From Heteronotia binoei (taxonomy: Eukaryota), in NCBI RefSeq assembly GCF_032191835.1, contig NC_083237.1:10664001-10728000 (forward strand): 64,000 nucleotides of DNA, read 5' to 3'. Position 1 is the first letter of the stretch. Every line of letters starts with the position of its first letter. Position numbers and translations under genes: made by a program. Shown here in pieces: positions 1 through 64,000 of this stretch. The notes under the pieces were generated by a model. The model was not told the origin of the DNA. It saw only the letters and a list, made by a program, of their open reading frames with translations, and did not search any database.

Positions 1-360
1 CTGTAGCAGCTGCTAGGTTTAGCCCTGGTAAGCCCTCCCTCAAAGGCCAAAATAAATATAGATATAAGCCTGCTGAATAAAAGCACCTCTGGATATGTCC
101 TTATGCTCCACTGTCTTTTATTGACCCCCACTATGTATTAAACTGACTATAATATTGTGGTTGCTTAGCAAAAGTAACAGATAATTTGTTTCTTAAAGCT
201 ACATGATCTGCTTCTAATATTTGGGGTGTTATGTCCCTCAGTGTTTGGGGTGTTTTTTTTTGGGGGGGGGGGGTTAAACCATGATGTTTCTCATGTTTGT
301 AGAAAGTTCCCTCTTATCCAAAGATTGGAGTCGCCCACCAAAATACCCTTTCAACCATAC

Positions 361-3300
361 TTGGCTCATATTCCTTGGCCACGAAATCATTTCCTTTTGA
401 ATGATGAATTCTTGTCTTTCAAGAGCATTGGGATCCACTCTTCCAACTTTCACTTGAAGAAAGGACTTGTTTGGGAAGGTGATGAAGTTTGTTATGTCAA
501 ATCCAGTTCCCATTTCTCTCTTTGCATTAAAAGACATGGCTTCTCCTTCTGAGTTATTAAACACAATGCGTTGAAGGACTGGATGGAGCTGGTTGAAACC
601 AACGGGGAGAAGAATGTCATTTATAACTATATACAGGCAGAACATTTAGAAGGAAATTCAGTTCTCCTTCCTCCCAGATATCAACCAACATCTGGTCAAC
701 AGTGGTTCAGAATGGACCAAGCTAGGTATTGTCTTCCATCCATTGATGGAAACAGAGGCATTGTTATGGTGGAGAGATTACCTGCCAAGGCTGAATATCT
801 GGAAATTCAATGTTTTTCCTTCGTGGAATTGCTCTGTAGATGGATCTCGATGAGTACATGGCATGCAATGCATATGCCACAGCATTGACGGCATTATATA
901 TGCTATAGCTATAACCACTCATGTCCATTTCAAAAACTGCACTAGGGAGATTCACTAGCCTCTCCTCCCCAGTACATGTATCCGGGATCTCCATTGCATT
1001 CTGGGGATGCTGAAGTGTACAATCAAATGCTTGTTCCCAAAAGGTCTTTAGAAAACAATCTAATATTTTCCAGTTAGGATTTATGTTCTGAAGAAATTTC
1101 TGAAATCCAGCTACTTCATTTGAGTGAGCTGTGAAGGAAATTGCACCATCAAAGTATTGGAAGTCCCAGTGCTTTTGACTGCCTACTAATGCAAAATCAA
1201 CCTGGCCTGTCAGAATCCACACCTTTCTGTAGGAGGCATTTTCTTTATATCCAGGATCTCCTAGGAGCATATGAGTGATAAATACCATAAAGGTTCTTGA
1301 TTCTCCATAGAAGATATATGCATTGGCTTTGCTCTCTATGAAAGGTCGAAATATATTTGCGATTAACTCATTCACAGAACTTAAATTCTTCCAGACAAGA
1401 GTGTTTGGACATCTTTCAGTGATGGCTGAACAGATTCCATGTTTGGAAAGCAGTGGCTCCAGAGCTTTCAAGAAATGTTCTCCATTGTCATCATCCACAG
1501 CAAACAGCCCGACCCACATCCAGCCGAAATGCTGAAGCAGCCAGATAATTCCCATATACTGATGATCTTCATTTGAGACCATGCGGTAAAACGAATGGAA
1601 CTGTTTCGTATCCCTCTCCTCTGGGGCAAATGTACCGTATGTGAGCTAAAAGGAAAGTTCAGATATTCTACAATTAATTGTATGGGGTGTTGGCAAATCA
1701 AAGCCTCTTTGTGTAAGGAATACTTGCTGAAACAATTTGAGGATTTCATCAACAATAGAGTTACACTGAGTGAAAATTATAGCTGAAAAAACAATGTTCT
1801 TTTGACCACCACCACCCTCTTTGCCAAAATGAAGACACAATATAACAACATAATAAAAACAGATTTTATTAAAGTGACTGGTCTGCATTATCAATGTATC
1901 CTATGAAGTTTGAAGAACAGGTGGTATTAAGAATGTCAACTGCAACTTAGTGTAGACTTGGAGGTTTTGAGGAGGTGCTTGTTGAAGGTGTGGGTTGAGG
2001 ACCAAAAAGAGCTCAGCAGGAATGTAATGTAGATAACGCGAAACCACACCTGGAGGCTAGAAACCTTGAACTGTAACAAAGGCACTCCATTGGCTTTCAT
2101 TATTTGGGGCAACTTCATTGTGGCTTCTGATTTGGCTGGAATGACCACAAACTTAGTTTATTGCAGCCTAAAACTCAAAACCTAATGCCATTCAAGTTTT
2201 AAAAAAAGAGGTATGGTTGATGCCACAAACAATTCTGCCAATCCAGCTAATGAAGGATTGGATTAGAAACAGCCCTTCATCCATTGATGATTCAAGGTGT
2301 TCATCAGTTATTCCTATTTGGATTCTAGCCATACCCCACTTGGGTCCTTCCGAATGAATGCCTTAAAGAGTTTCCCAATTAATGGCATAACCACCTCGGT
2401 GGGGAGGGCGGGCTATAAATTGAATTAAACATAAGCATAAACAAACAAACATTGTAGAACTGGGATAGGGTTCCCAACCTTTTTGAATCTTTGGGCACAA
2501 CAGGAATTATATCCCATGGCCTGGACACCAGCCACCTTCACTAGTAAATTCTCACGCCTCATTTGAAGCAGAGAATCTGGGACAACAGCGTCCCTAGCTT
2601 CACTGGATCCATGAATGATCTTAGAAATTGTTATGGGAAGGAAACTCCTAGAAGTACTATATCCTAACTTCTACTTCCTGATACTTCTTGCTCATCTGAG
2701 GTAACCAGCTTTATTGTTTGCACTTTTGCAAATCACACAATTTTGATTTTGCTGTTTGTTATGCCTCTCCCTTCTTCATCGAAATTAAAAAAAAATGTGA
2801 AAAATCACACTGCAAAGTATGTATCCTACCTGTGGAATCTTATAAAGACTGAAGATATCTGCCATTTGAAAGGAGGTATCAGAGGAAAGCCCCCCAATGA
2901 CAGCCATCAGGTTTTTATGAGTGTCACACATATAATTGGGGAAGCTTCGATGTATCTTGAAGATGAGGTCCAAAGAGTTACGATAGGTCACTCTCGCATC
3001 ATAATAGCTATCAGTGATGTGGAATCCAAGTGTGATATTGGGTAAGATCTGGGTATTATCATTGATCTCACTGATGGCGAATTCCAAGGCCAGGACATGC
3101 TGGTACAACTTAGTCACGACACTATGGATAGGCAGGTATTATTTCATACCATACTTCTGTAACGCACCACATTTTATCATACTATTGATTGTTTTGTCTC
3201 TGACTAAATTAGTTTGATAAAAGGCTATCTTTCAATATATTTTTTTCTGATTTTTTCCTAAGATAGTAAAGATTATTTACATGAAATTACTTTGGGCTTA

Positions 3301-6052
3301 TCTAGAACTTGCTGCTCTATGAACTTCTCTAGGAAAGGAAAACAGGAAAAACTGTATTTTGCCAACTCAAAGCAGTGAATGAGAAAAGAATGGAAGAAGT
3401 TAAATGGGTGGGAAAGTAGAACCAAGGAAAAGTAGAACAGAAATCAGGTGCATGTGAAAATCTTACAGCAAAGGAAGGAGTTTTGCTAAAGGATTCTTAT
3501 TTTTAATAAGGCTTATTTTTAATTCAGTAAAGAAATGGTTTTATTGCATTCCAGTATGTTATAAACGGCTGGCAATCTTAATCAAAACTTCTTCTGCATT
3601 CCACTTCAATTCCTATGCCTTGATTTTGATCATCGGTGTTATTGGTGTTTGCCATCAAGTCACAGCTGATTTGTGGTGACACCATAGAGTTTCCAAAGCA
3701 GGAGATGTTCTGAGGGGGTTTGCCATTGCCTGTCTCCATATTGTGGCTCTGGTGTACTTTGGTGGTCTTCCATCCAAACTCTACCCCGGGCCAATCCTGC
3801 TAAACTTCCAAGATCTGTCAAGATAGGGCTAACCTGGGCTATCCAGGTAGGGGCTATCAGCAATAATGCTCATAAGCTTATAGGTACTGAAAGAATCTGT
3901 TTCCTCAATATTGTGCTCATATTTGAGCTGCTGCTAACAGATTACTGATTAGATTTCACATTTCTGGCTTGAACTGCTGAAAGGTAAGGCCTCAAAAGGG
4001 GAAGTTTAAAAAAAGTCCCCCTTTTTTAGAACTTTGAATACATTTTGCCAGTGTTTCTTTTCACTACAGGACAACACCATATAACAAAAAGAACCTTTCT
4101 TAATTTAACAGCTCTGACATCTTTGAGAAGTGTTATTTCCTGTCTTTGCAATACTTTCTGGTGTAAGATATCATCTACACATTAGATATTTCTCATTTTT
4201 ATATCTAACATACATTTCTTAATATCTTTACACAAAAAGTACCATTCCTTCTTTTGGATGCTAATCAATATATCTTCCCTCCCCACCAGGGCTTTCATCT
4301 GCATGCATTAAGAATCTATGTTGATACATAGAGAGACTAGACAATAATTTTAACAGCTTTTCTGGTTCACTAAGAAACGTTCCCCACGCCTTTTTAAAGA
4401 CTAAAATTATTTCATTTGTGGCTATTTAATAAGTATAAATCCTCACTTTTCAAGTTATTGATATTTCAGAAGATATTTCAGAAGATATATCAGAAGATAT
4501 CCTGCTTGCTTTTTTTGTAGCTTCCATGTATGCCCAAAATCGTTGGTCTTTATCTATCAGTCCTATTAGTCCCAAATCCATTGAAGGTCTAGACACTCCT
4601 AGATCAACGGTCTGCCCAACGTATTTCACTGATAGATTCAGTGTACATACTGGTTCTAAACTAAATTGCTTCCCACTTGGAGACATAATATTATCTTTAA
4701 ATGTTACAGGACAGTGAAAACTTATTGCATAAAACCATTGGCCATTGCACTTGCAGCAATTTACAAGTTAAAAGCAGTCAGGGACTCTAAGATGAACATG
4801 TTAGATTATTCAAAATCTAAGTTACATGCAGCAGACCCATGATTCCATAATCAGGCTCAAATAGTCCAGTTAACAGCATCATTCTACTGTCTACTGGATA
4901 CTGCCTTTGCCCTGATTTTACTAGCAGCCAATGCAAAAAGTGCTACTTTATAAGAAACCTCAAAGTCAATATCTGATAATAGAAAGATTAACTTACCATA
5001 TCAGAGGCCAAATACAATTGTTTTATTATTTTTAAATGTTGAGCACTGCTATTTTGCCTTCTGGCCAAGATTTTTATGTTATCGTTGACAGAATTCTAAG
5101 TTCCTTATTACTCCAAATAGACTTATTAAATAAAAACGGTATCCTAGATAGCAAGAATTGATTTACAAGTAATGAATGATTCATAAATACCAAAAATATC
5201 TAGGTTGGGTACCTAAGCTGTCCTAACCAAACTGGCTTTTGAACAATCTCCCCCTCTCTTCTTTTCAGTGTGTGCGGATTTCTGTTAGTTACATCATTGT
5301 AGATGGTTGAAACTTATAGAGATATCAGATAAAGTGTACACTTCTTTGGTGCTTTTAAAATATTCTTTCCAACTGGTAGGGTTGCCAGATCCTCCCCCAC
5401 ACAATGAGAGATGGGGGGGGGGGTACGGTTTGCCAGAACCAAGTGGGAAAAATCCTGGACACTTGGGGATGGATACTGAGGAGGACAGGGTTCTCGGTGA
5501 GATACAGAGACAAAAGTCCACCCTCCAAAGCATCCATCTTCACCAGGGGAACTGACCACTGTAGTCTGGAGATCAGTTTACTTCTGGGGGATCCCCAGGT
5601 TCCAACTGGCATCTACCATCACCACTACTTCCACTGGTTCTGCTTTACAAAATACACATTATATTGTGGGAGAAGACATTCAACATACTTCGTAACAGAC
5701 AATAGTGAACATAAGCCACAAAATAATTGGAAGGGTAGGAAGGCAAGTCTGGGAGCACTTTCTTTGAGCATTCTGTCTATTCTATAAATAATACATGGGT
5801 TTTGTGATCTGAGCTCACAAAAAAAAGGGGTGTCATTCCTTACTTGGGGATCTCAAACAAGTCTGATGAAGGATTTTTCTTGAAGTTCAGGTCACAGAAC
5901 ACATAGCCAATGTGAGAAACAATCCCACCAAGGAGGAAGTTCCCTGGTTGGTACAACTCATGGAGGTCAGGGAGGGCATCTCTCATAGGGCATTTGTCTG
6001 ATTTGCTGGTCATGGAAGTCTGTAGAAGTGGCACGACCATGAATGCTACCAT
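361..6052 (-). CDS. Vmn2r: V2R copy A, vomeronasal type-2 receptor (class C GPCR); exons 1-4 only, exons 5-6 lie before the window start
   Basis: Exons 6052-5844 (209 nt, ATG in AAGATGG), 3121-2830 (292), 1645-782 (864), 588-361 (228); all AG/GT junctions in frame. V2R motifs [67 protein letters not shown]. Confidence 0.93.
3650..3852 (-). mobile_element. 5S rRNA-derived SINE with RTE/Sauria-type tail, intron 1 of A
   Basis: The reverse strand resembles 5S rRNA (GATCT..GAAG.TAAGCAGG..GGATGG.AGACC) followed by CAGGCAATGGCAAACC...CAGCTGTGACTTGATGGCA. Confidence 0.72.
5377..5615. mobile_element. Non-autonomous DNA transposon/MITE with TAGGGTTGCCA terminus (paralogues about 17020-17256, 31557-31790, 54309-54540)
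   Basis: Left end TAGGGTTGCCAG, degenerate right end CTGGCATCTA; same intron-1 position in all four genes. Family assignment (hAT-like) is from memory. Confidence 0.55.
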
Positions 6053-8707
6053 CTTATGCCAAATTTTCTCTACAGATGCCGGTCCTCCTGGTCTCATCCT
6101 CAGTACTGGCTCAACCCAAACAGTATCTTGGCTTTGTTAATACCCTTTGGACAAAGAAGCACGTCCACCGTTCTTGCAGCATCAACTGGATAACAAAGGC
6201 CGCCTGAGTGCCAAATGAGTCTGCAAAAGCTTTGGTTTCTCTTCCACCTTATCAAAACAGAATTGGAGAGTTCAAACAGACAGAGCCCTTCCCCTGCTGA
6301 GCCTTTTCTCCAAGCTGTTAACGGTGAAGGAGTTTTTTATCATCACAGTCTGGCTGGATTACTACTGATTTTCCTAGCTTCTGTTGAAAATCTTCACTGT
6401 GGCCGCATGAACAGATTACAGTGATTTAGATAATTCATGAGGGAATAATTGCGACAGTGAGATTTGAGAGGTACCACAATTTGGTTTAATTGATTGTTCC
6501 AGATGTGACCCAAAGTTTCTTGTGCTTCTTCAGCAGGACATATGGTTAACCACCTGTGACTTGGGAAATGTCATGAAGAATTGGGGGGCGGGGATACTGT
6601 GGAGGTCGGGGGGTGGGGTGGAATACTGTGAGTAGCAGAAGGAACTCATTAAGGATATGAAGCCATAAGATCCACCCTCTAAAGATGCTATTTTCTCTAG
6701 GGCAACAGTCTGGATAACAGCTACAAGTTAGGGAGAACTTCACCCCATGTGTGGATCTTGTCAACCCCAATGGAGCAACTAGTAGGAGACGGTTTCGAGA
6801 TATCCATGGTGATCAAACACCATTCAGAAAGTTAAGCACCAAAACTATTTTACAGATGTTCCATTTTCATGTGCATAGTACCAGAGGAGATCCAGTCCTC
6901 AGCAGTTTAAAACAATATAAAACAGCAGGCCATTTTTAAACTGAGTGGATACTTTTATTTAAGACAATCATATGTACATTGCAGAGTAAGAATATGAAGG
7001 GGGTCTTGAAACATACCTTAAATAACTTTGTCAAAATAAGAGTAGTAAAAAAAAAATTAGTCATACACTTCAGATTCACTCCTACATTGATAGGGATATC
7101 TCCTTTTTAATTAATTTTGAGGTGTCACCCCCACAAGGATTAGCTTCTTAATTTGTCCCAGAACAGCAACTTATATTTATACGCTTTCAGACAGTTGCAT
7201 GAAATCCACCTGTTTAATTCACCCAGTATTTCCTGAGCATTCTCTCAAAACCAGCTCTAGCTGTATGATTGTATCATTCATTCAAAACATTTCTATACCG
7301 CCTTTCCACCTTTTCAGCGTCCCCAGGCCAGCAAACATTTTTTTTTTTAAAATCAAAACTTTTGAGCCTTTAAAATACATTTTAAGCTATCAAATATTTA
7401 ATAAAAACACATAAACAAATACCACTAGAATCAAGAAGAAGGGTCAGTGACCATTGTTGGAACTACAGAAAACAAACTGGAGAAGTCCTCACCTGCTGGT
7501 GAGAGACACTGACAAAGGGAGTCTGGTGAATCTTCCTGTGGGGAGGGAGTTCCAAAGTTTTCGTGCCATGATGGAGAAAACCCATTCAGTCTCAGATGGT
7601 CACGGATGCCAAAGCAGAGCCTCCAAAGATGACTGGTGCGTATGGGGCATTGTGAACCATCTTCCATAATAAAGAGGAATGGATAGGGTTTGATTGTCAA
7701 GAATTGTTTTGCAGTGTAGCCAGGGAAGGAAGTGAATGTACTCTTTCTTGTTCATGAGGAGACAATTGAGAACCGGCTTTGTGATGCTCCAATAAAGGAC
7801 AGAGGTCAGCTAGCAATTCTTCCATTTTATTTTTGGAAGATTGTGTATGTGTATGTGAGTCTGTGTGTGCATTTGTGTGTTTGCACCTGGAAGACATGGC
7901 AAACACTGGTGGTCCTGGAAGACCTATTGTGGCCCCGGAAGACATTCAGAGAAATGGCTGGATAAAGCCTCTCACCTCACACCTTCTGTTACTCCAAGAA
8001 GGTCTACTTGCCAGAGACAGCCCATTTAGCTTCCAAGATCTGACAAGATTGGACTTGCCTGGGTATCCAGGTCAGGGTTTAATTCTTCTCTTGACAATTG
8101 TTTTTTGCTGTTTCAACAATGGAGGTGGCAGAGTGGGGGCTGGGAGCCAGGGGGCGGGGCTTGTGTAAAGCGATCATAAGTCTATCCTACAAAATCATAT
8201 TTCTTCATAATCAAATATACCAGAGAAACTCAGACTCAGAAAAGCCATGAAGGATTCATTTCTAAAGATCACAACTGGTCATTTTAATGATGATGCCAAA
8301 CACCTGTGAATCATTAATGGCTAATGTTTACCAGTAAATCTCTCAGCAAATGAACCAATAGTTTCGTCATCTACCAGTAAATGTCAATACATGGCTTTTT
8401 AGAATTGTTCATATGAAAAGATGATCAAGAGAAATATAGGATAGTTGGCAACATTTGAGAAGCCATGTTCATCACAAAAACATAGGTGTTTTTTAAAAAA
8501 AAAAACCCAAATACTTATCAAAAAATTATCACTCATACTTAGCCATACACAGAATTTCTCTCCTCATATTCAGTCATATGAATCAGTCCAACATTGATTT
8601 GTGTTTATTTGAAGTCTGTTACCTAGCTGTAATTGAACAGTAGCCCAAATCAGATAAACTCCACTATCTTCCTTCATTACACACTGAATTCATTACACCA
8701 TGGAGCA

Positions 8708-11700
8708 CTAAATATTTCTCCTAATTAGCTGTTCCTTGTGATTCATTTGAGGTCTCAGCAGAATAATGTAACATTTTGGGAAAAAGATAAAGCATAGTAA
8801 CCCAGTACTGGAGGACAAGATGGAGAAGATCTCCACAGCTACCATGTATTTTCCTTTAGTGCTCAGGTAGGTTGGAACAAAAGACAACCAAACACTGAAA
8901 AATATCAGCATACTGAAGGTGATGAACTTGGCCTCATTGAAAGTGTCCGGCAAATTCCTAGCATGGAATGCAACCATCAAACTGAGAGTGGACAGAAGTC
9001 CCATGTAGCCTAGGATCACATAGAACATGGTGATAGACCCTGGATTGCACTGTATAACTATCTCTTCAGTCAAGGACTGTGCATCTAAATCTGGGAAAGG
9101 GGGGAGTGTTCCCAGCCACATCACACAAAACCCTGCTTGAAAAAGAGAGCAGGAAAGGACAATTGAATTGGTCAGTCTTCTCCCCACCCACTTTCTTATG
9201 CTGCTCCCTGGTTTGGTGGCCATAAAAGCTACAACCACAGTGATGGTTTTGGCCAACACACAAGAAACAGCCACTGAGAAGATGATGCCAAAAGCAGGTT
9301 GCTGGAGCCAGCAGATTAACTTTTTTGGTCTTCCAAGGAAAAGCAAAGAACAGAGGAAACAGAACAGAAGAGAAACGAGAAGTGTGTAGCTGAGATCTCG
9401 ATTGTTGGCTTTGACTATTGGGGTATCTTGGTATTTAATAAAAATTCCTAGAACCAACAGTGTGATTATAGATAAGGTAACAGCAGCAGAAGTCAAAGAG
9501 ATCCCTAAAGGTTCTTCATAAGTTAAGAAGTTTGTCATTTTGGAAATACATTGATCTTGATCCTTGCTTGGATACTGATTTTCCTGACATACAACACAGT
9601 CATCCATATCTGAAAGAATAAGAAAGAAAGAGGGGTCATCCCAGTGTCCATTCGCATATAACTTAGCACCAATTTCTCATGATTGCCTTCCAGGGGGGGC
9701 TGTGGGAGTTCTTTATACTTACTCCTCCAAGAAGGTTCCATATAAGGAGATGGCCATCTGAAAATGCATTCTGAGATTCTCTCGCAGTTTCATGTTGTTG
9801 TTTGTTATTGTTTTACAAGCAAATGGCTTGCAAAATTCCATTTCCCTTCTCCCTTGTAGGTTCCTGGACCCAACATGTGTGACCCATCGAGGTAATTACC
9901 AGTTCTTGAAAGAGCGACATGATGGGGGTAGACCTGGTAGGTGAGGTTTTCAGTGGCAGAATGGAGCTGAAAGCTATCCTACATGCTTTTAGTGTTAATC
10001 CACACTGAAGTCACCATCAACCTGGCCCATTGTACATTCTTCCCTCCCTGATTTCTTCCTGCTTCCTCAACTGCCCCATTTCTTTCTTCTTTCTATAGCC
10101 TGCTCAGTTGAACATACACCCATGCTTACATATTTCCAGAGATCACATTCATCAATTCATTCATTCATTGGTTCATTCTTTCATCCATTCATTCATAACA
10201 GTAGCACCAGTAGTTAGACAATGCAAGATACCAGGTGCAGGTTTCTTTCATGACCAAATCAAGACTACATTCTTCCGCGCATAGAGGATAAGATATGATT
10301 TGCGACAGATATGGCAGTCTTGAAGTGAATTGGTGAACTGGCAGTAAATAAAAACATTTGGATTGAGAAGACGTACTGCTGATCTAGAGCAGAAGTTGTC
10401 ATTCCTATAGGCAGGATGGAAGAGATGGTGGCCTTAGGTGTTAGTTAGATAAAAGGGTAACCATGCATCTAGCAAAATGGTGGATCTGAATCAATGTAGA
10501 ATGCTACTGCACTCTGTTACCTACCCACATGGTTTGAAATCTTCCCTTGTGCACATGGAGCACAATCGTAGCAGCAAAATTTCTTCCCTTCCTTCTTCCT
10601 CTTGTGATAGCCAGGCGGGCAGTAATCATTGCACAAGGAAAGGGGCACCCCCTGCTGCACTCAAAAGAGAAAGGTTGGGCAGAAGAAATTAGGTTCTTGA
10701 TCATTAATTGATATGGGAATAAACTACTAGACAGCTGCATTAGAAGCACAGGAGGATTCAGAGCATCTTGCAAGGCCTTCTCTCATCTCAACTGACCTCA
10801 TTTTTGCATGCTGTTGTCTGGTTGAGCAATAGTGGATGAATGGGAGGAAATAAACTTACTTCTTTCCCCCCATGCTTTCCCCCCATGCTTGAGCAGCATG
10901 AAATGTATCTGGCTGTGCCATACAAAGATGTTTTTGAAAATGTATCAAAAGTAGTTGACCTGCAAAGAGGGCATCTGGTCTCCCCTCCACCATAACTTCT
11001 TCCTTTGAAAGTATCTAAAGCCTTTTCCTTCCTCCTACTTCCCTTTCCACCCACCATAATGTTCTTTAGTTTCCCCTCCTTCTATCTTTCCTTGCAGCTG
11101 CTTCCTTAGAAAAGTCTGTCCAAATGATTGCAGTGCTGACCACTAGGGCCAATCTAGTAATATGTTGGGAATCTCCCAAGGACTTGCATAGAGCACTGTA
11201 TTATCCCCTGTATCTCCATCCCCACACTATTTCCTTTTTTACTTCCCTCTGGCAATCCCTGTTCCCTCACCTTTTCTTGCTTCCTTTTCTCCATTCAACC
11301 CACCAACTAGGTCTATCTACTCCCCTTTAGCTATATGTATTATCCATTCACTTCTTTTATGCTTCACTCCCCCCTCCCCTCCCCAGACTGGGAATCCAAA
11401 GCATCTAGTATCTTTCTTCTTTTTGTCATTTAATCCTCACAAGAATCTGGTGCAGTAGATTAGGCTGAATGTATTTGACAGGCCCAGGATCACAGAAAGT
11501 GCTTCCACAGCAAATCAGGGATTTATTTGAACCTGAGTATCCCAGATTTAATCTGATACTCTAATTGCTTTACTACATCAATTTTCATGGGGTTGTTGAT
11601 ATTGAAGAGTAGCAAACAGCCAGAACTGTAAATTGGGTGTTAGCAAGTTATTCTGTAGCAGCTGCTAGGTATAGCCCTGGTAAGCCCTCCCTCAAAGGCC

Positions 11701-14700
11701 AAAATAAATATATATATAAGCCTGCTGAATAAAAGCACCTCTGGATATGTCCTTATGCTCCACTGTCTTTTATTGACCCCCACTATGTATTAAACTGACT
11801 ATAATATTGTGGTTGCTTAGCAAAAGTAACAGATAATTTTTTTAAAAAAAAACTACAGGATCTGCTTCTTATATTTGGGGTGTTGTGCCCCTCAGTGTAT
11901 GGGGTGGTTTTTTTTCTGGGGGGGGGGGTTAAACCATGATGTTTCTCATGTTTGTAGAAAGTTCCCTCTTGTCTGAAGATTGGAGTCGCCCACCAAATTA
12001 CCCTTTCAACCATACTTGGCTCATATTCCTTGGCCATGAAATCATTTCCTTTTGAATGATGAATTCTTGTCTTTCAAGAGCATTGGGATCCACTCTTCCA
12101 ACTTTCACTCGAAGAAAGGACTTGTTTGGGAAGGTGATGAAGTTTGTTATGTCAAATCCAGTTCCCATTTCTCTCTTTGCATTAAAAGACATGGCTTCTC
12201 CTTCTGAGTTATTAAACACAATGCCTTGAAGGACTGGATGAAGCTGGTTGAAACCAACGGGGAGAAGAATGTCATTTATAACTATATACAGGCAGAACAT
12301 TTAGAAGGAAATTCAGTTCTCCTTCCCCCCAGATATCAACCAACATCTGGTCAACAGTGGTTCAGAATGGACCACGCTAGGTATTGTCTTCCATCCATTG
12401 ATGGAAACAGAGGCATTGTTATGGTGGAGAGATTACCTGCCAAGGCTGAATATCTGGAAATTCAATGTTTTTCCTTCCTGGAATTGCTCTGTAGATGGAT
12501 CTCGATGAGTACATGGCATGCAATGCATGTGCCACAGCATAGACGGAATTATATATGCTATAGCTATAACCACTCATGTCCATTTCAAAAACTGCACTAG
12601 GGAGATTCACTAGCCTCTCCTCCCCAGTACATGCATCCGGGATCTCCATTGCATTCTGGGGATGCTGAAGTGTACAATCAAATGCTTGTTCCCAAAACGT
12701 CTTTAGGAAACAATCTAATATTTTCCAGTTAGGACTTATGTTCTGAAGAAATTTCTGAAATCCAGCTACCTCATTTGAATGAGCTGTGAAGGAAATTGCA
12801 CCATCAAAGTATTCGAAGTCCCAGTACTTTTGACTGCCTACTAATGCAAAATCAACCTGGCCTGTCAGAATCCACACCTTTCTGTAGGAGGCATTTTCTT
12901 TATATCCAGGATCTCCTAGGAGCATATGAGTGATAAATACCATAAAGGTTCTTGATTCTCCATAGAAGATATATGCATTGGCTTTGCTCTCTATGAAAGG
13001 TCGAAATATATTTGAGATTAACTCATTCACAGCACCAAAATTGTTCCAGACAAGAGTGTTTGGACATCTTTCAGTGACGGCTGAACAGATTCCATGTTTG
13101 GAAAGCAGTGGCTCCAGAACTTTCAAGAAATGTTCTCCATTGTCATCATCCACAGCAAACAGCCCGACCCACATCCAGCCAAAATGCTGAAGCAGCCAGA
13201 TAATTCCCGTATACTGATGATCTTCATTTGAGACCATGCGGTAAAAGGAATGGAACAGTTTTGTATCCCTCTCCTCTGGGGCAAATGAACCATATGCGAG
13301 CTAAAAGGAAAGTTCAGATATTCTACAATCAATTGTGCGGGATGTTGGCATTTCCGAGCCTCTTTGTGTAATGAATACTTGCTGAAACAATTTGAGGCTT
13401 TCATCAACAATAAAGTTACCCTGAGTGAAAATTATAGCTGGAAAAACAATGCTTTTTTGACTACCCCCACCCTCTTTGCCAAAATGAAGACACAATATAA
13501 CAACATAATAAAAACAGATTTTATTAAAGTGACTGGTCTGCATTATCAATGTATCCTATGAAGTTTGAAGAACAGGTGGTATTAAGAATGTCAACTGCGA
13601 CTTAGTGTAGACTTGGAGGTTTTGAGGAGGTGCTTGTTGAAGGTGTGGGTTGAGGACCAAAAAGAGCTCAGCAGGAAAGTTATGCACTAGATAATGCCAA
13701 ACCACACCTGGATGCTAGAAACCCTGAACTGTAACAAAGGCACTCCATTGGCTGTCAGTATTTGGGGCAACTTCATTGATTTGGATGGAATGACCACAAA
13801 CTTACTTTATTCCAGCCTAAAACTCTAAACTTCATGCCATTGAAGTTTTAAAAAAAGAGGCATGGTTGATGCCACAAACAATTCTGCCAATCCAGCTAAT
13901 GAAGGATTGGTTTAGAAAACAGCCCTTCATCCATTGATGATTCAAGGTGTTCGTCAGTTATTCCTACTTGGATTCTAGCCATATCCCACTTGGGTCCTTC
14001 CGAATGAATGCCTTAACGAGTTTCCCAATTAATGGCTTAACCATCTCGGTGGGGAGGGCGGGTTATAAATTGAATTAAACATAAACAAAACCAAACAAAC
14101 GTAGAAGTGGGATAGGGTTCCCAACCTTTTTAAGTCTTTGGGCACAACAGGAGTTATATCCCATGGCCTGGACACCAGCCACCTTCACTAGTAAATTCTC
14201 ACGCCTCATTTGAAGCAGAGAATCTGGGACAACAGCGTCCCTAGCTTCACTGGATCCATGAATGATCTTAGAAATTGTTATGGGAAGGAAACTCCTAGAA
14301 GTACTATATCCTAACTTCTACTTCCTGATACTTCTTGCTCATCTGAGATAACCAGCTTTATTGTTTGCACTTTTGCAAATCATACAATTTTGATTTTGCT
14401 GTTTGTTATGCCTCTCCCTCTCCATCAAAATTAAAAAAAAAAGAAATGTGAAAAATCACACTGCAAAGTATGCATCCTACCTGTGGAATCTTATAAAGAC
14501 TGAAGATATCTGCCATTTGAAAGGAGGTATCAGAGGAAAGCCCCCCAATGACAGCCATCAGGTTTTTATGAGTGTCACACATATAATTGGGGAAGCTTTG
14601 ATGTATCTTGAAGATGAGGTCCAAAGAGCTACGATAGGTCACTCTCGCATCATAATAGCTATCAGTGATGTGGAATCCAAGTGTGATATTGGGTAAAATC

Positions 14701-17697
14701 TGGGTATTATCATTGATCTCACTGATGGCGAATTCCAAGGCCAGGACATGCTGGTACAACTTAGTCACGACACTATGGATAGGCAAGTATTATTTCATAC
14801 CATACTTCTGTAACGCACCACATTTTATCATACTATTGATTATTTTGTCTCTGACTAAATTAGTTTGATAAAAGGCTATCTTTCAATATATTTTTTTCTG
14901 ATTTTTTCCTAAGATAGTAAAGATTATTTACATGAAATTACTTTGGGCTTATCTAGAACTTGCTGCTCTATGAACTTCTCTAGGAAAGGAAAACAGGAAA
15001 AACTGTATTTTGCCAACTCAAAGCAGTGAATGAGAAAAGAATGGAAGAAGTTAAACGGGTGGGAAAGTAGAACCAGGAAAAGTAGAACAGAAATCAGGTG
15101 CATGTGAAAATCTTACAGCAAAGGAAGGAGTTTTGCTAAAGGATTCTTATTTTTAATAAGGCTTATTTTTAATTCAGTAAAGAAATGGTTTTATTGCATT
15201 CCAGTATGTTATCAACGGCTGGCAATTTTAATCAAAACTTCTGCATTCCACTTCAAATCCTATGCCTTGATTTTGATCATCGGTGTTATTGATGTTTGCC
15301 ATCAAGTCACAGCTGATTTGTGGTGACACCATAGAGTTTCCAAAGCAGGAGATGTTCAGAGGGGGTTTGCCATTGCCTGTCTCCATATTGTGGCTCTGGT
15401 GTACTTTGGTGGTCTTCCATCCAAACTCTACCCAGGGCCAATCCTGCTAAACTTCCAAGATCTGTCAAGATAGGGCTAACCTGGGCTATCCAGGTAGGGG
15501 CTATCAGCAATAATGCTCATAAGCTTATAGGTACTGAAAGAATCTGTTTCCTCAATATTGTGCTCACATTTGAGCTGCTGCTAACAGATTACTGATTAGA
15601 TTTCACATTTCTGGCTTGAACTGCTGGAAGGTAAGGCCACAAAAGGGGAAGTTTAAAAAAAGTCCCCCTTTTTTAGAACTTTGAATACATTTTGCCAGTG
15701 TTTCTTTTCACTACAGGACAACACCATATAACAAAAAGAACCTTTCTTAATTTAACAGCTCTGACATCTTTGAGAAGTGTTATTTCCTGTCTTTGCAATA
15801 CTTTCTGGTGTAAGATATCATCTACACATTAGATATTTCTCATTGTTATATCTAACATACATTTCTTAATATCTTTACACAAAAAGTACCATTCCTTCTT
15901 TTGGATGCTAATCAATATATCTTCCCTCCCCACCAGGGCTTTCATCTGCATGCATTAAGAATCTATGTTGATACACAGAGATAGTAGACAATAATATTAG
16001 TTGCTTTTCTGGTTCATTAAGAAACGTTCCCCACGCCTTTTTAAAGACTAAAAGTTTTTCATTTGTGGCTATTTAATAAGTATAAATCCTCACTTTTCAA
16101 GTTATTGATATTTCAGAAGATATATCCTGCTTGCTTATTGTGCAGCTTCCATGTATGCCCGAAATCGTTGGTCTTTATCTATCAGTCCTATTAGTCCCAA
16201 ATCCATTGAAGGTCTAGACACTCCTAGATCAAAGGTCTGCCCAAAGTATGTCACTGATAGAACCAGTTTACATACTGGTTCTAATCTAAATTGCTTCCCA
16301 CTTGGAGACATAATGTTATTTTTAAATTTTACAGGACAGTAAAAACTTATTGCATAAAACCATTGGCCATTGCACTTGCAGCAATTTACAAGTTAAAAGC
16401 AGTCAGGGACTCTAAGATTAACATGTTAGATTATTCAAAATCTAAGTTACATGCAGCAGACCCATGATTCCATAATCAGGCTCAAATAGTCCAGTTAACA
16501 GCATCATTTTACTGTCTACTGGATACTGCCTTTGCCCTGATTTTACTAGCAGCCAAAGCAAAAAGTGCTACTTTATAAGAAACCTCAGAGTCAATATCTG
16601 ATAATAGAAATATTAACTTACCATATCAGAGGCCAAATACAACTGCTTTATTATTTTTAAATGTTGAGCACTGCTATTTTGCCTTCTGGCCAAGATTTTT
16701 ATGTTATCCTTGACAGAATTCTAAGTTCCTTATTACTCCAAACAGACTTATTAAATAAAAAAACAGTATCCTAGATAGCAAGGATTGATTTACAAGCAAT
16801 GAAAGGTCCATAAATACCAAAAATATCTAGGTAAAAGAAATCATTTTTAGGGTACCTAATCTGTCCTAACCAAACTAGCTTTTGAACACTCTCCCCCACT
16901 CTTCCTTTCAGTGTGTGTGGATTTCTGTTAGTTACATCATTGTAGATGGTTGAAACTTATAGAAATATCAGATAAAGTGTATGCGGTTTTGGTGCTTTTA
17001 AAATATTCTTTCCAACTGGTAGGGTTGCCAGCTCCTCCCCCACACAATGAGAGATGGTGGGGGGTAGGGTTTGCCAGAACCAAGTGGGAAAAATCCTGGA
17101 CACTTGGGGATGGATACTGAGGAGGACAAGGTTCTCGGTGAGGTACAGAGACAAAAGTCCACCCTCCAAAGCATCCATCTTCACCAGGGGAACTGACCAC
17201 TGTAGTCTGGAGATCAGTTTACTTCTGGGGGATCCCCAGGTTCCAACTGGCATCTACCATCACCACTACTTCCACTGGTTCTGCTTTACAAAATACACAT
17301 TATATTGTGGGAGAAGACATTCAACATACTTCGTAACAGACAATAGTGAACATAAGCCACAAAATAATTGGAAGGGTAGGAAGGCAAGTCTGGGAGCACT
17401 TTCTTTGAGCATTCTGTCTATTCTATAAATAATACATGGGTTTTGTGATCTGAGCTCACAGAAAGACAAAAGAGGTGTCATTCCTTACTTGGGAATGTCA
17501 AACAAGTCTGATGAAGGATTTTTCTTGAAGTTCAGGTCACAGAACACATAGCCGATCTGAGAAACAATCCCACCAAGGAGGAATTTCCCTAGTTGGTACA
17601 ATTCATGGAGGTCAGGGAGGGCATCTCTCAAAGGGCATTTGTCTGATTTGCTGTTCATGGAAGTTAGTAGAAGTGGCACGACCATGAATGCTACCAT
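8708..17697 (-). CDS. Vmn2r: V2R copy B, complete 873-aa receptor
   Basis: Exons 17697-17489 (209), 14772-14481 (292), 13300-12437 (864), 12243-12016 (228), 10651-10525 (127; cysteine-rich domain C-x3-[12 protein letters not shown]), 9609-8708 (902; 7TM with [43 protein letters not shown]). Sum 2622 nt = 873 aa plus stop; no internal stop seen. The start ATG is inferred. Confidence 0.95.
11425..11580 (-). mobile_element. Old Squam3/MIR-like SINE remnant in intron 4 (paralogues about 23695-23850, 45535-45690, 61100-61255)
   Basis: ATCCTCACAAGAATCTGGTGCAGTAGATTAGGCT...TTTGAACCTGAG resembles the reverse strand of a tRNA/core SINE. Confidence 0.5.
15297..15499 (-). mobile_element. 5S-derived SINE, paralogous copy in B
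   Basis: Near-identical to 3650-3852. Confidence 0.72.
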
Positions 17698-18883
17698 CTT
17701 ATGGCAAAATTTCCCCACAGATACCGCTCCTCCTGGTTTCATCCTCAAACTGGCTCATCCCAAACAGTATCTTGGCTTCATTAATACCCTTTGGAAAAAG
17801 AAGCACGTCCACCTTCCTTGCAGCATCGACTGGATCACAGAGGCCACCTGAGTTTGCCAAAGCTTTGGTTTCTCTTCCACCTTATCAAAGCAAAATTGGA
17901 GAGTTCAAACTGACAGAGCCCTGCCCCTGCTGAGCCTTTTCTTCAACCTGTTAACGGTGAAGGAGTTTTTAAACATCACAGTCTTGCTGGATTACAGCTT
18001 ATTATCCTAGCTTCTTTAGAAAATCCTCAGCTGTGGCTGCAGGAACAGATTACAGTGATTTAGATCATTCAAGGGGGGATAATTGCCACAGTGAGCATTG
18101 AGGTCTGAGAAGTGCCACAACTTGGTTTAATTGGTTGTTCCAGATGTGGCCCCAAGTTTCTTGTGCTTCCTCAGCAGGACATATGATTACCAGCTGTGAT
18201 TTGGAAAATGTCATGAAGAATTGGGGGGGGGGGGGTTGATGCTGTGGAGGCCAGGGTTTGAGTAGCAGAAGGAACTCAGCAAGGATATGAAGCCATTAAA
18301 TCCACCCTCAAAAGTTGTTATTTTCTCTAGGGGAACAGGCTGGATAACAGCTACCAGTCAGGGAGAACTTCACCCCAATGTGGATCTTGTCAACCCCAAC
18401 TGAGCAACAAATGGAAGATGGTTTTGAGATATCCATGGGGTCCAAACACTACCCGGAAAGTTAAGTCCTAAAACCATCTTTTACACATGTTCCATTTTAA
18501 TGTGCATACTACCAGAGAAGCTCGAGTCCTTGGAAGCTTAAAACAAAACAGCAGGCCATTTTTAAACTGAATAAACACTTTTACATAATCCATTCTTACA
18601 TACAGTCCACAATAAGAATTGGAAGGAAGTCTTGAATGATACTTTGAAACATTTCTTAAATAACTTTACCAAAATCAAAGTAGACATACATTGCATATTC
18701 ACTCATGCATTGATTTGAAAATGTAAAATAATTTTGAGGTGGTATTTATTTTTCCATATCAACTTCTTGATTCGTCTAAAAACAGCAAGTTATATTTAGA
18801 CTCTTGCAGACCATTGTGTGATGGGGATGTCTCATGAACTCTATGTGTTTGGTTCACCCAGTATTTCCTGAGCATTCTCTCAA

Positions 18884-19117
18884 NNNNNNNNNNNNNNNNN
18901 NNNNNNNNNNNNNNNNNNNNNNNNNNNNNNNNNNNNNNNNNNNNNNNNNNNNNNNNNNNNNNNNNNNNNNNNNNNNNNNNNNNNNNNNNNNNNNNNNNNN
19001 NNNNNNNNNNNNNNNNNNNNNNNNNNNNNNNNNNNNNNNNNNNNNNNNNNNNNNNNNNNNNNNNNNNNNNNNNNNNNNNNNNNNNNNNNNNNNNNNNNNN
19101 NNNNNNNNNNNNNNNNN
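18884..19117. other. Assembly gap (234 N)
   Basis: N run after GAGCATTCTCTCAA. Confidence 0.98.
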
Positions 19118-20119
19118 CTGCTTTTCTACCTGCTCAGGGTTTCTAGGCCAGCAAACATTTAAAAAAACCCCCAACACATTTGAACCATTGAAATGCTTTT
19201 AAAAACTATCAAATATTTAATAAAAGAACATAAACAATCACCCCCAGTATCAGGATGGCAGGCCAATAACCATTATTGGGGTGGGGGGGTACACAAAAGT
19301 GGAAACATCTTTCCACCAGTATCTGCTGGTGATAGATACTGACAAAAGGAGACTGGTTAATCTAGCTGGAGGGAGGGAGTTCCAAAGTTTTTGTTCCATG
19401 ATGGGGAAAACTCATCCAGTCTCACATGGTCGGGGCTACCAAGGCTAGGCCTCCAAAGATGACTGGTGTGTATGGGTCATGGTGCACCGACTTCCATAAT
19501 AAAGAGGAACTGCGGGGGTTGGATTATCAAGAATTGTTGTGGAGTGCAGCCGGGGAACAAAGTGAATGCAGTCTTGTTGTGAGGAGAGAATTTGTGGTCC
19601 AGTATATATTGGTGCAGTTGACCTGTCCTTTATAAAATAAGCTGATGGCAACAGATACAGTCTGGCTTTCACTGCTTGATCTGTGCAACAACCCTGTGAG
19701 AGAAGAGAGGTTGATAGCAGATAAATGGCTCAAAGTAATCAAGATGAAGGATTTGAACCTGGGACTGTCTTAGTTGTAGATCTCTAACCAGAACCCCTCC
19801 AGTGTCTTTGTACTTGATGTTTGAGTTTGACTTCACACCTAGAACATAGTATCACATTCCATGCTTCTTTATTGATTTATATTTTCTGTCACCAGAGTAA
19901 GGGAGATGGTTTCCTAACTAAGCCATGAACGCCATAAAATGATGTCCCAATGAAGGACAGAGGTCAGCTAGCAATTCTTCCATTTATTTTGGAAAGATTG
20001 TATGTGTGTGAGCCTGTGTGTGTGTGCGCACCTGAAAGACATGGCAACCTCTGGTGTCTGACCAATTGGGGGCATGGAAGTCATTCAGAGAAGTGGCTAG
20101 ATAAAGCCTGCCCTCATCT

Positions 20120-20232
20120 CCTGACTTCTGGTATTCCAAGGAGGTCACCCATTCAAGTACTTGACAGAGTCAGCCTGGCTTAATTTCTAAGGTCTGACAA
20201 GATTGGGTTGCCTGGGCTATCCAGGTCAGGGT
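20120..20232 (-). mobile_element. Older 5S-derived SINE head in the intergenic unit (also about 7975-8075, 35065-35180, 57515-57630)
   Basis: GGTATTCCAAGGAGGTCACCCATTCAAGTACT...CTGACAAGATTGGG aligns to the reverse complement of 5S rRNA. Confidence 0.6.
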
Positions 20233-20791
20233 GTAATTTTTCCTTTGAAAGGTGTTTTTTTTTTTTTTTTGCTATATCAACAATGGAGATGGTAGAATTG
20301 GGGCTATGAAATAGGAGGGGGTTTGTGGTAAAGCGATCATAAGTCTTTCCTACAAAACCATCTTTTTGCATAATCAAATATACTGGAGCCACTCAGATTC
20401 GGACAAGCTGTAAAAAATTCATATGTAAAGATCACAACTTGAAAGGTGGACATTTTAATAACCATCCCAAACAGCTGTGATTCATTAATGGTTAATGTTT
20501 ACCAGTAAATCTCTGGTAAATCTCCAGTAAATCTCTGAGCAAATGAACCAATAGAATCTTTTTCAAGAGAAATAAAGGATTGTTTAGAAAATCTGACTAC
20601 TCACATTCATCGCAAATACAGATACTTATCAAAGAATAATTGCTCATAATGAGCCATGCACAGAATTTCTGTCTCCATATTCAGTCATGTGAATGAGTCA
20701 AACTTGGTTTGTGTTTCTTTGAGGTCTGCTATATAGTTGGAATTGAACTGTACCCCAAGTTAAACTTCTTTAATTCATTATACTTGGAGGA

Positions 20792-23700
20792 CTAAGTATT
20801 TCTCCTAATTAGCTGTTTCCTGTGATTCAGTTGAGGTCTCAGCAGAATAATGTAACATTTTGGGAAAAAGATGAAGCATAGTAAGCCACTGCTAGAGGCC
20901 AAGATGGAGAAGATCTCCACAGCTACCATGTATTTTCCTTTGGTGCTCAGGTAGGTTGGAACAAAAGACAACCAAACACTGAAAAATATCAGCATACTGA
21001 AGGTGATGAACTTGGCCTCATTGAAACTGTCTGGCAAATTCCTAGCAAGGAACGCCACGGTCAAACTGAGAATGGAAAGAAGTCCCATGTAGCCTAAGAT
21101 CATGTAGAACATGGTGATAGACCCTGGATTGCATTGTATCACTATCTCTTCAGTCAAGGACTGTGCATCTAAATCTGGGAAAGGGGGGAAAGTTCCCAGC
21201 CACATTAAACAAATACCTGCTTGAATAAGAGAGGAGGAAAGGACAATAGAATTGCTCAGTCTTCTCCCCACCCACTTTCTCATATCGGTCCCTGGTTTGG
21301 TGGCCATAAAAGCTGCAACCACAGTGATGGTTTTGGCCAACACACAAGAAACAGCCACTGAGAAGATGATGCCAAAAGCAGGTTGCTGGAGCCAGCAAGT
21401 TAACTTCCTTGGTCTTCCAAGGAAAAGCAAAGAGCAGAGGAAACAGAACAGAAGGGCGACCAGAAGTGTGTAGCTGAGATCTCGGTTATTGGCTTTGACT
21501 ATGGGGGTATCTTGGTACTTAATAAAAATTCCTAGAACCAACAGGGTGATTACAGATAAGGTCACAGCAATGGAAGTCAAAGAGATCCCTAAAGGTTCTT
21601 CATAAGATAGGAAGTTTGTCATTTTGGGAATACACTGATCTTGATCCTTGCTTGGATGCTGATTTTCCTGACATAGAACACAGTCATCCATATCTGAAAG
21701 AATAAGAAAGAAGGAGGGGTCATCCCAGTGTCCATTCACATGTAACTTAGCACCAGCTTCTAATACTCGTCTTCCAGGGGAGCACTGAGGGAGTACTTTA
21801 AGCTTACTCCTCAAAGCTGGTTCCTTATAAGGAGATGGCCATCTGAAGATGCAGATTTATAGTCATTCACTGTTTCATGTTGTTGTTATTATTGTTTGTT
21901 GCTGTCAGGGGTGGAATTCTAGCAGGAGCTCCTTTGCATATTAAGCCACGTACCACAGATGTAGCCAATCCTCCAACAGATTACAACTATCTTTTTTTTT
22001 GTAAGCTCATGGAGGATTGGCTACATTAGGGGTGTGTGGCCTAATACACAAAGCAGCTCCTGCGAGAATTCCACCCCCAGTTGTTTTTCTTACAAGCAAA
22101 TGTCCTGTAAAATTCTATTTCCCTCCTCCCCTGAAGGTTCCTGGACCTACTATGTGTGACACATCTAGGTGACAAGTGCTTGAAAGAAGGATATGAGGGG
22201 GGCAGTCCTGGTAGGTGAGGTCTTCAGTGGCAGAACAGAGCTGAAAGCTGTTCCACATTCTGCCAGTGTTAATCTGCCATTGAAGTCACCATCATCCTGG
22301 CCCCATTGCACATTCTTCCCTCCCTGATTGCCCTGATTTCATCCTGCTTCCTCACGCTCCCCATTCTCCATTCTACAGACTGCTCAGTTGACTATACACC
22401 CATGGTTACTGCAAGACATCATTCATTCATTCATTCATTCATTCACTCACTCGCTCATTCTTTCATTCATTCATTCATTCATTGAAGCAGCACCAGTAGA
22501 TAGTTAGGCAATGCAAGACACCAAGTGGAGGTTTTTTCCATGACCAAATCAAGACTACATTCTGCCACACATTTGAGACAGATAGGGCAGTCTTGAAGTG
22601 ACTTGGCGAACGGGCAGTAAATAAAAACATTTGGACTCGGAAGACCTCTTTCCACATACTGCTGATCCAGAGCAGAAGTTGCCATTCCTATAAGCAGGAT
22701 GGAAGAGATGGTGGCCTTTGGTGTTAGTTATTTAAAAGGGTATCCATGCATCTAGCTAAATGGCTGGATTTGAATCAACGTAGAATGCTTGTGTACTCTG
22801 TTACCTACCCACATGGTTTGAAATCTTTCCTTGTGGACATGGAGCACAATCATAGCAGCAGAATTTCTTCCCTTCCTTCTTCTTCTTGTGATAGCCAGGC
22901 GGGCAGTAATCATTGCACAAGGAAAGGGGCATCCCCTGCTCCACTCAAAAGACAGAAAGTTTGGGTAGAAGTAAATAGGTTCTTGCTCATTAATTGATAT
23001 GGAAATAAACAACTAGACAGCTGCATTAGAAGAATAAAAGATTTATTGCACCTTGCAAGTCCTTCCCTCATCTCAGCTGACCATATTTTTGCATGCTGTT
23101 GTCTGGTTGAACAATAGTGAATGGGAAGAAAGAAACTTACTTCATTCCCCCCCTGCTCCAACGGATAGCATAAACTGTATCTGGCTGTGCCATAAAAAAA
23201 GATGGGTTTTTTTTTAAATGTATCCAAAGTAGGTGATTTGCAAAGAGGGCATCTGATCTCCCCTCCACCATAACTTCTTCCTTTGAAAGCATCCTCAGCC
23301 TTTCTCTTTTTCCTGCCTCCTACTTCCCTTTCCAATCTGCCTTTATCTTCCTCCATCATGGTCTGTAGTTTTCCCTCCTTCCCTGTTTCCTTTGCAGCTG
23401 TCCAAGTTGTTACAGTGCCAACCACTGGACCCAATCCCGTAGTATGGTGAGGCTATCCAACACTGCATAATCCCTTGTATCACCGTCCCCACACTATTTC
23501 CTTTTTTACCTCCTTCTGGCAACCCCTGTACCCTCACCTTTTCCTGCTTCCTTTTCTCTTTCTGACCCACAGAGTATTTCTATCTGCTCTCCTTCAGCTA
23601 TATGTATTATCCATTCACTTCTTTTATGCTTCACTCCCCCCACCTCCCACGCCCTGACTGGGAATCCAAAGCATCTAGCATCATTCTTCTCTTTGTCATT

Positions 23701-26700
23701 TAATCCTCACAAGAATCTGGTGCAGTAGATTAGGCTCAATGTGTATGACTTGCCCAAGATCACAGAATGAACTTCCATGGCAGATTGGGGATTTCTTTAA
23801 ACCTGAGTATCCCAGATTTAATCTGATACTCTGCTATACTACGCCGACATTCATGGGGTTGTTGCTATTGGACAGTAGCAAACAGAACTGTAAAATGGGT
23901 GTTAGCAAATCATTCAGTGGTGGCTGCTAGGCCTAACCCAGATAAGTCTTCCCTCAAAGGCCAAAACACCTCTGTAAATGGCCTTCCCCCAATCATCTTT
24001 TGTTGACACCCACTAAGTCTTAAACTGACAATAATGTTGTAGTTGCCTAGCAAAAGCAACAGATAATTTGTTTCTAAAAGACACCGGATCTGCTTCTATG
24101 ATTTGAGAACATAAGAGAAGCCATGTTGGATCAGACAAATGGCCATCCGGTCCAACACTCTGTGTCGCACAGTGGCCAAAAAACCCAAGTGCCATGAGGA
24201 GGCGCACCACCGGGGCCAGGACACTAGAAGCCCTTCCACTGTGCCCCCTCCAAGCACCAAGAATATAGAGCATCACTGTCCCAGACAGAGTGTCCCAACG
24301 ATAAGGTTTTCCACTGATGGACCTCTGCTCTATATTCTTATTCAATCCACTCTTGAAGCTGTCTATGCTTGTAGCCGCCACCACCTTTTGTGGAAGTGAA
24401 TTCCATGTGTTAATCACCCTTCGGGTGAAGAAGTACTTCTTTTTATCCATTCTAACCTGACTGCTCAGCAATTTTATTAAATATCCACGAGTTCTCATAT
24501 TCTGAGAAAGGGAGAAAAGTACTTCTTTCTTGACCTTCTCTATCCCATGGATAATCTTGTAAACCTCTATCACGTCACCCCTCGGTCATGGTTTCTCCAA
24601 GCTAAAAAGCCCCAAGCATTTCCACCTTCATAGGGAAAGTGTTCCAACCGTTTAATTATTCTAGTTGCCCTTTTCTGCACTTTTTCCAATGCTATAGTAT
24701 CTTTTTTGAGGTGCAATGACCAGAATTGTACACAATATTCCAAATGAGGACACACCATCGATTTATTCAGGGGCATTATGATACTGACTGATTTTTTTCA
24801 ATTCCCTTCCTAATCATTCCCAGCACAGCACTGGCCTTTATAATTGCAATCAAACACTGTCTTGACATTTTCAGTGAGTTATCTACCATGAACCCACGAT
24901 CTCTCTCTTGGTCAGTCTCTGCCATTTCACACCCCACCAACTTCTATTTATAGTTAGGATTTTTGGCCCCAGTGTGCATTCCTTTGCATTTGGCCATATT
25001 GAACCTCATTTGCCATGTTGACGCCCACTCACCCAGCCGCGACAGATCCCTTTGGAGTGCCACACAATCCTCTCTGGTTCTCACCACTCTGAACAATTTA
25101 GTGTCATCTGCAAACTTAGCCACTTCACTGCTTACTCCCAACTCCAAATCATTAATGAACAAATTAAAAAGCATCAGACCCAATACTGAGTCCTGGGGCA
25201 CCCCACTGCTTACCATCCTCCACTGAAAAAAATGCCCATATATACTCACTCTCTGTTTCCTATCAATTAGACATTTTTTGATCCACAAGAGTACTTGTCC
25301 TTTTACCTCATGACTCTCAAGCTTACTAAGGAGCCTTTGATGAAGAACTTTATCAAAAGCTTTCTGAAAGTCAACGTAAACAACATCAATTGGATCCCCT
25401 TTGTCCATATGTTTGTTCACTCCCTCAAAGGACTCCAACAAGTTAATGAGACAAGATCTTCCCTTACAGATCCCAGATGCTGAGTTTTCCTCAATAACTT
25501 TTGTTTATCAATGTGCCTGCTAATTCTCAGATTGATAATGTTTTCCAAAAACTTTCCCGGTATTGAAGTCAGACTGACTGGCCTGTAATTTCCCAGATCG
25601 CAAGCCTTTTTAAAGATGGGAGTGACATTTGCTACCTTCCAGTCCTCAGGAACGGAGGCAGATTTCAATGAAAGATTACATATTTTTTGTCAGGAGATCC
25701 AAAATTTCACCTTTGAGTTCATTTAGAACTCTTGGATGTATGCCATCTGGGCCTGGAGACTTATCACTTTTTAATTTGTCTATTAATTGTAGGACCTCCT
25801 ATCTTGTCACCTCAATCTGACTCAGGTCAGATTTGGGGAGTTATACCTGTCAATGCTTGGGGATTTTTTTGGGGGGTGGGGATGGGACTTAACTGGGATG
25901 TTTCTCAGGTTTGTAGAAAATTTCCTCCTGTCTGTTTACTTTTCCAATTTCCATCTTTATGTATCCACAGAAGTGGCCACATTGAAGATTATAGCTATTG
26001 ATGATATGAGAGCAAGAAGGAGAGATATTCTGAAGTTTAATAATGTTAGAACTCTTAGATTTTGTATCCCAGAATGTTTAATGATACACAATAGAATCAA
26101 AGGAAGACAGGGTCCAGATATGAGCAAAGAAAACTTTCAGAGCCCACATCACCCATATGAAGATTGGAGTTCCCCACCAAAATACACTTTAAACCATACT
26201 TGGCTCATATTCCTTGGCCATGAAATCATTTCCTTTTGAATGATGAATTCTTGTCCTACAAGAGCATTGGGATTCACTCTTCCAACTTTCACTCTAAGAA
26301 AGGACTTGTTTGGGAAGGTGATGAAGTTTGTTATGTCAAATCCAGTTCCCATTTCTCTCTTTGCATTAAAAGACATGGCTTCTCCTTCTGAGTTATTAAA
26401 CACAATGCCTTGAAGGACTGGATGAAGCTGGTTGAAACCAACGGGGAAAAGAATGTCATTTATAACTATATACAGGCAGAACATTTAGAAGGAAATTCAG
26501 TTCTCCTTCCCCCCAGATATCAACCAACATCTGGTCAACAGTGGTTCAGAATGGACCAAGCTAGGTATTGTCTTCCATCCATTGATGGAAACAGAGGCAT
26601 TGTTATGGTGGAGAGATTACCTGCCAAGGCTGAATATCTGGAAATTCAATGTTTTTCCTTCCTGGAATTGCTCTGTAGATGGATCTCGATGAGTACATGG

Positions 26701-29700
26701 CATGCAATGCATGTGCCACAGCATAGACGGAATTATAGATGCTGTAACTATGACCACTCATGTCCATTTCAAAAACTGCCCGAGGGAGGTTCGCTAGCCT
26801 CTCCTCTCCAGTACATGCATCCAGGATCTCCATTCCCTTCTGGGGACTCTGAAGTGTACAATCAAAGGCTTGTTCCCAAAAGGTCTCTAGAAAACAATCT
26901 CCTTTCTTCCAGTAAGGGTGTACATTCTGAAGAAATGTCTGAAATCCAGCTACTTCATTTGAGTGAGCTGTAAAGGAAATTGCACCATCAAAGTATTGGA
27001 AATCCCAGTGCTTTTGACAACCTACTAATGCAAAATCAACCTGGCCTGTCAGAATCCACACCTTTCTGTAGGAGGCATTTTCTTTATATCCAGGATCTCC
27101 TAGGAGCATATGCATGATAAATATCAGAAAGGTTCTTGATTCTCCATAGAAGATATATGCATTGGCTTTGCTTTCTGTGAAAGGTCGATATATAGTTGAT
27201 ATAAACTCATTAACATCAAAAATTTTGTTCAATCCAATAGTGTTTGGACATCTCTCAGTGAAGGCTGAACAGATTCCATGTTTGGAAAGCAGTGGCTCCA
27301 GGACTTTCAAGAAATGTTCTCCATTGTCATTATCCACAGCAAACAGCCCGACCCACATCCAGCCAAAATGCTGAAGCAGCCAGATAATCCCCATGTACTG
27401 AAGTTCATCATTTGATACCATGCGGTAAAAGGAATGGAACAGTTTTGTATCCTTCTCCTCTGGGGGAAATGAACCATACGTGAGCTAAAAGGAAAGTTCA
27501 GATATTCTACAATTAATTGTGTGGGGTGTTGGCACGCTTGATTTTCTTTGTACAATGAATAATTGTTGGAAGTAGTTGATGACTTCATCAACAATTGAGT
27601 TACACTGAGTGGAAATTCTAGCTGGAAACACAGTGCTCTTTTGACCACTGCCACCCTCTTGCATCAAGTGAAGATACAAGATAACAACATATGCAACAAA
27701 ACTAAATACATTAAAATGGTAAGTCTGTAACATGAAGCAATTTCATGAACTTTGAAGAACAGGTTGTATTAAGAACGTCAATTGCAGCTTGAAGAAACCT
27801 TGGAGATTTTGAAGAGGAGTTTGTTGAAGGATTGGGATGAGGACCAAAGCAGGCTCAGCAGGAATGTGATGCTGTAGAGAACTCAAGGCCTCACCTGGAG
27901 GCAAGGAACCTAAACTGTAACAAAGGCACTTCATTGTCAGCATCTGGGGCAACTTCATCATGGTTCCTGATTTGGCTGGAATGACCACAAGCTTTGCTTA
28001 TTCCAGCCTGAAACTCAAATCTCTGCTGAGAAGTGTTATACCACATCCCAACTACCCCATACCATTCAAGAAAACAAAGGTAAAGGTGATGATAGTCAGA
28101 ACCAAGAGTGTCCCTTCCAGAACCCATTCTGTCAATCCAGCTAATGATTGACAGAATGGGTTCTCTCACTTCTTCACCAAAATTTAAAAAAAAAATAACA
28201 AAAGAAATGTGAAATGAGTGTTCCTTCCAGAACCCATTTTGTCAATCCATGTAATGATTTTAAAACAGCCCTTCATGCATTGATGAGTCAGAGTATTCTC
28301 CAATTATCCCTACTTGAGTTCTACCCATTACCCAGTCAGATCCTGCAATTCCTATTTATGGCCTAACCAGTTGTCGAACTGGGACAGGAGTCCCAACCTC
28401 TTTGAGACTGTGGGCACAACATGAATTCTCTTCCATTGTCGGGACAACTGCTCAGTTCACTAGGGATTTCTCATGGCTCATTTGAAGCAGGTAAATTGGC
28501 TTCACTAGATTCACTAATGAACCTATCAGAAATAGCTATGGGAAAGAAATATCCTAGAAGGACCTATCCTAACTCCAACTTCCTGATACTTCTTGGCTGT
28601 CTGATGTAACCTTCCTTTTTTTTGGTACTTTTGCAAATCACACAAACTTGATTTTGCTGTTTGTTATAACTCTCTCTTCATCACCAGAATTAAAAAACAA
28701 ACAAAAGAAATGTGAAATTAAACACCACACAGTATACTTCCTACCTGTGGAATCTTATAAAGACCAAAGATATCTGCCATTTGAAAGGAGGTATCAAAGG
28801 AAAGTCCGCCAATGACAGCCATCAGGTTTTTATGAGTGTCACACATATAATTGGGGAAGCTTCGATGTATCTTGAAAATAAGGTCAAAAGAGCTGCGATA
28901 GGTCACTCTTGCATCATAATAGCTGTCAGAGATGTGGACTCCAAGTGTGATATTGGGTAAGGTCTGGATATTAGCATTGACCTCACTGATAGCGAATTCC
29001 AAGGCCAGGACATGCTGGTACAACTTTGTCACGACACTGTGGATAGACAAGGGTTATTTTATACGATAATTCTGTAATGCACCACATTTTATCATACTAT
29101 TGATCATTTTGTCTCTGATGACTGAATTAATTCAATAAAAGGCTATTTTAAATATTTTACTGATTTTTTTCTAAGATATTAAACATTTCTTTATTTACAT
29201 GAAATAACATTTGGCTTATCTAGAATGTACTGCTCTATGAATTTCTTTAGGAAATAAAAATAAGAGAAACTGTCTTTTCCCACCTCAAAGCAGTGAACAA
29301 TAAAAGAATGGAAGAATGGAAGAAGCTAAACTGGTGGGAAAGAAGACCTCGGAAAAGCAGAACAGAAAACAGGTACATGCAAACATTCTGCAACAAAGGA
29401 AGCAGTTTTACTAAAGGACTCTTATTTCTAAGAGCCAGTTGGGTGTAGTGGTTAAGTGTGCGAACTCTTATCTGGGAGAACCGGGTTTGATTCCCCAATC
29501 TTCCACTTGCACCTGCTAGCATGGCCTTGGGTCAGCCGTAGTTCTGGCAGAGGTTGTCCTTGAAAGGGCAGCTGCTGTGAGAGCCCCCTGCAGCCCCACC
29601 CACTTCACAGCGTGTCTGTTGTGGGGGAGGAAGATAAAGGAGATTGTGAGCCGCTCTGAGACTCTTCAGAGTGAAGGGTGGGTTATAAATCCAATAATTT

Positions 29701-32223
29701 CTTCTAATATGGCCTATTTTTAATTCAGTAAAGAAATGGTTTTATTGCTTTCCAGGATGTTATAAATGACTGGCAATCCTAATAAACATTTATTCTATAT
29801 TCCACCTCGAATCCCATGCCTTGATTTTGGTCATCGGCGATATTGTTATTGTTGTTGTCCTTCAAGTCACAGCTGAATGATGGTAACACTATAGAATTTT
29901 CAAGACAAGAGATGTTCAGAGGGGGTTTGCTATTGCCTGCTTCCATGTCATGACTCTGGTGTGCCTTGGTGGGCTCCTATACAAACACTCATCAGGGCCC
30001 ACCCTGCTTAGCTTCCAAGGTCTGACAACATAGGGCTAACTTGGGCTATCCAGTTAATGGTCATCAACAAAATGATAATCCAGATTTAATGCTTACAAAC
30101 TATAGGTACTGAAAGAATCGATTCCCACAATATTGTGCTCATATCATTTTGGTTGTCACTAACAGATTCCTAATTAGACTTTGCATTCCTGGCTTCAATT
30201 GCTAGAAATAAGGTCTCAAAAGTGCATTTGTCTAGAACGTTGAATACATTTTTCCAGCATTTCTTTTCACTACAGGGAAACATCACATAACAGAATATTT
30301 CTTACTTTTCCAGCTCAGATATTTATGAGAAGTATTATTTTCTGGTTTTGCAATACTGTCTGGTGTAATAAGAGCCCCGTGGCACAGAGTGGTAAAGCTG
30401 TAGTACTGCAGTCGGAGCCGTCTGCTCACGACCCGAGTTCGATTCCAGCGGATGCTGGTTCAGGTAGCCGGCTAGAGCTTGACTCAGCCTTCCATTTTTC
30501 CTGATTGGTGAAATGTGTACCCAGCTTGCTGGGGTGAAAGTGTAGATGACTGGTGAAGGCAATGGCAAACCAACCCATACAAAGGTTTGCTGTGAAAACG
30601 TTGTGAAAGCTGCGTCACCCCAGAGTCGGAAATGACTGGTGATTGCACAGGGGACCTTTCCTTTCCTTTTCCTGGTGTAATGTATCATCTACACATTCTT
30701 TATATATTTCTCATTTTTATATTTACCTACCTTTCTTAATATCTTTATATAAAAGGTACCATTTTTCTTTGAAATGCTAATCAATAGATCTTCCCTCCCC
30801 ACCAGGGCTTTCATCTGCATGTGTTAATAAACTATGTTGACACACAGAGAGAGTAGACAATAATTTTAACAGCTTTTCCAGTACCTTAAGAAAGGTTTCC
30901 TTTTTAAAGACTAAAATAATTTGATTTATGGCTATTTAATGATATAAACCCGCACATTTCAAGTCACTGACAGCTTTTTGTGTAGTTTCTCAGCCTTTTG
31001 ACTAAGATCAAGTGTGTGTTTGGTAGCAATGTTTAGTCGTTATCTACTAGTCCAATTATTCTCAAATCCATCCAAGGATTAGACACTCCTAGATCGAAGG
31101 CCTGCCCAAATTATTTCCCTGGTAGGAAAAGCATATATAATGTTTTTAATCTAAATTGCTTCCCACTTGGAAGCATAATAGTATTTTCAATATTGGGTAT
31201 GGCCATTTTGCCTTGTGGCCGAGATTTTTCTTTTATCCTCGTCTAAATGCTAAGTTTCTTATTACTCCAAATAGACTTATGAAATAAAAAGAGTATGCTA
31301 GATAGCAAGGATTGGTTTACAAGTAATGAAAAATCCATAAATACAAATACATACACAATTGTAGTTAAAAAAAAAAAATCATTGTTTAGGTACCTACACT
31401 GTCTTAACCAAACTGGCTTTTGAACAATCTCCCCCACTCTTTTTCAGTAAGTATGGATTTCCCTTAGTTACACCATTCAAGTGGTAGCAATGTATAGAAA
31501 TATCACAAAAAGCGTATGTGGTTTTGGTGCTTCTAAAATATTATTTATAACTAATAAGGTTGCCAGCTTCTCCCCAACGAACGGTGAGGGATGGGGGGGT
31601 TGGTTTGCCAGATCCAAGCTGGAAATTTGGGGATGCAGACTGGGGAGGACAGGGATCACAGTAGGGTGCAAAGACAAAGTGTCCACCCTCCAAAGCATCT
31701 ATTTTCTCCAGGGAACTGATCACTGTAGTCATGGAGATGAGCCTTACTTGTGGGGGATTCCTAGGTTCCAACTGACAGCTGGCATCTTTCCTACCTGCCC
31801 TGGTCCTGCTTTCCAAAACAGAGATTCTGTTGTGGGAGAAGAAAGTCAGCATTCTTTGTAACAAACAATAGAGAACAATAGCCACAAAATGATTTGAAGG
31901 GTAGGGACGCAAGTCTGGGAGCACTTTCTTCGAGCATCCTGCCTATTGTATAAATAATTCACAGGTTTTGTAATCTGAGTTCATAGAAAAGACCAAAGAG
32001 ATGTCATTCCTTACTTGGGAACCTCAAACAAGTCCGGTGAAGGGTTTTTCCTAAAATCCAGGTCACAAAACACATAGCAGATCTGAGAAACAATCCCACC
32101 AAGGAGGAAGTTCCCTGGCTGGTACAACTCATGGAGGTCAGGGAGGGCATCTCTCAGAGGACACTTGCCTGATTTGCTGGTCATCACAGTCTGTAGAAGT
32201 GGCATCATCATGAATGCTACCAT
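20792..32223 (-). CDS. Vmn2r: V2R copy C, complete 873-aa receptor
   Basis: Exons 32223-32015, 29036-28745, 27484-26621, 26427-26200, 22935-22809, 21693-20792; same lengths and phases as B, open frame throughout. Confidence 0.95.
21906..22080. mobile_element. MITE with long terminal inverted repeats, intron 5 of C (paralogues 43401-43863 in D, 59300-59470 in E; absent from B)
   Basis: CAGGGGTGGAATTCTAGCAGGAGCTCCTTTGCATATTA...TAATACACAAAGCAGCTCCTGCGAGAATTCCACCCC. Confidence 0.78.
24106..25829 (-). mobile_element. 5'-truncated, decayed CR1 LINE in intron 4 of copy C
   Basis: RT fragments [41 protein letters not shown]; 3' end TTCTCTTATGTTCT; flanked by GATTTG (24100-24105, 25830-25835), a possible TSD. 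Confidence 0.92.
29431..29705 (+). mobile_element. tRNA-derived SINE, Squam3-like, intron 1 of C
   Basis: AGAGCCAGTTGGGTGTAGTGGTTAAG...GGGTTTGATTCCCC...GTGAGCCGCTCTGAG...TATAAATCCAAT; absent from A and B. Confidence 0.82.
29856..30055 (-). mobile_element. 5S-derived SINE, paralogous copy in C
   Basis: ACCCTGCTTAGCTTCCAAGGTCTGACAA matches the reverse complement of 5S rRNA; same intron position. Confidence 0.7.
30370..30671 (+). mobile_element. Sauria/Squam1-like SINE (tRNA head, RTE/BovB-type tail), intron 1 of C
   Basis: Box A GTGGCACAGAGTGG, box B GAGTTCGATTCC, tail GGCAATGGCAAACC...AGAGTCGGAAATGACT...(CCTTT)n; 10-bp TSD CTGGTGTAAT (30360-30369, 30672-30681). Confidence 0.82.
30982..31015 (+). 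pseudogene. RNU2: Truncated U2 snRNA retrocopy (about nt 1-34), intron 1 of C
   Basis: TTCTCAGCCTTTTGACTAAGATCAAGTGT versus U2 TTCTCGGCCTTTTGGCTAAGATCAAGTGT (27/29). Confidence 0.8.
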
Positions 32224-33402
32224 CTGATGGCAAAATTTCCCCACAGATACTGCTCCTCCTGGTCTCATCCTCAGTACTGGCTCAACTCAAACAGTATCTT
32301 GGCTTCATTAATACCCTTTGGACAAAGAAGCACGTCCACATTCCTTGCAGCATCAACTGGATAACGGAGGCCACCTGAGTCTGCCAAAGCTTTGGTTTCT
32401 CTTCCACCTTTTCAAAGCAAAATTGGAGAATTCAAACTGACAGAGCTCTGCCCCTGCTGAGCCTTTTCTCCAGCTGTTAATGGTGAAGGAGTTTTTAAAC
32501 ATCACAGTCTTGCTGGGTTATTGCTTATTTTCCTAAATTCTTTAGAAAACCCTCAGCTGCAGGAACAAATTACAGTGATTTAGATCATTCAAGGGGGAAT
32601 CATTGCCACTGTGAGCATTGAGGTCTGAGAGGTGCCACAACTTGGTTTAATTGATTGTTCCAGATGTGGCCCCAAGTTTCTTGTGCTTCCTCAGCAGGAC
32701 ATCTGATTACCTGCTGTGATTTGGGAAATGTCATGAAGAATTGGGGGGGGGGCGTGAAACTGTGGGGGCCAGGGTTTGAGTAGCAGAAGGAACTCAGCAA
32801 GGATATGAAGCCATGAAATCCACCCTCGAAAGTTATTTTCTCTTGGGGAACAGTCTTGATAACAGCTACCAGTCAGGGAGAACTTCACCCCACATGTGGA
32901 TCTTGTCACCCCCAACTAAGCAACAAATGGGAGATGATTTTGAGATATCCATGGGGTCCAAACACTACCCGGAAAGTTAAGTCCTAAAACCGTCTTTTAC
33001 AGATGTTCCATTTTAATGTGCATACTACCAGAGAAGCTCGAGTCCTTGGAAGCTTAAAACAAAACAGCAGGCCATTTTTAAACTGAATAGACACTTTTAC
33101 ATAATCCATTCATACATACAGTCCACAATAAGAATATGAAGAAAGTCTTGAATGATACTTTGAAACATATCTTAAATAACTTTACCTAAATCAAAGTAGA
33201 CATACATTGCATATTCACTCATGCACTGATTTGGAAATGTAAAATAATTTTGAGGTGGTATTTATTTTTCCATATCAGCTTCTTGATTGGTCTCAAAACA
33301 GCAAGCTATATTTAGACTCTTGCAGACCATTGTGTGATGGGGATGTCTCATGAACTCTATGTGTTTGGTTCACCCAGTATTTCCTGAGCATTCTCTCAAA
33401 AG

Positions 33403-33849
33403 NNNNNNNNNNNNNNNNNNNNNNNNNNNNNNNNNNNNNNNNNNNNNNNNNNNNNNNNNNNNNNNNNNNNNNNNNNNNNNNNNNNNNNNNNNNNNNNNNN
33501 NNNNNNNNNNNNNNNNNNNNNNNNNNNNNNNNNNNNNNNNNNNNNNNNNNNNNNNNNNNNNNNNNNNNNNNNNNNNNNNNNNNNNNNNNNNNNNNNNNNN
33601 NNNNNNNNNNNNNNNNNNNNNNNNNNNNNNNNNNNNNNNNNNNNNNNNNNNNNNNNNNNNNNNNNNNNNNNNNNNNNNNNNNNNNNNNNNNNNNNNNNNN
33701 NNNNNNNNNNNNNNNNNNNNNNNNNNNNNNNNNNNNNNNNNNNNNNNNNNNNNNNNNNNNNNNNNNNNNNNNNNNNNNNNNNNNNNNNNNNNNNNNNNNN
33801 NNNNNNNNNNNNNNNNNNNNNNNNNNNNNNNNNNNNNNNNNNNNNNNNN
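33403..33849. other. Assembly gap (447 N)
   Basis: N run after GAGCATTCTCTCAAAAG. Confidence 0.98.
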
Positions 33850-34089
33850 TATGCTGCCTTTCTACCTGCTCTAGGTCCCTAGGCCAGCAAACATTTTTTA
33901 AAAACTAACACATTTGAACCATTGAAATGCTTTTAAAAACTATCAAATATTTAATAAAAGAACATAAACAATCACCCCCAGTATCAGGATGGCAGACCAA
34001 TAACCATCATTGGGGTGGGGGGGGGGGTACACAAAACAAAGTGGAAAAATCTTTACCTGCTGGTGATAGATACTGACAGAGACTGGTTA

Positions 34090-34345
34090 ATCTACCTGGA
34101 GGGAGGGAGTTCCAAAGTTTTTGTGCCATGATTGGAAAAACCCATCCAGTCTCAGATGGTCAGGGCTACCAAGGCGAGGCCTCCAAAGATGACTGGTGTG
34201 TATGGGTCATGGTGCACCGACCTCCATAATAAAGAGGAACTGAGGGGGGTGGATTATCAAGAATTGTTGTGGAGTGTAGCCAGGGAAAAAAAGTGAATGC
34301 AGTCTTGTTCGTGAGGAGAGAATTTGTGGTCCAGTATATATTTGT
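34090..34345 (-). mobile_element. Ancient LINE (L2/CR1-like) ORF2 C-terminal remnant in the intergenic unit (also about 7530-7770, 19370-19620, 56530-56770)
   Basis: The reverse strand reads VFPIMAQKLWNSLPP, like the AFS.AAP.LWNSLP motif. Confidence 0.45.
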
Positions 34346-35235
34346 GCACTTGACCTGTCTTTTATAACAGGTACAGTCGGCCTTTCACTGCTTGATCTGT
34401 ACAACAACCCTGTGAGAGAAGTGAGGTTGATAGCAGATAAATGGCTCAAAGTAATCAAGATGAAGGATTTGAACCGGGGGCTGTCTTAGTTGTAGATCTC
34501 TAACCAGAACCCCTCCAGTGTCTTTGTACTCGATGTTTGAGTTTGGCTTCACACCTAGAACAAAGTATCACATTCCATGCTTCTTTATTGGTTTATATTT
34601 TGTGTCATCAGAGTAAGGGAGATGGTTTCCTAACTAAGCCATGAACGCCATTTTCCTATTGAAAACAGTTTCTCCAAGCTGATTTTTATGTCTTGGAATT
34701 ATATCCCTTTTAGCTGCAAACATGTTTAATCCTGCATATCCTGAAAACCATTTTGGTGCCCAGACTCAAATCGAGTTCTTCTACTGTGGGCTAGCACAGA
34801 TATCCTTTCATAAATTCTGTGAGGCTTTGTGAAAAGTGGATGTGTGGATTCAGTTCTTGAGAACTCATTAAACAAGAGACTATAAAATGATGTCCCAATG
34901 AAGGACAGAGGTCAGCTAGAAATTCTTCCATTTTATTTTGGGAAGATTGTATGCCTGTGAGCTTGTGTGTGTATGTGCACCTAAAAGACATGTCAACCTC
35001 TGGTGTCTGACCAATTGGGGGCATGGAAGACATTCAGAGAAGTGGCTGGATACAGCCTGCCCTCAGCTCCTGACTGCTGGTATTCCAAGGAGGATTCCCA
35101 TTCAAGTACTTGCCAGAGTCAGCCTGGCTTAATTTCTAAGGTCTGACAAGATTGGGTTGCCTAGGCTATCCATGTCAGCGTGTAATTCCTCCTTTGAAAG
35201 GTGTTTTTTTGCTATGTAAACAATGGAGTTGGTAG

Positions 35236-35413
35236 AATCCGGCCCCGCCCCGGCCGCGCTGCAAAGCCGGCTGCATCCGCGGGGCCGTGCTTTGCAGCCT
35301 CGGAGGAGGAAAGGCTGCTTCCCAGGCATCCGGGACCTTGGTGTGGGCGGAGGGCTGAGGCTATAAGTAGCCTCGGCCCCGCCTCTCCCCACGCAGTCCT
35401 GGGAGTTGTTTGG
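35236..35413 (+). repeat. Split direct repeat A1
   Basis: 178 nt, AATCCGGCCCCGCCCC...GTTGTTTGG; about 10 differences from A2, mostly CpG transitions. Confidence 0.92.
35354..35377 (+). promoter_or_regulatory. Putative TATA box of the element inside a palindrome (second copy 41168-41191)
   Basis: GCTGAGGCTA-TAAG-TAGCCTCGGC with TATAA at 35362-35366, downstream of GC-box-like CCGCCC/GGGCGG; identical in A2 (TATAA 41176-41180). Confidence 0.55.
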
Positions 35414-36050
35414 AGCGATCGGGCACGTCTGCTGCCTCGATCATTTGGGACTGCGTCAGCTCAGGCCTTGGGCGGCTCCAAGCTAGGTGTGCTATTGTCG
35501 GCGGTTGGGTTGGCTCTTCCTGGCGCCTGCCACAATGGGCTGAGGCGCGGAGTCATCGTTGGCATTTTGCTCGGATCGCCGGTCGTCGGCCCGATCTAGT
35601 AGCGATCGGGCGGGAGGCTTCCTGCGGCGTGCGGACTCCAGCAGTGCTTGCTGGGTTTGTTGGGAGTGAAGCAGGGCTTTAGGCGCTGCCTTCCACCCCC
35701 CCTTGTTTGTTTGTCGGGTATTTCTTCTTTCCCCCCTCGTGGCGCCCCAGGGCCTGGAGGCCAGCTAAATTGCGTGGTGTGCCTGGGTGGGCCCGTGTGG
35801 AATGCATTTGGTAGGCTGCTTCTAGGAGGAAGGGCAGGTGGAGTTTGGCCTGGGGGGTGAGAGCCTCTTTAGGGTGTTGACAGCATTCGCTGAGGCAAAC
35901 CCCCCCTTCCAGCTTTTTTGACAATTCATAACCCACCCACACACCTCCTCGCTTGGAGGCCTTCAGCGGCACTCCCCCCCCCGCCTTTTTTCACTGCTCA
36001 ACTTCTGTTGGTGGTGATTGTTGGTTTTCTTAGGGGTGGGGATTCGTGGC

Positions 36051-37584
36051 ATGGCCCCCAAGAAAGGACAGGGCCCTTCTAAGGGCAAACAGCCAACTAA
36101 GGCTGCACCCAAAAGAAGGAATCGGACCCCCCAGGGGAGGATTTAGATAGTACTGTTGTGAGACAGGTGATTTTGGATAGAATTGGGGTAATGGAAAGAG
36201 TGCAGGGGGCGTCAGGGTTGCAGGCGGTGTGGCAGGGGCAACACAGTGCCACCGGCTGATCCGGGACATTGCCTTTCGAAAGGGAGTTGCTGTCCAGGCT
36301 TTCTGTTTTGCAGGAAAACATGGCATCAATGGAGGACCGTGGTCAGGATGTCGGTGCGGCCAAGGAAGCAGTGTCGCGGGAAGCAGCCTGCGACCAGGAT
36401 GATGTTGTGGAGCTGCAGAAGGCAGCACAGCCAGTTGCGGTGGCAGTGACGCCTGCATCGGATGAAGGTAGGGCAGCATTCACCTCCCAGCAGGCAAACT
36501 CACCATGGGGGGTTTGGGGCCCAGGGGCAACACAGCTTCCCGGAGATTCAGGTCAGACATCCTCGCCCGTTGAGGGTGGGCAGTGGCCACCCCCGGCTCA
36601 ACCAGGACCATCTTGGACATTGAGTGGGCTACCTCTAGGCCGGCCTCAATGTGTGCAGGCGGGGTGGGGTCAAGTGCCTCTGGCCATTGCGGGGCTGATT
36701 GCCACACATGGGCTCCCTGCAACAGCCGGAGCAACAGGAGTTCTCCCATGGGAAAACCAAATGCCTGTGGCCCAACCATTTGGGTGGCCTGCTGTGAGTT
36801 GTTATCTGTGGGGTTACGCGCATAACCCCTATGGGTCTGTTCCCCTGTTATCCATCCCTTTTGGAGACCCAGCCATGCCTTTGGGAGACCACCTCAGTCC
36901 TGCGACGAGGGAAAAGATTCTGAGAGGGTAATATGTGAATGTATTTAGTCTCCTCTACAGGGAACTGGAAAAGAAAAATAAGGATGAATTAGATGAGAAG
37001 GAAAAGGAAAAGCTTAGGCGACGGAGGGTGGATAGGACCTGGGCTAACTGGCTTCCAGGTTTCCTTATATTCGCGGGGGTCATAGCTAGGGCTCAGCCTA
37101 ATAGGGCTGCCTCCTTGTTTCAATACTGTGACATAATTTATAGGGCCTACACCGATTTTGTGGGTGCGGCCTGGTTACAGTATGATGAGACCTTCCGCAT
37201 GAGGACGGCGATTAACCCTTTGCTTCCATGGGACCAAATCAACCAACAGTTGTGGTTGCAGCTAATGGCCCCTGCTAAGCCTAACCTGGGTGACAGGGTG
37301 GATATGGGCATTTGGTCCACAGGCAAACAGGCATCCCAACAGCCCGCTCCATGGTGGGTCAGCCGGTTCAACCCCGGCTGTTATGTTGGGAATATACCTC
37401 ACAGGGAATATGTTCCAGGAAGTCATGTAAATTCCGACATGAATGCCCATTATGCGGTGGCCCCCATGCATTTTTGGCATGTAGTAAGTCAAAGCCAAAG
37501 AGCGGGCCCAAGCGCCCTGGAGGAGGCGGCAACTCACAGCCTTTGGGTAAAGGGTCCCACCCCCATTCGGCTGAGGGTTCTTGA
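36051..37584 (+). pseudogene. Gag-like ORF1 of the Ngaro element (disrupted)
   Basis: ATG 36051 (MAPKKGQG); frameshift near 36125; stops at 36257 and 36929 (in ILRG*YVNVFSLL); 1-nt deletion near 37304; helical core (WLQYDETFR) and C-terminal Cys/His cluster CWEYTSQGICSRKSCKFRHECPLCGGPHAFLAC at 37384-37482. Confidence 0.8.
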
Positions 37585-39163
37585 GCACTTTCTGGAGAAT
37601 TACCCTAGGGTAGCTGATAAAGTTTATTTGTTTGAGGGATTTTCATTCGGTTTTCGGATCCCATATATGGGGCCAAGGGCCCCATCCATGGCATCTAATT
37701 TACGTTCCACTGTAGGCATGGAGGAGGTTGTTAGGACCAAAATCGCAAAGGAATGCGCTGAGGGGAGAGTGCTAGGTCCTTTTAAGGCTCCACCGGTGCC
37801 TTGTTTCAAGGTTTCCCCTTTAGGTGTTGTACCTAAGAAAACTGTGGGTGAATTTAGGCTTATTCACCACCTGTCATATCCCTCTGGTGGCTTGGTGAAT
37901 GATGGCATTCCCGACCACCTTTGTTCTGTTCGTTATACATCGTTTGACCAGGCGGTCAAGGTTATTCGGGACTGCGGGGTTGGGGCTGAAATGGCGAAGT
38001 GCGACATTAAGTAGGCATTTCGGCTATTGCCGGTCCACCCCAATGACTTTGAGTTGTTGGGTTTCCAGTTTGAGGGTAATTTTTTCGTGGACCGCGCATT
38101 ACCCATGGGATGCTCGGTCTCATCTGCAGCTTTCGAGCGGTTCAGCTCATTTTTGGAGTGGTTACTGAAGGACAGGTCGGGCCGTACCGAGGTCGTTCAT
38201 TACCTGGACGATTTTTTATTCGCGGGCGCGCCTGGCTCTGGGCACTGCGCCTGGCTGCTGGACCTTTTTATTAGATTGACCGACGAGCTCAGGGTTCCTT
38301 TGGCCCATGAGAAGACAGAGGGCCCCGCAACCTGCATTACATTTTTAGTCATCGAGCTAGACACGGTGCAGCAGACCTCCCGGTTGCCTGAGGAGAAGGT
38401 ACAGCAGCTCAGGACAAGGTTGGCCACGTTGAAGGTGAAACGGAAGGTTTCACTCTTAGAGTTACAGCAACTTGTGGGGTATTTAAATTTCGCCTGCTGG
38501 GTAGCTGCTCCAGGCAGGGCATTTCTACAGCGACTTTGTGACGCCATGGCGAATCTTCGCTTACCGCACCACAGAGCACGCATAACGGAGAGTATGCGTA
38601 GTGACTTAGAAGTCTGGGAAAAATTCCTCGAGGTATTTAACGGGGTTTCATTTTGGAGGGAGGATATGAAGGTTGAAGTGGACCTTCAAATTTCCTCGGA
38701 TGCCGCTGGGTCCTCTGGTTTTGGGGTCTTTTTCAGGAGGCAATGGTGCGCGGAGCAATCGCTGCAGGATTGGCACTTCAGCGGCATTTGCAGAAATTTA
38801 ACTTTCCTGGAATTTTTCCCGATAGTTGTGGCAGTTTGCATATGGGGGGACCAGTTGGCCAACCGGGTCGTACATTTTTGGTGCGACAACCTGTCAGTGG
38901 TGCACGTGATCAATTCACTGTCCTCCAAATCCAAACTGGTTATGGTGCTGGTCAGAGTTTTTGTGCTACGTTGCCTCAGTTTAAATATTTTGTTTCTAGC
39001 CAAACATGTGCCAGGTGTTAATAATGGGGTGGCGGACGCCCTGTCTCGCCGGCAGATTGAGAGATTTCAGCAGTTAGCCCCGGAGGCCGATCCTCTCCCG
39101 TTCCGGATGCCGCCCGACCTTTGGCTGCTTGGCAGGTTGAAGCCGGTAGGGCAATCCTGTTAG
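37550..39163 (+). pseudogene. Reverse transcriptase / RNase H ORF of the Ngaro element
   Basis: GFRIPY, SPLGVVPKK, FRLIHHLS, KCDIK*AFR (premature TAG 38012-38014), LPMGC, HYLDDFLF; RNase H SDAAG, LEFFPI, WCDN, ADALSR. Same frame on both sides of the stop. 5' start uncertain. Confidence 0.92.
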
Positions 39164-39988
39164 CTTTGGCCCCAAGTATGAGGAGGGCTTACGATCGCGC
39201 AGCCACACAGTTCAAGGTATTCCGCAACTCCGCGGGGCTGGGTGAGGTTTGGCCCATCCCGGTGGCACATTTAATACAATTTTGCGTGCTGCAGAAATCT
39301 AAGGGTTTGTCAGTTAAGTCCATTCGTTGGCGTTCATTAGTCGGGCACAAGGTTTTCCCGCCTCTGGGGAGGACTTCCGGGTTAAAAAGATGCTCAAAGG
39401 TTGGTCCAGAGAGTGTGCGTTGACGGCGGACCCAAGGCAGCCCATTTCCCCTTCTATCCATCATGGTCTGGGCGGAGTTTGGCCCGCCGTTTGTAGTTTC
39501 GATTATGAGGCCATTCTATTTCACGCAGTGGCACTCACGGCCTTTTTCGGGGCACTGCGGGTCAGCGAGCTGGTTCAGTCGTCGCGTAACGACCCGGGCG
39601 ACAACGCATTGCAGAAAGGCGATGTATCATTTGAGGGGAAACAGGTCTTGCTTCTTGCACTACAATTATGTTGGGCCCTTGCGCTGAGCAAGGGCTATGT
39701 CCGGTTCAAGCCTTATCTGATTATGTCAAGGTCTGGGGGGACACGCAGGGACCGTTTTTCTGGCACGAGGGTGGTTCCCCCCTCACAAAATACCAGTTTT
39801 GGACGGTGACCTCGCGGGCACTGGACAAGTTGGGTTTGGGCCAAATCAAATTTGGGACCCATTCCTTCAGGATTGGGGCCACATCGACGGCAGCGGCCAT
39901 GGGTTATCCGGGACCAGCCATCCAACGCGTTGGACGATGGAGGTCAGCGGCTTATCGGACTTATGTGCGTCCGTTGTTGTTTCCCTAA
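39121..39988 (+). pseudogene. Tyrosine recombinase ORF of the Ngaro element (two frameshifting deletions)
   Basis: Three pieces in the ORF track (39121, 39327, 39668): AFFGALRVSEL (catalytic Arg), THSFRIGA (HxxR), GRWRS..Y..YVR (Trp and catalytic Tyr). The segment carrying the catalytic Lys is missing. Confidence 0.9.
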
Positions 39989-40037
39989 GGGGGCGCTTTC
40001 TTGTTGTTCGGTGTTTAACTATGTTTTCTTGTTTCAG

Positions 40038-40639
40038 GTGCTGTGGCTCGTCATTGGAGGCTGAGGATCCTCGTATGCGGGCACAGCATGATTTTTTGGG
40101 CGGTCCACTTTGCCAGAAGACCATCGGTTGGGTCTCAACTGGGGCTGAGCGAGTGGGCCAAGATCGAATGGTTGGGGCGACGAGGGCTCAGGTGGCCTGG
40201 GCTGTTGCCATTGTTGTTTGGGAGGAGGGCCTGTCCCATGCCTGATATACTGGTCATTCACCTGGGTGGGAATGACCTGGGCCTGTTGAAGGGGAAGGCC
40301 CTCTCCCTGCAAATGATTGTGGACCTGTGGGTCATCGTGAGGAGATGGCCCGGGGTCCGGATCATTTGGTCCCCTATTTTGCCGAAGAGAGTCTGCCGGG
40401 CCGCTTGGAATCTGGCTGGGATTGAGCGGGCCAGAAGGAAGGCAAATAGGGCCCTGCGGTTGGCCCTGGAGGGGGGGCTGGGTACCTTCCTCCCCCACCC
40501 CTGTATTAGGGTGGATAGATTAGAACTTTACCGGCCAGATGGTGTCCATCTGTCCGACGTGGGAAATCGGGCCTTTTTCTCAGACTTGCGGCAAGGTTTT
40601 CGGGAGGCTCTGGGCCTCCCGGGGGTCGTGAATGCCTAA
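40038..40639 (+). CDS. SGNH/GDSL-type hydrolase (esterase) ORF of the Ngaro element; uninterrupted, probably reached by splicing
   Basis: Block I ILVCGHS, block II GRRG, block III VIHLGGNDL, block V PDGVHL; about 200 codons open to TAA 40637-40639; preceded by TTTAAC...TTTTCTTGTTTCAG|G (AG 40036-40037). Confidence 0.82.
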
Positions 40640-40653
40640 GCAGAGGCTTGGCA

Positions 40654-41049
40654 TTTGCGGTGGCAGAAGGAGCAAGGGGTTCAGACCTTGCCGGTGAGCA
40701 CCCAGGCCTAAGCACCTGCGTTGGGCAGGCAATCCGTAGGAAGGCAGATGCGCTTCACGGCTCAATGTCATGAATATGGATCGAGTTTTCATGCCTCCCC
40801 TTAGTCACCCCCTTCTGGTGATCGGGGTTGGGGTTAAGGGGAGGGCATGTGTGGTCTGCTGGCCCAGTTCTAGCCACTTCTGTATGGCTTGGACTGGGGG
40901 TTGGGTGGCTCGCCCTTTCGTGGGACTTGGCGAGGTCAGGCGTTGACCTCAGGGCTCGTCCCACTTTAGTTACCTTGCCATGTTATGTTAATAAAGTGGC
41001 CCGTTTTCCCAAACTTTGTGTATGCCTTTTTATTCTGTACTGAGGGTGT
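40654..41049 (+). repeat. Split direct repeat B1
   Basis: About 396 nt matching B2; AATAAA at 40990-40995; ends CTGAGGGTGT, abutting A2. Confidence 0.9.
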
Positions 41050-41227
41050 AATCCGGCCCCGCCCCGGCCGCGCCGCAAAGCCGGCTGCGGCCGCGGGGCC
41101 GCGCTTTGCAGCCTTGGAGGAGGAAAGGCAGCTTCCCGGGCATCCGGGACCTTGGCGTGGGCAGAGGGCTGAGGCTATAAGTAGCCTCGGCCCCGCCTCT
41201 CCCCACGCAGTCCCGGGAGTTGTTTGG
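41050..41227 (+). repeat. Split direct repeat A2
   Basis: Copy of A1; the B1|A2 junction GGGTGT-AAT-CCGG reproduces the circle junction. Confidence 0.92.
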
Positions 41228-41393
41228 CCCGCCCACCCACCCTGCAGTAGTACAGGTTTTTTACCGGTCGCCTTATTAGGGGCCAGCTAGGAATTTTTTC
41301 GTATCACCTGATTGGCCGTTGGTGGTGTGTTTTTCGCCTACCTTGTACTGCGAATTGTGGTGTGGCTGTTAGGTAGGTAGGCAATTCGGTCAC

Positions 41394-41788
41394 TTTGCGG
41401 AAGAAGCAAGGGGTTAAGACCTTGCCGGTGAGCACCCAAGCGTAAGCACCTGCGTTGGGTAGGCAATCCGTAGGAAGGCAGATGGGCTTCATGGCTCAAT
41501 GTCATGAATATGGATCGGGTTTTCATGCCTCCCCTTAGTCGCCCCCTTCTGGTGATCGGGGTTGGGGTTAAGGGGAGGGCATGTGTGGTCTGCCGGCCCG
41601 GTTCTAGGCATTTCTGTATGGCTTGGACCGGGGGTTGGGTGGCTCGCCCTTTCGTGGGACTTGGCGAGGTCAGGCGTTGACCTCAGGGCTCGTTCCACTT
41701 TAGTTACCTTGCCATATTATGTTATGTTAATAAAGTGGCCCGTTTTCCCATACTTTGTGTATGCCTTTTTATTCCGTACTGAGGGTGC
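41394..41788 (+). repeat. Split direct repeat B2 (3' terminus)
   Basis: Copy of B1; AATAAA at 41729-41734; ends CTGAGGGTGC followed by AAT and host flank. Confidence 0.9.
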
Positions 41789-42286
41789 AATAGTGGCTGT
41801 GAGATAGGAGGGGTTTGTGGTAAAGCGATCATAAGTCTTTCCTGCAAAATCATCTTTTTTCATAATCAAATATAGTGGAGCTACTCAGATTCAGACAAGC
41901 AGTAAAAAATTAATATCGAAAGATCACAACTTGAAAGGCGGACATTTTAATAACCATACCAAACAGCTGTGATTCATTAATGGTTAATGTTTACCAGTAA
42001 ATCTCTGGTAAATCTCCAGTAAATCTCTGAGCAAATGAACGAATAATCTCCTCTTTTTCAAGAGAAATACAGGACGGTTTACAAAATTTGACTACTCATG
42101 CTTATCACAAATACAAATATTTATCAAAGAATAATTGCTCATAATGAGCCATGCACAGAATTTCTGTCTCCATATTCAGTCATGTGAATTAGTCAAACTT
42201 GGTTTGTGTTTCTTTGAGTTCTATTATATAGTTGGGATTGAGCTGTACCCCAAGTTAAACTTCCTGAATTTATTATACTTGGAGGA

Positions 42287-45200
42287 CTAAGTATTTCTCC
42301 TAATTAGCTGTTTCCTGTGATTCAGTTGAGGCCTTAGCAGAATAATGTAACATTTTGGGAAAAAGATAAAGCATAGTAAGCCACTGCTAGAGGCCAAGAT
42401 GGAGAAGATCTCCACAGCTACCATGTATTTTCCTTTGGTGCTCAGGTAGGTTGGAACAAAAGACAACCAAACACTGAAAAATATCAGCATACTGAAGGTG
42501 ATGAACTTGGCCTCATTGAAACTGTCTGGCAAATTCCTAGCAAGGAACGCCACGGTCAAACTGAGAATGGAAAGAAGTCCCATGTAGCTGAGGATCATGT
42601 AGAACATGGTGATAGACCCTGGATTGCATTGTATCACTATCTCTTCAGTCAAGGACTGTGCATCTAAATCTGGGAAAGGGGGGAAAGTTCCCAGCCACAT
42701 CACGCAAATACCTGCTTGAATAAGTGAGGAGGATAGGACAATAGAATTGCTCAGTCTTCTCCCCACCCACTTTCTCACATCGGTCCCTGGTTTGGTGGCC
42801 ATGAAAGCTGCAACCACAGTGATGGTTTTGGCCAACACACAAGAAACAGCCACTGAGAAGATGATGCCAAAAGCAGGTTGCTGGAGCCAGCAAGTTAACT
42901 TCCTTGGTCTTCCAAGGAAAAGCAAAGAGCAGAGGAAACAGAACAGAAGGGCGACCAGAAGTGTGTAGCTGAGATCTCGGTTGTTGGCTTTGACAATGGG
43001 GGTATCTTGGTACTTAATAAAAATTTCTAGAACCAACAGGGTGATTACAGATAAGGTCACAGCAATGGAAGTCAAAGAGATCCCTAAAGGTTCTTCATAA
43101 GATAGGAAGTTTGTCTTTTTGGGAATACATTGATCTTGATCCTTGCTTGGATGCTGATTTTCCTGACATAGAACGCAGTCATCCATATCTGAAAGAATAA
43201 GAAAGAAAGAGGGGTCATCCCAGTGTCCATTCACATGTAACTTAGAACCAGCTTCTCATAATCGTCTTCCAGGGGAGCACTGAGGGAGATCTTTATGCTT
43301 ACTCATCAAGAGTGGTTCCTTATAAGGAGATGGCCATCTGAAGATGCAGATTTATATTCACTCACTGTTCCATGTTATTGTTATTATTGTTTGTTGCTGT
43401 CAGGGGTGGAATCCTAGCAGGAGCTCCTTTGCATAGGGCGTTTTCCCACTTACCTTTTACTGGCGCGACCATCCTCCTCACGCCGGCGGATCTGCAGGGA
43501 TTTCGCACCAGAAGCGCCGGCGCAGCCAAAAGAGCTGGCAACTTCCGTCGCGGAGCCAGCTCAAACGTTTTCCTGCTTCTTGGCGGTTTCCGTTTGAGCT
43601 GGCTCCGCGACGGAAGTTGCCGGCTCTTTTGGCTGCGCCGGCGCTTCTGGTGCGAAATCACTGCAGATCCGCCGGCGTGAGGAGGATGGTCGCGCCAGTA
43701 AAAGGTAAGTGCGAAAATGCCCATATTAAGCCACATACCACAGATGTAGCCAATCCTCCAACAGATTACAACTCTCTTTTTTTTGTAAGCTCATGGAGGA
43801 TTGGCTACCTTAGGGGTGTGTGGCCTAATATGCAAAGGAACTCCTGTAAGATTTCCACCCCCATTTGTTTTTCTTACAAGCAAATGGCCTGCAAAATTCC
43901 ATTTCCCTCCTCCCCTGAAGGTTCCTGGACCTACTATGTGTGACACATCTAGGTGACCAGTGCTTGAAAGAAGGATATGAGGGGGGGCAGTCCTGGTAGG
44001 TGAGGTCTTCAGTGGCAGAACAGAGCTGAAAGCTGTTCCACATTCTGCCAGTGTTAATCTGCCATTGAAGTCACCATCATCCTGGCCCCATTGCACATTC
44101 TTCCCTCCCTGATTGCCTTGATTTAATCCTGCTTCCTCACGCTCCCCATTTCCTTCTCCATTCTACAGACTGCTCAGTTGACTATACACCCATGGTTACT
44201 GCAAGACATCATTCATTCATTCATTCACTCACTCACTCATTCATTCATTCATTCATTCATTCATTCATTCATTCATTCATTCATTGAAGTAGCACCAGTA
44301 GATTGTTAGGCATAGCAAGACACCAAGTGGAGGTTTTTTTCCATGGCCAAATCAAGACTACATTCTGCCACACATTTAGCAAAAGATATAATTTGAGACA
44401 GATAGGGCAGTCTTGAAGTGAATTGCTGAACGGGCAGTAAATAAAAACATTTGGACTCGGAAGACCTCTTTCCACATACTGCTGATCCTGAGCAGAAGTT
44501 TCCATTCCTATAAGCAGGATGGAAGAGATGGTGGCCTTTGGTGTTAGCTATATAAAAGGGTAACCATGCATCTAGCTAAATGGCTGGATCCGAATCAACG
44601 TAGAATGCTTGTGCTCTCTGTTACCTACCCACATGATTTGAAATCTCCCCTGGTGGACAAGGAACACAATCGTAGCAGCAGAATTTCTTCCCTTCCTTCT
44701 TCTTCTTGTGATAGCCAGGCGGGCAGTAATCATTGCACAAGGAAAGGGGCACCCCCTGCTCCACTCAAAAGACAGAAAGTTTGGGTAGAAATAAATAGGT
44801 TCTTGCTCATTAATTGATATGGAAATAAACAACTAGACAGCTGCATTAGAAGAATAGAAGATTTATTGCACCTTGCAAGTCCTTCCCTCAGCTGACCATA
44901 TTTTTGCATGCTTATGTCCGGTTGAACAATAGTGCATGGAAGAAAAGAAACTTACTTCATCCCCCCCTGCTCCAACCTATAGCATAAACTGTATCTGGCT
45001 TTGCCATAAAAAAAGATGTTCTTTTTTTAAAAATGTATCCAAAGTAGGTGACTTGCAAAGAGGGCATCTGATCTCCCCTCCACCATAACTTCTTCCTTTG
45101 AAAGCATCCTCAGCCTTTCTCGTTTTCCTGCCTCCTACTTCCCTTTTCAATCTACCTTTATCTTCCTCCATCATGGTTTGTAGTTTTCCCTCCTTCCCTG

Positions 45201-48200
45201 TTTCCTTTGCAGCTGTCCAAGTTGTTACAGTGCCAACCACTGGACCCAATCCAGTAGTATGGCGAGGATATCCAAAGGACTTTCAGACAGCACGTATAAT
45301 CCCTGGTATCACCGTTCCCACCCTATTTGCTTTTTTACCTCCTTCTGGCAAGCCCTATTCCCTCACCTTCTCCTGCTTCCTTTTCTCTTTCTGACCCACA
45401 AACTATTTCTATCTGCTCTCCTTCAGCTATATGTATTATTTATTTACTTCATATATGCTTCACTCCCCCCCACACACACACACACACAAACCCTGACTGG
45501 GAATCCAAAGCATCTAGCATCATTCTTCTCTTTGTCATTTAATCCTCACAAGAATCTGCTGTAGTAGGTTAGGCTCAATGTGTATGACTTGCCCAAGATC
45601 ACAGAATGAATTTCCATGGCAGATTGGGGATTTCTTAGAACCTGGGTATCCCAGATTTAATCTGATACTCTGCTACACTACGCCGACATTCATGGGGTTG
45701 TTGCTATTGGACAGTGGCAGTGAGTCAGACCTGTAAATTGGGTGTTAGCAAATCATTCAGTGGTGGCTGCTAGGCCTAACCCAGAAAAGTCTTCCCTCAA
45801 AGCCCAAAATACCTCTGTAAATGGCCTTCCCCCAACCGTCTTTTATTGACACCCACTAAGTCTTAAACTGACAATAATGTTGTGGTTGCCTAGCAAAAGC
45901 AACAGATAATTTGTTTCTAAAAGACACAGCATCTGCTTCTATTATTTAAGAAAAGAGAAGCCATGTTGGATCAGGCAAATGGCCCCTCCGGTCCAACACT
46001 CTGTGTCACACAGTGGTCAGAAAACCCAAGTGCCATCAGGAGGTGCACCAGTGGGGCCAGGACAAGCCCTCCAACTGTGCCCCCCCCCAAGAACCAAGAA
46101 TACAGAGCATCACTGCCCCAGATAGAGAGTTCTAATGATAAGATGTGGCTAATAGCCACTGATGGACCTCTGCTCTATATGCTTATTCAATCAACCATTG
46201 AAGCTGTCTACGCTTGTAGCCGCCACCACCTTTTGTGGCAGTGAATTCCATGTGTTAATCACCCTTTGGGTGAAGAAGTACTTCCTTTTATCCGTTCTAA
46301 CCGGACTGCTCATGAATTTCATTAAATGTCCATGAGTTCTCATATTGTGAGAAAGGGAGAAAATTACTTTTTTCTTGACCTTCTCTGTCCCATGTATAAT
46401 CTTGTAGACCTCTATCATGTCACCCCTCAGTCATTGTTTCTCCAAGCTAAAGAGCCCCAAGCGTTTTAACCTTTCTTCATAGGGAAAGTGTTCCAAACCT
46501 TTAATCATTCTAGTTGCCCTTTTCTGCACTTTTCCAATGCTATAATATCTTTTTTGACCAGAATTGAACACATTATTCCAAATGAAGCCGCACCATCGAT
46601 TTATTTAGGGGCATTATGATACTGGCTGATTTGTTTTCAGTTCCCTTCCTAATAATTTCCAGCACAGCATTCACCTTTTTTTTTTTTGCAATCACACACC
46701 GTCTCGACATTTTCAGTGAGTTATCTACTGTGACCCCAAAATCTCTCTCTTGGTCAGTCTCTGCCAGTTCACACCTCACCAACTTTTATTTATAGTTAGG
46801 ATTTTTGGCCCCAGTGTGCATTACTTTGCACTCGGCCACATTGAACCTCATTTGCCATGTTGACGCCCACTCGCCCAGCCTCTACAGATCCCTTTGGAGT
46901 GCCACACAATCCTCTTTGTGTCAGATACTGGAGAGCTTTACTGTTGTGATCTGATGTTATATGTAGAATGCATATAACCGACTCCATTTTAAAGTGTTTG
47001 CTACTAACCCTAAAACAGAGACCTTGTCTATCAAAATAGAAACGAAGATGTTGCTAACCCCTGCTGTGAATTCCTGTCTTTGGTACTAACAAATGCAACA
47101 ACCCTTTGAAGATAAAATGCCTCAAGGAGAGCCAGCAGGGCTGTTCCGTGAAAACAAGAACCGCAATGAGATAAGGGAAGTCTAAGGTGTTAAATGTATC
47201 ACTCTAGTGTGGGAATGCAGATTTGTTTAGAAAGCCTTTGGTGTACTTTTGGATAAAGCATCTATGCTCCCTTCAGAAAGTATCAGTTCCAATGTATCAT
47301 TGTTCATAACTTTTGGATTATCAAATAAAGCCTTAACATTGTAACCAATGGAAGTCTGCTTACTTTGAAACTCCACTGACTGACACTCTGGTTCTCACTA
47401 CCCTGAACAATTTAGTGTCATCTGCAAACTTGGCCACATCACTGCTTACTCTCAACTCTAGATCATTAATGAACAAGGTAAAGAGAAGACAATACTGACT
47501 TTGATGGCCCAAGTGTCTGATTCAGTATAAGGCAGCTTCATAAGAGCATGGGACCCATTATTGAGCCCTGCGGCACCCCACTGCTTACCGTCCTCCACTG
47601 CGAAGACTACCCATTTATACTCACTCTCTGCTTCCTATTAAGAGGATTTTGGTCCACAAAAGGACTTTTCTTTTTACCCCATGACTCTCGAGCTTACTAA
47701 GGAGCCTTTGATGAGGAACTTTATCAAAAGCTTTCTGAAAGTCAATGTAAACAGCATCAATTGGGTCCCCTTTATCCACATGTTTGTTCACTCCCTCAAA
47801 GAACTCTAACAGGTTAGTGAGACAAGATATTCCCTTACAGATCCCAAGCTGAGTCTTCCTCAATAACTTTTGTTCATTGATGTGCCTGCTAATTCTCTCT
47901 TTGATAATGGTTTCCACCAATTTTCCCAGTATTGAAGTCACACTATAATTTCCTGGATCTCCTCTGCAACCCTTTTTAAAGATGGGGGGACATTTGTTAC
48001 CTTCCAGTCCTCAGGAACAGAGGCAGATTTCAATGAAAGATTACATATTTTGCTCAGGAGATCCAAAATTTCACCTTTGACTTCTTTCAGAACTCGTGGA
48101 TGTATGCCATCTGAGCCTGGTGACTTATCACTTTTTAATTCATCTATCAATTGTAGGACCTACTATCTCGTCATCTTAGTCTGACTCAGGTCAGATTTGA

Positions 48201-51200
48201 GAGTTATACCCTTCAGTGTTTGGGTATTTTTTTTTGTGGGGGCAGGGGTTTAACCAGGATGTTTCTCAGGTTTGAGGAAAATTTCCTCTCATCTGTTTAC
48301 TTTTCCAACTTCCATCTTTATGTATCCACAGAACTGACCACATTGAAGATTATAGCTATTGATGATATAAGAGAGAGAAGGAGAAATACTCTGAAGTTTA
48401 ATGTTAGAACTCTTCTCATATTTTGTATCCCAGAGTTTTTAATGATACACATCAGAATCAAAGATAGACAGGGTCAAGATATGGAGCAAAGAAAACTTTC
48501 AGAGCCCACATCACCCATCTGAAGATTGGGGTTGCTCACTAAAATACAATTTAACCCATACTTGGCTCATATTCCTTGGCCATGAAATCATTTCCTTTTG
48601 AATGATGAATTCTTGTCCTACAAGAGCATTGGGATTCACTCTTCCAACTTTCACTCTAAGAAAGGACTTGTTTGGGAAGGTGATGAAGTTTGTTATGTCA
48701 AATCCAGTTCCCATTTCTCTCTTTGCATTAAAAGACATGGCTTCTCCTTCTGAGTTATTAAACAAAATGCCTTGAAGGACCGGATGGAGCTGGTTGAAAC
48801 CAAGAGGAAGAATAAAGTCGTTTATAACTATTTCTATTCAGGCAGATCATTTTAAAGGAAATTCTTTTCTCCTTAATCCCCCTCCCCCCAATGCCAACAT
48901 ACATCTGGTTAACGGTGGTTCAGAATGGACCAAACTAGGTATTATCTCCCATCCACTGATGGAAATAGAGGTTTTTTTTAAAAAAAAAATGGTGGAGAGA
49001 TTACCTGCCAAGGTCGTAGATCTGGAAATGCAATAATTTTCCTACCCGGAATTGCTCTGTAGATGGATCTGGATGAGTACACAGCATGCAATGCGTGTGC
49101 CACAGCATAGACTGCATTATAGATGCTATAGCTATGACCACTCATGTCCATTTCGAAAACTGCCCTAGGGAGATTCACTAGCCTCTCCTCCCCAGTACAT
49201 GCATCAGGGATCTCCATTCCCTTCTGGGGACTCTGAAGTGTACAATCAAAGGCTTGTTCCCAAAAGATCTTTAGGAAACAATCTCCTTTCTTCCTGTAAG
49301 GGTGTACATTCTGAAGAAATGTCTGAAATCCAGCTACTTCATTTGAGTGAGCTGTGAAGGAAATTGCACCATCAAAGTATTGGAAGTCCCAGTGCTTTTG
49401 ACTGCCTACTAATGCAAAATCAACCTGGCCTGTCAGAATCCACACCTTTCTGTAGGAGGCATTTTCTTTATATCCAGGATCTCCTAGGAGCATATGCGTG
49501 ATAAATATCAGAAAGGTTCTTGATTCTCCATAGAAGATATATGCATTGGCTTTGCTCTCTGTGAAAGGTCGATATATATTTAATATTACATCATTCACAG
49601 CAATCAAGTTGTTCCAGCTGAGAGTATTTGGACATCTTTCAGTGGAGGCGGAACAGATTCCATGTTTGGAAAGCAGTGGCTCCAGGACTCTCAAGAAATG
49701 TTCTCCATTGTCGTTATCCACAGCAAACAGCCCGACCCACATCCAGCCAAAATGCTGAAGCAGCCAGATAATCCCCATGTACTGAAGTTCATCATTTGAT
49801 ACCATGCGGTAAAAGGAATGGAACAGTTTTGTATCCCTCTCCTCCAGGGCAAATGAACCATACGTGAGCTAAAAGGAAAGTTCAGATATTCTACAATTAA
49901 TTGTATTGACTATTGGCATGCTTGAGCCTCTTTGTACAATGAATAGTTGTTGGAAGTAGTTGATGACTTCATCAACAATTGAGTTACACTGAGTGGAAAT
50001 TCTAGCTGGAAACACAGTGCTCTTTTGGCCACTACCACCCTCTATCATCAAGTGAAGACACAAGATAACTACATATGCAATAAAACAAAATACATTAAAA
50101 TGCAAAGTCTGCAAGATGAAACTATTTCATGAACTTTGAAGAACAGGTTGTATTAAGAAAGTCAATTCCAGCTTGGAGAAACCTTGGAGAGTTTGAAGAG
50201 GAGCTTGTTGAAGGATTGGGATGAGGACCAAAACAGGCTCAGCAGGAATGTGATGCTGTAGAGAACTCAAGGCCTCACCTGGAGTCAAGGAACCTAAACT
50301 GTAACAAAGGCACTTCATTGTCAGCATCTGGGGCAACGTCATCATGGTTCCTGATTTGGCTGGAATGACCACAAGCTTTGTTTATTCCAGCCTGAAACTC
50401 AAAAGTCTGCTGAGAAGTGTTATACCACAAACCAACTACCCCCATGCCATTCAAGAAAACAAAGGTAGAGGTGATGCTAGTCAAAACCAAGTGTGTCCCT
50501 TCCAGAACCCATTCTGTCAATCCAGCTAATGCTCCAGCTGTTTGTTATCTCTCTCTTCTTCACCAGAATTTAAAAAAAATAACAAAATAAATGTGAAATG
50601 AGTGTCCCTTCCAGAACCCATTTGTCAATCCAGCTAATGATTTAGAAACAGGCCTTCATGCATTGATGATTCAGAGTGTTGATTCTTTTGTTTTAGTGGA
50701 GGGACAGTGGCTCAGTGGTAGAACATCTGCTTGGGAAGCAGAAGGTCCCAGGTTCAATCCCTGGCATCTCCAAAAAAGGGTCCAGGCAAATAGGTGTGAA
50801 AAACTTCAGCTTGAGACCCTGGAGAGCCGCTGCCAGTCTGAGAAGACAATACTGACTTTGATGGACCAAGGGTCCTGTTCAGTATAAGGCAGCTTCATAT
50901 GTTCATATGTTCAGTGTTCTCCAGTTATTCCTACTTGAGTTCTAGCCATTAACCAGTCAGATCCTGCAATTCCTATTTATGGCCTAACCAGTTGTCGAAC
51001 TGGCACAGGAGTCCCAACCTCTTTGAGACTGTGGGCACAACATGAATTCTCTTCCATTGTCGGGACAACTGCTCAGTTCACTAGTGATTTCTCATGGCTC
51101 ATCTGAAGCAGGGAATTTGGCTTCACTAAATTCATTAATGAGCCTATCAAAAATAGCTATGGGAAAGAAATATCCTAGAAGGACCTATCTTAACTCCTAC

Positions 51201-54200
51201 TTCCTGATACGTCTTGGCTGTCTGATGTAACCTTCCTTTTTTGGTACTTTTGCAAATCACACAAACTTGATTTTGCTGTTTATTTTAACGCTCTCTTCTT
51301 CACCAGAATTAAAAAATAACAAAAGAAATGTGAAATTAAACACCACACAGTATACTTCCTACCTGTGGAATCTTATAAAGACCAAAGATGTCTGCCATTT
51401 GAAAGGAGGTATCAGAGGAAAGCCCGCCAATGACAGCCATCAGGTTTTTATGAGTGTCACACATATAATTTGGGAAGCTTCGATGTATCTTGAAGATAAG
51501 GTCAAAAGAGCTGCGATAGGTCACCCTTGCATCATAATAGCTATCAGAGATGTGGACGCCAAGTGTGATATTGGGTAGGATCTGGGTATTCGCATTGACC
51601 TCACTGATAGCGAATTCCAAGGCCAGGACATGCTGGTACAACTTAGTCACGACACTGTGGATAAACAAGGGTTATTTTATACGATAATTCTGTAATGCAC
51701 CACATTTTATCATACTATTGATAATTTTGTCTCTGACTGAATTAATTCAATAAAAGGCTATTTTAATTATTTTACTGATTTTTTCTAAGATATTAAACAT
51801 TTCTTTATTTACATGAAATAACATTTGGCTAATCTAGAATATACTGCTCTATGAATTTCTTTAGGAAATAAAAATAGGAGAAACTGTCTTTTGCCAGCTC
51901 AAAGCAGTGAACGATAAAAGAATGGAAGAAGCTAAACTGGTGGCAAAGAAGACCTTGGAAAAGCAGAACAGAAAACAGGTGCATGCAAACATTCTACAAC
52001 AAAGGAAGCAGTTTCACTAAAGGACTCTTATTTCTAAGAGCCAGTTTGGTGTAGTGGTTAAGTGTGCGAACTCTTATCTGGGAGAACCGGGTTTGATTCT
52101 CCACTCTTCCACTTGCACCTGCTAGCACGGCCATGGGTCAGCCATAGCTGTGGCAGAGGTTGTCCTTGAAAGGGCAGCTGCTGTGAGAGCCCTCTCCAGC
52201 CCCACCCACCTCACAGGGTGTCTGTTGTGGGGGAGGAAGGGAAAGGAGATTGTGAGCCGCTCTGAGACTCTCTGGAGTGGAGGGCGGGATATAAATCCAA
52301 TATCTTCATCTACCTCACAGGGTGTCTGTTGTGGGGGAGGAAGGTAAAGGAGATTGTGAGCCGCTCTGAGACTCTTCGGAGTGGAGGGCGGATTATAAAT
52401 CCAATATCATCTTCTTCTTCTTCTTCTTCTTCTTCTTCTTCTTCTTCTTCTTCTTCGGCCTATTTTTAATTCAGTAAATAAATGGTTTTATTGCTTTCCA
52501 GGATGTTATAAATGACTGTCAATCCTAATAAACATTTATTCTATATTCCACCTCAAATCCCTAGCCTTGATTTTGGTCATTGGCAATATTGTTATTGTTG
52601 TTGGCCTTCAAGTCACAGCTGAATTATGGTGACACTATAGAATTTTCAAGACAAGAGACGTTCAGAGGGGGTTTGCTATCGCCTGCTTCCATGTCGTGAC
52701 TCTGGTGTTCCTTGGTGGTCTCCTATCCTAACACTCATTAGGGTCAACCCTGCTTAGCATCCAGGGTCTGACAAGATAGGGCTAACTTGGGCTATCCAGG
52801 TAATGGTCATCAACAAAATGATAATCCAGATTTAGTGCTTACAAACTATAGGTACTGAAAGAACCTGTTTCCACAATATTGTGCTCATATCATTTTGTCA
52901 CTAACAGATTCCTAATTAGATTTTGCATTCCTGGCTTTGATTGCTAGAAGTAAGGACTCAAAAGTGCATTGAAAAATGCCATCTAGAACGTTGAATACAT
53001 TTTGCCAGTATTTCTTTTCACTACAGGGCAACATCATGTAACAGAATATTTCTTTCTTTTCCAGCTCAGATATTTTTGAGAAGTATTATTTTCTGGTTTT
53101 GCAATACTCTCTAGTGTAATAAGAGCCCCGTGGCGCAGAGTGGTAAAGCTGCAGTACTGCAGTTGGAGCACTTTGCTCATGACCGGAGTTCGATTTCAGC
53201 GGAAACTGGTTCAGGTAGTTGGCTCGAGGTTGACTCAGCCTTCCATCCTTCCGAGGTCGGTAAAAATGAGTACCCAGCTTGCTGAGGGAAAAGTGTAATG
53301 ACCGGGGAAGGCAATGGCAAAGCACCCCATAAAAAGGTCTGCTGTGAAAACGTTGTGAAAGCTGCGTCACCCCAAAGTCGGAAACGACTGGGGCTTGCAC
53401 AGGGGACCTTTCCTTTCATTTTCCTGGTGTAGTGTATCATATACATATTCTTTATATATTTCTCATTTTTATATCTTACATTTCTTAACATCTTTATGTA
53501 AAATGTACCATTTTTCTTTTAAATGCTAATCAATAGATCTTGCCTCCCAACCAGGGCTTTCATCTGCATGTGTTAATAAACTATGTTGACACACAGAGAG
53601 ACTAGACAATAATTTTAACAGCTTTTCCAGTACATTAAGAAAGGTTTCCTTTTTAAAGACTAAAATAATTTAATGACTATAAACCTGCACATTTTGAGTT
53701 ATTGACATTTCAGAAGACATATCCTGCTTGCTTTTTGTGTAGTTTCTCAGCCTTTGGACTAAGATCAAGTGTGTGTTTGGCAGCAATCTTTAGTCCTTAT
53801 CTACGAGTCCAATTATTCTCAAATCCATCCAAGGATTAGACACTCCTAGTTCAAAGGCCTGCACAAATTATTTCCCTGGTAGGACCAGCATATATACTGT
53901 TTTTAATCTAAATTGCTTCCCACTTGAAAGCATAATAGTATTTTGCAATATTGGGTATGGGCATTTTGCGTTGTGGCCGAGATGTTTCTTTTATCCTCGT
54001 CTGAATGCTAAATTTCTTATTACTCGAAATAGACTTATTAAATAAAAAGAGTATGCTAGATAGCAAGGATTGGTTTACAAGTAATGAAAAATCCATAAAT
54101 ACAAATACAATTCTAGATTTAAAAAAAATAATAATTGTTTAGGTACCTACACTGTCTTAACCAAACTGGCATTTGAACAATCTCCCCCACTCTTTTTCAG

Positions 54201-54975
54201 TGAGTTTGGATTTCCCTTAGTTACACCATTCAAGTGGTAGCAAAGTATAGAAATATCACAAAAAGCGTATGTGGTTTTGGTGCTTCTAAAATATTCTTTA
54301 TAACTAAGAAGGTTGCCAGCTTCCCCCCAACGAACGGTGAGGGATGGGGGGGTTGGTTTGCCAGATCCAAGCTGGAAATTTGGGGCTGCAGACTGGGGAG
54401 GACAGGGATCACAGTAGGGTGCAAAGACAAAGAGTCCACCCTCCAAAGCATCTATTTTCTCCAGGGAACTGATCACTGTAGTCATGGAGATGAGCCTTAC
54501 TTCTGGGGGATTCCTAGGTTCCAACTGACAGCTGGCATCTTTCCTACCTGCCCTGGTCCTGCTTTCCAAAACAGAGATTCTGTTGTGGGGGAAGAAAGTC
54601 AGCATTCTTTGTAACAAACAATAGAGAACAATAGCCACAAAATGATTTGAAGGGTAGGGACGCATGTCTGGGAGCACTTTCTTCGAGCATCCTGCCTATT
54701 GTATATATAATTCACAGGTTTTGTAATCTGAGTTCATAGAAAGACCAAAGAGGTGTCATTCCTTACTTGGGAACCTCAAACAAGTCCGGTGAAGGGTTTT
54801 TCCTGAAGTTCAGGTCACAAAACACATAGCCGATCTGAGAAACAATCCCACCAAGGAGGAAGTTCCCTGGCTGGTACAACTCATGGAGGTCAGGAAGGGC
54901 ATCTCTCAGAGGGCACTTGTCTGATTTGCTGGTTGTCGCGGTCCGTAGAAATGACATGATCAGGAATGCTACCAT
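42287..54975 (-). CDS. Vmn2r: V2R copy D, complete 873-aa receptor
   Basis: Exons 54975-54767, 51654-51363, 49868-49005, 48789-48562, 44755-44629, 43188-42287; GT-AG junctions, open frame. Confidence 0.95.
43436..43722. mobile_element. Palindromic MITE (PIF/Harbinger-like) nested in the D-copy MITE
   Basis: 132-bp arms (43436-43567, 43591-43722) with 4 mismatches and a 23-nt loop; GGGC...GCCC ends; 3-bp TSD ATA; CpG-rich; absent in C and E. Confidence 0.85.
44208..44285. repeat. (ATTC)n microsatellite in intron 5 (also about 10155-10195, 22420-22485, 59815-59866)
   Basis: Direct reading; length differs between paralogues. Confidence 0.85.
46919..47385 (+). mobile_element. Solo LTR (467 bp) nested in the copy-D CR1
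   Basis: TGTCAG...CTGACA termini; 5-bp TSD CTTTG/CTCTG (empty site CTCTG in C and E); AATAAA at 47324-47329. Confidence 0.82.
47483..47541 (+). mobile_element. 5'-truncated 3' end of the Squam2-like SINE (or its partner LINE) nested in the copy-D CR1
   Basis: GAGAAGACAATACTGACTTTGATGG...TATAAGGCAGCTTCAT matches the tail of the SINE at about 50840-50900; absent from the C and E CR1 copies. Confidence 0.65.
50698..50912 (+). mobile_element. tRNA-derived SINE, Squam2-like, specific to copy D (intron 2)
   Basis: Box A TGGCTCAGTGG, box B GGTTCAATCCC, tail GCAGCTTCATATGTTCATATGTT; absent at the C site (about 28290). Confidence 0.8.
52037..52456 (+). mobile_element. Squam3-like SINE, intron 1 of D, with doubled 3' end and (TCT)n tail
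   Basis: Same site as in C; about 105 nt of the 3' part occurs twice (about 52208-52310 and 52311-52410), followed by (CTT)n to 52456. Confidence 0.82.
52602..52802 (-). mobile_element. 5S-derived SINE, paralogous copy in D
   Basis: As in C. Confidence 0.7.
53121..53423 (+). mobile_element. Sauria/Squam1-like SINE, paralogous copy in intron 1 of D
   Basis: Same sequence and site as in C; TSD CTAGTGTAAT/CTGGTGTAGT. Confidence 0.82.
53739..53772 (+). pseudogene. RNU2: Truncated U2 snRNA retrocopy, paralogous copy in D
   Basis: TTCTCAGCCTTTGGACTAAGATCAAGTGT, same intron position as in C. Confidence 0.75.
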
Positions 54976-56165
54976 CTGATGGCAAAATTTCCCCACAGAT
55001 ACTGCTCCTCCTGGTCTCATCCTCAGTACTGGCTTAACCCAAACAGTATCTTGGCTTCATTAATACCCTTTGGACAAAGAAGCACATCCACATTCCTTGC
55101 AGCATCAACTGGATACCAGAGGCCACCTGAGTCTGCCAAAGCTTTGGTTTCTCTTCCACCTAATCAAAGCAAAATTGGAGAATTCAAACTGACAGAGCCC
55201 TGCCCCTGCTGAGCCTTTTCTCCAGCTGTTAATGGTGAAGGAGTTTTTAAACATCACAGTCTTGCTGGATTACTGCTTATTTTCCTAGTTTCTTTAGAAA
55301 ATCCTCAGCTGTAGCTGCAGGAACAAATTACAGTGATTAAGATCATTCAAGGGGGGATAATTGCCACAGTGAGCATTGAGGTCTGAGAGGTGCCACAACT
55401 TGGTTTAATTGATTGTTCCAGATGTGGCCCCCAGTTTCTTGTGCTTCCTCAGCAGGACATCTGATTACCTGCCGTGATTTGGGAAATGTCATGAAGAATT
55501 GGGGGGGGGGGGTGATACTGTGGAGGCCAGGATTTGAGTAGCAGGAGGAACTCATCAAGGATATGAAGCCATTAAATCCACCCTCGAAAGTTGTTATTTT
55601 CTCTAGGGGAACAGGCTGGATAACAGCTACCAGTCAGGGAGAACTTCACCCCACATGTGGATCTTGTCAACCCCAACTGAGCAACAAATGGGAGATGATT
55701 TTGAGATATCTATGGTGTCCAAACACTACCCGGAAAGTTAAGCCCCAAAACCATTTTATACAGATGTTCCATTTTAATGTGCATACTACCAGAGAAGCTT
55801 CAGTCCTTGGAAGCTTAAAAGAAAACAGCAGGCCATTTTTAAACTGAATAGACACTTTTACTTAATCCATTCATACATACATTCCACGATAAGAATATGA
55901 AGGAGGTCTTGAATGATACTTTGAAACATGTCTTAAATAACTTTACCAAAATCAAAGTAGACATAGATTGTATATATACTCATACATAGATTTGGAAATG
56001 TAAGTTAATTTTGAGGTGGTATTTCTTTTTCCACATCAGCTTCTTGATTGGTCTCAAAACAGCAAGTTATATTTAGACTCTTGCAGACCATTGTGAAATG
56101 GGGATGTCTCACAAATTCTATGTGTTTGGTTCACCCATTATTTCCTGAGCATTCTCTCAAAAGCA

Positions 56166-56296
56166 NNNNNNNNNNNNNNNNNNNNNNNNNNNNNNNNNNN
56201 NNNNNNNNNNNNNNNNNNNNNNNNNNNNNNNNNNNNNNNNNNNNNNNNNNNNNNNNNNNNNNNNNNNNNNNNNNNNNNNNNNNNNNNNNNNNNNNN
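56166..56296. other. Assembly gap (131 N)
   Basis: N run after GAGCATTCTCTCAAAAGCA. Confidence 0.98.
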
Positions 56297-58185
56297 TTCC
56301 ACGTGCTCAGGGTCCTTAGGCCAGCAAACATTTAAAAAATCAACATATTTGACCATTGAAATGATTTTAAAAACTATCAAATATTTAATAAAAGAACATA
56401 AACAATCACCCCCAGCATCAGGATGGCAGACCAATAACCATTATTGGGGGGGGGGGGTACACAAAACAAACTGGAAAAATCTTCACCTGCTGGTGATAGA
56501 CACTGACAAAAGGAGACTGGTTAATCTTCCTGGAGGGAGGGAGTTCCAAAGTATTTGTGCCATGATAGAGAAAACCCATCCAGTCTCAGATGGTCGGGGC
56601 TACCAAGGCTAGGCCTCCAAAGATGACTGGTGTGTATGGGTCATGGTGCACCGACCTCCATAATAAAGAGGAACTGAGGGGGGTGGATTATCAAGAATTG
56701 TTGTGGAGTGTATCCAGGGAACAAAGTGAATGCAGTCTTTTCGTGAGGAGAGAATTTGTGGTCCAGTATATATTTGTGCAGTTGACCTGTCCTTTATGAA
56801 ATAAGCTGATGGCAACAGATACAGTCTGCCTTTCACTGCTTGATCTGTGCAACAACCCTGTGAGAGAAGTGAGGTTGATAGCAGATAAATGGCTCAAGGT
56901 AATCACGATGAAGGATTTGAACCGAGGGATGTCTTAGTTGTCGATCTCTAACCAGAACCCCCCCAGTGTCTTTGTATTCAATGTCTGAGTTTGGCTTCAC
57001 ACCTAGAACAAAGTATCACATTCCATGTTTCTTTATTGGCTTATATTTTGTGTCATCAGAGTAAGAGAGATGGTTTCCCAATTAAGCCATGAACGCCATT
57101 TTCCTATTGAAAACAGTTTCTCCAAGCTAATTTTTATGTCTTGGAATTATATCCCTTTTAGCTGCAAACATGTTTAACCCTGCATACCCTGAAAACCATT
57201 TTGGTGCCCAGACTCAAATCGAATTCTTCTACTGTGGACTAGCACAGATATCCTTTCTTAAATTCTGAGGGGCTTTGTGAAAAGTGGATGTGTGGACTCA
57301 GATCTTGAGAACTCATTAAACAAAAGAGTATAAAATGATGTCCCAATGAAGGACAGAGGTCAGCTAGCAATTCTTCCATTTTATTTTGGGAAGATTGTAT
57401 GCATGTGAGCCTGTGTTTGTATGCACACCTGAAAGACATGGCAACCTCTGGTGTCTGACCAATTGGGGGCATGGAAGACATTCAGAGAAGAGGCTGGATA
57501 AAGCCTGCTCTCAACTCCTGACTTCTGGTATTCCAAGGAGGTCTCCCATTCAAGTACTTGCCAGAATCAGCCTGGCTTAAATTCCAAGGTCTGACAACAT
57601 TGGGTTGCCTGGGCTATCCAGGTCAGGGTGTAATTCCTCCTTTGAACGGTGTTTTTTTTTTGCTATATAAACATTGGGGGTGGTAGAAAAATGTCTGTGA
57701 GATAGGAGGGGGTTTGTGGTAAAGTGATTATAAGTCTTTCCTACAAAATCATCTTTTTGCATAATCAAATATACTGGAGCCACTCAGATTTGGACAAGCT
57801 GTAAAAAATTCAGATCTAACGATCACAACTTAAAAGGCGGACATTTTAATTATCATCCCAAACAGCTGTGATTCATTAATGGTTAATGTTTACCAGTAAA
57901 TCTCTAGTAAATCTCCAGTAAATCTCTGAGCAAATGAACCAATAATCTCCTCTTTTTCAAGAGAAATACAGGATGGTTTACCAAATTTGACAACTCACAT
58001 TCATCACAAAAACAAATACTTAACAAAGAATAATTGCTCATAATCAGCCATGCACAGAATTTCTGTCTCCATATTCAGTCATGTGAATTAGTCAAACTTG
58101 GTTTGTGTTTCTTTGAGGTCTGCTATATAGTTGGAATTGAACTGTACCCCAAGTTAAACTTCTTTAATTCATTATACTTGGAGAA

Positions 58186-60336
58186 CTAAGTATTTCTCCT
58201 AATTAGCTGTTTCCTGTGATTCAGTTGAGGTCTCAGCAGAATAATGTAACATTTTGGGAAAAAGATAAAGCATAGTAAGCCACTGCTAGAGGCCAAGATG
58301 GAGAAGATCTCCACAGCTACCATGTATTTTCCTTTGGTGCTCAGGTAGGTTGGAACAAAAGACAACCAAACACTGAAAAATATCAGCATACTGAAGGTGA
58401 TGAACTTGGCCTCATTGAAACTGTCTGGCAAATTCCTAGCAAGGAACGCGACGGTCAAACTGAGAATGGACAGAAGTCCCATGTAGCTGAGGATCATGTA
58501 GAACATGGTGATAGACCCTGGATTGCATTGTATCACTATCTCTTCAGTCAAGGACTGTGCATCTAAATCTGGGAAAGGGGGGGAAGTTCCCAGCCACATC
58601 ACGCAAATACCTGTTTGAATAAGAGAGCAGGAAAGGACAATAGAATTGCTCAGTCTTCTCCCCACCCACTTTCTCATGTCGGTCCCTGGTTTGGTGGCCA
58701 TGAAAGCTGCAACCACAGTGATGGTTTTGGCCAACACACAAGAAACAGCCACTGAGAAGATGATGCCAAAAGCAGGTTGCTGGAGACAGCAAGTTAACTT
58801 CCTTGGTCTTCCAAGGAAAAGCAAAGAGCAGAGGAAACAGAACAGAAGGGCGACCAGAAGTGTGTAGCTGAGATCTCGGTTGTTGGCTTTGACGATGGGG
58901 GTATCTTGGTACTTAATAAAAATTCCTAGAACCAACAGGGTGATTATAGATAAGGTCACAGCAATAGAAATCAAAGAGATCCCTAAAAGTTCTTCATAAG
59001 ATAGGAAGTTTGTCATTTTGAGAATACATTGATCTTGATCCTTGCTTGGATGCTGATTTTCCTGACATAGAACACAGTCATCCATATCTGAAAGAATAAG
59101 AAAGAAAGAGGGGTCATCACAGTGTCCATTCGCATGTAACTTAGAACCTGCTTCTCATAATTGTCTTCCAGGGGAGCACTGAGGGAGTACTTTAAGCTTA
59201 CTCCTCAAAGCCGGTTCCTTATAAGGAGAAGGCCATCTGAAGATGCAGATTTATATTCATTCACTGTTTCATGTTGTTGTTATTATTGTTTGTTGCTGTC
59301 AGGGGTGGAATTCTAGCAGGAGCTCCTTTGCATATTAAGCCACGTACCACAGATGTAGCCAATCCTCCAATAGATTTCAAGTTTCTTTTTTGTAAGCTCT
59401 TGGAGGAGTGGCTACATTAGGGGTGGGTGGCCTAATATGCAAAGGAGCTTTTGCTAGAATTCCACCCCCAGTTGTTTTTCTTACAAGCAAATGTCCTGTA
59501 AAATTCCATTTCCCTCCTCCCCTGAAGGTTCCTGGACCTACTATGTGTGACACATCTAGGTGGCCAGTGCTTGAAAGAAGGATATGAGGGGGGCAGTGCT
59601 GGTAGGTGAGGTCTTCAGTGGCAAAAGAGAGCTGAAAGCTGTTCCACATTCTACCAGTGTTAATCTGCCATTGAAGTCACCATCATCCTGGCCCCATTGC
59701 ACATTCTTCCCTCCCTGATTGCCCTGATCTCATCCTGCTTCCTCACGCTCCCCATTTCCTTCTCCATTCTACAGACTGCTCAGTTGACTATACACCCATG
59801 GTTACTGCAAGACATCATTCATTCATTCATTCATTCATTCACTCGCTCATTCATTCATTCATTCATTGAAGCAGCACCAGTAGATAGTTAGGCAATGCAA
59901 GACACCAAGTGGAGGTTCTTTCCATGATCAAATCAAGACTACATTCTGCCACACATTTAGTATAAGATATAATTTGAGACAGATAGGGCAGTCTTGAAGT
60001 GAATTGGTGAACGGGCAGTAAATAAAAACATTTGGACTTGGAAGACCTCTTTCCACATACTGCTGATCAAGAGCAGAAGTTTCCATTCCTATAAGCAGGA
60101 TGGAAGAGATGGTGGCCTTTGGTGTTAGTTATATAGAAGGGTATCCATGCATCTAGCTAACCGGCTGGATCCGAATCAACGTAGAATGCTTGTGCTCTCT
60201 GTTACCTACCCACATGGTTTGAAATCTTGCCTTGTGGACAAGGAGCACAATCATAGCAGCAGAATTTCTTCCCTTCCTTCTTCTTCTTGTGATAGCCAGG
60301 CGGGCAGTAATCATTGCACAAGGAAAGGGGCACCCC
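58186..60336 (-). CDS. Vmn2r: V2R copy E; exons 5-6 only, exons 1-4 expected beyond the window end
   Basis: Exon 5 60336-60210 (127 nt, cysteine-rich domain) and exon 6 59087-58186 (902 nt, 7TM), nearly identical to C/D. Confidence 0.92.
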
Positions 60337-61507
60337 CTGCTCCACTCAAAAGACAGAAAGTTTGGGTAGAAGTAAATAGGTTCTTGCTCATTAATTGATA
60401 TGGAAATAAACAACTAGACAGCTGCATTAGAAGAATAGAAGATTTATTGTACCTTGCAAGTCCTTCCCTCATCTCAGCTGACAATATTTTTGCATGCTAT
60501 TGTCCGGTTGAACAATAGTGAATGGAAGGAAAGAAACTTACTTCATTCCCCCCCTGCTCTAATGGATAGCATAAACTGTATCTGGCTGTGCCATAAAAAA
60601 AAAGATGGGTTTTTTTTTAAATGTATCCAAAGTAGGTGATTTGCAAAGAGGGCATCTGATCTCCCCTCCACCATAACTTCTTCCTTTGAAAGCGTCCTCA
60701 GCCTTTCTCTTTTTCCTGCCTCCTACTTCCCTTTCCAATCTACCTTTATCTTCCTCCATCATGGTCTGTAGTTTTCCCTCCTTCCCTGTTTCCTTTGCAG
60801 CTGTCCAAGTTGTTACAGTGCCAACCACTGGACCCAATCCCGTAGTATGGTGAGGATATCCAGCACTGCATAATCCCTTGTATCACCGTCCCCGCACTAT
60901 TTTCTCTTTTACCTCCTTCTGGCAAACCCTATTCCCTCACCTTCTCCTGCTTCCTTTTCTCTTTCTGACCCACAAACTATTTCTATCTGCTCTCCTGCAG
61001 CTATATGTATTATTTATTTACTTCATATATGCTTCACTCCCCCCACCCCCCACGCCCTGACTGGGAATCCAAAGCATCTAGCATCATTCTTCTCTTTGTC
61101 ATTTAATCCTCACAAGAATCTGGTGCAGTAGATTAGGCTCAATGTGTTTGACTTGCCCAAGATCACGGAATGAATTTCCATGGCAGATTGGGGATTTCTT
61201 TGAACCTGAGTATTCCAGATTTAATCTGATACTCTGCTACACTACGCCGACATTCATGGGGTTGTTGCTATTGGACAGTAGCAAACAGTCAGACCTGTAA
61301 ATTGGGTGTTAGCAAATCATTCAGTGGTGGCTGCTAGGCCTAACCCAGGAAAGTCTTGCCTCAAAGCCCAAAACACCTCTGTAAATGGCCTTCCCCCAAT
61401 CATCTTTTATTGACATCCACTAAGTCTTAAACTAACAATAATGTTGTAGTTGCCTAGCAAAAGCAACAGATAATTTGTTTCTAAAAGACACTATTTTTCT
61501 ATTATTT

Positions 61508-63159
61508 AAGAACATAAGAGGAACCATGTTCAATCAGGCAAATGGCCCATCCGGTCCAACATTCTATGTCACACAGTGGCCAAAAAACCCAAGTGCCGTC
61601 AGGAGGTCCACCTGTGGTACCAGGACACTAGAAGCCCTCCCTCTGTGCCCCCCAAGCACCAAGAATACAGAGCATCACTGCCCCAGACAGAGAGTTCCAA
61701 CAAGAAGCTGTGGCTAATAGCCACTGATGGACCTCTGCTCTATATGCTTATTCAATCCACCCTTGAAGCTGTCTATGCTTGTAGCCACTCCACCTTTTGT
61801 GGCAGCGATTCCATGTGTTAATCACCCTTTGAGTGAAGAAGTACTTCCTTTTATCCATTCTATCCTGACTGCTCAGGAATTTCATTAAATGACCATGGGT
61901 TCTTGTATTGTGAGAAAGGGAGAAAAGTACTTCTTTCTCGACCTTCTCTATCCCATGTATAATCTTGTAAACCTCTATCATGTCAATGCTCAGGCATTGT
62001 TTCTCCAAGCTAAAGAGCCCCAAGCATTTTAACCTTTCTTCATAGGGAAAGTGTTCCAACCCTTAATCATTCTAGTTGCCCTTTTCTGCACCTTTTCCAA
62101 TGCTATAGTATCTTTTTTAAGGTACAGTGACCAGAATTGTACACAGTATTCCAAATGAGGCCGCACCATCAATTTATTCAGAGGCATTATGATATGGCTG
62201 ATTTGTTTTAAATTCCCTTCCTAATCATTCCCAGCACAGCATTTGTCTTTTTTTTTTTTAATCACACACTGTCTCGACATTTTCAGTGAGTTATCTGCCA
62301 GGACCCCAAGATCTCTCCCTTGGTCAGTCTCTGCCAGTTCACACCCCACCAACTTCTATTTATAGTTAGGATTTTTGGCCCCAGTGTGCATTACTTTGCA
62401 CTTGGCCACATTGAACCTCATTTGCCACGTTGACACCCACTCGCCCAGCCTCTACAGATCCCTTTGGAGTGCCGCACAATCCTCTCTGGTTCTCACCACT
62501 CTGAACAATTTAGTGTCATCTGCAAACTTAGCCACTTCACTGCTTACTCCCAACTCCAAATCATTAATGAACAAATTAAAAAGCATCAGACCCAATACTG
62601 AGCCCTGTGGCACTCCACTGTTTACCATCCTCCACTGAAAAAATTGCCCATTTATGCTCACTCACTGTTTCCTATCAATTAGGCAGTTTTTGATCCACAA
62701 GAGGACTTGTCCTTTTACCTTATGACTCTTGAACTTACTAAGGAGCCTTTTATGAGGAACTTTATCAAAAGCTTTCTGAAAGTCAACGTAAACAACATCA
62801 ATTGGATCCTCTTTGTCCACATGTTTGTTCACCTCCTCAAAGAATTCCAACAAGTTAGTGAGACAAGATCTTCCCTTACAGATCCCAGATGCTAAGTCTT
62901 CCTCAATAACTTTTGTTCATCAATGTGCCTGCTAATTCTCTCTTTGATAATGGTTTCCACCAACTTGTCCGGTATTGAAGTCAGACTTACTGGTCTGTAA
63001 TTTCCCGGATCTCCTCTGGAACCTTTTTTAAAGATGGGAGTGACATTTGCTACCTTCCACTCCTCAGGAACGGGGGCAGATTTGAATGAAAGTTTGCATA
63101 TTTTTTGTCAGGAGATACACAATTTCACCTTTGAGTTCTTTCAAAACTCTTGGATGTAT
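61508..63159 (-). mobile_element. Same CR1 insertion in intron 4 of copy E, interrupted by L2
   Basis: [26 protein letters not shown]; homology to C/D stops at GGATGTAT (63159). Confidence 0.9.
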
Positions 63160-64000
63160 AATAATAATGATAATGATACATTTTATTTATATCCCACCCT
63201 CCCCGCCGAAGCAGGCTCAGGGCAGCTCACAACATATTAATCCAATATACAATAAAATAATACAATTCAATAGTTATTACATTATAAAACCAACATTTAA
63301 AACATTTCTATTTAAAATTAACATTTCTGGTGCTATATTGTAAATTTAATTATGATTGTAATGGCAGGAAACATCTACAGCGAGCTGTGCTGATTTAGGC
63401 AAAGTCTACAGACTTTTAAATGACACGTTAACTTTAATGGTTGCCAAATTTCTTCAACAGGCCATGGAAATCCGACAGAGATTGGCTCTGGAATGACCGT
63501 ATCTTATTTTTTTTATTAATTTAATTTTGTTAAACTTGAAATTACATATATTTTACTCATTTTATGTACATTAGCTCCCCTGCGTACTCTATTATCCAGG
63601 ATTTTATATTACTTATATTTTTATTTAAATCTGTTTTATGCCAATAAAGGCTTATTGTTGTTGTTGCTGAGTCTATCAATGGCTCAAGAATCAAGCGAAG
63701 GCCATCTTAAAAAGAATGGTCTTGCAGGCCCTGCAGAATTGTTCAAGACTTTGCAGGGCCTGCACTTCGTCCGGATGTCGATTCCACAGGTGTGGAGCTA
63801 CAATGGAGAAGGCCTGTTCCCGTGTGTTCTTCAAAAAGGCCTCCTTCGGCCCAGGGATGTTCAGTTGGTTCTTTCCCGCTGACCTCAGTACTCTCTGGGG
63901 TTCAAATAGGGAGAGACGGTCCCTCAGGTAGGCAGGCCTTCGACCATATAGGGCTTTAAAGGTAATAACCAGCACTTTGTAACAAACCCTTTATGCAACT
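63160..64000 (-). mobile_element. L2-clade LINE 3' part inserted in the copy-E CR1 (runs off the window)
   Basis: ORF2 C-terminus LVITFKALYG..PAYLRDRL...AFSIVAPHLWN (63975-63691); 3' end GTGAGCTGCCCTGAGCC...GGGATATAAATAAAA with an (ATT)n-like tail at 63160-63180. Confidence 0.8.
63385..63668 (+). mobile_element. Short 3' fragment of another LINE nested in the L2 3' UTR (clade not assigned)
   Basis: Reading frame ..KVYRLLNDTLTLMVAKFLQQAMEIRQRLALE*, then an AT-rich UTR, AATAAA and a (TTG)n tail. Confidence 0.45.

Follow-up and report, generated by a model that had tools for sequence, protein, structure and literature searches.

Ngaro retrotransposons of a gecko very likely express their esterase and recombinase by alternative splicing from a single gag donor

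How a retroelement can express an enzyme whose reading frame has no start codon ahead of the active site is the question raised by a 6.55-kb tyrosine recombinase (YR) retrotransposon in the gecko Heteronotia binoei. The analysed window, a stretch of 64,000 nucleotides, contains at 40019-40639 an SGNH open frame of 206 codons from stop to stop. As a first-pass annotation had reported, the four SGNH blocks GHS (Ser 40085), GRRG, GGND and DGVH are all found in this frame, and its first in-frame ATG follows the catalytic Ser, lying at 40088 directly 3' of the Ser codon. That annotation proposed a spliced Gag-esterase mRNA. Our analysis makes it very likely that Ngaro elements related to the window copy express both the esterase and the recombinase by alternative splicing from one donor in gag, because in relatives the gag exon is found fused precisely to either the esterase or the recombinase.

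The element, at 35236-41790 on the plus strand with split direct repeats A1, B1, A2 and B2, is a decayed Ngaro retrotransposon (order DIRS). The split direct repeats follow the Ngaro arrangement A1 ... B1-A2-B2, and gag is followed by RT/RNase H and then by the tyrosine recombinase, identified through matches to the ORFs of L084 (Table 1). The gag, pol and YR frames are each disrupted and SGNH is open, in agreement with the earlier description. The RVT_1 and Phage_integrase Pfam matches to the element lie below gathering cut-offs, and no Pfam match to methyltransferase, DDE integrase or protease domains appears in eight translated frames at E up to 0.1. The element lies antisense among V2R genes, past the last exon of the nearest one. 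Elsewhere in the window, at 43403-43861, nested inverted repeats (132 nt at 97%) in a V2R intron resemble a fold-back element.

Table 1. Features of the Ngaro element, in window coordinates.
Feature	Positions	Strand	Remarks
A1 split direct repeat	35236..35413	+	TATA-like GCTATAAG at 35360; 5.6% diverged from A2
gag exon 1, ATG to donor	36051..36467	+	basic N-terminus, two predicted helices, acidic linker; frameshifted
Phase-1 splice donor AAG/GTAGGG	36465..36473	+	cut between 36467 and 36468
Full gag ORF, unspliced reading	36051..37584	+	broken
pol (RT and RNase H)	37271..39163	+	one in-frame stop
Second acceptor within RNase H coding sequence	39018..39055	+	branch-like TTAAT, CAG/AT, phase 1 into YR
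Tyrosine recombinase exon	39056..39988	+	broken: one stop, two frame changes
Candidate phase-1 donor CCG/GTAGGG, dual-coding	39143..39151	+	would close YR mini-exon
Non-coding spacer	39989..40037	+	branch site YTRAC 40015-40019, pyrimidine tract, acceptor CAG 40035-40037
SGNH esterase exon, open	40038..40639	+	catalytic Ser, Gly, Asn, Asp and His present
B1 repeat	40661..41051	+	AATAAA at 40990
A2 repeat	41050..41227	+	split direct repeat
B2 repeat, 3' end of element	41395..41790	+	AATAAA at 41729; 5.1% diverged from B1

The entry into the SGNH frame has the form that had been described, TTTAAC followed by a pyrimidine tract and TTTCAG/G, with the AG at 40036-40037 and a phase-1 reading. Its conservation, proposed at the time as a check, was assessed through a DNA search for copies of the SGNH region, which gave 3178 candidates, of which 40 were scored (the window copy and 39 others). 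The CAG at 40035-40037 is invariant in 40/40 copies, all four bases occur at the position preceding it, and the variants of the branch site follow YTRAC. Differences in length among these copies are confined to the spacer upstream of the acceptor, except in two copies with single-base slips in the T run after the Met codon. On scores built from approximate donor and acceptor frequencies, the SGNH acceptor ranks first among acceptors of the 4.7-kb body in 26/27 elements alignable from gag to SGNH. Since the 40 copies were picked by likeness over the SGNH region, background conservation there is high (16/109 four-fold sites invariant), and more distant families therefore matter. Of 20 loci from a search that used a distant SGNH as query, 19 have a phase-1 YAG that precedes the Gly of GxS by 41 nt, the twentieth being intron-less, and the acceptor of gecko family B reads TAG/AT, again in phase 1.

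The same copies bear on how else the frame could be reached. Catalytic residues of blocks I, II, III and V are kept almost throughout (Ser 39, Gly 38, Asn 40, Asp 40 and His 40 of the 40 copies), and an in-frame ATG upstream of the catalytic Ser is absent in 26/40 window-family copies; the remaining 14/40 have one, at a place not common to them. In family B such an ATG occurs in 12/16 copies, which counts against a need for splicing there. The YR-SGNH spacer measures 33-56 nt and falls in all three phases (20/11/9 of the 40 copies), and a fixed readthrough or frameshift from YR into SGNH is therefore ruled out. Open frames of 551 aa, considered as YR-SGNH fusions, were not reproduced in the copies examined.

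On the donor side, GAAG/GTAGGG at 36467/36468, one of two candidates named in the first-pass annotation, is present and is the best-conserved donor of the coding body (25/27 copies), with the consensus AAG/GTAGGR; its T is the sole invariant position among 129 four-fold sites in gag. The other candidate, CAG/GTCAGA near 36552, is also present but is conserved in only 10/27 copies and was rejected as the fusion donor. Stop-free gag exons are 3n+1 long in 10/11 cases, matching the acceptor phase. In more distant families a phase-1 donor at a like position is the top donor in 13/14 whole gag ORFs, and family B has one in 13/14 copies with an identified ATG. Together with the acceptor, the site shows the hallmarks of GT-AG (U2-type) introns, namely a conserved GT donor, a branch site, a pyrimidine tract and a YAG acceptor. 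An intron in the 5' leader upstream of the gag ATG was rejected, since inspection by eye of 26 aligned 5' regions gave no shared acceptor. The window copy itself cannot make the Gag-esterase fusion, because its gag exon (417 nt from the ATG at 36051 to the donor, with 5 stops) is frameshifted.

A second phase-1 acceptor, absent from the first-pass annotation, lies inside RNase H at 39055/39056 (CAG/AT) and opens the YR frame. Its AG is conserved in 38/38 copies, and of the 14 Gln codons in this stretch of pol only the one at the site has an invariant third position. In most copies, stops at 39019-39022 shut the YR frame; in the window's family its first ATG common to many copies is at 39274, within the N-terminal domain. 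By hand count, the gag-to-YR junction falls 25 residues before a conserved Trp in Hemicordylus, Anolis, Elgaria and the gecko. As caveats on this splice, the acceptor is weak and overlaps RNase H codons, and family B has a YR Met three codons upstream of the conserved Trp. The candidate donor closing a YR mini-exon scores well in 21/24 copies, and the Anolis models P0007 and P0008 have a mini-exon similar to this putative one. A candidate phase-1 Pol acceptor was also seen at window 37484-37485, with homologous sites, just after the Gag zinc finger; a phase-1 YAG 59-71 nt before the GPSPI motif is among the three best phase-1 sites in 15/17 elements, and it overlaps gag codons.

These data allow a competing account to be weighed, in which splicing is minor or cryptic, YR is made mainly by a -1 frameshift from Pol, and SGNH is translated from an internal start or its own transcript. 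A programmed -1 ribosomal frameshift for YR was proposed by Poulter and Butler 2015, as quoted in section 17 of PMC13003380, and the overlap of the YR frame with the end of RNase H and the upstream in-frame ATGs of family B agree with such a scheme. We nevertheless regard it as unlikely: the splice signals persist at silent sites and their distance is constant between families, most window-family copies are without an upstream ATG, the YR frame has no widely shared ATG before 39274, and the spacer phase varies.

Alternative splicing from the gag donor is supported physically by seven intron-less copies in the same genome, in which the gag exon is joined exactly at the predicted donor, in three to SGNH and in four to YR. 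All seven come from related families and none from the window's own subfamily; in those families they show precise removal at these GT-AG sites. Among the SGNH-joined copies, L095 (G000:C5, near 70.43 Mb), one of 97 matches in its search, keeps A1, B1, A2 and B2 and has a single open frame of ~336 codons from the gag ATG through SGNH. Its unspliced sister L108, 98.8-99.5% identical, has the donor GTG/GTAAGC and the acceptor TTTCAG/GTGCTG, and the segment missing from L095, as read in L108, starts with GTAAGC and ends with TTTCAG. No second copy like L095 was found among 40 scored. L157, one of 123 matches in its search, and L186/L162 are likewise SGNH-joined and connect CCTG to ATGCTG; the unspliced sisters of L157 and L186 keep GT at the junction base in 21/23 cases, and those retrieved whole read TTTTAG/ATGCTG in 3/4. 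The YR-joined copies are L202, L208, L209 and L210. For L202, 13/13 sisters at 96-97% identity read GGGCTG/GTAAGT at the junction, and for the other three the donor is in register with relatives at 68-77% identity.

The searches behind these copies fixed the acceptor side and left the donor side free. Two YR-junction motif searches gave 31 matches, with RNase H upstream in 25, unrelated DNA in 2 and gag exon 1 in 4; they divide into 10 matches (9 RNase H, 1 unrelated) and 21 (4 gag-joined, 16 RNase H, 1 unrelated). For the window's subfamily, the junction-motif search returned 1 match, a mutated acceptor; of two further junction-motif searches, one gave 2 matches, both mutated acceptors, and the other had no match at all. 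In a separate family-B copy, L149, unrelated sequence adjoins the YR acceptor position, with no gag match.

That the intron-less copies arose by ordinary DNA deletion or faulty assembly, and that the corresponding gene models are predictor artefacts, is highly improbable. Internal deletions are common among copies, the L095 junction has 3 nt of microhomology, and the acceptor side was set by the searches; yet with the donor side free, 7/7 gag-joined copies end at the donor, and L157, L186 and L202 share only one base at the junction. L157 and L186 are, moreover, separate events, because their exons 1 are 78% alike and each is nearer to unspliced copies. Splicing being the preferred source of these junctions, spliced RNAs may occasionally be reverse-transcribed and integrated in trans, because they keep the A and B repeats. 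Consistent with such mobilisation, in DIRS-1 of Dictyostelium, also a YR retrotransposon, the element's proteins act in trans on deleted RNAs (PMC7192593).

Gene models of other species show the same joints, the RefSeq models cited being automatic predictions. Searching for SGNH relatives of greater length brought up 21 proteins. In 11 of them (Anolis, Elgaria, Hemicordylus) a basic Gag-like peptide stands at or near the start, P0004 having a longer extension; a caecilian and frogs supply further ones. Eublepharis, Pogona and Rhineura were added by a profile search, as was the Heteronotia RefSeq model P0094, which aligns to L158 at 100% and shows the predicted junction. Models combining the Gag leader with SGNH are thus found in Anolis, Elgaria, Hemicordylus (a 24-member cluster), Eublepharis, Pogona and Rhineura. 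In Hemicordylus, one shared first exon leads to SGNH (P0065), to the C-terminal part of gag (P0064) and to the start of YR (P0063), and in P0054, P0058 and P0068 the Gag leader runs through the whole YR. A Logan protein, P0087 (contig of 1677 nt), contains the leader together with a YR-like mini-exon and SGNH in a single frame. With the gag exon of family A as query, no longer protein came up.

The spliced Gag-esterase mRNA originally proposed is accordingly supported from the 36467/36468 donor by conserved signals in several gecko families, three intron-less copies and gene models, and is incomplete as a full account, the same donor also feeding the recombinase. Under this scheme the unspliced RNA would be both genome and source of Gag, one splice would yield a Gag-leader/recombinase fusion, and the other would yield a Gag-leader/SGNH fusion of ~340 residues.

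In retroviruses and LTR retrotransposons, as for env and copia gag, the unspliced RNA serves as genome and further ORFs are expressed from spliced RNAs. The Ngaro arrangement differs in that the donor lies inside gag and would generate Gag-leader fusions, splicing would also supply the integrating enzyme, and a signal peptide is not evident. The suggestion of an env-like strategy is therefore apt for the splicing pattern but not for the protein, which has a basic Gag peptide and a likeness to the LINE ORF1p esterase. Read for the signal peptide and transmembrane anchor of a retroviral Env, the exon-1 alignment and the Hemicordylus model show a basic N-terminus and no evident signal peptide. 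The Pfam Lipase_GDSL_2 match to the window SGNH (E 5e-7) is below the gathering cut-off, and a PDB sequence search gave as its sole match the ZfL2-1 LINE ORF1p esterase 4C1B (E 0.0047). The structure model of the Hemicordylus fusion P0013, a homologue of the window protein, predicts a pair of helices at the N-terminus, then a disordered linker and an SGNH domain modelled with confidence; its top Foldseek matches are SGNH esterases, including 4C1B. Judged on this modelled homologue, the SGNH alpha/beta fold is confirmed, and the Ngaro SGNH protein looks like the LINE ORF1p esterase rather than Env.

That likeness extends to layout. In ZfL2-1 ORF1p, a coiled coil and an arginine-rich motif accompany an active esterase, which binds liposomes and enhances mobility but is not required for it (PMC3905857). 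The order in that protein (PDB 4C1B; PMC3905857), a helical N-terminal part followed by a basic peptide, a linker and the SGNH domain, is the same, but ORF1p is one continuous non-LTR ORF, whereas Ngaro would build a similar layout by splicing onto the Gag leader. By analogy with ZfL2-1 ORF1p, the shared Gag leader is likely to be an RNA-binding and self-association tag that recruits both enzymes to the particle, and the likely targets of the esterase are intracellular lipids, which it would bind or act on.

The SGNH ORF as a Ngaro feature is already known. Amphibian Ngaro elements (DIRS-53_XT, DIRS-54_XT) have split direct repeats and gag, RT/RH and YR followed by an SGNH ORF whose function is not proven (10.1101/2021.08.05.455354). 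Their frames are described as overlapping, whereas here SGNH is set off from YR by a spacer and a splice acceptor, and neither 'splic' nor 'intron' is mentioned in the available text of that paper. DIRS-1 differs from the gecko elements in its inverted repeats, internal complementary region and methylase domain, and splicing of its own ORFs does not appear in the accessible sections of PMC7192593. No published report of Ngaro splicing of this kind was found, and the available portions of PMC3783388, PMC3266345, PMC6681497 and PMC9341512 hold no relevant passage; Poulter and Butler 2015, Goodwin and Poulter 2004 and Repbase may mention it.

The survival of an open SGNH frame in an otherwise broken element, for which the first-pass annotation offered chance or host co-option, proves ordinary. 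SGNH breaks as often as RT (1.78 vs 1.82 per kb), an outcome that the annotation had itself named as refuting, and that here tells against a special survival of the frame; the frame is intact in 13/40 copies, and an unbroken 590-nt frame has a chance of ~0.35 at the measured break rate; the open frame of the window copy fits chance survival. Pairwise comparison of natural copies puts the dN/dS of SGNH at 0.27, with dS lowered (0.34 vs 0.6-0.9) by the selection of copies for SGNH-region likeness; the values elsewhere are 0.15-0.25 in gag, 0.10-0.11 in RT and RNase H, and 0.16-0.19 in YR. The SGNH dN/dS and a break rate equal to that of RT indicate an esterase under purifying selection in active lineages that decays like the other ORFs after insertion. 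A young non-autonomous Ngaro family (L108, L159, L160; 99% alike) is without RT, RNase H and most of YR; L108 retains gag and SGNH as open frames, together with both splice sites, a retention that hints at a use for the pair.

Several host-gene models carry related exons. TSG101 'isoform X1' models (P0239, which is XP_060119205.1, and its cluster) from ten squamate genera end in a Ngaro-like SGNH that follows the UEV and Pro-rich parts; these ends are 88-95% identical among themselves, and the catalytic His is replaced by Leu in all 10 aligned. On this sequence comparison the exon is likely an old domesticated alternative exon. The DUSP12 model P0003 splices into an old SGNH remnant, L112 (G000:C4:17578800-17588404), at the same 41-nt phase-1 acceptor, and other models with SGNH ends belong to keratin, V2R, ACOT11 and SPRYD4. 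Among P0116, P0120, P0017 and P0070, long fish proteins end in a related SGNH, two with cold-shock-type domains, and a gecko protein of 3112 residues has six SGNH-related stretches; these proteins are possibly further domestications.

Host co-option of the window copy's own SGNH exon, for example into a V2R transcript, which the first-pass annotation had entertained, is scarcely credible: the frame is open and the DUSP12 and TSG101 models splice into Ngaro-like SGNH exons elsewhere, but the open frame is what chance would often leave and the element runs antisense to the V2R genes, outside the nearest of them and past its last exon.

Alternative splicing from one gag donor also permits a broader and tentative proposal, which we hold to be possible rather than probable. 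Tetrapod Ngaro may be 'complex' retroelements in which one Gag leader is joined to three acceptors (Pol, recombinase and esterase); the Gag-esterase might be a membrane-acting particle protein, useful enough for non-autonomous families to keep it while losing RT and YR; and the portable acceptor may have given squamates a conserved TSG101 isoform ending in a dead esterase domain.

What appears to be new is the physical junctions for two Ngaro splices, in families related to that of the window copy, which let the recombinase and esterase proteins be defined with their Gag leaders. The finding bears on how DIRS-order elements express ORFs that have no start codon, a review having proposed frameshifting for the Ngaro recombinase. 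It also accounts for many 'uncharacterized' RefSeq genes of reptiles and amphibians, and it shows a route by which an esterase exon can enter host genes.
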